Below are positions 1 to 64,000 of a stretch of 64,000 nt of DNA, one piece after another. The DNA comes from Trichodelitschia bisporula (Eukaryota). The position numbers and the translations under genes were made by a program. Position 1 is the stretch's first letter, and every line of letters begins with the position of its first letter. The stretch spans positions 433,322 to 497,321 of the forward strand of contig ML996690.1 in NCBI GenBank assembly GCA_010356995.1, given 5' to 3'. The notes below the pieces were generated by a model, which searched no databases, was not told the DNA's origin, and saw only the letters and a list, made by a program, of their open reading frames with translations.

Positions 1-722
1 CACATGTACGGGTGCCTTCGGCGGGGGCACCGGACTCTGATACTGCGTCGGCGGACGGTAGGGTGCCTGCTGGGACTGCTGCTGCGGGGCAGGCGTGACG
101 GGTGGCGTCGGCGGCAGCTGCTGCTGCCCCTGCGGACCGTACTGCAAAAAGGGCCGGTCGGCAGTATTCTGCGCGGAAACCGGCGGCGGCGCAGGATCCT
201 TGACCATGAACAGCATAATCTCGAAGGTATGCGGTTCGATGGTCAGAGCCGCGCGGCCGACCTTGCTCATCGGCGGGGCCTTGTCCGGCTTCGCGGCCTT
301 GTCCGCGTCGGCCTGTTCCTTCTTCTTGCGGTACGTCGACTTGCTCCAGTATTTCTCGAAGATGCCTTCGTGTGTCCAGGCGTGACGCGAGCGGGAGAGG
401 GAGGCGGCGAGGACGCCACTAGCCAGGTAGGTTAGTGATGAAAGGGAGGAGGCTGTATGTGTCCGAACCTTTCCTTGATGCTCTGGTATTCTGCATCTGG
501 GAGATCAGCGGCTTGCGGCGCTTTTAGCGTCGGCAGCGGCTGGTTGTCGTGGATCCGCACTGGGAGGCTAATCGGCGGTGTGGGCTCGGGGACTGGTGTC
601 GGCGGGGCCGGAGAGGGGCTGGGTATTGCGACGGTGATGGCGCTGGAGCGGCGGCGCTTCGCTGTTGAGCTGATGCTGCTGCGTCCGCTGACACGTGCTG
701 ACGAGCGTCGTTTGGGAGACAT
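1..722 (-). CDS. SWR1-complex subunit Swc3-like protein, 5' part (continues off the left edge)
   Basis: Exon 1 722..469 and a GT-AG intron 468..419 splice to ...PLPTLKAPQAADLPDAEYQSIKE-SGVLAASLSRSRHAWTHEGIFEKYWSK...LTIEPHTFEI. This block resembles Pezizomycotina Swc3-family proteins as I recall them. Confidence 0.55.
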
Positions 723-1217
723 TGTGTGGTGGAGTGGTGGAGAAGATTAGGATGCGGCGTAGGTGCGGAGGAGCAGCGAGAACCGAGAGGCTAGAGTTGA
801 GCGTTCGAGTTGGTTGGATGAAAGGGAGACGCTCATGACGAGCAGGAAGGAGTTTGAGCCCGCGACGTTGCTGAGATTCCCTAGTGGAGGTGGCTGCGAT
901 GGGATGGGATGGTTGGTGGTGGTGGTGGGACGAGATGAATCGGCGGAGGTTTTGCGGCGATCGATCTTCGATGACCGGCATGTGGGCTTGACCTGAGACG
1001 CGGGTAACGCGTCCGGCGTGGGCGCGCTGGGGCGGCTGGGCGCTCTGGTTTAGCGGGGGGGGGGTCGCTAAGTTACAGGGGGTCGAGGCCCCTAATTCCG
1101 CACCAGCAGGGGCAAGTCCAGCCTCATGACGACGTCTGCTAGCGCGAATATCATGCCACCAATTCCGGGTAATCCTGCTGCCTGTCCGTGGTGTTCCGTC
1201 GACATATCAACATCTAG

Positions 1218-1260
1218 AACATCAAAACCCATCAAACCCATCAAACCCATCAAAACATCA
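1218..1260. repeat. Short tandem repeat (ATCAAACCC)n, about 4 imperfect copies
   Basis: acatcaaaacccatcaaacccatcaaacccatcaaaacatca, read directly upstream of the hydrolase start. Confidence 0.7.
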
Positions 1261-1324
1261 TCCCTAGCATCTCAACGCATCAATGATCCCAAGACTTTAC
1301 CGATAACCCCATCCCGCCGCCATC

Positions 1325-2698
1325 ATGCCGCCTCTCCATCCTCTCCTCAAGAAGGGCCTGTGGGCTATCCCCATCTTAAGCGCGAGCTATATCACCTTCC
1401 TACTCATCCTCACGATCCCCACCGTTCAAAGACTGTAATCTCCCCTCTCATCCTTCAATCACTCACTAACCCCCTTCCCAGCGCCCTCTACGCCCACCCC
1501 ATCCACACCGGGTACTGGGACGACATCAACGTGCCCGAATACTGGGGCTTCGCACCAGGCCAGGTAACCCCCTTCACCATCTCAACGCCGGATGGTGAAA
1601 CTCTCTACGGCTGGCACATCCTACCGCTAGACGTATACGCCGCGCACGCCGACGTCCTCGCAGCCAACCCACCCCGCACGCCAGAGCCCTTCAATTCCAC
1701 CTTCGCCGCGAAGCTTCTCTCCTCCGACCCATCCTCACGTGTGATAGTCAACTGTTCGTCCCCTCCCTCCCTCCCTTCCCCCTTTCCCCCCCCCGTATCC
1801 CTAATCCCCAACCCACAGTCCACGGCAACGCTGGCCACGTAGCCCAATCCCACCGCCCGCCAACCTACAAACTCCTCACCGCCCTCCCCCATACCCACCT
1901 CCTCTCCCTCTCCTACCGCGGCTTCGCCCACAGCACCGGCTTCCCCTCCGAAAAGGGACTAATAACCGACGCTACGACCCTCCTGTCCGCCACCCTCTCC
2001 CTCGTCCCCGCGAACCGCATCCTCCTGCTAGGCCAATCCCTCGGCACCGCCGTCGCCGCCGCGGCCGCACTGCACTTCGACGACCCCGCCGCAGCCGCCA
2101 AATACCTAGACTCCCCAGCACCCCCGCATCCTCCACCCCCGGTCCGCTTCGCCAGCGTAATCCTCGTGGCTTCGTTCCCCTCTCTCCCCACCCTTCTCCT
2201 TACCTACCGCGCCGGCGGCCTTGTGCCCTTCCTCGCGCCGCTCGCGCGCTGGCCAGGCCTACAGGCCCTAGCGGCGAAAGGCATACATGAAGTGTGGCCG
2301 ACAGGCTTACGGGTCGCAGCGCTAGTAGCAGGTATGGCAGCGCGGGGTGAGGGCGGGACACCAGTGCGCGTGCTGCATGCGCGGGACGATGCGGATATAG
2401 GGTGTGGGCGGAGTGGGGAGGTGCTTGATGCTGTGGTTGAGGGGGCGCGGGAGCAGGGCTTGGTGGTGGTGGATGAGAGGGGGGAGGAGGGCGGGGAAGT
2501 TTTCGTGGGTGGGGTGAGGGTGAAGCTTGATATTGTGAAGTTTGGGGGTGAGTACGCTTGTGCGGGGTGTGGGATGTGGCTAATGAGACAGGGCATAATC
2601 GGATTATGGCTGATGCGCCGGTTGTGTTGGCGGTGATGAAGGCTTTTGGCATGACGGATGCGGTGGGAAGGGATGGGGAGAAGAACAGTGCGAGTTAG
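1325..2698 (+). CDS. Alpha/beta hydrolase, ABHD12/Bem46-like, with N-terminal membrane anchor (4 exons)
   Basis: ATG 1325 MPPLHPLLKKGLWAIPILSASYITFLLILTIP (hydrophobic). After splicing: TPDGETLYGWHILP, NFHGNAGHV, SYRGFAHSTGFPSEKGLITDA, nucleophile elbow GQSLG, LHARDD, and terminal GHNRI (catalytic His). Stop TAG 2696-2698. Confidence 0.85.
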
Positions 2699-2810
2699 AC
2701 GCCCACGGGCCATAAATGTAAGAGAACCCCATCTACGCTGCCCACAGGCAACCGATGTAAGAGAGCATCACCACACACGCAATATCTACCCCAAAGCCCC
2801 GCCCCTGTTT

Positions 2811-4196
2811 CTATTTCACCTCCTCCCTTCCCTCTTTATCCCAGCGCTCAAGCAGCTGTTCCATATGCACCCTCCTATAAAACGAAAAGTGTCCCCACTC
2901 GCAATACCACTGCGCAATCACGTCCTGGTCCACCAAGAAAAGCTGAGACATATCGTAGTCATTAGTTTCCGTGACCACGTGCTGCACCGTACTCCGAACT
3001 ACGCGCGCTCCATTGAACGGCGGCTCCCACGCCCGCCGCGCCGTACCACCCGACCCAATATCTGGCGCTATGAACGCTATCCCGCCGGCCGGCACATTCT
3101 CGTCGCCCGTCAACTTGACCCCCACCAGTGGACCTTCGCACACCGGCTCCCCCTCCTTCAGATTATCCCCCTCGCTCCAACCACTCTCATCATACGCATC
3201 CTCGTACTCGTCGTACAGCAACAATTCCGAGATATCGCGCTCATCACTTGTCGCCTTGAGTGCGTCAGGTGGTATCATCATCTCCCATGGAGCTTCCGGC
3301 TGCAGGAAAGCCACGAACTCCGGCCCATGACCCTGGTAATCACCGGCCCAGAGTCCGCGCCAAGGGTGACGCTCCGTCGGGCGCAGTGCGTCTTCGTCCA
3401 GCGCCGCCCACGTGATGAATTTGAAAGCTTCCTCAAAACCTGGAATCGGAGGTTCCGTCTCTTTGATGCGGAACGTGCGAGTGCTTACTTGTCTCGCGTT
3501 GCGGGGGGTGTGGCCTGGCGATACGTAGCTGCTATCGCAAAGGATGCGGGTCCGTTCGGCGGTGGGCATACTGTATGGCGGCCAGAGGATGTCCCGCGGA
3601 ATGATGAGCATCGTAAACGGGGAAGGGGTGAGGCGGTTGGGTGGGAGGGGGCGCGTGAACATGAAGCGTCTAGTAGGGCCGTCGGGGATGAAGGGGCTGA
3701 ACGGGCCGAGGGGTTGGGGTGCGAGGCTCAAGATGGGCATATGGTCGGCGCGCTCCACGCTGGGGGAGAAGCTGTATATTGAGGCACCTTGCTCGACGGG
3801 CCAGTGAAGTGGCTGGGGGGGGCTGGCAATTCTGACGAAGACGGGGTATAGGGTGATGGTATTAGAGGCGGGATTATACGCGCTCACGGCCAGGCAGCCC
3901 CGGTCCCACTCGTCGCTGTACCAGAATCGGTATTTCAGGAGGAACCAGTGTGGGTAGTGGGAAAGATAGAGCGTGCGGAAATTGGGTTTTGGGTCTGGGA
4001 TACTGTCGATATAGCCAGCTGGCAGGACGGCTTCGACCAAGGCTTTCCAAAGGAGGTCGTCGTGGGCGCGGGCGTGAAGGGCGCGGCAGGTTTGCGCGAG
4101 CTGCCCGAGGGAGGCGGCTGGTAGGTTGCGGAGGATTTGGTGAAGGAGCTCTCCAGGGAGCTTGAGCAGTGGGGAGGTGGTGTGGGTGGTGGCCAT
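2811..4196 (-). CDS. F-box protein, FBXO31-like C-terminal domain
   Basis: Single 461-aa ORF. N-terminal F-box LLKLPGELLHQILRNLPAASLGQLAQTCRAL; C-terminal motifs RGLWAGDYQGHGPEF and KLTGDENVPAG. Confidence 0.85.
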   Translation of the reverse strand: MATTHTTSPLLKLPGELLHQILRNLPAASLGQLAQTCRALHARAHDDLLWKALVEAVLPAGYIDSIPDPKPNFRTLYLSHYPHWFLLKYRFWYSDEWDRGCLAVSAYNPASNTITLYPVFVRIASPPQPLHWPVEQGASIYSFSPSVERADHMPILSLAPQPLGPFSPFIPDGPTRRFMFTRPLPPNRLTPSPFTMLIIPRDILWPPYSMPTAERTRILCDSSYVSPGHTPRNARQVSTRTFRIKETEPPIPGFEEAFKFITWAALDEDALRPTERHPWRGLWAGDYQGHGPEFVAFLQPEAPWEMMIPPDALKATSDERDISELLLYDEYEDAYDESGWSEGDNLKEGEPVCEGPLVGVKLTGDENVPAGGIAFIAPDIGSGGTARRAWEPPFNGARVVRSTVQHVVTETNDYDMSQLFLVDQDVIAQWYCEWGHFSFYRRVHMEQLLERWDKEGREEVK

Positions 4197-4613
4197 GCTA
4201 GCGGTCTGGTGGGGTTGACATCAAAGCGCCGCTTGACGTCATGGATGCTGCTGCCTCAGGTCCGATAAAGATTCGAAGTGACTGTGAGTGTGTTTTGCGT
4301 GCGGTTTGGCGCCTCGGTGCTATTGTAATGGGGACGATGGAGCGTAGGGAGGCAGAGGCAGAGATGGAAATGGAGAGGGGCAGTGGAGGGGTACGAGGGG
4401 AAAGATAACCTGGCGTGCCTGGAAGCCAAGGCGGATATGGGTACTCTTACGACTCTGTAACTGCCATCCCCTTGGTTAGATTACTATGCCCCATGTAACG
4501 GCTATTGCCCCCGTAACTATTACATCATTCTCAAGACGCGTTTGTTGTTCCTCCCCACCTCTACTACCCCCACCACCGTCACCGCTTCTCACCCGTTCGA
4601 CGTGATTTACGAC

Positions 4614-5267
4614 ATGCCAGAGAAGATAGAGAAGCCCTCATCGCCAAAGTACTAGAGAAAAATCGAAGCCGGCGTCGCGATCAGGCCCATCGCATTAGAA
4701 CTAGAATAAGGCCTGCCTCGGACTACACTCAGCAATCGATTCCGTGGCACTCACTCTCCTAGAACCGCCCACATAACGCAGCAACTCCTGAGTCCAGACC
4801 AAGAAGTCTTTCTTACGGCTTGGTTTCGTCGCGAGGAGAAGTCTGGGAGCGCTCCTAGCGGCGAGGAAGTGCGGAGACAGGCCCACCGAATACTTCTTGA
4901 AAGCGGAAATGATGTGATGCCTAGCAAAAGGCGGATATACCGCTTCCTCCGACGCAATGCTACACTTAAGCCGAGGCTACTAGCGGATCACTTGAAGTCG
5001 GCCCAAGCTCGCGAACTTAGCCGTGCGGCGGCTGCCGACGCCGAGCGCCTTCGTATGGGCGAGAAGTTTGTCAAAGAGGCCTTGAAGCTCGCGTCTGCGA
5101 GACGGATTGAGGAATGCCAACCAGGATTCCGCCACGCTGGGAGCTCTTCAGGAGGTCGAGTGGGAGTCAGGGAAGCCACCCAAACAGAGCAAGACAGCAA
5201 TCTCGACGTTGAGTTCGAGGTCGTTGGTGGAAGGAGACTGCGGCCTCGTAAGCCGAGCCAGAGGTAG
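4614..5267 (+). mobile_element. Degenerate pogo/Fot1-type (Tc1/mariner) transposase relic
   Basis: Translation ...IALELE*GLPRTTLSNRFRG...QQLLSPDQEVFLTAWFRREEKSGSAPSGEEVRRQAHRILL...YRFLRRNATLK matches the HTH-psq + CENP-B-type HTH layout. In-frame TAA at 4707-4709 and a frameshift near 4655. No DDE domain recognised. Confidence 0.75.
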
Positions 5268-7241
5268 AGGCGTGAGGGCAAGTAATGCTATCTTCGGCCT
5301 TGAGACCATCCAGCAGCGTGTATATCACTGGTAGACTGATTTTTTCTTCATACAAATGGCTTGTGGGAGGTGTAACCGATATGTGGAGTATGTGAGGTGG
5401 TTTTTTGGTGTCATAAGGACTCGTACACTGACATGAGTTTGGTTTGCAACAAATTTCAGTTGGGGAGTCCAAGTCTACGCGCGGGAGCTGCTAACAACCC
5501 TCATCCTGCCCTGTCTCCGAGTAAAATGCCAGACCAGCACTCCATTGACATGGTATTCTTCTTACAGTCGGCAACGAGCAGGACGTAGATGAGGAAAGTG
5601 TCCAGATGACAGCCCCCGAACACTCCGGTATGAGATATCAGAGCCCTGAGTGAGGAGTCTGAGCCTTTCGGATCAGTTGTGGTCTCTGCTGTCTTCAAGT
5701 CTCCGGGACCGACGAGTCTCACTGTATTCGTTACATGAGTTGGCGCTGCAGCAGAGTAACGTTAGCCGAGAGAGCAGAAGAGACCGATAAGGATTGGCGA
5801 ATAGACCACATAGGTTCTAGCAGAACGTTTTCGAGTTCATCTCAGGTCTCCCTGGGGTTAGACCAGCTGAAAATGAAGCAATCGATTGCGACCACTCTCC
5901 GTATCATCGTCTCAATCAACTTATTATGATACCCTTGAGTAACGGACATAGATGACGAGTGGTGTAAGGTGCAGTATGGGGAAGTAGGCGAGCGGAGGGC
6001 CACGTCGATTGGCGCCCGTCGGGCTACTTTTCATCCACTGCATCAAGTGTTTGACATCGGAAAGTTGCCTCCAAGCGGATGAGGCGACTCGCAGGCACGA
6101 GTGGAAATTGGTAAGTTGTACCGTGGAAACGATGGGCAAGAGTGCGGTAAAGCGCAAGGATGATGACGTAGGGGAACGACAACGCGCTTAGGTCGCGACG
6201 GCCTCCAACGAGCTTGATGAGCTCCACGTGATCGCGTGAGTTTCGCGTTCCACTATCACTAGTTTAGGTCTAGCGGACAGATTGAGAGCCTCAGCGCCTG
6301 AAGACGCCTGTGTGCGTGGGCTTCGGCAGCTATTCCAAGAGCGGTTAGAAAGAAGGATGGGGCGGGGCAGGATAGGCGGGGGGCGGCGGTGAGTGGCGCA
6401 TACACGCGTCAAAGGGGTGAAGAGAAGAGGGGAAAGAGAAGAGCCGATTTTCAGGACACAGATACTTCAGCTTCTCCAACTGCAAGTGAATTGTGCATGA
6501 AACATGTGGGAAGGAGTCTGCATTGTCGCGGGTGTCTACATCCGTACCGCGCCTCACAGGAATTTCAAGAGAGAGGCGACAGCTCCAACAGTGGACCACG
6601 TAGCAGCCAGCCCGCTCCGCGACCTGCAGCAGCTCGGACAGCAGCTAAAAAGCATTGCATTTTCCGCCCACTGCAATTAGGCGTCGTGCATTTACTTCTG
6701 AAAGTGAAGAGATTGTTCCGTCACTGTTATGATGATCCCTTCATTTACTTCGCACTGCCCGTCATGATATTCTGATTTCACGAGCCAGGAAGAGGCAGAG
6801 AGAAGACGGCAGAAACGTCACAAACTGCACAATTAACCGCTCTCCCCCAGGTCCGCATCCCCGACGCGTCAACGTCATTCGGCCTTGGCAAGTCGCAGCA
6901 AGCAAACGTCGTCCGCCAGTGGCTGGTGCGTCGTCTGTGCATTGGGAAACAGTCTTGTCGCCTTTTTTTGCTGGCCACCTCATTCCTCCTTCAACACAAC
7001 TCACACCTCCAACTCTCCTGCCCCACCTGCAAAAACACTTCACCTACTCAGCTACATACTTCACTTTGGTGATTGACTTTTAAGTCCTTTTTGTCATCAC
7101 CGCGAGCGAGGCTTTCTGCACCGCAAAATTTGGACATTGCCTTTACCTCTCCAAGCACGTTTACCTCTCCACTCGCAAAGCTTCCCATACTCTGCGAACC
7201 GCTTCATCTTCACACCATATCTTTCTCAGGCCTTGACCAAC

Positions 7242-10200
7242 ATGTTTGGTGAAGCGTCTTCGCGGTCGCGCCGCAAGCGCAGCATCTCGAGCATCGACTC
7301 CCAGACGAGACCCGCTTCGCCATCCAAGAATAAGCGCGTCAAGCGTCATCGCCGCAACGACTCCGACCAGTTGACCGAAGAACTCGACGAGCACCTCTCG
7401 CAGTCCGTCGAGCCCGAGCCTCAACCAAAGAATGGCAACGTCCCGGAGACGCAGACGGGCAATAACCCTCCGCAGACGCAGAGCAGCCTCGGAGTACCTC
7501 CCCGTCGTCGCGTGCGCTTCTCCGATCCTGGTCCCAATCTCCTGGAGAACGTCACCGTCAATGTTACTACCACAACCACTACCTCAACCCAGGAATCCGA
7601 GTCTTACACTCCTGTCGGCTCTCCTGCTGGCAATGTTGTCTACCCGGCTCTTCCCAGCCTCAATGACCGCACACAAGCCCTCAAGGTCCGCAAGACTCGT
7701 CACTCGCTGCCTGCTACATTCAACGGCCAGTCCGACCGGCTGGTGGAGAACGTCCAGTTCACTCCACTCCGACAAGTTTTAGACACTCGTCTGACTCGGC
7801 GCCTCAAGCGCAGTCATTTGAGCGAGGAGGTCAATATCATCGAACATCACAAGCGTCAGGATGCGCGTCGGGATCATGAACTTGAGCAACTTCACGATCA
7901 GATTGCCGAGAAGAATCGTACTCTCGACCAACTCATCTTTGAGCTCGAGTCTCGTCGCCAGATGGGAATTGAGCTCGGGGCGGACGAGTCTCAGAAGGAT
8001 GAGAAGCTCAAGACTCTCGAAGCTGAGCTTGCCAACCTCAAGTCGGAGCTCGACACTCTCAGGGATCAGCGCACGCTGGCCCGCATTCGTGAGAGCCCGG
8101 AGTTCATGGACGTGGATACCCAGGCTCAGGACATGGACGATGATGATGATGATGAGCTTGTCTTTGTTGAACCCGAGGACATCAATGTGTCGCAGGAGGA
8201 CATGACTCCCAGCACCAGCTTCAACGGCATTGTCCGCTCTGCCCCGCTTTCTGCCTCGCAGATGTCGATCCCTGACCCTACCCACGAGGAAGAAATCAAG
8301 CGCTTCGAAGATGCCCTCACGGCACTCAACCGCGAGCTGTCTGATGCTCACTCAGCTATCCGTATCACGAACATTGAGCTGCAGAGCTTGGGCTTTGCCG
8401 GACCTGAGGCCTCGGCTAACGACGTTCTCGTGGCCATCCGCAACGCCTTCCGCCAGGCGCGTCTCGAAGCCGAAGAACTCATCCCGGAGCAGTCCCCTAA
8501 TCTGGTGGAGAATGGGGATTTCCTCAGGCTTCTCACTGATAACGTCCGTGGCCTGCTGCACCAGATTCGGGAGCAGCTCGACACCATCGACAAGCACGAG
8601 CAGATGGAAGCGCTCCTTCGTGGCCAGTACAATGGCATTCTCGATAAGCTCGCCGACGTCGACAAGCGGAACCAGAACCTGGAGAAGCGCTACCTCAAGC
8701 TGGACCGCGAGCACGACGAGAAGGTCCGCGAGTTTGTTGAGCTGGAGCAACAGTACGTCTCATTGTCGAAGACTGTGGAGGAGAAGGAGAATGAACTTGA
8801 GAGCCATTCGTCCCACATTCAGGAGCTCCGCGGGTTGGTTCAGGGGCGCGACGCCACCATCTCCGAACTGCAAAAGGAAAGCGAGGAGTTGAACTCTAAC
8901 TTGATGCTCACTGTCCGCAAGAATGAAGGTCAGGCTCAGGAAATCCAGCGTCTCGAGCAAAAGATTGCAGAGTTGGAGGAAACCATCGTGGTGCGGACCG
9001 CAGAACTTGAAAATGAGCTTAGATGCCGCCAGCTCGCCGAGTCTGAACTCGATGAGCAGCAAAGCGAGATTTCGACCTTACAGGTCAAGCTTGAGCTGGC
9101 CCAGACGGAACTGGAGACTACCCGGAACGAGCTGGCCGAAACAAAAATCTCCCTTGCGGACGAGAGGGAAGAGCACTTGGCTGCCGAGGCTGACATTGTG
9201 GAGAAGATGAACGCTATCGAAGCTCATCAGGCCGAGATCTCCAAGCTTCAGTCTGAGAACACGGTGCTCCGTGAGGAGATTGAGGAAGTGCGCTCTCTCG
9301 CCGCTGCAGAGCGTCGCCAGCGCGAGACCGCGGAAACTGAGATTGAGGAGCGCAACATCCAGGTTGCCGAACTGAATCACAAGCTGCACGACGAGGGCCT
9401 GCGCTCGAACGAGCTTCGCATGAAGCTTTTCGAAGTGCAGAACGAACGCAAGACTCTCACCGACCTCCAAACTGCCACCGCCGAGCGCGTTAACCAGTTG
9501 GAGAACGACCTCACCGCCGAGATTGCTCACCGTGAAGAGGCGGAGAACTTGATCACCCTGCGGGATGAGTCCATTGCCGAACTCGAGGATAAGTACAGTA
9601 AGCTCGACACTGCGATGGTGGAGCTCCTTTCCGCCAAGGACGCCCTGCTCGCCGACCACGAGAACCGCACCGCCGAATTGGAAGAAGCCATGGCCGCGGC
9701 CGAGGAGCAGTACAAGTCCGAGCTGGGCGCACGCGACTCCGTGATTGAGAGTCTCGAGGCCGATATCACTGACCTGAGCGAGCTGGCAGAGCTCCGCAAG
9801 CGCCAGATGGAAGAACTGGAGGCCCAACACGCACAGCTTATCCAGGCCAAGGACAACGAGATGTCAGAGCGCAACATGCGCATCGCGAGCCTGGCCTCCG
9901 AGCTCGCAGAGGCAAAGGCCGAAATCACCCGCCAGGCCGCCGAGTCCGCGACCTTGGAGCAGCGGCTGCAGGCGCGCACGACTGAGCTGCACGAGCTTCA
10001 GAATGAGACAAACGAAACCATTGCGTCGCTGCACCGCGAGCTCTCTGCGCGTACTCATCGCATCCAGGAACTCGAAGCAACGGCCGCGCATACGGCACAC
10101 GAAACGGACGTCATGATCCAGGGCAAGAACCTGCGCATCCAGGGGCTCGAACTTGTCGTCGCGGCGCGCGAGTCCGATGTCCGCTCGCTCGAGGGCCAGG

Positions 10201-10622
10201 TCGAGGCACTGCGTAAGGCGTTGCGCGAGAATGTCGATGCGGGTGCCGCCGCTGCGCGCGCCATGGCTGAGATTGCGCAGGCAGCCGCTAACCGGGCCCT
10301 GGAGGTGGGGAGCCAGTTTGCGGAGGGCGAGCGCGATGCACTCCGCGTGGCGGAGGAGGGTGTTGAGAATGCGCGGCGCGAGCGGGAGGAGCGGCGTGCG
10401 GCGACTGAGGTGCGGATTGCGACGCCCGTCAGGGCGACTGTGCTGCGCAATGGGGACGCCAGCGCTGGGGCGACGCAGAATGGCGGTAGTCCGAGCGTTG
10501 TCAGCTGGATTCGCGGGTTCAAACGGCGGTCGCGGAGGACGTATGACTCTGGGATTGGGGTCGGGAGTGAGGAGGAGAGGGAGTCGGAGATGACTGAGGT
10601 TGAGGCCGTGGCGTCGCAGTAG
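7242..10622 (+). CDS. Large coiled-coil protein (about 1126 aa), function unknown
   Basis: Intronless ORF; first ATG in good context (caacATG) at 7242. Disordered basic N-terminus, conserved-looking VQFTPLRQVLDTRLTRRLKRSHLSEEVN block, then a long E/L/K/R heptad-rich region and C-terminal RRTYDSGIG. Confidence 0.85.
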   Translation: MFGEASSRSRRKRSISSIDSQTRPASPSKNKRVKRHRRNDSDQLTEELDEHLSQSVEPEPQPKNGNVPETQTGNNPPQTQSSLGVPPRRRVRFSDPGPNLLENVTVNVTTTTTTSTQESESYTPVGSPAGNVVYPALPSLNDRTQALKVRKTRHSLPATFNGQSDRLVENVQFTPLRQVLDTRLTRRLKRSHLSEEVNIIEHHKRQDARRDHELEQLHDQIAEKNRTLDQLIFELESRRQMGIELGADESQKDEKLKTLEAELANLKSELDTLRDQRTLARIRESPEFMDVDTQAQDMDDDDDDELVFVEPEDINVSQEDMTPSTSFNGIVRSAPLSASQMSIPDPTHEEEIKRFEDALTALNRELSDAHSAIRITNIELQSLGFAGPEASANDVLVAIRNAFRQARLEAEELIPEQSPNLVENGDFLRLLTDNVRGLLHQIREQLDTIDKHEQMEALLRGQYNGILDKLADVDKRNQNLEKRYLKLDREHDEKVREFVELEQQYVSLSKTVEEKENELESHSSHIQELRGLVQGRDATISELQKESEELNSNLMLTVRKNEGQAQEIQRLEQKIAELEETIVVRTAELENELRCRQLAESELDEQQSEISTLQVKLELAQTELETTRNELAETKISLADEREEHLAAEADIVEKMNAIEAHQAEISKLQSENTVLREEIEEVRSLAAAERRQRETAETEIEERNIQVAELNHKLHDEGLRSNELRMKLFEVQNERKTLTDLQTATAERVNQLENDLTAEIAHREEAENLITLRDESIAELEDKYSKLDTAMVELLSAKDALLADHENRTAELEEAMAAAEEQYKSELGARDSVIESLEADITDLSELAELRKRQMEELEAQHAQLIQAKDNEMSERNMRIASLASELAEAKAEITRQAAESATLEQRLQARTTELHELQNETNETIASLHRELSARTHRIQELEATAAHTAHETDVMIQGKNLRIQGLELVVAARESDVRSLEGQVEALRKALRENVDAGAAAARAMAEIAQAAANRALEVGSQFAEGERDALRVAEEGVENARREREERRAATEVRIATPVRATVLRNGDASAGATQNGGSPSVVSWIRGFKRRSRRTYDSGIGVGSEEERESEMTEVEAVASQ

Positions 10623-11052
10623 TTGGATTCATGGATCGAAGGTGTTGTTGGGGACTGGGGTTACAATGCTTTGTCGTTGGACGCCTGGGTCTGCAATGGG
10701 GTTCCTTTAGGTGTCTGGATCTGTTTACGCTACTGTGATGCTGGGTTGAGGTTGGAGATGCGGGTTTAGCGTGCGCGGATACCCGCGGTTCTTCTACGGT
10801 TCCGTGATTGAGGTGTGGGTTTCTTATCATGTTTCATACTGTATCATGGTGGGCAAAAGGTATTTATTCCACTGGGACATAGCTATGGCGTCATGAATGC
10901 GAGGCGTGGGTTATCTACATAGCGAAGATAGACAAAATGATGTACTTCCGCCCCACAGCAAGTTCTATTGAGATGCATTGGACGTAGGTGACATAAAAGA
11001 ACATCTCCTTGCACATCATCGACTCTTGTTGCTTTGGCGGAATCATCTCAGC

Positions 11053-11170
11053 ACATACGGCCACAGGTCGAAGAGAACACCAGTCCCCGTCTGCTCACTG
11101 AAGTTAAGCTTCGAACCGGTTGACTAGTAGTTGCGTGGGTGACCAGCAGCGAATCCCAACTGCTGTATGT
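11053..11170 (+). rRNA. Dispersed 5S rRNA gene
   Basis: 118 nt ACATACGGCCACAGG...CCCGTCTGCTCA...GTTAAGC...TAGTAGTTGCGTGGGTGACCAGCAGCGAATCCCAACTGCTGTATGT. Ends pair as helix I (ACATACGGC/GCTGTATGT). Followed by a T-run (Pol III terminator). Confidence 0.93.
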
Positions 11171-11937
11171 TTTTGCCTTTTTGCATCATGGAAAGGTGTT
11201 GGCGGGGATTCGAGGGACCAGTGGCAGTTGTGATGGAGATGTGGACGGGTAGGCGGAAACAAGGGCGGGAGGGGCTGGAGACCTTCATATCCCCTTCAAG
11301 ACTTCATCTTCTTCAAGAGACTGACCTATTCACCGAGTCCCTATCGACACATGGCAGACAATTTTTCTTTTCGACTCCCGAGGCGAAGCGTTGCTCCCGT
11401 CAGCTCTGGCACAGCATTTACTGTAGGCAATGGCAAGCCGCGCACGCGAGCAAGGCTGGGAAATCGAGGCATGGCCTCGAGGGCCTGTTAAGGATTAGAG
11501 ACAACAGCGAACAGGCGTAGAAGAAGACTATTCCATGCGTAACATCAAAGAATCAGTGGACAGATCTTCTACATCCGTATTCTGTATGCACAGCAATACC
11601 ACCCCACTCTCTGTTGTCGGAAGTCGTGAGGTCGATGACGTCGGTCTCGAGGCGCGGCGCGGCACACGCGCGTCGACGCGCACCGCGACGTGGTAAAGAG
11701 CTTGCGCGCCCCGTCCGTGCACACAACACCAACGACTGCACCCCGACCACCACTCCAACTTCATCTCAATCCTCTCATCAACTCCCACGCTCGCATCTCC
11801 ACCGCCCACTGACACAATAAACGCCGTTCTCCATCTGTGCTCACTACAACTACAAGCACCCATCAATACCCACCTCAGCAACCTCATCCCAATCCTCTCG
11901 TCAATTCCCACATTCTCACCTCTCACCACCCACCACA

Positions 11938-12560
11938 ATGACCCTCAAACGCAAGCGTTCAACCACAACCCCTACCCCCTTCTCCCCAGCCTCGCGCTTC
12001 AGCTGCAGCTCAACCTCTACCTCCACCTCCCCAGGCCTAGCCCCCTCCCCACAACACACCCTATCCTCCGCCCTACATTCGCGCACACACAAGCGCGTCC
12101 GCAACCGTCCCGCCGAGCAAACCATCCACGGTATGCCCTGCCCAATACTCCTTCCGTAACTCATCTAATCCCCTATCTAGAACATACGCTGAACAAGCTC
12201 TTCGCCGCCGCTCGCAATTCATCCTCACCTGGCCCTAGCTCCCTCGCGTCCACCGCCCGCCCCACCCCCTCCAAGCAGCAGGCCACGCTGCACGCATTCT
12301 GGAATCTGCCCTGCGCTGCGCCCGAGGTGCCTCAAGCCAAAGCCAGTACCGCGAGCGAGTCTGATGACGGGATGGAGATGGATGGGGCCGACATGCAGGT
12401 GCGGGGGGGCGAGTTTCAGTGCAGGGTGTGCGGTGGGATTATGTTTGGGTTTTTTGAGGAAGATGGAGTGGAGTGTGTGCGGTGCGATCAGCCGGTTTGT
12501 GATTGGGATTTTGTGGAGGGAGAGGGCGGGGAGAGGATGTGTCGGTGGTGTGCGTTTTGA
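11938..12560 (+). CDS. Small (190 aa) nuclear protein with PIP box and C-terminal Cys-rich zinc finger; SIVA1-like layout
   Basis: Exons 11938..12130 and 12181..12560 (intron GTATGC...CTAAT...TAG). MTLKRKRS (NLS-like), SRTHKRVRNRPAEQTIHEHTLNKLFAAA, QATLHAFW, and CxxC-x14-CxxC-x4-CxxD-x10-CxxC. Confidence 0.8.
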
Positions 12561-12949
12561 GAGGGATTGAAGGGTGAAGTGTGTGGATGCTTGCGTTGAG
12601 CGTTGGTTTGTAGGTTAGCAATAGGAACTCAATCATTCGTGTGATTGTTGGGCTGCTTTTGTGTTACCGTCGCAAGTTCAGTCAATAGTCGCGGCATATC
12701 TGCCCAGACTTGCCTGTACCGTCTCAATGCTCAGTATCATCACCCTCATCCTCTCCCGGAGGCGCACCTGGCCTTGGAAGAACACCGTTTCTGAAACAGT
12801 GAAGGTCGGCTGAGGAGTAACTACCTATGGGACGGGTGCAAGCTCTTGAGGAGACCTCGCGTCACCTCTCTCGTCTGAAGGAAGCTGAGCCAGAGGGGGA
12901 TACTTTCAGCCTGGGTGCCTCTGGTGTAGGCATGGAAGGAGCTTAGTTA

Positions 12950-13127
12950 TGTGAGGAAGGGGCGTATGATGTAATGCGAGCATGATAGAGGAAGGAGCAA
13001 AGGGGGATGCTTGGCATCATGTATGTAAGTCTCGAGAGTCTCTTCCTCACTTCGTCTTCTACTTCAAACTTCAGTTTACACAGTTGCCTTTGCCTGTATA
13101 TTGAGCTTTGCTCCCATCAGCCTCATG
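12950..13127 (+). repeat. Dispersed repeat copy A, solo-LTR-like
   Basis: Colinear with 51814..52026: shared TGT(G/C)AGGAAGG start, GCATGATAG..GGAAGGAGCA, GAGTCTCTTCCTC, TACTTCAAACTTCAGTT..ACAGTTGCCTT. Ends ...CAGCCTCA. Confidence 0.7.
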
Positions 13128-13759
13128 GGGTCATCAGGTTTGGCAGCCTTGCTCATTTGGCTCGGGCACGCCGAGCTTCTCATTGAGCCCGCCTTTGAAG
13201 GTTCGTTTTTTTGTCGAATAGCCCATCATCTTCTGCTGTGAAGTGATAGGTGAGATGCCACGGATGGTAACCACACAGAAGCCAAGAACTGCACGGCTGC
13301 ATGGAACATGGATGCACGGACACCCTTCTGGAACTTCATTTTTGCCAAGCCATGTGAATCGCTCTAAAGGTCTATTTCTTCGCCGCCTTGCTGACCAACT
13401 CCTTATTTCTCCATCTGCAACTTAACCCTTCTTCTCCTTTTCCAACCTCACATCAAGTCCTCAAAGATCCATCAACATTTTTTCCCTGGTCAACTACTCA
13501 GCTCTCTCACCTGCTCTTTTGAAGAGGAGGAAGTAACGCAGGGCTGAACAGGGGGTACCCTGGTTGAACGGTGGACAGTGCGCTCGGCAGCACCCGCCCG
13601 ATCCTTGCTCCACAACTGCTGAGAGATGGTCTTGGGGCTAGATAAAGAGTGCACGTGCGTTATCTTACGAGCGTATTATCAAGCACGTAATCCACACACT
13701 GTATATATACTAAGTCAGAGTCAGAATATATACACCAGAGTTCACTTCACTGCTTCACC

Positions 13760-15371
13760 CCTCATCAACAACCCAGCGCGTCGCCGCGTGTGAACCTTCG
13801 ACTTCGGATCCTCGAGCCGATCAATTTTGTGTGTACAACATGCCAAGCGATGCGGGAACAGGCGACGCTGGGGATACAGAGACTCGAGTCGCCGCATTTG
13901 TCGTCGAATACAAAGCTCCTCATAAGTTGAAACTCGAGTACGTTTATCATGGTCTTGAAGGAAACGACGTCATGGATCTGGATAAGATCATCTGCCGCCC
14001 GCACGTGGAAAACACTCAGGATACTTACAGACGCCTCATTGCCGCAGTAATCACCCAAGTCTTCTCCTACATGGTTACCGCTGGGCTAGAATATGGTTAC
14101 GTCACCACCGGTGAAGCTTTCATCTTTCTTCGGGTACCAGAAGAAGACACACGCATCGTCCAATATCACCTTTCTGTTCCGAAAGACGAGGTGGGCAGCA
14201 AAACTGGATGGCGTCCTAACGGCTCAGAGAACCACCGACTTGATCTTACCGCCGTGGCCAAGCACTCGCTTTACCCTTCAGGCACTTCCTACAGTGCCGC
14301 GCAGCCATGACTGGAGAAATACCTGGATGGATCAACTGAGTACTTGGGAGGTGGTTTACGAAGAGCTTGTGGAAGAGCTTCAGAAAACCCGTGCCAACGC
14401 CGCCATCCTCGCCCTATATATGCCGAAGTCGTATCCTTTCCACTCGCAAATCGCCCATTACCACTCGGTCCCGAACAGCTAGGCAGGCGTCATCGTGTCG
14501 CCCATTGGATGTGAATAAATCTGACGAGGATAGCCCTGACCCAGACTCTCCAACTCGCCAGCGTCAAGGTTTGAAACGTCCGGCTTCCTACCAAGCTACC
14601 CGACAGAGCCGCACACAATCCAGCAGCAACATGGAGGGGAATAGCAGCAGTAGAAACAACAATCCTCAGAAGGATGTAGCTTGGCAATCCTTCACTCAGA
14701 AATGTCTCCGCGGTCTAAAAGATGGAGGCCCTCTTGACATGACATGCCCCAATGCGGAGAAGCACGGCAGCAGTCGTCATCAGATCAGCTAACGCCGTTT
14801 CCTCACTTTGATGCGAAAGCAGCTTACCGAAGACTTGGATATCAACTTTAAGCCATTAGGCTTACCTGGATCCCGCGGTGTCCCTTTCAATGTCAGGCTG
14901 GCATCTCACGGGTACACGTTAGCTGCAAAGTGCACTACTGCAAACATCGTTGCTTACGTGAAGCACGAGGCGACTGTCTACAACCGGCTCAAACCCATCC
15001 AAGGACTTTATGTTCCTGTTCATCTCGACAACATCGATATCCCTCGTCGTTACTGCTATAAAGGCATTGTGGACCTCGTTCATGTCATGTTCCTCAGTTT
15101 TGGGGGGTCTGTCATTTTTCGGCACATAACCCCCGAAAACTGGGAGCGCCTAACCGAGCAAGTTGAGAGTGCTCTGCAAATTATTCATGAGTTGAGTGTG
15201 CTGCATCAGGATGCCGAACCCCGCAGCATCCCCGGGGACGCGACGAGTGAGCACGCAATGGTTATAGACTTCGAGCGTGCCACGGTGGCACCACGGGTTG
15301 AACGGGACCGTGCCTCCAATTGGGAAATGGCACGGGCGACGAACGACTTGCGGAGGCTGGTGCGTGTGTGA
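13760..15371 (+). pseudogene. Spok-like (spore-killer family) nuclease-Cys cluster-kinase pseudogene
   Basis: Nuclease-like RADQFCVY...VVEYKAPHKL...AAVITQVFSYMVTAGLEYGYVTTGEAFIFL; Cys/His cluster TQKCLRGL..GGPLDMTCPNAEKH; kinase-like HGYTLAAK, HEATVYNRLKPIQG, LHQDAEPRS, VIDFERA. Frameshifts near 14260-14272 and 14385-14390; in-frame TAA at 14790-14792. Confidence 0.8.
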
Positions 15372-15874
15372 GGGCATCCTCAGCAGTTCCGGAGTGGGAG
15401 TGCTGTTCTCGTTTCTGTTGTCTTTTCTTGTGGGAATCCTCGCAGTCATTACATTGTCCTCGTTTTCCTTCATCTTTCATGGCGGTCGACGAGCCAGAAG
15501 GTGGAATTTTAGCGAGGCTAGATAGGACTACAAGTTTGAACTGAAAAGTCTATGTATGCAATGCCACGATAATCTTTGACTCAAGTGACTATATTGACCA
15601 TCTACACCCCCTCTACCCTTTTTCCGAATCTCATAACGGCTCCTCTGACGCTGCGCCGGGTAGAGGCGACGTTGGCGACAAGGCGGAGCCCTGGCCGCGT
15701 CACTTCAACCCCGCCATTACCCCGCCAAAGCCAACGACACTTGCACCAAACGAAGCTCCTCCACACCCTCGTAGATTCACCAACCCCTCCCTCCTTTCTC
15801 CAGTTCAAGCCCTCTCAGACTTCCTTCCAGCACATCAGGTCATCGCTCACTCTCCCACCAAATCCCCGCCCACC

Positions 15875-17020
15875 ATGACCACCCGACAAGCCACTCACGC
15901 CGGCTCATGGTACACCGGCGACGGCCCAACGCTCTCGCGCGAACTAGACGAGTGGCTCGCCGCCGTACCGGCACAAACCACGCCCATCGGGGCCTCATCC
16001 GCGGCCGCGGGGCCAGTGTCGCTTCCTGCGTCGGGCGCGCGCGCTATCATCGCTCCGTAGGCAGCACCCTCTGCTTCCGCACAGCCGCTCACTCTGCGCG
16101 CAGGCACGCCGGGTACTCGTACTCCGGGCCCGCGGCGGCGTGGGCATATAAGGCGATTGATTGGAGCGTGGCGTGAGTGCTCCGGCTACCGGCGAGAGGA
16201 GGTACGAGGCTGACGGGCAGTGAACGCGTGTTTCTCCTCGGGCCGTCGCATCATTACTATCTGACGGGTGCGGCGCTGTCGCGGTGTGCGGAGTATGAGA
16301 CGCCTATGGGGAATCTGCGGCTGGATGCGGAGACGATTGCGGAGCTTAAGGGGACGGGTGTGTTTGAGACTATGAGTGTGGCGAAGGATGACGCGGAGCA
16401 TAGTCTTGAGATGCATTTGCCGTACATCTTTAAGATGCTCTCGCAGTAAGCCTCGCCTATTTTCTATACTTGCGATGCTAATTTACAGACACCACTCCTC
16501 GCCCGCTGACTTCCCGCCCCTCACACCTATCCTAATCGGCTCCACCTCCCCCGTTACTGAGCGCCGCCTCGGCGGTCTCCTGGCACAGTACCTTGCGAAC
16601 CCGCGCAATGTCTTCGTTGTCAGCTCCGACTTCTGTCACTGGGGCTCGCGCTTTCAGTACACGTACTACCAACCGGGGGAAGCGAAGACAGGATACGCGC
16701 TGAGCAGCAAGCACGACCCGCGGCAGCGGGGCGACCCCGCCATTCACGAGAGCATTGCGAAAGTGGACGCTGAATCCATGGATGCGATTGAGACGGGCTC
16801 ACATGCCGAGTTCCTTGACCAACTTGCCCGGACGGGGAATACGGTTTGTGGAAGACATCCGATTGGGGTGATTATGGCGGCCATCGAGGCGGGCGGGCTG
16901 CAAGGCGAAGGCAACGTGGGGAAGTTTAAGTTTGTGAGGTATGAGAGGAGTAGTCTGGTTCACCACATCCGGGACAGCAGTGTGAGTTATTGTAGTGCGT
17001 TTGCGGTTTTGCCGGCTTAG
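15875..17020 (+). CDS. MHO1: MEMO1 family protein (Mho1/AmmeMemoRadiSam protein B)
   Basis: Introns 16057..16103, 16173..16220, 16446..16488. Motifs RQATHAGSWY, IIAPHAGYSYSG, LLGPSHH, EHSLEMHLPY, VSSDFCHWG, NTVCGRHPI, DSSVSY. Confidence 0.93.
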
Positions 17021-17457
17021 GCAAGGCTGGATGCGTGGTGGGCGAGTAGTTACTTGCGTAATAGACTTTGCTTTCTTCGCTCTGTGTCTTCGCCGCATGG
17101 TTCGCGGAGAGGATGGGTTGCGAAGAGGAGAAATGGAAGAGAGGCAGAGGGTACCTTATCAAAGATACATGAGGAGCCGTGATCTTCAGCCTTGTTTGAT
17201 CAGTGTACATACTATTATTGCCGGATCGGCATATCGATGAGCGTATACACGCCATTCGCATGGTCCATGATGTGGCTGAGCTGCAAGGCTTCAAAAGGCT
17301 GCAAAACTGCTTTTGACTGCAGCACTTTTCGGGCTACACATCGAGTTCCTTCGAAACGATAAGTCTTTTAGCTAGATCGAAGCGGGGAGTATATATCAGT
17401 ATAGTTAAGCAGTAAAACCTTCGTAAGATAGCAAATGTCCTCAAAAATGGCTGCTGA

Positions 17458-18793
<1,336 letters not shown>

Positions 18794-19089
18794 ATGATGA
18801 GCCTCGATATCCTTTTGTCCGTTCGTGTAGCTGTCTGCACGACATCGGATACAAGGGTCGGTCAATTGAAGCTTGTCATTGGCCAGGGTGTTCACGACGT
18901 CATTGCATTGCGACTTGGAAGGGACGATCGTTTCAAAGCCATCGCGCCTTGCCTCGCCATTCGCGATGTTTTTGCATCTAAGATCCAGATCTGCACCTGT
19001 ACACCTTCTAGAATTTTGCACCTCTCCTTAGAACCTGACCTCACCTATACCGAACCTTCAACAAGTAACTGACACTCGATCTCGGCACC

Positions 19090-20114
19090 ATGTCCCCCGA
19101 CGATTACTACCTCAGCGTCACCGCAGGCCCGACGTACGAGAAGCAAGACCCCGTACCAGTCAACAGCCCCAAAGCTGTGCACATCTCGACCCCGCACTTG
19201 GACGCGCAGCTCCAAGTTCGCATCAAGGACTTCCGCGGTTCGTCAACTCCCTCCGCATCACCGTCTCAACTAACCTCCCAAGGCCAGCCACCTTGCGAAG
19301 CCAGCTCGCCATACTTCTCATACCCATCGCACACAACGCACACCTACTCTATTGCCTTCTCCTTCGTCCCGAAGAAAGACATCCCCGCGACGGACCTAGT
19401 GTTCGGAAATGACTTCGACCAGCCGATTCGCGACCGTTTGCCGCCGCTGTTCGGGAAGGCGATGAAGTTTGTCACGAGCTGGGTTGATCCCGGGATTGAG
19501 GGGGACCCGTATGCGGACCAGCCGTATCTTTATGGTCCGCTTGTGAGTAGTGTCAATGTGCTACGGATTGGGGAGAAGGGACAGAAGATCGGGGAGAGGG
19601 ACGGGGAGAAAGTGATTGAAGAGGGGGCGGATGGGGAGGAGGCGGAGAAGGTAAGGGAGGAGTTGGGAATACCAGGGGATGGGCCGGCTAGGATGAAGTT
19701 TTTCCTGGATAAGGGGCACAAGGAGAAGTTTGTGTTTGAGAAGGGGAGGAGGTATGAGTGTGACTTCTTTAATGGGTATCTGGACTTCAACCGTAGGTGT
19801 TGGGTTGGTTTTGCGGTCGGAGTTGGGGCTGACAGCTGGCAGAGTTCGCGCTGAAATTGCCGTATGGCCTTTCGTTTAGTGCGTTGTACATGTGGGATGG
19901 GCAGGCGCTGAGGTATGCTCCTTGGGAAGAGTGGAAATGTAGCTGACAGTCTAGATACGTGCTGCGGAACCGCGCAACGGGGGACTTGATCTTCTCCATC
20001 AGCTTTGCTCTTGTGCCAAAGAAGGACGTGGAGGGCCAGAACGAGCCGGGCAAGGAAGCCGAGCCGAGCAAGGGAGAGAAGCCGGGCGAGGAAGACGACA
20101 TGGGTGTTGATTGA
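19090..20114 (+). CDS. DUF1769-family conserved fungal protein (spliced)
   Basis: Motifs VRIKDFRG, YSIAFSF, LVFGNDFDQPIRDRLPP, DPGIEGDPYADQPYLYGPL, DFFNGYLDFN, WDGQALRYVLRNR. Three apparent introns; stop TGA 20112-20114. Confidence 0.8.
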
Positions 20115-20648
20115 GCGGGGTGAGTTTTGACTGGCCCTGGAGAGGAATGCCGATGCCTGAATATTGAAGATGGTCTCACATCCCTGATGTCTATGTGTCA
20201 GTGTCCAATTACTGAGTGTTCCGTACAGAAGAGCTTGCTCTGTGGAAGGAATCGCCTTCCGCATCGTACGAACGGTCGTTGTCGTGTGCGGACCGTGGTT
20301 AGATACCCTCAATGAGACAACTGGTCGGTATTGGCCTCTCGTGCAGTCACTGTTCCGGAGTATGGACAGCGCCAGCCTCGTGCACATCCCTAGGAATTAG
20401 TATGGTTCTTTATGCCTTACTTCCAGCTCTTTCACAATTGCACTGGAGGGGAAGAATGCAAGAAAAGCCTTCAATAGCTCTGTGTTTGTATTGAATTGGA
20501 CTGGATTTCCTTAATACTGTAAATGCTATCAAGAAGCCGCCCCATCCTATTTCGCACGATATCGAACTGGGGTATCTTGAGAACGCCGCCGGACCAGACT
20601 CCGAAGAGAAGCCTCATGGAAAGCAAACTCAAGTGATGACGCAGGCCT

Positions 20649-21092
20649 CAAGAGTTGATTAGCAACCCATACCTGACGGCAATCTCGCGGCCCGAGATCT
20701 CTCTGCCGTCCACCTCCTTGCAGGTGATCCCGTAGTCTTCTTACTTCGCCCGCAGGCGCAATCTCCAAACCCATCGACGAACCCGTTTGGCTCAGCCCGC
20801 GCCAGCCCGCAGGCGCAATCTCCAGACCTATCCATATACCCGTTTAGCCGAGCTCACGCTCACCCGCGAGCGTAGAAGGGCGCTGGTAGGTTGACTCCTA
20901 CCTGATCTCACTCTGCCCAAATCGCCGAGCCCGAAAACTGGGCGCGCCTGGGCTGAGCCCAAAAACTAAATTTGCGGGCGCGTTGACAGGTCTGATCGGA
21001 TCCTTCAGCTGAACACCTACGAGGAGCTGAACGGCAAAGATATCTCGGGCCGCGATATTGCCGTCTAGTATGGGTTTGCTAAGTACCCCTTG
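20649..21092. mobile_element. MITE-like element: about 78-bp imperfect terminal inverted repeats with an internal tandem duplication
   Basis: 20649..20726 (..TTAGCAACCCATACCTGACGGCAATCTCGCGGCCCGAGATCTCTCTGCCGTCCACCTCCTTGCAGGTG) is the reverse complement of 21014..21092 (CACCTACGAGGAGCTGAACGGCAAAGATATCTCGGGCCGCGATATTGCCGTCTAGTATGGGTTTGCTAA..). GCCCGCAGGCGCAATCTCCA..ACCCGTTT occurs twice inside, at about 20748 and 20805. Confidence 0.7.
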
Positions 21093-21767
21093 CTTGTAGG
21101 GGGTCCCGTTCTCCTTGCTCGATCCGTTTCCAGCGATGCGGAGACGCGGCATCCTAGTACTCCGGGTACTGTACACCGGTCTCCGAATGCAATAGCGGTT
21201 GCATACAAACCGCTTTTAGAGTGATAGCCTCTGTAATAGTTTGCTTAGAATGCGGGTCTATTAATTAGCCTCGATTCCTGCCCTTAATAGAGGTCCTACT
21301 AGGCGTAGAGGGGTCTCTGGTAGGAATAACGTACTTATTTATAGCTTACGATTTCCGGGCTTTTTATACGTGTTTGTAGGACCAGGTAGCGAGAAACGAG
21401 AAAGCAAGGAGGGCTAGAACAAGCAAGTAAAGTAGAATGACTCTGAGAGAAATGGGGCCCAGTAGGTCTCCGGGGAAGAACCGGAGGGCCCCCGGAGGCA
21501 GAGCTTAAAATCAACCTGAGCGGCCCGGGCCGCCCCCGTAGGCGCGAAGAGTAGGCATAAAGTTATATCCAGTTTTTGGTAGAGGTCTAGTCGCGGGGGC
21601 GGACATAACTTTTGTACCAGCCCTTTGCGCCTACCGGTCCGCACGGACCATATCGGGCGGATTAGAAGCCCTGCCCGGAGGCTCCTCACTTTAGCACTCC
21701 AACAATCGATCAATCGATTATCTAAACACACAATTTTGTTCCAGCTCTTTCCGTCCCACATTTTCCC

Positions 21768-23262
21768 ATGCCGAGAAGGGCCACCTTTACCTCCATCAGC
21801 GCTATGGTTAGGCTTCGGTAATAATGCGGGAGCCTTCTCCAGTTCTTCCTCCACGGCCCCCGATCGCCGAGTGGCCGTACCGGCGCCTCTAGAACCAGTT
21901 GCGCTAGTCTGAGCAGCGATGGTGGGGATTATCGTCCGGAGCTTGAGGAGAATGGCTTCGTGGTCACGGGCTCAAAGTGGGCCGCTCCCTCCGGCGGTTT
22001 CGAGGGGGGTTCGGCAAAGCGTGCTCGGTCGAATTCGAAGCCGAACGCCTCGGTCTCGAAAAGCGGCGGGACGAAGAAGGCGACCCTCAAGCCGAAGTTG
22101 CAGCGTAAAGGCAGGGCGCGAGCTAAGGACGATGACGACAGTTCCGATGGCGACTACGATGGTGCCGCGGGGGTCCGTCAAGGGGTTCGTGGTGGTGGGG
22201 GTCCGGATGCCGCATCGCTGACAATGTGGATGGAGATCGTCTCCTCCTGGTCTACGGGCCAAGCTGCGCCGTTGGGCGTAGCAACAGGCTTGGTGGCGAG
22301 CGCAGAAAGTCCCCCCGAGGCAGTTGCAGGCTTTGGCCGGTATGATCCTTTAGAGGACTCGACGTGTCCGTTGCATACCAGTGATGTTTAATCGGGACTT
22401 CCGCGGTTGCGACTCGAATCCATACTCTATTGGGACTTGCACGCGGTGTTCGTCGCAAAAAAATCCTGTTCACCCGTGCGTATTTAGTTGGATCTCTCTG
22501 GAGCTTTCAGACTTTTCTCAGGTGCCAGGGCCGTTCCGGAAGCTGCTGGCGGATTTCACGAACCTCCGCCAGCAGTGGCTCGGCCAGCTAGAGCCCGCCG
22601 ATTGTCCCATCGTTGCCTTTGCCTCTCATATTTCGGCAGACGAACGCGAGGACCTCCAGGAGGAACTGATGGGCCTCTTCGATGGCGCGTTTGTTCGGTG
22701 CCTGCGTGGTTGGCAGACGAATGTGGGTATCCCGGGGAAGCGTATAGGCCCACGGCCTGTCGGGACCCCCGTAGCCTTACCCGGCATGCCCTCTGGAACC
22801 CATGCGATGCACCTCATGTGTTATACCCCCCTGGTCGCAGGAGATCCAAGGGTAAACTGGCCCTTGCTGCCGTGGGACGATCTTAAGGATATCCGAGAGC
22901 GCCCAGGTGAAAAGCCGTTCCCATCGGTGGTGGAGCTGGAGGCCGAGTTCTCGATGGAGTGGCTCGGGTCTCGTCGGCCCAAGGGGCCTTCGCGTTCTGA
23001 TCTTAGGCGTGCTGAGCTTAGGCGTCGGCAGATGCCCGCCGGTGATGCCCCGGGTCCTGCAGGGCCTGTGGCGCCTGTAGGGCCTGTGGCCCCTGTCGTG
23101 CCTGCTGAGATCGATGCACTTCCTGCCGTCAGTGCACCTTTGGAGAATGCCCGGGAGGGTGGTCGGTCAGAAGGTCCCGGGTTGTGGGGCGGAGGGAGGG
23201 CCGGGTTGTGGAATGGAGGGAGGGGAGGGGGATCAGACAGTAGCCGATGGCGCCGGCGGTGA
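21768..23262 (+). pseudogene. Orphan gene or pseudogene with a frameshift-broken six-Cys (Zn2Cys6-like) motif
   Basis: Coding-like frames 21843..22391 and 22372..23262 are joined by an apparent 2-nt deficit at 22368-22371. The joined frame gives C-x2-C-x11-C-x9-C-x2-C-x9-C. The start and introns are uncertain. Confidence 0.4.
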
Positions 23263-25327
23263 CGGCCCTTAGGTGTTGCTTGCCGTATACTGCCCATGCT
23301 GGAACGTGTACATGTCCAACTTGACGAGCATGAGTTCCGAAGCATGTCTTGACAAGCAAGATGGGGCCGTGGTGGAGGTGGTTGTTGATGAAGAAGTGGA
23401 AGAGGTGGTGGATTGTTCAAGGCGTAATTTGCAGGCAGTCAATCAATCCATGTGGGCGTGTAACTACTGAGCGCACGGCCGCGTCAATCGAGTGACTCTG
23501 CTGGGGCTGTGCGGCTTAGGATCTTCTCCTGTTCACCAGGATATCACTGAAGATTCCCTGGCATTCGAGGGCGTTTGGACCTTCCAAAGGTGCTGAAACG
23601 TGGCTGGATATGCTTCATCTTACGGTATCCAGAGCTTCAGCAGTTGTTGGACCAGGCTGGCCCATTGTAGACACCGAGTAAGACACAGCGGGACATGGCG
23701 GGAATTGAAAAACTTTCCTAGGATGGGATCACGGAAGTTGAAACGAGAGGAGGATTGAACTGTTGCTTAACATAGAAGGCAAGTTCTTGAAAAGCCTGTC
23801 AAAGATGGCACTTGTACGAAGTACGCCAAAGACCTATTGAACGTCAGCACGCCGTTCGGTTACGTAGAAAATAGCGTCACCTTCGAGCTATCACCATGCC
23901 ACCGAAGCTTCACTCGGGCATTCGATCTTCGGTCTGCCTTCCATCGCAGTTCTGACAGCCCCAGAGAGACCTCCATGAACAGCCAAAGTAAAACCACAAA
24001 AGCCGATCAAATCGGCCATCAAGATTCTACATGAGCTCCACTCCTCCCATCGCGGCCAAAACCAGCCTCAGTAAACTACTCTTCCTCCTCCCTTCCCTCC
24101 CCGCCGTCCACAATTCTCCAGCAGAGCCCACCCTCCACAAGGCCTCAGACGCCAAAGTGACAAGCCGAGTCCCGAGTACAATATCATCGAGCGCCTCGCA
24201 GAAGTGCGGTTTCTACTTGCCCGTCCGACAATCCAGCACGTTGATCGCACATACTAGGAACAGCGTGCGGCATACGCTTCCAGCGACGTACGAGCGGCGC
24301 CAGGCGGCGTGGCCGGCTGTGGGTTCGGGGGACAATTGGTAGCCGGACAGGAGGAAGGGCGAAGCGAGCGCGCGCGCCATCTGCGCAGATAGTGAGTCTC
24401 AGCAGCTCATATAAGAAACGGATCCCTGGATCTGCGCGGCTCAGAGAGGGCGCGGAGACAGCGCCGCCCGTGCCGGTCGCGCAAGTCGCCTAGGGGCCAT
24501 GATTTACGAAAGGGTAGAAGGGCCTGGCTCCTCACGTCGGTTGCAGGCCTTGTGGCAGAGGGTGCATTGATGCGCGGGGTGTGGGGCTGCAGAGGGGGGT
24601 CCGGCTGCGGAGGTTGAGGTGCGTGGGATGTTAGCGGGCAGGGCGATGCGAGGAGGGAGGGAAGTCGCGAGGTGAGGTTTCGTGGCCTAAGGGCAACGCG
24701 AAGAAGTCATGTCACCTCCCTCCCGGCTTTGATAGAGGCCACCGACGAAAAGGGTGGTGAGGGAAGGGAACAATCGTGAGGCTAGGGACGGCGAGGATGG
24801 AGCAAGGCTATCTGAAAAAGTCTTGCTTCCCTCTCTTCAAAATTTGGCAGAGGTCATGTCGCCAGGGTGGACATGACTTTTTTTTCGATGAGCCCTTGGA
24901 GGGGTGAGGTTGGGGAGACGGAGTTAAGCGATGAGCTCCGAGGCGCTTGATACTCGTACCGATCGACCGGGGGCTGGCCACGCGTGTCATTTGGTCCAGA
25001 CCTGCACATCTAACTGGCAGTTCTGTCACTGCGGACTATGCATTTGCGAACTTCCTCAATAGGAAAGTAGAATAGGTTTTCCATCATGTTTCGGTCTTTT
25101 GATGCAGCAAGGCTTTGGCCTTTCTTCAGTCCGTCGGCGGTCATTGGCTAGGATCCTGGTGAGAGGCAATAGAACGCGTTGGGCCGTTGATTTGAAAAAG
25201 TTTTTAGACGGTGACCGTAAGCTGAAGATACTTGTCAATGCATCAATGTCGCATGTAACCATATCCTAGCAACAGTCACTACTCATCGTCTCTCTGTCGT
25301 TCCCTTTTGGTGCCGGCCAGACGCAAA

Positions 25328-27867
25328 ATGGCCGTTCTCGAGGGCACTCTTCGCGTCCTGATCATCGACCACTATGACTCCTACACCAACAATATCTTAC
25401 AACTGCTTCAAGATACAAGTTCAACCGTCGACGGCGAGGCATATCCGCAATGGAGCGCCGCAGTCGTGCGCTTCGACCAGTATTCATGGTACTTCAGCCT
25501 TCTTTGTGTATGAAAAGTCTAACGGCCTACTCAGGGAGCATTTTCGCGACACCATCCTCCCCGCCCTCGACGCCATAATCCTCTCCCCCGGCCCAGGACG
25601 ACCAGACCGCGTCACCGACTTCGGCTTCAACACCACCCTCATCCGCCACGCCAAAATCCCCATCCTAGGCATCTGCCTCGGCCACCAAGGCATCGGGACC
25701 TCCTTCGGCGCAAAGATCATCCACGCGCCCACCATCAAGCACGGTCAAGTATCAGCTATCACGCACACCGATGCCGGGATCCTGCGCGGTCTGCCGCAGG
25801 GCTTCGATGCTGTGCGGTATAACAGCCTTGTGCTAGACCCCGAAGGTAGGCTCTCCGTCTTGTACTCGGTGCTTTCCTGTAACGCCTCGTAGATATCCCC
25901 TCCGACCTGGAAGTCACAGCCTGGACCCTGGACCCCTCATCCCCCACCAAAAAGGTACTGATGGGCATCCAGCACCGCAGCAGGCCTATCTACGGCGTGC
26001 AGTGGCATCCGGAGAGCATATGCAGCGCGCAGGGCCGGGCCTTGCTGTCTAACTTCCGTGACATCGCACTCGAGTACTGGTCCTCGCGACAGCCGGTTCG
26101 TGTCGGCGCCTCGTTATCCGAGAATCTCCTGTCCCAGAGCGCCATCGCCATCGCCAAAGCACCCAGCGAAGCACCTGCTGCACCGCTGCCGCCTCAAGGC
26201 GAAACCCAGCGGCCGTACTACGTGGCCATTGAAACTCTAGGTCGCGGCCCCCAGCCTCAACACGTCTACGAGGCCTTCATCCGCGGCACGAGCTCCGATG
26301 GCGAAGCGTGGCTCGATAGTGCTAAGGTGCGCGACGTGCACTCCCGTAACTCGTACATGGCGAGCGCGGCCTTTGCACAGAGCTATTCCACCAGCACACG
26401 TATCCTTTCCTTCCATCAAAATGGCAAGATCGTCAAATCCACCCCGCTGGAAGACACTACGTACTGGGCCTGGCTCAGCGCCTTCCAGACTACAATCCAG
26501 ACACATACGACGCCGCTCCCTGCCAGTGCCCTTGGGCAACCAACGGCGCCCGGTCAACCCATTCTGCAAGTCGGGCTGATTGGATATTTTGGGTATGAAC
26601 TGAAGCGTGAATCGCTGCCGGGCTACAGCTATACCCCTCCCTCTACCTCCCACCCTGATACTCCCCAAGCCACGCCAGACGCCCAGCTTCTCTTCGCCGA
26701 TCGCGTCCTCTGGCTCGACAATTACACGCAAACCTGGCATGCCGTTGGCCTCGTTCGACGGGGCGAATACGACCCCCTCGCCGTCGCCACTGGAGCCTCG
26801 AGCGTCGGTCTCACAGCCACCGCCTTCGAAGCCTGGACTTCTGACCTGCGTGCTGGGTTCGCGAACCCTATCCTACCATCTCCCGCCCAGCCGGTTCCGA
26901 TCCCTAGCTTCTCGACCTCCGACACAGAAGAGTCCTACAGTACATTGATAGCCGCCGCACGGGCTGCGATCCGCGAGGGCGAGTCCTACGAACTGACCCT
27001 AACTACCAAATTCCGGTCCCAGAGCTCCGCCGATCCCTATGCGTTGTATCTTTCCCTCCGGGCCCGTAATCCGGCTCCGTATTCTGCATTTCTCAACTTC
27101 GCGGCGAGCGATGTTGCGGTGCTATCCAGCAGTCCGGAGCGGTTCATCTCGATCGACCGCCAGGGTGTTGCGGAGATGAAGCCGATAAAGGGGACGGTTG
27201 CGGTTAGTGCTGATGAGGAGGAGGATAGGAGGAGAGTAGATCGGCTGGGCTCAGACGTCAAAGAGTTGGCGGAGAACCTGATGGTAGTGCTCGCAACACC
27301 GTTAGAAGCCTGTGCTGATGCCCTGAACAGATTGTCGACCTCATCCGCGCTGACTTACATAACATCTCGCCGCCTTCGTCAATCACGGTGCCCAAGCTCC
27401 TCAAGGTCGAGAGTTACGAGACCGTCCACCAGCTCGTAACCACAATCCAATCCCACATCCCTCTCACCGTCCCCACCCCCACCGCCCTCTCCCACATCTT
27501 CCCCCCCGGCAGCATGACCGGCGCGCCCAAACTGCGTTCAGTCCAAATCCTCGACAGCTTAGAACGGCACGCCCCGCGCGGCATTTACTCCGGGTGCCTG
27601 GGCTACCTGTGCGTGAGCGGCACGGCGGACCAGAGCGTTGTGATACGGACGATTGTCAAGAGCGGGCGGGAGCTGGAGCTCGGTGCCGGGGGAGCGGTGA
27701 CCTGGCTGTCGGAGCCGAAGGCGGAGTGGGAGGAGGTGCTTGTTAAGGCGAATGCCGTTGCTGAGGCTGGAATGGATTCTGAGGATCGGGTGCGGTTTGA
27801 TAGTCTTGAGCCGCTTGGGGGTGGAGCGATACCCGTGGAACTGGAGGCACGAGAGGGCGAGAGGTAG
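25328..27867 (+). CDS. ABZ1: Aminodeoxychorismate (PABA) synthase, fused GATase + chorismate-binding domains
   Basis: IIDHYDSYTNN, ILSPGPGRP, GICLGHQ, VRYNSL, QWHPES, GYFGYE, IREGESYELTLT, SSSPERF, KPIKGT, KELAENLMIVDLIR, PPGSMTGAPK, GAGGA. Introns near 25489-25534, 25846-25892 and 27284-27330. Confidence 0.93.
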
Positions 27868-28947
27868 CATGCGGAGGATTAGGGCGAGGCTTCGCTTGTG
27901 GTGAGTTTGTAGGGTGCTGAGACACTTTGGCGCCGAGCGATGGGTAGTGCTGGGCTAGAATTCTGGGTGGACTTGTTTCAACCAGTGGCTTGTTCCACGG
28001 AAATCGCAGGGAGAAGGAGGCGAGGCTCTTCAACTGTAGCCTCGCCATGTATATTGTTTGATTAGCTGCGACTAGAGGCGCATCCACTGCGCCGAAGAGC
28101 GCTTCCAATGGAGGCATAGGCTTGACACGTACAATATAGCTACGATGCAAAGTGAAGAGTTTGATGAAAGGACAAAGAAGAGAGTCAGAAACTCAAGACT
28201 AAATAGGCTGTTGATGCCAAGTACCTTCCTCCCATCATGCGCACATTACATCATGTTCCTTCGGACAAGTAAATACTACGTATGCCCCTTCCTGACATAA
28301 CAACGCTCCTGCGTCACGTCCACATCCCTCGATCCCCCACCAGGTCCCGAGGCTGAAGTCCCTGCAGCCGAACCTACCCTAGTCCCGCCACCTCGCGGTA
28401 AGCCCGCATATGCAGGCCCGATACGCGAAGCTTGGCGATGCACGATCTCAGCTGAGGATGCAAGAGGGCTTACTACGTCATGCGTGACAGAGTATCGTAT
28501 GTAGCTCGACAGTCCAGGTGTTTTTCGCAAAGCACACATCAGGATCTCAGCTTTCCCGTTCCCTACTCTACAACCCTTTTCGGCTGGTATAAAGCAGAGA
28601 AAAACACACCATACAACACACTCAACTCACCTCCCTCCCGCTGAACGCCTCACAACCTCGCAAACTACGCCTTGTGCGCCCATGTACAATCTCGCTTGAC
28701 CTTTCTCTCCAGCTTTCAACCTCTGTACACACCAACATATGTGCGGCAAAGCACACAGTCGAGGAGGAGGAGTCGCAGTACAAAAAAATATCCCCTAAGA
28801 ATGTCCCTTGTAGAAATAAAAAAGGGGTGGGGAGAGAACCGGCGTAATTACAACCCGTAAAACCCGGCGGACAGAACGAAGCAAGCCCTAGCGTCCATGC
28901 AGTCGAAGTGAGAAGTGATCCCGATAACCCACACACATACACAACGC

Positions 28948-31509
28948 TTAATCAAGCTCCTGGTCGAAAACCTCCCCCTCCCGCGTCTCACCCGGCGGCA
29001 ACTCCATCCCCCCCTCAAGCGACAGAATGATGTTCTTCGCCGACGGCGACGGCGCAGACGAGCCATCCGGAAGCTCACCCTCCTTGTTCAGTGTCAACTT
29101 TGTATTCGTCGTCTGCACGCCCAGAATCCGGTCCGCACCCGCACTAGCCTCCACTTCCATCCCCTCGCCAAACGACCCCACAGCATGCGTAGCAGCCCTC
29201 GACTCCCCAGGCGTAGCAGCGGGGACGAGCTCCTCGCGGGCAGTAGCAAGGAGATCGATGCCAATCGCAGCGACGGGAGCAGGTTCGTTGACGATATCCT
29301 CCATGGAGGCGACGATCTCGGCGGCGTGCGAGTTCACTGCTTCGAGCCTCGCTTCCTGGGACGCTTCGTGCGAGAGCACGGTTCCGATTTCCGGCAGGGG
29401 GTTGGAGTTCTCGAGATCCAGTTCGAGGCCTGGAGAGGGCGGGGCAACGGATTCGGCAGCGGGTTCTATGCCGGGCTCGACGGCAGACTCTACAGCGGGC
29501 TCTGCGGCGGGCTCCGGAAGGCTGGACGTCAACGGCGCCTTGTCAGGTACGAGCGTGTGCTTGACGGGTCCGGTGCTCGTAGGGGCGGCGGCGAGAGGCA
29601 GGGTGTGCTGTGCAGGTTCAGTCTTCACGGGCTCTGGTTTTGCGGGTTCGTCGGCTAGCAGCTCAGAATTGACGGGTTGAGCCTTCTCCAGTACAGGTTT
29701 CTTGACGCTCTTGGCCTTCGGGGCCGGCTCCTTCTTCGCGTCAGACTTAGCGGCCTTATCCTCCCGCACCGACGCCGCGCTCGATGCCACCGATGTGCCC
29801 AGTCCCGCCGATGAAGCCGAAGCACGCAGCCCAGTAGACGGAGCCTTTTCCTTGCTCTTCCCCTTGTTCACACCATTGGCCTGTTTGACTGGCGGCGCAG
29901 CAGCCGGAGCAGAGGGCTTGCGAGGCGCAGCCCGCGGAGGTGACTTGGCGTCGAGCTTCTCGTGGACCTTGCTCGCGGAACTGGCGGTTGGACGCATCAT
30001 GCGGGCCAGGAATCCATCGTCCGCCTTCGCGGTGGTCATACTCGCAGTGCTCCCGACGGAAGGCCGCGGCTCGGCCTCCTTCTTGACCTGTGTAGTGCGC
30101 GGCGCGGGTCGACGGGTTGTCGTGCTCGTCGACCGAGCCAGAGGACCACGATCGCTGACCATGGAGGACCGGCGAGAGAGGGTCTGCGTGCGGGGTTCCT
30201 TGCCGTGCTTAGCGGCGGAGGAGGCGGTAGGGGCGATGAGGTGGCTAGGGAGTTTGATGGGACGGGTGGGAGATTTGGGGCGGGGTTTGACGAAGGGGGC
30301 GGGGGAGGGGGATGCACGCAGTGCAGCAGCGGTTTTTTTGGGCTCCGAGGTCGTAGACTTGGCGCTGGCAGATATGACGGAAGGGGTTTTGGAGGGGCGA
30401 CGCTGCTGCTGCGGGTCATGCATGTTGTTTGTGGATGATTCTCTCCGGCGCTGGTGGTCGTTCGAAGGGTTCAACCGCTCAGGAAGGGTCGAGCGCACGC
30501 GACGGACTTGCTTGGGGGAGCCGGATGTGGAGGCGTTTGCGGAGGCGTTGGTAGAAGCAACGGCGGCGGAAGAGGCGGATGCAATTGACGCTGCGCTAGT
30601 GGATTCCTTCGACACCTTTCTAGACGACTTGTAGGCGCTAGTGGGGGAGAGGTTCGAGCTCTCGGGTGCGGGAGCTGGAGCTTGTTGCGGGGGCAGGTCC
30701 ACTGGTGCAGGAGCATTGTCAGCAACCTTCAATGGCTTTGCAGCAACAGCAACGGTAGAAGCAGCAACAACAGGGGGCTCCATAGGCTTCGGTTGCGGTG
30801 TGGAGATTCGAGGAGTCCATGGTGTATCGTTCGCCTTCGGCCTGAGTCTAGAGGGGGTCCGCAAGTTCTCTGCCAGAGACTGGAGGACCTCTAGAGGCGG
30901 CGAAGGGAACGCGTCCGCAACGGGCTCAGTGTTGGGAGCAATTTGAATAGCAGCAGGTGGTGCTTGAGTGGTACGGAACGCTTTACCGTCCGACGCCGGG
31001 TTACCTTTCTGGCCGTTCTGGCCATTCTGTCCATAGCTGTTCACGCCATTGGTTGTGCTGGACTTGCTAGCCTCCGCTGCAGCTTGGAGATGCGCACGCG
31101 GTGACGTCGACTGTGAAGCCGCCGACCCCGACGAAGCACCCTCCTTACCGTCCTTGCTTATGGTCCGCTTGAGCTCTGCGATCAGTGCCTCCTGCTGCTC
31201 GGTGCCAGTGCTGTCGCGCTGCGAGGCGTTGCTGCGCGTCTCTGACGTGTCTGAACGCAGCTTCACCGGCTCGACACCGACGAAATTGGCGCGGACCTTG
31301 GAGACAGGGCGCGACGTTGTAGCTTCGCCATTGGCAGGAGTTCCCGCTTCAGCTCCCGCAGCAGCTGTTGGCGCCGAGGGAGTAGAAGGCGCAGTGACGA
31401 GCTGGCGACCGCGAGGAATCGGAGGGGGAGGAGTTGGTGACGCGGGCTCGGAGTTTTCATATAGAGCGCGCAGCGAGCGGATTTTGCCCGCGCTCACCGG
31501 GTTGGCCAT
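28948..31509 (-). CDS. Pro/Ser/Ala-rich largely disordered protein (about 853 aa)
   Basis: Long intronless ORF; first ATG at 31509 (MANPVSAGKIRSLRALYE). Motifs PRPKSPTRPIKLPSHLIAPTASSAAK and FLARMMRPTASSASK; acidic C-terminus. Confidence 0.75.
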   Translation of the reverse strand: MANPVSAGKIRSLRALYENSEPASPTPPPPIPRGRQLVTAPSTPSAPTAAAGAEAGTPANGEATTSRPVSKVRANFVGVEPVKLRSDTSETRSNASQRDSTGTEQQEALIAELKRTISKDGKEGASSGSAASQSTSPRAHLQAAAEASKSSTTNGVNSYGQNGQNGQKGNPASDGKAFRTTQAPPAAIQIAPNTEPVADAFPSPPLEVLQSLAENLRTPSRLRPKANDTPWTPRISTPQPKPMEPPVVAASTVAVAAKPLKVADNAPAPVDLPPQQAPAPAPESSNLSPTSAYKSSRKVSKESTSAASIASASSAAVASTNASANASTSGSPKQVRRVRSTLPERLNPSNDHQRRRESSTNNMHDPQQQRRPSKTPSVISASAKSTTSEPKKTAAALRASPSPAPFVKPRPKSPTRPIKLPSHLIAPTASSAAKHGKEPRTQTLSRRSSMVSDRGPLARSTSTTTRRPAPRTTQVKKEAEPRPSVGSTASMTTAKADDGFLARMMRPTASSASKVHEKLDAKSPPRAAPRKPSAPAAAPPVKQANGVNKGKSKEKAPSTGLRASASSAGLGTSVASSAASVREDKAAKSDAKKEPAPKAKSVKKPVLEKAQPVNSELLADEPAKPEPVKTEPAQHTLPLAAAPTSTGPVKHTLVPDKAPLTSSLPEPAAEPAVESAVEPGIEPAAESVAPPSPGLELDLENSNPLPEIGTVLSHEASQEARLEAVNSHAAEIVASMEDIVNEPAPVAAIGIDLLATAREELVPAATPGESRAATHAVGSFGEGMEVEASAGADRILGVQTTNTKLTLNKEGELPDGSSAPSPSAKNIILSLEGGMELPPGETREGEVFDQELD

Positions 31510-33587
31510 TGTGTCGTCGAAATCGGAGTCGTATTGCGTACTAGGGAGCTCGTGTGCTGACGGGATTCGGTCTTGTGTGGAGAATTGGGGCAAAGAGTGG
31601 ATAAGGGCGAGGGGGCGCGCGCCGGTGTGTACGAGTAGGAGGGTGGTTGTTTAGGTTGCGGCGCAGGAGATTATTGTCGACGACTGGGGAGAAGAGGGGG
31701 TGGTAAGTTGTTGCAGGGAGGGTATTTCGGTGGGCGTGGCACGCTGTCCCGTGCTTTACGGTGCAACGCTGCGGATGCGCGCGCCGCTGAAACGCGTTCT
31801 CTGGGGTGCTTTCCTGGCCAAGCTTGATGAGAGGGAAGCAAGCCGACTGTTCGTTAGCAGGGGAGCGAGGATGACGGCCAGGGGATATAGGGAGGGCGGA
31901 CATCGGGAATAAATAGAAGGAGCAAACTCACTAGAATTACACTAGAGATTGTCGCGATGAAAGGAGAGTTGGAGATGGTTGGCTCTGAAGTCGACAAGTC
32001 GCTTCGTTCGGAAGGAAGATGAGCTTGGTGGCCTCTGCGCACTCCCACAAAAATCGCTTGCTTTTTCGCTCGCCCCGACGACGAACAGCTGGCCAAAGGG
32101 GGTGATGATCACTCAAGTGTGGAGAACAGAGATGACAGCGACAACTCGACGACGACGACGACGGCTTCATTCGCTTTACGACTTGAGACGCTCTGTATAT
32201 CTGACCTTCCCCCCCTTCTCCCTCTCTCGCCACCACTCCCCTTTAATGTAGCTCCCGTGCACCACCTTTCACCGCTTCATTGGCACGGCTCTTTCCTCGT
32301 GAAGCAAATCATGATTGTTTATCCCCTCCTGACCCCTCGCCCTTCAACAAACCCCCCGTTGGCTGGCCGTCCAGGCAACCGCGTAACACCCGCGTCGCTG
32401 TACAACTTTCTTGCTCTGTAGCACCCGAAGCAACAATGCTGCCATCCGAATACTTCAAAGACATGATGGGATCCGACAGCATGGCGAGTATCATCATCAA
32501 TTTTCCTCGGGGCTCGGTTCCGTAATTCCCTAGTTCTAGTTCTACTTGTGACGTGTCCCGAAGCCGGCGTCACCCGCTGATGACACTGCATCTCCGAAGC
32601 TTCAGATATAGATGGACTGACCACTACGGTATTCTCCTTTGCCATTAGCCGCGCCTGTGGGTCCGGCTTCTTGGTCAATTCTCTGATCAATTGCTTGCCG
32701 GTTTAGTTCCATCTCGGCACGTGTGGTTGCTTGTCGTCTTGCTCCCGTGACTCCCTCAAGGTTCCAAAGCCATCGCTAACTTCCACAACTCTCCTATTTA
32801 TCCATCTGCCATTCCTCCTTCGGTGCTCCCGCTCACCTGTCCAACAAAGTCTACTACTTCTTAGCGATCAACTCGCGTCTCGTGTATTAGCAACGGCGAA
32901 TCAAATCGGTTCGAGCCTTCCAATTCTCTCCCGCCACCTTGGGTGCTACGGACAACCAGTATTCCCTAGTACAAATGCTTCCTTCCATTGATCGTGGTAC
33001 CGCCGCCTATGTCATACCCCGCTTGACAAGCGCGGTGCCACCACTATCCAGGTTTCCCAATGTGTCGGCGGACGGCCTGGGCCATGAAGCTGAACTAGGG
33101 GTGTCAGTACTGACGATCACGTCCTATCTTAGCACTGCAAGGCTGGAAAGCCTTCTAGAGACCTGCAGCTGGCACCATACTACTCTTCTGAACTCACTGC
33201 AGTTCTCCACGCAGCGGTATGGTGATTTGGGCATTGTGGCAGTCTTGAAGACGAGATATGCAGCATCACTGGAATGAGTGGTATGGTCGTCTGGGAGCTA
33301 CCCCGCGGAGAGCTGCCCCAACATGTTGGGAGAGGAAGGAACCACGCGACATAATGGCGCGATGATGATGGACATACCGGTACAGTCTTCGATCACAGGC
33401 AGCCGATTGGACAAGTGTTCGAGGTCTCCGCAATTCACCCTTGAAGGTTCGTGTTACCCGCTTGCAGAAAACCCCGTGGAATATAGGAAGAGACTGTATT
33501 ACATGTACATCGTGTCCAGGCCAACACACTTTTCTGGTGATAACTACTTCGTCATTATGAATACGAGCAACAGGACATGGATTTCTG

Positions 33588-35060
33588 TTAATGTGACGGC
33601 CTCGACATCCCCCCGGAAATCGGATTCATCACCGACAGCTCCGTCGCAGCTTTCCTCGCCCCCCGAAACACCGTATTCCCGTGGACCATCAACGGAAACA
33701 CCGCCCAAACCCAGAAGCATGACACAAGCAGCATGGCACCAGTCAGACGCATCTCCACCAAGACTGTGGCTCCGAGGGCATATATCCAGTTGAGAATCTG
33801 GCTCTGGAACTGAAACTGCGGCTCGTGGCTGTTCTCGTGCTGCTCAATCGCCTCCACAATCCGCCATGCGACTCGGTTGTTGATTTTCTCCCATGTCGTA
33901 TGCTCGGCCGTCACCCGGCCAGCCGTCGACATCTCTTCGCGTAGGCTGGGGTCGCTGGCAAGCAGCTTTGTATGCGCGACGAAGGCATCCAGGTTCTCGG
34001 GTTCAATCAGGAAACCCGTCGTTTGGTGCCGGACTATCTCTGACGGCCCTCCTTCGTTCCGTGCAACGACCGGAAGACCGCACGCCATGGCTTCGAGAAC
34101 AACGAGGCCAAATGTTTCGGTTATGGAGCAGTGGCAGAATACATCAGCGGATGCGTAGGCACGAGCGAGGTGTGCGCCTTCGAGGAAGCCTGTGAAGATC
34201 ACTCGATCCCGGATAGGTGTAAAGTAGCTGCGGACTTCATTTTCCACCGCGACATTGCGATTGCCTCCGACGATGACAAGCTTGAAGGGTAATTTCTGCT
34301 CAGCTAGACGGATCGCCGCCTTTGCTAGGAATCCGAACCCCTTTTCCGGTGCAAGCCGGCCGACGCAAAGCAAAATGATCTCTCCTTTTGGTGCCAGTTG
34401 CCGTCGGTAGCGTTCGTCGCGAAATTCCGGGTTGAAAACGCTGGTGTCCACTCCGCGGCCAAGATGCATCAGCTTGTCTTTTTGCACTCCGGCTTCAACC
34501 AGGTAATTGGCGATAGGTGACGAGGGATAAAATATGGTCTGCACCGAACGGTGGCTGAACAGGTACCCCTGAACTACCTGCAGCATCCAGACTGCGTAGC
34601 GATCGAGCGGCGCCGGAAAGATGATCTCGCTGTAGGCCGACAAATCTGTTTGGAAGTTGGCAATGACTGGTGCTGGGTCCGTAAAGCAGCGCATCTGAAG
34701 CATGGCCTGGAAACCAACGGACGCCGGGCTCGCCAGATAGACCAAATCTGGCTTGAACCTCGCGCTGATGCGATCGAGGCGGAACGGATACGCCACCGAC
34801 AGCTCGGGGCTGTACGGCAGCGACAGCCCTCCGAGGCGCCGGACCGGGCCTACTGGCAGAGGAGGCCGCGACTTATCGCCGACGTAGTGCGGGGCAACGA
34901 TCTTGACATCGACGCCATGTTGCTGGAGATACTGAATGAGGCTCGTGGTCGTTCTGCTCACGCCGTTGATGGGCCCGATGGACTCGGTTGCAAGTAGCAC
35001 CTTGCGCCCGTGCAGACTCTCAGGAAACAGGTATTCACCGGAGCTCGAAAAGTGATCCAT
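33588..35060 (-). CDS. GT4 (GT-B) glycosyltransferase, SQD2/MgtA/Agt-like
   Basis: First ATG 35060. KVLLATESIGPINGVSRTT, LGRGVD, VGRLAPEKG, and E-x7-E motif ETFGLVVLEAMACGLPVV. Hydrophobic C-terminal segment. Confidence 0.88.
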   Translation of the reverse strand: MDHFSSSGEYLFPESLHGRKVLLATESIGPINGVSRTTTSLIQYLQQHGVDVKIVAPHYVGDKSRPPLPVGPVRRLGGLSLPYSPELSVAYPFRLDRISARFKPDLVYLASPASVGFQAMLQMRCFTDPAPVIANFQTDLSAYSEIIFPAPLDRYAVWMLQVVQGYLFSHRSVQTIFYPSSPIANYLVEAGVQKDKLMHLGRGVDTSVFNPEFRDERYRRQLAPKGEIILLCVGRLAPEKGFGFLAKAAIRLAEQKLPFKLVIVGGNRNVAVENEVRSYFTPIRDRVIFTGFLEGAHLARAYASADVFCHCSITETFGLVVLEAMACGLPVVARNEGGPSEIVRHQTTGFLIEPENLDAFVAHTKLLASDPSLREEMSTAGRVTAEHTTWEKINNRVAWRIVEAIEQHENSHEPQFQFQSQILNWIYALGATVLVEMRLTGAMLLVSCFWVWAVFPLMVHGNTVFRGARKAATELSVMNPISGGMSRPSH

Positions 35061-35289
35061 GGTGGAATGCAGCTTGCCAACGAGGAACGAAGGGATCAAT
35101 ACGGATGCGTTCGTGCCCGCAAGCGCACGCCATAGACCGCAGAAGCAGCATTTTGAGCAGATCCGAGGTCGCAACCTGCACACACAGCCGCGTCTCTTTC
35201 CGCTCAAATTGTATCACGCAGGGTCGGCGGATGAGGTTCGCAACTGTGCGCGTGGTTGACTATGGGCGCGAATGGTGGTGCAAGGCTCT

Positions 35290-35298
35290 CCACGTGGG
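35290..35298. promoter_or_regulatory. CACGTG E-box (CCACGTGGG), candidate Pho4/NUC-1-type site in the shared GT4/UGD promoter
   Basis: ctcCACGTGGGgt in the 639-bp divergent intergenic region. It is a single site and could be a chance occurrence. Confidence 0.35.
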
Positions 35299-35699
35299 GT
35301 TCGGACGAACAAAGCCTTGCGTGGCTGGCTGGCCAATCTTCAACCTGGTCGCTGCTATCCGCCTGCGTTCCCGTCCGCAATTGGCCCGTTTCGCATCGAC
35401 TGCCAACCACCATAGAGGCGCGGGGAGTCGCGCACTGCGCAAAACATATCGCTATGCGGCCGGTAGCCTCAACTCTCCCTGTCTTTGCTTGGGTTGAACC
35501 CCTCGGCGCGCGTGATGGAGTGCGGTGATGCTAGTCTCGTATCGCCGCACCTGCAGGGCAGCGGCAGCGCGACATTCCCTGGATGTACGCAGTGACAGAT
35601 CGAGTGGGTGATTAGAGATGGCCGTTTGTAGCCCTTTTCCTCGCGCTCCTCTCCTCCACTCCTACAACTTCATTGAAGTCGTACCTCGCAGCTTCAAGC

Positions 35700-37699
35700 A
35701 TGGATCCGGCACCCTTCCTCTCAGACCTGTCCGATGAAGGCTCCCTCGAATATTCCGACTTCAGCACACCGGAGGGGAGCCCGAGTTTGTGCCCGCTTTC
35801 GAGCGAAGGGACTCTGGAGTCGAACTATATGGCTGTAGATGACCTTTCAACTTCATCCGTAACACTTCGTAAGACTGGATCTGCTCCTCAAGACGACGTG
35901 CCTGTGATCCGCAAAGTATGTGTTATTGGTGCTGGCTACGTTGGTGAGTTCAAACCGGCAATTGCGTTTCCTTTCCTCTCTTAGTCTAAGATGATCTTCA
36001 TATTGCATCCACTGCTGAGCAATCAGACATTTAACAACATTCGCAGGTGGCCCAACAGCAGCCGTCCTTGCGCTGCACAACCCGCACATCGACTTCACCG
36101 TTCTCGACCGAGACCCCGCCCGTATCCGCCGCTGGAATTCCGGTCACCTTCCCATCCGCGAACCAGGATTGTCTGAGGTCGTCCGAGTCGCGCGTGACGG
36201 GTACACCAGCGACCCTGAACCGCTGGTGCAGAATCTCCGCCGGATAGATTCGAAACTTGACGCCCAGGACTACCAAGCTTCAGACCGGAAACCGAATCTG
36301 ATGTTTAGCACCGACACGCCAACCGTTCTTGCCGACGCCGACCTGGTATTCCTTGCGGTAAATACTCCGCCCAAAGCCACTGGCATAGGAGCCGGGGCCG
36401 CGAGCGATCTTTCCGCGCTGGAAGGCGCGGTCGCCGACATTGGGAAGTACGCGAAGGCGGGCACGATTGTTGTGGAAAAGAGCACGGTGCCCTGCGGAAC
36501 CGCACATGTGATAGAACAGCTCGTAAGCTTCCACATATTTCCTATCCATAAATCAATGCCCCTAACCCCCTCAGCTTTCTGCCTCCCGGCCCCAGACCCC
36601 TTTCTCCATCCTCTCCAACCCCGAATTCCTCTCCGAAGGCACCGCGCTCCGCAATCTCCTCCACCCCGATCGAATCCTAATCGGCGCACCTCGGACGCCC
36701 GCCGGCGCCCAAGCGACCCGCGCCCTCACCGCGCTCTACACACCCTTCATTCCACGCTCCAAAATCCTAGCCATCGACACCCGTTCCGCCGAGCTCGCCA
36801 AGCTAGCAGCCAACGCGTTCCTCGCCCAGCGCATCAGCAGCATCAACAGCCTGTCCGCGCTCTGTACCGCCACGGGCGCCGATGTGCACGAGGTCGCCGC
36901 AGCCGTGGGCGCAGACGCGCGTATCGGACCCGCGTTCCTAGGCGCTGGACTCGGGTTCGGCGGCTCCTGCTTCGGGAAGGATATCGCGAGCCTGGCGCAC
37001 ACAGCGCGCGCGCTGTACCTCCCAGACGTGGGCGCGTACTGGGCGAGCGTGCTGGAAGTCAACGTGGGGCAGCGGGTCCGCGCCGCGGGGCGCATTATCG
37101 CGAGGCTGAATAACAGCCTTGTGAGGAAGAAAGTGACGATCCTGGGGTTTGCGTATAAGAAGGGCACGGGCGATACGCGTGACAGCCTTGCGGTGCAGAT
37201 TGTGAGGATTTTGCTTGCGGAGCGCCCGGCTGAGATTGCGATTTTTGACCCCGCGTGTAGTCCGGCGGGGATTGAGCGGGAGATTGAGGGCCTGGGGCAT
37301 GAGGGACGGGTTAAGGTGTATACCGACCCGTACGCCGCGTGCCGCGATGCTAATGCGTTGCTTGTCGTTACGGACTGGGACATGTTCCGCAGTGGGTCAG
37401 CGGCGCGGGGAACGTATACGCTCGGGCCCGACGCCGGGGCGGTGCCGATACGGGCGGATGACAGCCGCATAGCTGTAGTGCCGCGCGGACACACCCTCGG
37501 CTCGGCGCCGGCGTGCGCGGATGAGTGTCCGGAGTGTGCGGCGCAGCGGGCAGATGGAGGTGCGATGGGCCGGCTGGATTGGGCGCGCGTGGCATATCAT
37601 CTTGCCGAGCCCCGATATGTGCTTGATGGGCGGGGAGTGCTGGGGAGGGAGGAGATGGGGCGGTTGGGGATTGAGGTTGAGGGGTTGGGGTGGGGGTAG
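35700..37699 (+). CDS. UDP-glucose 6-dehydrogenase
   Basis: Introns near 35944-36046 and 36523-36574. VIGAGYVGGPT, LPIREPGL, AVNTP, VEKSTVP, SNPEFL, AELAKLAANAFLAQRISSIN, catalytic GFGGSCFGKD, LGFAYKKGTGDTRDS, DGRG. Confidence 0.92.
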
Positions 37700-37937
37700 G
37701 GAAGGGGAGGGGAGTGAAAGGTGGTTTGGAAGGGGAGGGAGTTTGGTTTATGGGATGGGAGAGGTGGGATTTCATGGATCAACTCCATGTGGTCGTTGGT
37801 GTGGTGCATAGGAGACCAGGAGCGTCCGCCTCCGAGTAATCAAGTTCCGAAGTAAGCGATTCGCCTTTCAACAGTTACAGTGAAGTATCATGGGCCCCAT
37901 CAGCCTCACCCGGCACAGTATCCCACACTCCATGACC

Positions 37938-38960
37938 CTAGATCTTCGCCGCCGCCCTCGCTTTCCCCCGCCAGCCACTCCTCGTCGCACCACCATCCAA
38001 CTCAATCACGTTGCCAGTCATATGGGCCGAGCCCAGGGAGCTGAGGAACAAAATCACGCCCGCAAAATCACTCGGCTTGCCAATCCGCCCCGTCGGCTGG
38101 CCCGCCGTAAGCGTGTCCTCGAACTTCTCAATGCCGAAGCTCGTCATCCGCGAGGGGAACACGCCACTGCCAGCGTCAGCACTCAACCAAAACCGAGAGC
38201 GCTATGGGGGAACCTACGGGCACACGCAGTTAACCATGATGTTCTTCGGCGCCAACTTGCTCGCCTGAATCCGGCTGAGATGCACACACGCCGCCTTACT
38301 CGGGCCATCTGTCCTCGTCAGTCTACCCTCAAACACCACAAGGGGCCCACGTACAGCTAAACGTCCCATGCCCCGGCGCACTCAGACCCCCACTCTCCGT
38401 ACTCGTAACATCCCCCGTCATAATCGCCGCCATACTCGCAATATTAATAACCCTGCTCGGGGTATCCGGGCTCGCCCCCTTCAGCAGCAATGGCTCCAAG
38501 CCAGCCGTCGTGTAAAAGATAGACTTGACATTCAGCGCCATGATCTTGTCCCACCCGCTCTCCGGGAAATCATCGTAGGGCGCGCCCCATGTCGCGCCAC
38601 TGTTGTTCAGTAGCACGGTGAGGCGATCGGTGCGCCGCTTGGTCTCGGCGACGAGCGCGTCGCAGCCCGCGCGGTCTTTGAGGTCCGCGACTATGTACTC
38701 GCATTTGCCGGGGCCGAGGGCGTTGAGCCGGTCTGCCGTCTGGGGGCCCGCGGGTTAGCTGCTATGTTTAGGTTTTGCGGAGTGTAAGGCACCTTCTTCA
38801 ACTCGCTCTCCTTGCGAGAGGCAATGATGACGCGCGCGCCGTTCTGCACAAACGCCTGCGCGGCCATTTCGCCTAGCCCCGAGGCCCCGCCCGTCACCAG
38901 CGCGATGTGGTTGCGGAAGTCGAAGAGGTTGGAGACGTGTAGGTTGGTGGTAGAGGTCAT
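37938..38960 (-). CDS. Short-chain dehydrogenase/reductase (RhlG/FabG-like), multi-exon
   Basis: ALVTGGASGLG, IIASRK, LLNNSGATWG, INIASMAA, YGPSKAA in the spliced frame, PGVFPSRM, GNVIELDGG. Confidence 0.88.
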
Positions 38961-39594
38961 TTTGACTGATTGGGTTCAAGAATCAAGTATTGTAGGGTGA
39001 GAGAGGGGAACGATGGCGAAGTGTTGCGGCTTATGTTCACTTCTCCAGATTTCCCCACCGCGCGGCTCAGATGCGGAGGTGAGGTGGAGGCTACCCCGGC
39101 GCCAACCTCGGCATTGCGCTCCAGAGAAGATGTACCCCAGACACACGGGCGCTGCTGCTCCACTCATTGAAGGGCAACGCGCAGGGGTGCGGTTGAGGTG
39201 CTTAACGGCATCTCCTGCACACGCTTATAAATGACGAGAACCATGGACGCCAGTAATCACGCCCGCGAATCTCATGAACCGTTTCTAGGTCAAGCGCACA
39301 TCTCAAGAACCTACAACTATCATATCACAGTGTACTAAGTGTATATTACAAGCGCGACCTCGCCGTCTAATCAACAAGCCGCATCGCTCATAACGCCCGC
39401 CTAAGACGATAGGCACACCAAGGGGGAGGGGGAGAGAGGGGGAGGGGGAGAGTGGAGAACTGGGAGGGAAAAGGGCAGGGGGTAGCGCAACCATGACAAT
39501 AATAATCCACGAGATTCAGAAAGGATGCATGATCATACAAAGCTTTCCTTCCTATTACTCGCTCCGCCCCTCACTCGGCCTTCCATACCGTCCT

Positions 39595-42500
39595 CTATTC
39601 CCCAGACTCCTCATCATTATCGGTGAAGTAGTCAAAGTCATCTGGCAGAACGGCAAACGGTTGACCATCGTGCTCTTCATCCTCATCCACGGCCGTGAGG
39701 ACACCGGCAGCCGCTGCCGCGCCAGTCAGCCCCGAACCTGCAGTCTGCCGCACGGGCGTCTGCGGTGAGTCCCCGCTTAGCGCAGAGGCGAACGCAGTGC
39801 GAGTCGAAGGCTCTGGCTGGGCGGGGGCCTTCTTCAACTTGCGCTCGAGGAGCGTCTTGGGTTCCGAAGGCTTCGAGTCGTAGACAAGAACCACGCCTCC
39901 CGTCGGCTGCAGCTTGTTAGAACAGTTACTCGAGATACGAGAGAACCATACCTTCTTCACCGGCACGTAACGGTCACCCGGGAAGCTGATGTACTTGAGC
40001 TGCGAAGGCAGAACCCTCGACATGTTCTCGAGGTCGTAGCCGACCTTCTCCTTCTCCACCTTCTTCCTCGTCGTCTCCTTCTCTGCTTCGGCCTTCTCCT
40101 CCTTGGCCTTGGCATCATCGTCGATGTCCATCTTGTCCTCCTCCGGCGCCGCAACCTTCGGCGTCGTCGGCGTCTGGTCAACTTCCATGCTCGTGCTCTC
40201 CCGTGCCTGCTGGCGCTCCTTGGCCTGCTTTCTCCGCTTGGCCTGCGCCGTCGTCGAAAGCACAGCCGTCTTGACCTTCTCCGGCGCCTCCTCGGCCTTG
40301 ACCTCCTGCTCGGGCGGGTAGTCAAACATGCTAGGCCGCGTGGCGCTGTGGAACTTGAAGCTCGGTATCTCGAGGTTCTCGTCGACAGCGATGATAGACG
40401 TAGGAATGAACGCTAGGGAAAGGAAGTGCGTCATGGGGAACCAGTACCAGTATTGCGTGAACAGCGCCATGCCAATGATGGCGGTCATGTTAAGGTTACC
40501 GGTCTGGGTCTGCATGCCAATGGTGCAGTTGCGGCCACCGGCGTCGATGATACCCAGAGCAAGAGCACAGCCGAATTTGGCCATGGCGTCCTCATGGCGC
40601 TCGCCGATGGCCTTCTGCAGCATCTTGCGGATGCTGGCCACCTTCGGGTTCATGGCTTCGTTTTGCTGGACCATGATCATGGCAAGCGAGATGAGCGCAC
40701 CCTGGCGGACAAAGTCGACCGAGTCCTTCATCATGGGCTCGAGCAAATCGATCGCCTCGTCCAGACCGGTGCCAGCGCACGCAATACCCAGGGCCATGGT
40801 CGCGCCATACCGAACGTGAGGGTTGTACGACTCGGCCAAGAGTTCCACCATACGGGGCACGCTGGCAGGCTTGCGGAAGAGCACAAAACCCAAGCTCATG
40901 ACGGCAGCGCGGCGGACATCGTCACTGACATCGCTGACGGCGACGTGGAGAAGCTTGCGGACAGCCTTGTTGCTCCCAGAACCGCAGTAAGCCAGCGCGA
41001 TGGTCATAATACCGCCGTACCTCAGCGATGGGTCGGGATCGTCGAGCAGACCGTTGATCAGCTCATCTGCAGCCTCTTGGCGAGCATACATGACCAAAGC
41101 CATGCCCATGCCCAGGCCGCGGATGATCTTCTCGTGCTTGGTGTCATGAGCATACTGGATCATATCCTCGAGCACCTTAATGCTGCCCGTTCCCGCGTTG
41201 ATCAAGCCCATGGCCACACCGACAGCCTCTCCGTTGATCGCAGAGTCGGAGTAGAGCACGGTCTTAAGCTCCTCGTAGATGGTCTCAGAACCGGTACCCA
41301 TGCCCGCCACACCCATGCCGAGCGCACCGCCGTGCTGAACAACCTCCTCTCGCGCGTCAGTGAAATGCTTCTGGAGGTAATCCAGCACATGGGCTCCGTG
41401 GTTGGCGTAGATGAGGCCCAGAGCATAGAGCGAACCTCCCTGGCTGTACACCGAACCCCCGGACATGGTATTCTCCTTTGGCAGATACGGCTCAAGCAGC
41501 TTCTTGCCTTGGCTAATGTTGCCACGGTGGATCACGCCCAAAGCAGCGGTAGCAGTGAACTTGGACCAGTTCACAGCCTTGCCAAGCCACTCCAAATTCT
41601 CACGGAAAAATGAGTCGTTGGTAGTGCCGGAGTTCATGAAGGCATTGGCAAACGTGACAGCCGTGTGGAAGATGGAGTTACGCGCCTCCAAACTTTCCCG
41701 CACCTTGTTCAAAATGCTCTTATCGGCGCGGTTGTTGCGATACAAGAACTCCAAGTTGAGCTCGATGCTCTTGGAGCCCTCCAGGATTTGCTTGATCGAG
41801 GAGTAGGCCTTACGCTCCTCTTCAGTCGGTTCCCGCTGCTTCGTTCTCGAGACCATGGTGGTCTCTCCACTCGATCCGTCTACGTCTCCAAGCAGATGGT
41901 CGGTTTCCCTAGGTTCATCGGACTTAGGACCATGTGCACTGCCGTTGGCGGCCGGGGCTTCCTCCTTCTTCTCGGCATCAGGGATTTCCTTCATGACCTT
42001 TGAAAGGAACTCCTGGGTCCCGTTGTCGTAAAGGTCGAAAGAGAGCTGGTAGGCGATCGCACGAGACCGCGCGTCGCCGCGGTTAACCAGGTGCTTCAGC
42101 ATGTTCGAGGCCATCGAGTGTTGGTCGAGGTATACGACGCACTTCGCAATGGAGAAGTAGTCTGGGTTCGGAATGTCGTTCAGTAGGTCAAGGATGAGGC
42201 GAAGAATCTAACAAGTCAACCAACGAGTGACTGAAGTAGTAGGATACCATACCTCATTGCGCAGACCCCGCTCCTGCACCACGTTCATGCAAATGTCCAG
42301 AACATACTCCATAAGCTCCTTGCCCTTGCCAGCTTGACTCTCTTCCGGTTCCTCCTTGCTGGCCCGAAGAATAGCCTCCCGCAGCACTTCGAGATTCCGA
42401 GCCTCGATAGCAATGCCAACGACCTGGCGGTAATTTCCAGTCTTATAACAGGACTCGAACAACCGGCGGATGATGCTATGAAGCTGCTTCTGTGCGCTAC

Positions 42501-43250
42501 GCTGGAGGAATGACGAAGAACCCGCAAACGTTACATCTTCTCCTTCTGCCGTCTTTACGCCCGATGAGGATTCCGGACGCGAAAGAAGGGACTTTGAAGG
42601 GAGCGTAGAGTGCGAAAAAGGCGTCGTGGGAGACACCAAGGCAGCGGCCTGGCTAGCACTCCCGTTCTCCTTGGATGTGAAGGACGTTGTCAGCTTGATG
42701 TCATCGGGGTTGCCTGAGGGCGCAGGCGTCGGAGGATGGTGCATAGCGGACAGAAGGATATAAGTGTCGATGCACTTGGCTATTTCCTACGTTAGCTTCA
42801 GATCCACGCCGCAAGGGCCGGTGTGTGCATACTGATGATGGTATTCTCGTACTCGCCGGGCGAATCCAGGTTGAAGAGCTTGCCGGCGCAAAGCGCGAAC
42901 TGCATGCTCTCATTGTACTCTTGAAGCTGGTAATACACCTTGGATGCAACCAGAGCCGCCATTTCGCGCTCGGGAAACGATTCATCTTCGTACAGCGCCT
43001 CTCTAGGTGGCGTTAGAGCGAGTCCGGCAAAGCCCACAGGCGCAACTCGCCATGTCTGCCTATGAGACGACACGGCGAGGCAGCACTGGGCGCGATAGCT
43101 ATACACTCACATTTGGTCTATCGATGCAGAAACCTCCGGCCACAAGTAGTCGATCTCGTTGTTGAGCTTGTGCAGGGCGTAGCGTTGGATCGGAGTCACA
43201 GGCTCTGACAGGAGGCCAACCAGGCCGGCTGCAGAAGTCAGACCGGCCAT
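39595..43250 (-). CDS. RPN2: 26S proteasome regulatory subunit Rpn2
   Basis: MAGLTSAAGLVGLLSEP start; introns 43110..43003, about 42829..42781, about 42252..42208, and 39951..39907. FFRENLEWLGKAVNWSKFTATAALGVIH, PC repeats, VSDVSDDVRRAAV, ESYNPHVRYG, AVLSTTA. Confidence 0.97.
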
Positions 43251-44832
43251 CTCGGACAGCTGGAGTGAGTAGCCGCGATGACGGTCGCTCTACTAAAGTA
43301 GCTGGAAATGAAAAGGGGGCCGAAGGAAGCACGTCGATGACGGTTTCGGAAGTCAGGCGGTGGTGACGACGTTTGGGGAGTGTGGTGTTTTAGGGACTGG
43401 GGGCGGCGTGGAAGCGCAGGCAGATCTGACGCGATTTAAAGGGTTTGTGAAGGAGGGTTGGAAGACAGTTTTGCGAACAAGAAGACGATGGCGAATGCGA
43501 GGTGGTGATGTGCTGTTCCAATCGTCAAGATCAGAGCTGTTGCTAGCTGTCGGGCGAACACAGACGCGATTCACCATGGCAGGAGGAGGGCAAGGTCACG
43601 CCGCGAGCGAGCTTGGCGCTCCAGAGCTTTGTCATCGTCTGAAGTGCCTTAGCGCCTTGTGGGTGCAGATATAAATAATCCTGCGGCTCTGCAGCATTCT
43701 ACGCGCTACCATTCACGACACAAGCGAGCACTTGAGTATGGTAAATACGGATGTACTGCTGCAGATTCTCGGTTTACTGTGGATTACGTCACTTCCTATT
43801 CATGCAGATAAAGACCTCCTCGCAGTACTTTGCAAAGGCACCGCGCTCTTCCTTATTAGCTACGCTCCCACAGAGCTATCGACTGTGCTCCAACTTTTGA
43901 TCCCTGAACCAGAACCAGGGACTTGACCAACGCACCCAGACCATGGCCGATTTCGGCTCGGGACATATTATTCAAATCAGTGGTTAGGCCGTGAGGTCAC
44001 TCTACCACAGTCCTAATGCCAGCTTGATCAGTGGCCGGTTAGGATTGCTAGCCGCCTATCGGATCAAAGACTGGAACTCCAGTAAATTGTACATCCGTAG
44101 TCGGTGAACATAGATGGCTCAAGGGCAACATCAAGAAAGTCATAGCCACTCTGCGTGAGCGTTTTTGCAGACGTTGATGGCTACGACAGTTCTATGTTGC
44201 CCTTAGCTGTTCCAGCGCACGTAGCATACAGTAATCCTGCCGAGAGACTGCAATGTACAGAAGTGTGTAGGATGGGGACTTGAGGGAGATCAACGACTGT
44301 GTCCTTCCGCCTTTGCCATCGGCGCTCTGGCAAGGAAAGGCGTGAAGAGAAATAGAATATGAAAGAGCAAACCATCGTCAACTGCTGCCCCCTTCAGGCC
44401 CCAAGACCCACAAAAAAGAAGTCACAGCCGCCGTGCCTAGGCATATTTGCAGAGTACACCGGTCATAACCTTTTTTCCGGATCCTTGCCCTTTGTTTACG
44501 CGATGGATCAAAGATGATCCGCGAAACTCCTCGTGCCGCAGAGAGCAAGCCAAGCCGTTTTCGTCAAAGGCAATCTCTCATTGCTTAGCGGCGCGCGCGA
44601 GCCCCATCCCCGTCCACCGACGCATCGCATAGTTAATCCACGCTTTGGCGAACAGCTATCCGCCACTCTTCGTCATTCACGCGTCGTGCCCCCCGACCCT
44701 CTCACTAGGGGAAAGGGACGGATTCACCTACCAGAATACGTTCGGGTTGCACCACCGTCTCTTACGTAGTAGGACCTTGCGCACGCGCATCCGCTCCCTC
44801 TACCTATCCCTCTTCCGCCCCCTCCCCCCACA

Positions 44833-46191
44833 ATGGACCTATCCTCTCTCCTTAACCCCGCCGGTGACACCGGTGCGAAGAAACCTCAAGTTCCCCAGCG
44901 CACGGCTTCTCTTGCACCACCCCTCCAACACCATTCACCTACAACTCCACTTCTTCAACGCCAGGCCTCCCTCCCCACCTTTCCCACCATACAGTCCCCC
45001 ATGGAAGCTCTTCGACAATCGCCTCCTGACCCTCACCCCTTTCAGGAACAAAGCTCCAGTGTGAGCCCGAAAACGGTTATGTCCCGGAAGCGGAGTGGTT
45101 CAGCCGTCGACATGATCCAGCCTCCTCCCCCACCCAAAAAGCGTCGGCATGAGATTCCCATATGGGCTGTGAGAGAGGATTCTAAGAAGGCACGTCAACT
45201 CAAGACCAACGACCGGCAACCCAGACATCCCTCGCCGTTGCAACAAGCCCCAAATGCTGCAGCACCTCCTGCTACGGCTGCACCCCCTCCGGTCACCACT
45301 CCACAAGTCGAAGCTACCCCCCTCGTGGAGCGCAGCCTCGACAACATCAAACCGTACAATGATCTCGTGCGTGTCGTGGCCAACTTCCTCTGGGAGAGCG
45401 TCATCTTGGGTCCCAGACTTGGCTCCGAGGGCCACGTTGAGATTGAAGCCAAGCTTGGTACCCTGATCGATATGGACACTGGCGAGCGCCTCAACCTCCC
45501 AATTAGGTCAGAGGCCGTCGTCGCGCCGTCAACCGGTCGCACACGCTTCCAGAGTCTCATGAGTATCCAACAGCACAAGGCACTGAACGAATACCTCAAC
45601 ATTGCGGCGCGCAAATCTCTCGAGGGGAACCGTGTGCCGATTGAGTACGTGCATCTTTATGAAATGGATACCCTCTACCTTCTCCCCGACGCCTTCATCT
45701 CGTCGCTGTCGCCGGTCACTCAAGAGGTCCTTAGTCGGAGCAAGAATAGGCATCATCGCGTACGTGTCACTAGGGACCAAAAGACCAAGGAAGTCAAGGC
45801 CACAATCATCAAGGTCCGCCTTGCCGATCTTGAAGTGTACTGTCCGAATGACCCCTTCGACTACCGCATCAGCGTCGCGGCTGAAATCAACTACCCCCAC
45901 CCCATTGACGGCCTCGTTGAGTACACGGAACAGGGAGCGTCAACGGCGCGGGGCAAGGATCGGTTGACGTACAAGCACCAGAGCTTCCAAGTCGACCTGA
46001 CCCAGGTCACGCAAAAGACCAACGCTTCCAAAATCCACGAGCTCGAAGTGGAAATGGATGTTAATCAGCTGTACGCACAGGCCGCCCTCGTTCAACAGAA
46101 CTTGCCTAGCCAGTACGAGAAGTACGTCAAGGCTTTCCTCAACTATGTCACCGTCACCAGGCGGGCGGGCCAGGATTCAATGGGGAATTGA
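44833..46191 (+). CDS. CET1: mRNA 5'-triphosphatase (capping enzyme beta subunit, CYTH/TTM family)
   Basis: 452-aa ORF with EIEAKLG, RVRVT, DYRIS, RGKDRLTY, VDLTQV, HELEVE, plus an upstream PIWA motif. Confidence 0.92.
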   Translation: MDLSSLLNPAGDTGAKKPQVPQRTASLAPPLQHHSPTTPLLQRQASLPTFPTIQSPMEALRQSPPDPHPFQEQSSSVSPKTVMSRKRSGSAVDMIQPPPPPKKRRHEIPIWAVREDSKKARQLKTNDRQPRHPSPLQQAPNAAAPPATAAPPPVTTPQVEATPLVERSLDNIKPYNDLVRVVANFLWESVILGPRLGSEGHVEIEAKLGTLIDMDTGERLNLPIRSEAVVAPSTGRTRFQSLMSIQQHKALNEYLNIAARKSLEGNRVPIEYVHLYEMDTLYLLPDAFISSLSPVTQEVLSRSKNRHHRVRVTRDQKTKEVKATIIKVRLADLEVYCPNDPFDYRISVAAEINYPHPIDGLVEYTEQGASTARGKDRLTYKHQSFQVDLTQVTQKTNASKIHELEVEMDVNQLYAQAALVQQNLPSQYEKYVKAFLNYVTVTRRAGQDSMGN

Positions 46192-46755
46192 GGCGCGAAG
46201 GAACGTTGTGTGCACACGACAACGAGGACATAGCGCTTTGTGATGGCCACAAAGCCTCGAGAAGCAGCAAAACGGCCATCGATGTCATGAACACTTAGTC
46301 TCCAGCCCTCACCACTTGCGTTTTCTGCTTTCGGAGTTTGGGTTCGACAGGCGGTTAGGATGATGTTTTGGCCATTGATCTGCGGAGATACCATGAGAAG
46401 GGCGGTTTGTTCTGGCGTCGCTGAACGGTTGGACGGCGTATTGTTCGATGTTATGCATGCGTATGTGTAGTAATAGTGGACGACATTCTCCGATTCAAGA
46501 ATCAAGGTACAGAGGGATACGGGTTTTATGTAAGATGTACGGGAGGACAAATCTGCACTACAGTACGTTCAGTTTCATGTCACATGTGAAGGTGGACGTT
46601 GACAAGCCCTGTATGGAGAGGCGGTGGTGCCAAGGGTTATTGTGGCTTTTGCGTTTCCAGCACCACCAAACAACACCATTTATCCATTCAATCCGCCGTG
46701 CTTCGAGCAGCGACTCTATCCACGCCTGTCCCAGCAACCCGTCAATTGCGCCACC

Positions 46756-48255
46756 ATGCTCTTTCGCTCTGCAGCCCGATCCGGGTTGCAGGCACTGGAC
46801 ATTGGTGAGAGGCTCTGCCTTCCCTGCTGCCGGACTTTCTCGCTGCCCACGCCGCCGCTTCGGCGGGGCATCACCACCTCGGCCCACCGAACATATTACT
46901 TCTCGCATTCACATAGAACAGGCAAAGGCGCTCGCCATGCCGATTACTTCTGGCCTAACTCGGCCTTGAAAGAGCTCTTTGGAGCAGCAAGTCTCAGGAG
47001 CACTGTCAATGGCTTCAGAAAGCAGTCAACCATCCCCGCGGACACGACGGTAGCGAGTATCAAGGACGCATCGGCCGCTCAAAGTCCCGCTTCACCACCG
47101 CCACCACAGGAGGAGGAACCTCAACTGGATCTCAAAATTCCACCAAGCGCTCTCACAATCCCGCTCGATGCCTCCAACCGCCTTACTACTCTCTCCGCAC
47201 AGCTTCCTCGCAACTCATTTCGGCGCCTCTTTACAACCTACCTCTCCCTTTCCAAACCACGCCTAACCTTCCTTATCGTCCTCACTACAACAGCGGCTTA
47301 CAGTCTCTACCCCGTTCCTGCTCTCCTGCAGTCCTCCGCCACTGCCGCACCGACACTGAGCACCCTAACGCTCCTCTTTCTCACAACGGGCACGTTTTTG
47401 TGTTCTGCCTCCGCCAACACGCTCAACATGCTTATGGAGCCCGAACACGATGGCAAGATGTCTCGAACGCGCAACCGGCCGCTTGTGCGCAAGCTCCTCA
47501 CGTCGAGGGCCGCGTTGGTCTTCGCTACCGTTTGCGGAGTCACAGGCACAATTGCACTCTACGCAGGCGTTAACCCCACCACCGCCTTTCTCGGAGCTCT
47601 CAACATCTTTGTATATGCCGGCATGTACACGCCGCTCAAGCGCATCAGCGTGATGAACACATGGGTCGGTGCCGTGGTGGGCGGCATTCCGCCGCTAATG
47701 GGCTGGACGGCAGCCGCGGGACAGTGTGCGACTGGCGCAGGCGACTGGCACGAGCTACTCTTCGGCGAGGGTACTGCCGGTGGTTGGCTGCTGGCGGCGC
47801 TGCTGTTCTGCTGGCAGTTTCCACATTTCAATGCGTTGAGCTGGGGCATTCGGGAAGAGTACAAGAATGCGGGATACCGGATGATGGCGTGGACGAATCC
47901 GGCGCGGAACGCGCGGGTTGCGCTACGATACAGCGTCCTTTTCGTGCCAGTGTGCTTGGGGCTCGTGTGGTGCGGGGTCGTAGACAGATGGTTTTTGGTG
48001 CCGAGCACGGCGGTCAATGGCTGGGTGATTTGGGAGAGTTATCGCTTCTGGAAGTACGAGGGGAAGAAGGGGAGTGCGCGTGGCCTGTTTTGGGCGAGCG
48101 TATGGCACTTGCCCCTCGTGCTAGTGTTTGCGATGGTAATGAAGAAGGGGCTGTGGGAGAGGGTGTGGAGGGCAGCCGTAGGGGCGCCGCCAATGGAAGA
48201 CGACGAGTGGGAGGAGTATGAGGAGGGTGAGCTGGCGGATATTCTTGCGGACTAG
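46756..48255 (+). CDS. COX10: Protoheme IX farnesyltransferase (heme O synthase)
   Basis: ATG 46756 (ccaccATG) with presequence-like [71 protein letters not shown]. Confidence 0.95.
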
Positions 48256-49631
48256 GAGTCGGGATTTCAGCTCTGTGAATCTCTTCTTTCCTATCACCGC
48301 CAGAGTCGGAATTCGATCCCGAAACACGCGACAGTGGATTTCTCGGTCGCCGGGATGCAGAAAGCTTGTCCGTCAAAGGACAAGCGTGTACGATAAGATT
48401 GATGGGCTTGGGATTCTACGATGAATAGAATTCAAGCTGGAACCATGAAAGGCACCCTCGGACGATCTGGCCACAACGTCTTGTGATTGCAAGGTTCGGA
48501 TTCCACCGAGCTGGATGAGGTTGAATCCCTGGATTCGTCGCGATCCCTTAGTAACGACCCAGCACGCCCAGCTCTAGGCGAACAAGTTCGTCTCGTTCCA
48601 TGGACCTCACGATGAATGCCGCAATCTCCAACTACGACCATCGGCTCCGAAGCAGCGTCAAGTTGGCGACTTAGCCAACGAGCGCCTGGTTCTTTTAGAT
48701 CCTGCCCCTTAAAGTACTTCAATCATGACTAACGTGCATGGCAACCAGGGCAACGATGAGATCATCCTCCCGCTATACCCGAAGGCTATGGTGTTGAATG
48801 TTAGACGTCAACTCTTTTGGTGTATGATTGACATCTCCTTGCTTTAAGACCCGCTCGACTGGTATCCGCGAGGAAGTGACGTGAAAATGGAGCTTCATCT
48901 TTCTGACATCACAACAGAGTCAAGGGACAGTCTAAGAGGGAGGCAGTGTACTGAGAACCAAGTTACGGTGCTGGAGTCGCTTGGTGGCAACGAAAGTCCG
49001 GTCAGTGTCGTAAACCGAGACAACCCGCCCTGAGTTCACGATCCTCGCCACTATCCAAGCCCAGTCCTCATTCCAGTGACGAATCGCCCGTCGCACGAGC
49101 AGCATCATGCGCTATTGATCCCCCACTCCGCCCCGTGGGGACAGAGACGTAAATTCTGGGCCATGGATCGTGAAATTGCCTACGGGAGAGGGAAATGGAC
49201 GCGCGCCAACAATCACCGCTAACAGAGTACTCGATTTGGCAGTCTACACGCGCCTGCATATCTAACCCGGTGGTCGGGCTCTGCGCTCCTGGTAAGCTGT
49301 TGACGATTATTGTACGGTTTACGGCCCGTTTAGCTTTGGATCTGAACGGTGTTGGCTGTTTCCCCGGTTTCCTCGACGTATGGCCACTGGATTCCTGGCT
49401 CTCGCGAGAGGCTCTGAACTGTCATCTGGGAACCGCTTGACTGTGCTTCTTTCTCCTTCCTGCTCTTCTAAGATCTGGGAAGGAGCAGCCCCTCTGAATT
49501 CCGGCAACATCAATTCGGCAACTGCCCCCTACGGTCCCTCGAGGGAGTGTCGGTCAGACTCACTTTTGCTCGCCGCGTGGAGTTCGTCCATTCTCATATC
49601 ATGTTATCCGACATATTTAAGCCGTGAGATC

Positions 49632-50970
49632 ATGGCAGTAGCCTTCCACGCGTCGGAAGCCGGTGCACATCACGCAGCTACAGCCGACCGCTCAGTAATT
49701 TCGACCTCGAAAGCCAATTCCCGACGGACCGCCGACCGGCCAAACGCAACGCCATCTACTGCGGCCCATTTGAGGATGGCGGCCCACTCAAGGATGGCGG
49801 CCCACTCAAGGATAGCAGCCCCGTTGAGTACTCGCACACCTTCCCCCACCGGCACGACGGCACCCCCTCCCGACACTCCCCTCCAGACACTCCCCTCCCT
49901 TCCCGCCCTCCTCAAGCAACAGTTCCCACACCCTAACCGGCGACACCTCCCCCCCCTTCCCGGTCCCAAGCCGCGCCCACTCCATGGTCGGCCGATACCC
50001 GGCTTTCGCCCACCACCTCGACGTCCCTCAACCAGCATACACAATCGGTTTCCCCTACCCCAAAGACCAGCCAGGACTTCGACCGCTCCACCCTCTCCGA
50101 CTACGAATTCCCCTGGGATGCGCCGCCCGCCCCCGCCGCCCCCGCATCTCGCAAACGGCAACCGCTACGGCAGCACCTCCGCGCTCTCGCGCCCCTACTG
50201 CTAGCAGAATACCTCGGTGTTCGTCCCCCCCCTCTCCCTAACCCCCAACTAACCCCCCGCAGACCACCCTCGCCCTCTTCCTCGGCCTCTCCGGCAGTCT
50301 CCAAGCCCGCTTCAGCCCGACCGGCTCGTCTGAAACCAGCAGCTGGGCCTGGGGCTTCGCATTCAGCTTCGCGATCTTCCTAGCCGCGCCCATCAGCGGC
50401 GCGCATCTGAACCCCGTCATTTCCCTCTCGCAAGCTGCGTTCCGGCGCTTCCCCTGGCCACGTGCGGCGGCTTACATCGTCGCGCAACTCCTCGCCGGCT
50501 TGACCGCGGGCGCGCTGGCGGTCGCGATTTACGCCGATGCGTTGAGGAAGGCGGACCCAGGCCGGACTGATGCGCTGGGCGGCAGCGCGCTGTACACCGT
50601 CCCGCACGCGGGGATCGCGCCGGTTACCGCATTTTCAGCGAGTTCGTGGGCGCGGCGGTGTTGGTCTGCGCCGTGTTCGCCTTGGATGGGATAGCGGCGA
50701 GGCGGAGCGGGATGCGCTTATGTTGGGCTTCCTGACAACGGTGTTGAATATGACGGTTGGGTAGAATACTGGTCCCGCGTTGAATCCCGCACGCGATCTG
50801 GGGCCGAGGGTGATTGTGAGACTGGTGGGATACAGGGGCGCGTTTGTAGGGGGGTGGTGGATTTATGGGCCGTGGGTTTGCGACGATTCTTGGGGGGTTG
50901 GGGGCTTGTTGGGTTTGGGGAGGAAGGGGAGAAGGAGAGGGTGATGGGACTGGAAGAGAGGGTTGCTTAG
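49632..50970 (+). pseudogene. Aquaglyceroporin (MIP family) pseudogene
   Basis: LAEYLG-(intron)-TTLALFLGLSG, WAWGFAF, ISGAHLNPV, FPW, YIVAQLLAG, SEFVGAAVL, and G*NTGPALNPARDLGPR. Frameshift near 50635, stop TAG 50762-50764, and further lesions. The start is uncertain. Confidence 0.8.
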
Positions 50971-51813
50971 CTGTTCCTGAGCATGATGCGGGCGTTTAGT
51001 GTTCCGGGTTTGAGACTGTTTTGATATCGCTGTCAAAAGTATGCGGATTTCGGCTTGCTAACCTCTTTTGTTTGTGTTGCTGGATGCTGCTATACCCGTA
51101 TGTGTCGCGGCCAATTGATGACCTGATATCTGTACTTCACTTCGTCAGTTGCGGAGAGACGTGTCAGCCTTGCGAGATCGGCCCCGACCCTCCTGGATCG
51201 TCAAGGGTGCCACGAGGCAAGCTAACAGCAAATAAATCTGTTGCCGTCATCGCACGAGCCCACGGACGAGCCGCATCTGCCTGCATTAGCGGGCATTACT
51301 GTCCGATCGGTAGCTGGTTAAAGGCCGCATCGTGTGGAAGGGCCGACGGGATTCGAAATTTTCGGTAACTTGGGCATTGTCCTTACATCCTTTTATATGT
51401 ACTATGAATTCCGCTTACCAACTTCTCCCGCTGTACACGTAGATGATGAAGCGGCTGATGTCAGAATAGCCTTTACATTCGCTCAATCACTCGGCAACCT
51501 GGGTGGCTGCTTGGTGCGCTACCGGGTACGGTAGACAAGCTGCGTCGAGACTCATAGGAACTTCTCCTTGGGCCCTGGAAGTTAATGATGGCCCAACCAA
51601 CCCGGTTTCTTTCCCACCCAAGTGGCTACTCTGACAGGCAGTTATAAAGACAGATTCTGGGAGTTTACTTCAATAACTTACAACCTCTATCCTCATGCCA
51701 AAGTGTACCACATATCCAGGCGCCATAGACCAGGCCTACGGTAGGGCTGATGTTTTCAGAAGCCTGGCGATTGCGGACATCCCTCTGATGTAGATATGGA
51801 AGGGGTATTGTCA

Positions 51814-52026
51814 TGTCAGGAAGGAAGGAACAGGTCGAACATGATATAATGTGCGCATGATAGGTGGAAGGAGCATAGGAGAATACTTGGCTTCATGGTG
51901 TATTTATCCTGTTGAGTCTCTTCCTCTCTTCCTCTCTTCCTTTCGTTATCTTTACTTCAAACTTCAGTTATCACAGTTGCCTTGCACTTCGTTGGAGCTC
52001 CTGCTGCATTACCCTCCAGCCGCACA
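51814..52026 (+). repeat. Dispersed repeat copy B, solo-LTR-like (TGT...ACA)
   Basis: Colinear with 12950..13127. Begins TGTCAGG and ends CCGCACA; carries an internal (CTCTTCCT) expansion. Confidence 0.7.
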
Positions 52027-52116
52027 CAAGCCGTCCATCTCACGACCATTCTCAAACCAACCCCTCCACCTCCAATCGCAATCACCAATGACTAACATCC
52101 TCATAGACTCCATCAT

Positions 52117-52891
52117 CTACAACTTCGTCTTCCCCTCCTCAATCCAAATCTCCATCTCCCCCTCAGCCCCCTGTTCATACAATTCCCAATACCGCTCCGC
52201 AATCCGCCCCGGACTAAAAACCCCCCCATCCGGCTTCACAAGCCCATGCACCACCACCGCCGCAACATGCACCCCCCTCTTCGCCAGCACTTGGCTCAAG
52301 CTCACCGTCAAACTATGCTGCGCCGCCTTGCTCACCCCAAGGCTAAAATACGGCGCAAAGGCCTCTTTGTACAACCCCCCACTCGTGACCAGCAGCGCGG
52401 GCTTGCGACCCGCCTTCCCAACGAAGCTGAGCAGGTGCGGCATCGCCCAGTTCGCAGTGACGTAGAGCCCCACAGTGGCCGTCTAGCCATATCAGCTCCT
52501 TGCACACCGAACCAAGCTCACAGCCACGTACCTTGAAATCCTCAATAACTTCCCCCGCCGCATAAGCACCTAGCCGACTCGCCCTAAGCCGGCTCGCGTT
52601 ATACACGACCACCTCCGGCGCCCCGAGGTCGGTCTCCACAGCCGCGAGCGCGGCCTTCAGCGCTGCTTCGTCGCTCACGTCTGCGGGGTAGGTGCGCACG
52701 ACGGCATTGGGCTGGCCGGCGGCGGCGGCGGTGCGATGGACGGTTTCGGCGTCGTTGGAGAGACGGGTGGCGTTCCGGGAGATGAGGGCGATGGCGAAGC
52801 CGCGCGCGGCGAAGTGGCTGGCGACGCCGACGCCGATGCCGGGACCGGAGCCGAGGAGGAGGAGGAGTTTGGTTTCGGGAGAGGGGGGCAT
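52117..52891 (-). CDS. Short-chain dehydrogenase-like NAD(P)-binding protein
   Basis: Exons 52891..52532 and 52482..52117. LLGSGPGIG, LISRN, ADVSD, VVYNAS, LLVTSGG, YFSLGVSKAAQ. Confidence 0.85.
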
Positions 52892-53324
52892 GGTGTTGTA
52901 GACGTGGGGCGAGCAGCGGTAAGTTTAGTGCTAAGTGGGGGGGGGTATGTAGTTGTTGGAGGTTCGAGTTGGGGTGGGTTATGGGATGAGGTCCTCGGTG
53001 CTGATACGGTTTGCAGCCCTAGGAGTTGCATAACCTCGGCATACAGGCATGGCATCAAGCCTTGCGCACGCGAGAGCTGGGGATGTCACGGCGCGACGGG
53101 GGGCTTATAAATCAGCGTATCGACTGTTGAATGTCTATGCTTAAGCCTTCTCCGCTGTATATGCCTTCTCGCGCAATCTGTCGTCATGGCTGGCAAGCGC
53201 CACACGAAGACGCGAATCTCAGCCTGATTGCGCGCATTGTGGCGCACCCTCACCACCTATAACCCCCCTCAACCACGAGGGGAACAGCCCATCGCCTCTC
53301 CTCTATCGCTCCCTCCTCACTCAC

Positions 53325-56300
53325 TCACCGCTTATTAAAGTTCAAATACCGCGCCTACGCACCCGTTAGCTCGGTCCCACAAACCAACAACCAGCAAAGC
53401 ACCTACCGCAGTGAACAAAATCACCAAATTGCTCCCCACAAACGCCACCAAAATGCCCATATCCCGCCAGCGATGCCGGAACTCATACCCCAGCGCCTGG
53501 AACCACTGATCGCCCGTCTTGAACGCGCAATACTCGCACACGCCGCGCGTCGCCGCGCCCACCAAGTACCCAGGCCCGCCGCGCGCGAAAAAGGGCCCCA
53601 TGTAGTCGCCGCAGGTCTGGCCAGCGGGCGGACTGAAGCGCGTGATCTCGTCCGGCGTGCAGACTACCTTGCGGCCGGCCAACTCGGTGACGAGCATGCC
53701 GCCCACGAGCCGCGTGTACGGATTCAGCTGGAACAGCCACGCGCGCCAGAACTTGGGTATCTGTGGCCTGGGGACGGTGACGCCGCAGAAAAAGGCCATG
53801 GTGATGATGATGAAGGGGTTGAACAGGGCGGATATAACGGGGGAAGGAGTGAGTGCGGCAACGGCTTGCCCGAGTGTCACGGCGAAGTTTTCCAGGATGT
53901 AGACCATGAGGAATTGGTAGCCTGCGCGCGAGGGGGCGGGTTGCAGGTGGGGCATGTAGTACAAGGGAAGGAAGAAGGCTATTGTGCAGAGGACGGAGTA
54001 TGGGAGTTCGGCGACGACCATGCTGAGCACGAAGGGCGAGGTGTGGTACGCGCGGGCTGCTTGCTCGCGGTATGCGATGCGCCGGGCCATGGCGTATTTG
54101 GGCTGGACTTGGGCGAGGATGATGGCGGGGAGGACGGTGACTTGGAAGACGATGAAGATGCGGTACTGCAGCGATGTGCGGCTGTCATTGAGATGCAGGT
54201 ATGTCAGGCCTGTGAGGATGCAAACGATGATGTGGTTGAAGAGCCGCGTGACGCCGTAGTTGGGCGTGCGCCAGAACGCGAGGGATTGGCGCCGGCATAC
54301 GGTCTTGATTTGGTGCCAGAGGGGCGTGGCGTAGGTTTTTTGTACGGGGGCCGTTTGCGCGGCTGTTTCTGCGAGCCGCGCGGTTTTCAGTGTGTTGACG
54401 GCGGCTTTGGCGGCGGCGAATTCGTCCGATGCGCTCCAGATGTCGGCCCAGTCGGTGCCAATGACGGCGTGAGATCCGATCTGATCCAGCATCCACTCGG
54501 CGGGGTTGGCATCGGGCGGACAGTGCGCCCCGTGCCGATGGAAATATCCTAGCAGCTCCTGGCCGTGGTGTCCGATCTCGCCAAAGTACACGCAGCGGCC
54601 GCCGGGCTTGAGAAGTAGCAGGCGATCGAACATCTCGAACAGCGTCGAGTTAGGCTGGTGGATAGTGCACAGAATGGCCTGGCCCGCCGCAGCCAACTTA
54701 CGTAGGAAGCGTACGATGTTGAACGCGCTCTGGCTATCCAGCCCGCTCGTCGGCTCGTCCAAGAAGAGGAGCAACTCCGGTTTCGCAGCCAATTCGACGC
54801 CAATCGTTACGCGCTTGCGCTGCTCGACGGTCAGACCGCGGCCTGCGTCCCCGATAATTGCATCCGCCAAATCCTCCATCTCCAGCAGCGACAAGATCTC
54901 CTCGACGTACGCGTACTTCTCTTCCCGGGGCGTCTCGGGCGGCTGGCGCAGCTCGGCAGCGAAGCGGAGGGCTTCTCGTACCGTGGCCGTCGGCTCGTGC
55001 ACGTCGAGCTGCTCGGCGTAGGATGTACCGCGCTGAAAGGCGGGGCCGGGTTTGCGGCCGTCGACGAGGATAGTCCCGCCAATGACGCCGATGTTTTTGC
55101 GAGCTGCAAGGACGTCCAGCAAGGTTGTTTTGCCGGCGCCGGAGGCACCCATCAGCGCGGTGAGTTCGCCGGGCTTGACGTAGCCCCAGATGTCGGTTAG
55201 GAGGCGCTTGGAGCCGGACTTGACGGGCACGTCATAGGTGATTTCCTCCCAGGTGAGCACGGCTTTGGAGGAGATCTCGAGGCGCGTGTTGCCCTTGTCA
55301 TTCGTGCCTTCTTTTTGGCGCCTTTCTTTTGCTTGTTCAAGTCCTTGGTTTAGGACTTTGCGTTCCTTGCTTTCTTTGATGAAGCTGATCCCCACGCCGC
55401 CGGGGATGGTCCAGGTTATGAACTCGCCTATTAGGATGTTCTGCTGCTGTTAGCATCGGCTTTGGACCAGGAAAAGCCACGCACAAAGGATAGAAACGCC
55501 ACGACCAGAGCCACCATGATGCCCCAGTGCTCCCAGAGCATCGATGGCACGTACGAAAACGCGATCCGGATATACTCCTTGCCGGACACGAGAGGATTAC
55601 CCTCGACGCTACCCTGCAGCGTACATGCCTGGTGTGAAATGTTGCCGTACCCTGGGCCGAAGGGTATCATCGACTTCTGGATGCACGTCAGGTCAATGCG
55701 CTTGAACTCATTAATCATGAGCGCAGAGAAGCCCAACCCCATTGGGTTGAGATAGTACACCCAGCGGAGCCACACGTGCTGGCGCTGGAATTGGATGATG
55801 TATCCGGCCGTGAGGAAGAAGATGGTGATACCGGTCGAAGCAAGTCTAGAATGTTAGCCGGCGCACCAGCTTCCGGATGCCTCATACCGGATAGCAACGT
55901 CAAAATCTGGGCTCAGGCAGGCCACCGTTCGGAAATACAGCGACAGCGCCAAATATCCCGTGGTGATGGTGAGTACGTAGATAAAGAAGGCCCCGACTTC
56001 GCGCGCCAGGTCCGTCATGAAATAAACGATGATCGAGAAGATCGTAATCCGCGCAGCCCCGAAGATAAAATCAACGGCAATCTGCGCAACCCACAGCGCC
56101 GACGGCGTGTACAGCGCATAGGCGCGATGCTTGTACAAAATTGGGCGTCCAAACATTGTCGCCCCAAGCTCGCCAAAAGCCTGGAACGAGTTAAACATCA
56201 GCGAGAAGAACAGCACACCACCACGCGTAAACGCAGCGGGACTATCCCGCGGCTGGTGGAGCCACAAATTCCCCGCCATCACGGCAATTATAATCGACGT

Positions 56301-57896
56301 CGCCCAGCTAACCGTCAACGAGAACTTATCCTGCAGCTTGAGCAGAAAGTGCCGGCGCATCAGCGCCCACACCTGCTGCCCAAAGTGCATGACATACACG
56401 CTGCGCCCAAACGAGTGGCGCTTGCCCGCCGCCACGGCGCGCAAAAAAGCATCGTGCACTTCTTCCTCAGCTACCAGCTGCTGCCGGTAGCTCGCTAGAT
56501 CGGCACGCACCTGCGCCGCATGCGGTGAGGCAGCGTAGGCGGCGGCCAGGGCCGTGGGCGTGGACGGCGTGTTGTGCGAGCCGTGACCTTCGGCGTACTC
56601 GCGCTCGAACGGATCGGTCACGCCGGTGAGGAAATCAGGCGTTGTCTGGCGCGGCTTTGCCTGGAACCCGAGCTTTTGGAAGTAAGCGCGGGCGTCGCGG
56701 GCCGGGCCGAAGAAGACCTGCCGGCCTTGGTCGATGACGAGGACTTTGTCGAAGTGCGAGTAGATGTTTTCTGAGGCTTGGTAGAGCGAGACGAAGGTTG
56801 ATGTCTTGTAGATGTCGGTTAGGATGCGCAGCGATTTGGCGTAGTCCAGTGCTGTGGAGGAGTCGAGGCCGCGCGTTGAGTTGTCCCATGAGCAGACTGA
56901 TGCGCTGGTGACCATCATTTCCATGATGGACACGCGCTTGCGCTCACCACCGGATACACCTCGAACGAATTGGTCCCCGACCATGGTGTTACGTGTGTGC
57001 TGGCGAGGTCAGTCAGTGCCAAAAGGCGACACGGAAAGGGGGCTCACCTCCATATTAAACATCTTGAGCAGCATGTCGACGATACGCTCGCGGAACGCCC
57101 GCCTCGACAGGCCCGCAATCTTTTTGCCCGGGATTTTCGTTTCCAGAGCAAAGGCGAGCGTCTGCGACACGCTGAGCGTGGGGTAGTGCACATCATCCTC
57201 GCCATTGTACACAGCCTCGCCGCGATACCGCTTCCCAAACGTTTTCGCATCGAACCGGCCGTAGAAAACCTCGCCATCGACGCCCGCGAACTCGAATCTC
57301 TGATTCGCAATGGTCTTCAAGAACGTCGAGCACCCGCTCCCCGGTCGGCCGAGCACAAGCACCATCTCCCCCGGCTTCGCCACACCCATGAACCCGCTCA
57401 AGATATCGACCTCGGCCTTCTTTTCCTTTCTCACCAGCGGCCTCACCCACGCCCACGGATTAATCCAACCCACTAACACCCACCCAAACGTCTTCACGCC
57501 ACCCCTCCCTAACCCAACCCCACGCACACGCAAATCCTCCCACCCCACCCCGACGCTCTTCCCCGGAATCCCCGCCTCCTCTTCGTCCCAACGCTTCCCG
57601 CGCAGCGTTTCCTCAAGGTTGAAGTGCTCCTCAGAGTCCGCCTCGATAGCCGTCTCAACATCGCCATGCTTCTCGAAATCATGTTCGCCATGGCGGGCCG
57701 CTTTGGATGCCTTGGACAGTTCGCGGCTCAGCTCAGCGAACTCGGCTTCTGCGCGCGCGACGTTGATGCCCGCCTCGGGGGACTTGGGCGAGGTGGGGGA
57801 GTAGCCGGTGCTGTATCTCGAGGAGGACGTGGAGGGCCGGTTGGTGGCCGAAGCGGTGCTGGGCTGCATCATTTCCTTTTCGCTGGCGGAGTCCAT
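53325..57896 (-). CDS. Full-size PDR/ABCG multidrug transporter (NBD-TMD)x2
   Basis: NBD1 GRPGSGCST, VSGGERKRVS, CSWDNSTRGLD; NBD2 GASGAGKTT, LTVEQRKRVTIGVEL, FLDEPTSGLD, CTIHQP, NPAEWML. Several introns; last exon ARYLNFNKR*. Confidence 0.95.
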
Positions 57897-59972
57897 GGCT
57901 GGAATTTGTGCTCGCGTTGTTGGCCTCTGGCTCTCCAGTCCGGAATTGACGGGTCAACGATGTCTTCTTTGCGAGTAGACACTGCTACGAGCGCGAAACG
58001 ACTGAAGATATCCACGAACGGGGAGAACCCAAAAGGCGCAAGGCAGCAATGATGACGTCGTCCCAGGCTGCCTCCAACGATACGAAGCACGTCTTGCGAC
58101 GACGCGAGCCAAAATGATGAAATCGACTATCGCGAAACAAACGGCTGTCCAAGAGCCCAATTGCACGACAATGAGCGAGATTAACCGGTATTAGCCCCGA
58201 TATCTCTAGGTCGCAGCCCGCGGGAAGCCAAGCGCATCTTATGTAGCAACCGGCCAGCGTGTAGGCAAACCGATACAGTCAAGTCATACCCGAACCCTGA
58301 AAACCAGCATCCCGTCCAAACGGGATACACGCAAAGCTCCAATGCCCACTCGATGACTCCTCGCAGAGCCCTACGGTAAGATCCCACCTAAAGCAGACAC
58401 CGTACCCGACCACGGCCCCGGCGCCCGCATGGCCACCCCCGCACTCATCACGCCCTGCAGCCCGCACCGGCAGCTCATGCCTGCCAGCCATGCAGGTGTT
58501 GCCGACGACCCGCGCCGACCGCCGTTTCGACGCGGGGCGGGACGCGGGGGAGGGGCACTGGGCAGGGTAGGCGGGGTAAGCGAGAGATGCATCGCGCGAG
58601 TGGGGCCCGGGTCTCGGCCCGGGATGGGGCGAGCACGCCTTTGGGAGGCGATAGGAGAGAAGTAGATCTAGGAATGCCCTTGCTCGGCTGGGAGATACGG
58701 TAGTTGATGACTGGAGATGGCGGGGGGGTTGGAGTGAGGTTCAGGGCGGTTCGGGTGAACTACTGGCCGGCGGGAGGGGGGGAACACACAACCGCTACCC
58801 GTTGATAGTGATACTCTCTTGATGAGGAGGACTGTGGCACGTCATTCTTCTTTCTTCCGTACTTCCCAGGATCAGGATATCGCGTTAACACGAGCCGTGT
58901 CCAGGCAGAAAAACGGCGCAAACTGTATCGACAATCTTAGCCGAGCGTGTGACAAGCCGCGTCCAGGCAGAAAGTCGCTCAATCGGTTTGCCCATCTGCA
59001 AGCAGCCGGGAGACCAAGTTACCGTACAACAGTCTCGACAGAGCCAGGATGCGGCTTGTACGGATTTACCGTAGCGCGCGTGTCGCCCAGATCTAATGCA
59101 GTAGTTCTGAGCTCATCCTCCGAGGACGGGGGGCACGGCATGCATTCGCTGCCGCCCGTTCCTCGCGCCGAGAGCGGAGCGGGGACGGTTTGCTGAGGTG
59201 ACCAGTGAGATGGGCGGATGCGTGATGTGGTTTGCGGTGAACTGAAGGAGTTTGACTTGCATGCGGTTCGCGCGCAATTGCTTAGGTAATCAATTGATCT
59301 TGTGGTTTTCGACCAATGGTGAAGGTCGATGTCTTGGCAGCCTTTGCCCATGTACCGTAACATCATGACGACTCAAAACTCGTCAAAGCTGCAACATTCC
59401 GTCTCTTGCTCCACTGTCATCTCTTGGCATCGATGCTTTGACCAACCTAGGCCGCCGCTCCTCGAAACCTCGCGTGTGAACATCGCCATTCCTCCTCCGC
59501 CACCGTCCCTCCAACACGACATCATCTTTCCCCGCAACCCAACCGCTGCCCACGGACCGTTATGGGCCGCGGGTGCACCGCAGCCGACGCGTGAGCAGCT
59601 CGAGAAACGCGGGGACACCGGATTCAGCCACGGGTCATTGGGCTCGAAGCGGTAGGGAGTGGCTTGGCCCGACGATTTCGGCCCAGGCACCGTTGCATCG
59701 CGTTCATTGCGGCGAAGAGAATTGGAGTATAGCCTTTGTACGTGCGGAGCAACAAGTGCAAAATCAAGATTTTATGAAAGACGAAGAGAGGAGAAGGAGG
59801 GGGAGCGGCGAAGCCATGCTAAAATACCTGCAAGTGTCCATCTGTCCCTTCTTCAAGTAAGAATGCTCCTTCCAACAGTAAGATGGACCTGCTTTAGGGC
59901 TGCATTATGCTTTGCCATTGTCGGCTGAAGCCGCAAGCATAGTCATGTAGCCCCTAACGCACTCTATCAAGC

Positions 59973-59994
59973 ACATACGGCCATAGGTCGCAGA
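59973..59994 (+). pseudogene. 5'-terminal fragment of a 5S rRNA gene
   Basis: ACATACGGCCATAGGTCG matches 17/18 nt of the 5S start at 11053 and has the same upstream AGC. Similarity decays after about 22 nt and no 3' half follows. Confidence 0.6.
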
Positions 59995-60257
59995 CATATA
60001 CCTGTGTCCGGGAAAATAGCCGCCAAATCCGGCGGTTTGTAACGGCGTTTCTAGAGCCAGATTTCCCCAATGCAGGCTTCCAAGAAGTCGGGCGCTTAGA
60101 GTGTTCAGTATCCCTGTTGATGGCTAGCAAATTCCAGCGGACGAATTATATAAATCAGAAAATCTAAAAGCGGCTTACCCCGCATCGAGAATCAGCCCTC
60201 CGCCACTTTATATAGCTTCCGCCTCGTGCCCCTCTTGGGTCTCTATCGCTGCCGCCT

Positions 60258-61085
60258 CAATGCGTCCTCCCGCATGCCGCTTTTTCGTCTCGCCCACCCC
60301 TTCGTCTCGCCAGCCCTTTCGTCTTGCCCACTTCTTCATCTCGCTTTACCCCTTGCCTCGCCTACCTTTTCGCCTGATCTCGCCCTAGCAGCCACGCTGC
60401 CCGAGCACAGACTGCCTACTTGGCTCGCGTGGGGCATTGAGGCGGGCCTGTCGGGCGCGCTGGCGGATGAGGACAGGGGCGTACGAGGGCTCGTTGCTGG
60501 GCCTTAAGTTGATTGGCGACCGTAATATGCCGCACGGGTAGCACACGTTCGTGGCGCCAGATATTGGGAGCGCGAATTTCGGACGGCGTGCGCGGGAGGA
60601 GCCGTATCGGGGGGGGGGGGCAGCGTGCTGGTCAGCAGGGAGGTGGCGTCGGTGATTAGGCTGGCTTCCGAGGGGGGGCCAGTGCTATGGACGAAGCCAC
60701 GGTGGGTTAGGGTTAGGACGTCGGTGTGTGTGGGTTCTGCGGGCGCCTAGACGAGAAGTGAGAGTAGGGAGGTACGAGGGTCACGAACTGGCGGAGGTTT
60801 CGGCGGTGCTGCGAGGGGGTCGGGAACTGCGGGTAGTTTTGCTTGCGTCCACCGGATGAGTTGCTGCAGCTGCTGGTAGTAGACTGGTAGTAGTAGAGGT
60901 TATCCGTTAGGCCGCAGGAGGGGCTGTGCGGGAGAGGTTGCTAGAAGGGCCGCTGCGTGAAGGTGCGGGGGGTGGTGGGGTAGTTGCCGGTGAAGGTTTG
61001 CACACCGGGAACGATACGCTGATACGTAAGGCTTTGCGCGGCGTGACTTGCTGCGGGTATGCCTAGGTGATTTCCGATAGCCCAT
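60258..61085 (-). pseudogene. RIP-like degraded ORF of unknown family
   Basis: MGYRKSPRHTRSKSRRAKPY... continues in frame through isolated TAA/TAG stops (e.g. 60900-60902) with runs of CTA codons. This pattern is typical of C-to-T mutated DNA. Confidence 0.4.
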
Positions 61086-62009
61086 CCGACGAGGGGAGAG
61101 CTGGGCGCGGTTTATTGGCAAACGAAGAGGTGGTGGGATGGGGAACTTGCGAGGCCGGGAATGCGATGGATACGGGCCACGTGGGGCCGCTTGATGGACG
61201 GGAGGAGCCGCTAGGCTAGTTCGAGGGGAAGCGAGGCGCTGTCTAGCACTTCAACCTTTTGCCAATGTTGGTCTGTTGACGACAAGTTGTGGAGTTTGTG
61301 GATGGACAATCGTTTCTCCTCGATGGGGATGAGGCCTTCCCTTCGCAGTTGGAATGGCCGCACGCTCCCGCGGGCTCAATTATTCCACGGTACTGTATGT
61401 TTCTCGAGTCCAGCGCTGACGACATGATGCAACATGACTGATACGATGTCGTCTGCTCAACTCCAATCGAGCCTTCAATCCAGCACCAGGACGCTTGCTA
61501 ACACCCATCTCACACATTATCCGGCCACCCCTTCCACAGAATCAACTACGTATCTCCTCCATCAGAACAGTCTGTATGCCCCCTCTGTCCCTCACTGCGC
61601 TGCCAAACTCCCACCCAAAACCATGACCGCCACTCCGGCATCCTCCCGAGCCTGTTTATGCTCGAGCCCTGGTCAGTCTCGATATCCCGTACAGCACCTA
61701 CGACGTGGGCATAGATGACGCAAGCAGCGTGGGCGATGCACATGGATGAACAACCGGGTATATCCTCCAGCGAAGTCTTCGTCTATGAACTGATCAGTCG
61801 GTAGGAGAACTTGATGCCCCGTAGCATGTGGCTGTGTCTCCTTCAATCTCGTCCTCCTCTCCGCGCCCAACAGCTCACAGCCTCATTCTTGGCATTCTGC
61901 CCCGCAGTTGAGCTCAGCTCGAAGCCCCAAAGCCTCGCCTTTAATCTCCAGTTCCACTCCTGCATTTTCACAAGTCCGCAATTTCTTGACTAGCATCATT
62001 ATTTCCAAG

Positions 62010-64000
62010 ATGCCACCTGCAAAGCAGATCCGGACACGGGGCCACTTCTGTACCTCTTCCGGCCTTTCACGACCCTCCTCACCTGTTGCTGGCGAGACCA
62101 CCACACCTGCCCCCACGAGCAGTGTCGGCCAGACCTCATCTTTACCACTTGCCCCTCAGAGAGCCACTAACAGTGGGCCAGCCCGCCGACTTCGTCATGA
62201 AGACTATACAATAGGATGGATATGCGCTCTCCCGATGGAACTTGCGGCAGCTCAAGAGATGCTAGATGAGGAACATCAGAGTCTCCCTCAGAATGCGGCT
62301 GATTCCAACGTCTATGTGCTTGGCCGCATCGGTGGACACAATGTCGTGATTGCGTGCCTACCCGTAGGCCAAATGGGAACCAATGCGGCAGCCTCGGTTG
62401 CTACCCAGATGCAGTTGGCATTCAGCTCTGTCCGGCTCGGCCTGATAGTGGGCATCGGAGGTGGTGTGCCGAGTACAGCTGATGTACGGCTTGGGGATGT
62501 CGTCGTCAGTCAACCGTTCAAGGATCACGGCGGAGTAGTGCAGTACGACTTCGGCAAGACGACACCATACAAGTTTGAACGGACTGGATCCCTCAATTCT
62601 CCCCCGCAGGTCTTCCTGAAGGCGATAGCAAGCCTAGAGGCCAATAACCTCCGAGAGAGAGTCGGGTTCTTACACTCTCTTTCGAAGCTCGCCCAGTACC
62701 CAAGATTTGCACGGGACAAAGCCGGACCAGATGATTTATACCGCGTTACCTACAATCATGAGGGAGGACCTGACGACTGCCAGAAGTGCCGGAAAGAGTA
62801 CGTGGTACGGCGGCAGCCGCGCGGCGACGATGTTGTTGTCCATTACGGCACCATAGCCTCCGGGAACCAAGTCATGCGCGATGCCAAGGAACGAGACAAA
62901 GTCAGCAGGAAGCTTGGAGGCGTACTCTGTTTTGAGATGGAGGCGGCGGGGCTCATGAACAGTTTTCCGTGCCTTGTTGTGCGGGGAATCTGCGACTACT
63001 CTGACTCGCATAAGAACAAGAGCTGGCAGCCGTACGCGGCGGGGACGGCGGCAGCGTACGCTAAAGAGCTTCTATTGTTGGTTCCGCCGGCCAAAGTCGA
63101 AATGCCAGAGGATCCACCCGCGCCGGCAATGCTCCTAAATTTGCCCAGGGCTGCAGACACACCATCCAACCCATACGAGCGGAAAAAATCGCCTTGCTTG
63201 ACTGGTACCCGAGTTGAACTTCTCGAAAAGATATACGCCTGGGCTTACGGGGAGAATTCACCAAACATTTTCTGGTTGAGTGGTTTAGCTGGCACCGGCA
63301 AGTCCACCGTGGCTCAAACTTTGGCCACTGAATGTTTTGAGAAGGGAAGACTTGGAGCCAGCTTCTTCTTCTCGCGAAGTGGCGCAGATGTCCGACATGC
63401 CGGCAAGTTCGTGACAAGCATCGCAGCACAACTTGCGGACAATGTGCCCGGGGCAAAGCCGTCTCTCTGCAAGGCACTGAAGGAGCGGGATACCATCGCT
63501 GAAGAGCCTATCCGCAGTCAGTGGCATCATCTCATCCTCGGTCCCATGTCGAAGCTCGAAGGCGACACCTCCTCTGCTCGGTACATCCTGGTGGTCGATG
63601 CCCTGGACGAATGCGAGGGCGAGGACGACATAGGGGAAATTCTGAATCTCTTTCGGTCGCTGAAGAAAACCCGGCTCCGGCTGTTTTTAACGAGTAGACC
63701 TGATGTGCCAATCCGGTTTCCTTTATCCGAAATGCCAACAAGCGAGCACCTGGACTTTGTGCTCCACGACATTAAGAAGTCGACTGTTGACAATGATATC
63801 CGCTTCTTCCTACGGCACGAGCTCGAGCGTTTAGCCCGCAAACACTCTTTTGACAAAGATTGGCCAGGCGAGCAAGCCATCGACTCTCTTGTCCGGAACG
63901 CCAGTGGCCTGTTCATCTGGGCTGAAACCGCATGCCGCTTTGTTCAACAAGGAAGAATATTGGCTCCCAAGAAACTAGGCTTGATCCTCGATCAAAGCCA
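62010..64000 (+). CDS. Fungal NLR-like protein: PNP_UDP_1 (nucleoside phosphorylase) effector + NACHT; runs off the right edge
   Basis: Open frame from ATG 62010, absent from the ORF track because it has no stop in the window. DYTIGWICALPMELAAA, GRIGGHNVVIACLP, VGIGGGVP, DVRLGDVVVS, GTIASGNQV, CFEMEAAG, RGICDYSDSHKNK; then CLTGTR, Walker A WLSGLAGTGKST, ASFFFSR, Walker B VVDALDEC, LTSRP. Confidence 0.93.
   Translation, partial: MPPAKQIRTRGHFCTSSGLSRPSSPVAGETTTPAPTSSVGQTSSLPLAPQRATNSGPARRLRHEDYTIGWICALPMELAAAQEMLDEEHQSLPQNAADSNVYVLGRIGGHNVVIACLPVGQMGTNAAASVATQMQLAFSSVRLGLIVGIGGGVPSTADVRLGDVVVSQPFKDHGGVVQYDFGKTTPYKFERTGSLNSPPQVFLKAIASLEANNLRERVGFLHSLSKLAQYPRFARDKAGPDDLYRVTYNHEGGPDDCQKCRKEYVVRRQPRGDDVVVHYGTIASGNQVMRDAKERDKVSRKLGGVLCFEMEAAGLMNSFPCLVVRGICDYSDSHKNKSWQPYAAGTAAAYAKELLLLVPPAKVEMPEDPPAPAMLLNLPRAADTPSNPYERKKSPCLTGTRVELLEKIYAWAYGENSPNIFWLSGLAGTGKSTVAQTLATECFEKGRLGASFFFSRSGADVRHAGKFVTSIAAQLADNVPGAKPSLCKALKERDTIAEEPIRSQWHHLILGPMSKLEGDTSSARYILVVDALDECEGEDDIGEILNLFRSLKKTRLRLFLTSRPDVPIRFPLSEMPTSEHLDFVLHDIKKSTVDNDIRFFLRHELERLARKHSFDKDWPGEQAIDSLVRNASGLFIWAETACRFVQQGRILAPKKLGLILDQS

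Follow-up and report, generated by a model that had tools for sequence, protein, structure and literature searches.

What does a family 4 glycosyltransferase (GT4) make together with a UDP-glucose 6-dehydrogenase (UGD) when their genes stand head to head, and which signal controls the two? In the window, by which we mean the whole 64,000-nucleotide stretch of DNA analysed here, such a pair was delimited from the open reading frames and a gene model, with 639 bp between the two start codons. The GT4 gene (33588..35060, minus strand, stop codon included) is an intronless open reading frame of 490 aa that is spanned by RNA-type contigs. The UGD gene (35700-37699, plus strand) was modelled with three exons encoding 614 aa. 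Exon 1 (35700..35943) carries a non-conserved N-terminal extension and the beginning of the NAD-binding motif GAGYVG, exon 2 (36047..36522) the NAD-binding domain (Pfam PF03721, 9e-25) and exon 3 (36575..37699) the central and UDP-binding domains (PF00984, 9e-30; PF03720, 2e-18). Between the genes lies a putative bidirectional control region (35061..35699), which is completely covered by RNA-type contigs. Both UGD introns, which have GT..AG ends, were exactly skipped in contigs that come from two public runs of a single sample, with the exon 1-2 joint at 35942/3 to 36046/7. These runs, for which no growth condition is recorded, were counted as transcript-derived on the sole ground that three GT..AG introns are missing from their contigs. 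The RNA-type contigs cover positions 33000-35521 and 35493-37634, and one of them bridges GT4 and UGD.

The transferase contains the Pfam domains Glycos_transf_1 (3e-42) and Glyco_transf_4 (3e-20), both beyond the cut-offs, and the donor-binding motifs GRLAPEKG and HCSITETFG...E. GRLAPEKG fits the pattern GRxxxEK and ETFGLVVLE the pattern E-x7-E; the residues R235, K240, E315 and E323 were invariant in an alignment of 12 fungal sequences. With its N- and C-terminal domains and these motifs the protein has the features of CAZy family GT4 (GT-B fold, retaining). The best NCBIfam match, GlcN_PG_synth, was rejected at 126 bits, far under its cut-off of 480. Searches of the ESM Atlas with the fungal GT4 and with P0267 returned generic GT4 clusters only; GT4 folds do not tell acceptors apart. 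At the C-terminus, a hydrophobic segment at approximately residues 422-461 (33678..33797, minus strand) exceeded a Kyte-Doolittle value of 1.6 in windows starting at residues 428-443, with a peak of 2.06, and W450, A453, V454, P456, L457, H460 and G461 of this tail are conserved in the fungal alignment. The segment is a probable membrane anchor; the N-terminus is not signal peptide-like.

The dehydrogenase retains GFGGSCFGKD with the catalytic GGSC at 36959-36970 and the N, central and C domains of UDPG_MGDP_dh. It scored 205 bits against the NCBIfam model NDP-sugDHase (cut-off 189.8), and its best solved relative was human UGDH with 286 bits, compared to 164 for the best bacterial UGD. Approximately 70 additional residues are located near the C-terminus, and the N-terminal extension had no match in Pfam. 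Judged by its sequence, the dehydrogenase is an intact UGD of the eukaryote type.

The linkage of the two genes is widespread. Among non-redundant clusters of fungal metagenome loci whose sequence reaches 2500 bp or more upstream of GT4, a divergent UGD was found directly upstream of GT4 in 25 of 29; at the level of single loci the linkage was present in 32/39, and in 22/25 when at least 3500 bp upstream were available. The four clusters without a linked UGD are L011/L012, L036, L051 and L054/L072. Locus L046 also has no linked UGD, and the near-identical locus L040 has one. Linked loci occur in each subclade of the GT4 family tree, which takes in Sordariomycetes through the named relatives of locus L051. 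A third conserved gene was not found: the flanks of the window outside the pair matched nothing in the other loci, and no flank gene family was common to more than 3 of the 31 linked loci. The two genes form a real, transcribed pair that is conserved in Dothideo-, Eurotio- and Sordariomycetes.

The inter-gene region of the window contains one CACGTG, within CCACGTGGG (35290..35298, core 35291-35296), a candidate bHLH site of the Pho4/NUC-1 type. The window holds 12 CACGTG and approximately 0.12 are expected per 639 bp; the lone hexamer is weak evidence, and its weight comes only from conservation across loci. Of 31 non-redundant inter-gene regions between GT4 and UGD, 20 contained CACGTG, which made it rank 1 of 2078 hexamers. 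Judged from the rest of the loci it was expected in about 6.4 of the 31 regions, and 300 dinucleotide shuffles of these regions averaged 10.5 and never exceeded 19. CACGTT-related words occupied the third to fifth ranks among the hexamers, and CACGTGGG occurred on either strand in 11/31 regions. The loci share ancestry, and the motif counts across the 31 regions are not independent events. A sequence-only reading of this DNA had described the head-to-head pair with CCACGTGGG in its 639-bp shared region, the catalytic GGSC of the dehydrogenase and the hydrophobic C-terminus of the transferase, and had proposed a two-gene unit, with conservation of linkage and CACGTG as checks; the observations and these two checks were borne out by the coordinates, domains, hydropathy values, conserved residues and locus counts given above.

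We consider it fairly likely that the conserved E-box is functional, and a shared region with a conserved E-box implies that one bHLH factor probably sets both genes. Since the RNA-type contigs extend through the E-box, it may for GT4 sit in a transcribed leader and not upstream of the start site. Pho4-type sites prefer a GGG flank, and the CCACGTGGG sequence has the form of the Pho4/NUC-1-type promoter site of the fungal PHO regulon. Pho4 binds CACGTG and CACGTT (PMC10437122), and the consensus of Neurospora crassa NUC-1 is GCACGTG (PMC12506109).

In our judgement there is an even chance that the element is read by a bHLH protein other than the phosphate activator, be it a repressor like NUC-3, a factor of the Cbf1 type or a regulator of lipid metabolism, with the lipid product made constitutively or under other regulation and not as a phosphate-starvation lipid. 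Numerous bHLH factors share CACGTG as their site, and GGCACGTGA is bound by NUC-3. The pair was present in RNA-type contigs of runs without a recorded growth condition, and the glucuronic-acid lipid of Aspergillus fumigatus was reportedly isolated from ordinary mycelium. In N. crassa deprived of phosphate for 4 h, the UGD-annotated genes NCU08228 and NCU04936, which may not be orthologues of the window UGD, changed by log2FC -1.0 and -0.2; neither of the two was induced or nuc-1-dependent, and both have NUC-3 DAP-seq peaks. NCU08228, a UGD by annotation, was repressed by NUC-3 and is probably part of another gene cluster, of the dehydrogenase-GT2 type. The main text of a study on phosphate in Fusarium graminearum (PMC4790934) mentions neither glucuronate nor UDP-glucose nor glycosyltransferase, and a literature search on NCU00244 found no paper. 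However, the occurrence of CACGTGGG in 11/31 regions and the enrichment of CACGTT-type words fit Pho4-type sites, and glucuronic-acid lipids rise on phosphate limitation in plants, Agrobacterium, SAR11, Caulobacter and M. tuberculosis. Induction of the pair by phosphate starvation is a tentative and somewhat doubtful proposal.

As to the product, the pair would act as a donor and transferase unit for alpha-glucuronosyl-diacylglycerol (GlcADG), a lipid known from A. fumigatus, in the reading that we favour with some reserve. A cytosolic UGD would oxidise UDP-glucose to UDP-glucuronate, and the GT4, a member of a retaining family held at the membrane through its C-terminal hydrophobic segment, would attach glucuronate through an alpha linkage to a lipid of the membrane, most likely diacylglycerol, to give GlcADG. 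Both genes would be transcribed divergently from the shared control region with its conserved CACGTG(GG) E-box. UDP-glucuronate is likely to be the donor of the GT4, and diacylglycerol a reasonably probable acceptor.

The kinship of the transferase bears on the acceptor. In the tree the fungal GT4 sequences formed a clade (support 1.0) whose sister group (0.926), in which it is not nested, was a bacterial GT4 family; a long stem branch (0.9) separates the fungal from the bacterial clade. The two families matched with a profile-profile score of 549 (E 8e-75), and the bacterial members reached 130-171 bits against the window GT4 at approximately 28-33% identity. The bacterial family is present throughout the Sphingomonadales and in some Caulobacterales, has lengths of 383-395 aa and shows identities of 73% between Novosphingobium and Sphingobium, 62% between Novosphingobium and Sphingomonas and 46% between Novosphingobium and Caulobacteraceae, and 24-27% to an adjacent second GT4. 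For Sgt1a/Cer-GlcAT the published identities are 68.9%, 62.3% (Novosphingobium-Zymomonas), 39.5% and 23% (PMC13318209 supplement). Lengths, identities, gene order and range of taxa resemble those of the published Sgt1a/Cer-GlcAT proteins, and by these criteria the sister family is most likely that of the glucuronosyl-ceramide synthases (Sgt1/Cer-GlcAT). The context of its genes is variable: a UGD lay within 6 kb in 2/80 loci, and among 26 ORFs from six of eight selected loci the sole recurring feature was the second GT4, with no phospholipase C or pho-type neighbour.

Next nearest were algal SQD2-type proteins (142-151 bits, profile score 402), and the 12 SQD2-type rows formed a clade of their own (support 1.0) with no fungal row inside. 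The best solved relative by sequence was PimB' (2e-18), which we take to be the solved relative nearest to MgtA; its match is confined to residues 197-398, the C-terminal domain. The signature motifs of Agt and GTcp, GRVAxEKN and FPSxTDTFG (PMC8231724), are absent from the window GT4, which has GRLAPEKG and HCSITETFG instead; the bacterial paralogs L157 and L158 bear both signatures and reached just 95-99 bits against it. The transferase had been credited with SQD2/MgtA/Agt-type motifs from its sequence and a phylogeny with these three had been suggested as a check. This assignment was not supported, as the Agt signatures are missing, the window GT4 falls outside the SQD2 clade and the likeness to PimB' shrinks to one domain. 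Of its relatives, the nearest ones whose function has been characterised or annotated place anionic sugars on lipids.

With this sister group, the bacterial family best fitting ceramide glucuronosyltransferases, the fungal enzyme could use the same donor, UDP-glucuronate, on ceramide or another lipid and form, for instance, a glucuronosyl-ceramide as known from Sphingomonas (GSL-1) and Caulobacter (Sgt1). The Caulobacter enzyme is ceramide-specific and diacylglycerol lipids are not glycosylated (PMC6445935). Nevertheless, we regard this acceptor as improbable: the fungal and bacterial clades are separated by the long stem branch, SQD2 and Agt as further GT4 relatives use diacylglycerol, the glucuronic-acid lipid described in the published passages on the pair-carrying A. 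fumigatus is a diacylglycerol lipid, and these passages on the fungal lipid mention no fungal glucuronosyl-ceramide.

It is considerably less probable that the GT4 extends or decorates the glucuronosyl-lipid of another enzyme in the manner of MgtA, or uses another nucleotide sugar, with the UGD linkage reflecting a shared pathway only. Such a role would agree with the lipid mannosyltransferase PimB' as best solved relative and with the second, hexose-adding GT4 that often follows the bacterial Sgt1-like gene, but the PimB' match covers a generic C-terminal domain and lies far below the Sgt1-like and SQD2-like matches, and with just two genes conserved a separate transferase for the first step would need to be unlinked. 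Equally remote is a supply of glucuronate to wall polysaccharide or glycoprotein: some wall polymers of fungi contain glucuronic acid and databases label many members of the GT4 family 'glycosyltransferase involved in cell wall biosynthesis', but this label is a generic automatic name, every GT4 relative with known or annotated function acts on lipids, the protein has a probable membrane anchor and no signal peptide-like N-terminus, and loss of A. fumigatus UGD1 is reported, in the passages concerned, as loss of an acidic glycolipid.

GlcADG is an antigen of NKT cells and a phosphate-sparing anionic lipid in plants and bacteria. The analysis names a specific, widely conserved candidate gene for the fungal GlcADG transferase together with a conserved promoter element. 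A wider scenario, which we hold to be rather unlikely, is a Pezizomycotina-wide, PHO-controlled switch in which GlcADG replaces anionic phospholipids and whose transferase was ancestrally acquired from a bacterial Sgt1-type synthase. If this were true, GlcADG would stand beside the betaine lipid DGTS as its acidic equivalent, and the acquired transferase would then have been coupled to the host's own UGD via a bidirectional E-box promoter. The prediction is that low phosphate raises both genes and the lipid via the NUC-1/PalcA factor. Should the phosphate link fail, the pair would still define how ascomycetes form their only known glucuronic-acid lipid.

Several known systems resemble the proposed one in part. 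The fungal DGTS synthase BTA1, a member of the N. crassa PHO regulon with a more than 200-fold, nuc-1-dependent induction, is a single fungal enzyme that forms a phosphorus-free membrane lipid from diacylglycerol. It differs in being an unrelated enzyme with a zwitterionic product, and its phosphate control is shown, whereas that of the pair is hypothetical. Agrobacterium Agt and SAR11 GTcp are GT4 enzymes making GlcA-DAG and Glc-DAG under phosphate stress; unlike the fungal GT4 they comprise about 334-355 aa, have no tail, carry both signatures and fall within the low score range given above. Plant and algal SQD2, also of family GT4, moves an anionic sugar onto diacylglycerol, as proposed for the fungal protein, and Arabidopsis needs it to form GlcADG when phosphate is depleted. 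SQD2 is located in the plastid and has UDP-sulfoquinovose as its main donor, and despite full-length homology to the fungal GT4 at 30% identity it belongs to a separate, well-supported clade.

Caulobacter Sgt1 (CCNA_00793) and the Cer-GlcAT of Sphingobium and Zymomonas are GT4 enzymes that place glucuronate onto a membrane lipid, as proposed here, and Sgt1 is PhoB-regulated and induced by phosphate starvation (PMC6445935). They differ in their ceramide acceptor, in the lack of a C-terminal hydrophobic tail of the fungal kind and in the rarity of a linked UGD among the sister-family genes.

The closest precedent is fungal. The sequence-only reading knew of no genetic description of such a pathway in fungi, which is contradicted by Chen et al. 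2014 (PMC4059230), whose passages on the subject describe a conserved pair of UGD and 'glycosyl transferase group 1' and name UGD1 of A. fumigatus as indispensable for the acidic glycolipid described by Fontaine et al. 2009. The pair is therefore already in print and not new in kind. A. fumigatus contains alpha-GlcADG according to passages of two further papers (PMC3586718; PMC8150115), and our literature search found no enzyme assay or knockout of any fungal GT4 family member. The passages of Chen et al. on the pair discuss no promoter, conserved E-box, phosphate or transferase kinship. They find it conserved among Eurotiomycetes and Sordariomycetes, report congruent trees, link it to the acidic glycolipid of A. 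fumigatus and record it in only one Dothideomycete, while the nearest named relatives of the window GT4 are from Dothideomycetes (Verruconis, Venturia). As in Exophiala (Wangiella) dermatitidis, where HMPREF1120_03278/03277 of the same two families are adjacent (PMC4059230), the window carries a group 1 transferase adjoining UGD, in divergent orientation at 639 bp, and Chaetothyriales proteins from Cyphellophora and Rhinocladiella, 55-56% identical to the window GT4, belong to the same monophyletic family.

The GT4 gene (33588-35060, minus strand) is an uninterrupted open reading frame of 490 codons, and both GT4 halves were matched in Pfam (Glyco_transf_4, 3e-20; Glycos_transf_1, 3e-42). The UDP-glucose 6-dehydrogenase (UGD) gene lies on the plus strand, its start codon 639 bp from that of the GT4 gene, and was modelled with three exons (35700-35943, 36047-36522 and 36575-37699) encoding 614 amino acids. 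Three Pfam domains of the UGD family were found on these exons, the protein exceeded the NCBIfam cut-off for nucleotide-sugar dehydrogenases, and the catalytic cysteine lies within GFGGSCFGKD, so that the GGSC motif noted in the sequence-only reading is indeed kept. The protein scored 286 bits against human UGDH and at most 164 bits against any bacterial enzyme; the DNA of the window is fungal-looking, with a G+C content of 53-62%. The UGD protein begins with an acidic, Ser-rich extension of about 70 residues without Pfam match (35700-35942), which is not conserved, since most tblastn matches at other loci begin at residue 66-82. About 70 additional residues including CADECPEC are present in the C-terminal region (approximately 37390-37590).

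The UGD introns, of 103 and 52 nt with GT..AG ends, were both exactly skipped in contigs of two public runs from one sample, as was a third intron, which belongs to the next gene. The contigs are therefore transcript-derived, and they confirm the UGD gene model and the transcription of both genes. Open reading frame, gene model and contigs together bore out the previously noted head-to-head pair with its 639-bp spacer in every detail. The contigs span 33000-35521 and 35493-37634, with a 29-base overlap (35493-35521) between the GT4-side and the UGD-side contigs; in one of the runs, both divergent genes are joined in one contig of 4663 bases (33000-37635). RNA thus crosses the whole spacer including its E-box, with contigs that give neither the strand nor the ends of the transcripts. 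Such RNA throughout the presumed promoter could reflect long leaders or overlapping divergent transcripts.

Close relatives of the GT4 (52-67% identity) were found only in filamentous ascomycetes, the named ones including Verruconis, Venturia, Aspergillus, Penicillium and Chaetothyriales. Neither gene of the pair is known from Saccharomyces cerevisiae. Metagenome contigs were scanned with an alignment of 12 GT4 sequences, which yielded 76 fungal loci, and a UGD was sought at these by tblastn with the UGD of the window as query. In each of the 39 loci holding a UGD, this gene was upstream of the GT4 and encoded on the other strand. After near-identical loci had been collapsed into 62 clusters, a linked UGD was present in 25 of the 29 clusters that had 2500 bp or more of sequence upstream of the GT4 and in 22 of the 25 that had 3500 bp or more, which confirms the conservation of the linkage across ascomycetes. 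The clusters without a linked UGD were represented by the loci L011/L012, L036, L051 and L054/L072; L046 also had none, although its cluster mate L040 has one. All subclades of the fungal GT4 family tree contain linked loci. The clade without named rows corresponds to Sordariomycetes, and the relatives of L051 belong to Xylaria, Hypoxylon, Fusarium, Metarhizium, Trichoderma, Colletotrichum, Lasiosphaeris and Sporothrix. An Aspergillus oryzae protein of 1013 amino acids (P0139) in the A. oryzae/A. flavus GT4 cluster has about twice the normal length and is possibly a gene-model fusion in the annotation.

Matches between the flanks of the window and other loci were limited to the two genes, and a search for a third conserved gene revealed no flank family common to more than three of the 31 linked loci. 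The pair is a strict two-gene unit. The next gene (37860-38960, minus strand) carries the skipped intron at 38167-38217 (CT..AC, that is GT..AG on the minus strand) and, by eye, a short-chain-dehydrogenase-like TGGASGLG motif in its reading frames; in the comparison of the window flanks it was not conserved beside the pair in other fungi. On the other side, a low-complexity reading frame of 853 codons, rich in Ser, Ala and Pro, occupies 28948-31509 on the minus strand.

GT4 enzymes retain the anomeric configuration of the sugar that they transfer. Acting on UDP-α-D-glucuronic acid (UDP-GlcA), a retaining GT4 would form an α-glucuronoside. A signal sequence is absent from the UGD, whose product would be made in the cytosol. 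The hydrophobic C-terminus pointed out earlier for the GT4 proved to be a conserved tail, which may anchor the catalytic domain to the cytosolic side of a membrane, with diacylglycerol within reach. The glucuronic acid lipid of A. fumigatus is described as an α-glucuronoside (PMC3586718; PMC8150115). The strict conservation of two genes argues that UDP-GlcA in these fungi would mainly be used by the transferase of the pair. The biosynthetic reading, in which the two genes are predicted to supply donor and transferase for a GlcA lipid, is well supported and was anticipated in print. The belief that no genetic description existed in fungi was mistaken: Chen et al. (2014; PMC4059230) describe the pair as conserved in many Eurotiomycetes and Sordariomycetes and in a single Dothideomycete, with agreeing trees of UGD and glycosyltransferase, and report that A. 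fumigatus requires its UGD1 to make the acidic glycolipid of Fontaine et al. (2009). No paper testing the fungal transferase was found in a literature search whose coverage excluded subscription journals and bioRxiv supplements. Our analysis adds the wide occurrence in Dothideomycetes, the limit to two genes, the conserved E-box and the transcript evidence, as well as the apparent kinship of the GT4 with Sgt1-type and SQD2-type enzymes.

The spacer holds a single CACGTG, within CCACGTGGG at 35290-35298. About 0.12 occurrences are expected by chance in 639 bp, and the single motif of the window is therefore weak evidence alone. Elsewhere in the 64 kb of the window, CCACGTGG occurs just once more, at position 61177. 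The motif was assessed in the stretches between the GT4 and UGD protein matches, with one locus per linked cluster (n=31). CACGTG occurred in 20 of the 31 stretches compared to 6.4 predicted from the rest of the same loci, counts that are not independent because the loci share kinship. Dinucleotide shuffles (n=300) placed the motif in 10.5 stretches on average and in no more than 19. Among 2078 hexamers CACGTG was the most enriched, ranks 3-5 being words with CACGT or ACGTT. Enriched octamers were CACGTGGG, present on either strand in 11 of the 31 stretches, and CACGTTGC in 10. Either CACGTG or CACGTT was found in 30 of the 31, although CACGTT is common by chance. The distance between the E-box sites and the beginning of the GT4 match is 156-808 bp. 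Pho4 binds CACGTG and CACGTT (PMC10437122), and PMC12506109 gives GCACGTG as the motif of Neurospora crassa NUC-1 and GGCACGTGA as that of the repressor NUC-3. As caveats, the CACGTG core can be read by many bHLH factors and the site in the window lies within transcribed sequence.

Several reports describe an increase of GlcA lipids under phosphate limitation in Arabidopsis (PMC3586718), Agrobacterium and SAR11 (PMC8231724), Caulobacter (PMC6445935) and M. tuberculosis. Together with the E-box, this makes a phosphate hypothesis reasonable. The N. crassa data (PMC12506109, Datasets S1/S2), the sole fungal set examined, speak the other way with regard to UGD, considering two genes which are UGD by annotation and may not be orthologs of that in the window. 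NCU08228 ('UDP-glucose dehydrogenase') changed by log2 -1.0 after 4 h without phosphate, independently of nuc-1, and showed 6-fold de-repression when nuc-3 was deleted. It adjoins a GT2 gene and probably belongs to the separate cluster of dehydrogenase and chitin-synthase-like genes described by Chen et al. (PMC4059230). NCU04936 ('UDP-glucose 6-dehydrogenase') changed by -0.2 and was unaffected in nuc-1 and nuc-3 mutants; it has a NUC-3 DAP-seq peak, and no transferase was found among its N. crassa neighbours. NCU00244 ('glycosyl transferase') was 4-fold up after 4 h without phosphate, was reduced on deletion of nuc-1 and has a NUC-3 DAP-seq peak; it could be an unlinked Neurospora ortholog of the GT4. 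A phosphate response of the fungal lipid α-glucuronosyl-diacylglycerol was not reported in the literature searched (subscription journals and bioRxiv supplements lay outside its coverage). Overall, phosphate induction of the pair appears rather doubtful.

A search of 1.84 billion representatives retrieved 318,590 relatives of the GT4. Beyond the fungal family, scores fall to about 170 bits at 28-38% identity. In a FastTree phylogeny of 80 rows, the fungal proteins formed one clade (support 1.0, stem 0.9) with a bacterial group as sister (0.926). This group is represented in nearly every genus of Sphingomonadales and also present in Hyphomonadaceae, Caulobacteraceae, Rhodothermales and Balneolaceae. 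A UGD was located within 6 kb of the bacterial gene in only 2 of 80 loci, and a second GT4 followed directly in three of the six loci with scanned neighbours. Because the fungal GT4 gene is intronless and its sister group bacterial, an ancient acquisition from bacteria is plausible, as a suggestion only.

The lengths of the bacterial proteins (383-395 amino acids) resemble those of glucuronosyl-ceramide synthases from Sphingobium (392), Zymomonas (394) and Novosphingobium (Sgt1a, 383) in PMC13318209. Their identities match the pattern of its Table S8: Novosphingobium shared 73% with Sphingobium (Table S8: 68.9%), 62% with Sphingomonas (62.3% with Zymomonas) and 46% with a Caulobacteraceae member (39.5% with Caulobacter Sgt1), while the family shared 24-27% with the adjacent second GT4 (Sgt1a and Sgt2: 23%) and 27-32% with an Agt-like paralog (Sgt1a and Gta1: about 25%). 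One of three Novosphingobium genomes also encodes a paralog with 54% identity, which fits Sgt1b. Judged by these published lengths and identities, together with taxon range and gene order, the sister family probably represents the glucuronosyl-ceramide synthases. Caulobacter Sgt1 transfers hexuronic acid onto ceramide, the product of the neighbouring gene, Sgt2, attaches a hexose, and both are members of the PhoB regulon (PMC6445935). In a Balneolaceae locus (L145:5995-10738) and in L079 and L126, an Sgt1-like GT4 is directly followed by a second GT4, and L145 continues with a class I/II aminotransferase the size of a serine palmitoyltransferase and with a GNAT; such genes may form a cluster for glycosphingolipids in Balneolaceae and Rhodothermales.

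Of the SQD2/MgtA/Agt-type motifs attributed to the GT4 in the sequence-only reading, the Agt signatures GRVAxEKN and FPSxTDTFG (PMC8231724), both carried by the Agt-like bacterial paralogs, are absent from the fungal GT4, which scored only 95-99 bits against these paralogs. Homology to SQD2 was clear: two of the top 150 relatives are named sulfoquinovosyltransferase by their source, with a Seminavis (diatom) 'Sulfoquinovosyl transferase SQD2' and a Phaeodactylum protein among their own relatives. The SQD2-type rows nevertheless form a clade of their own, and the profile-profile scores of the fungal GT4 (549 against the bacterial group, 402 against SQD2) agree with the tree. We conclude from these comparisons that the fungal GT4 constitutes a distinct clade, the nearest relatives of which appear to be lipid glucuronosyl and sulfoquinovosyl transferases.
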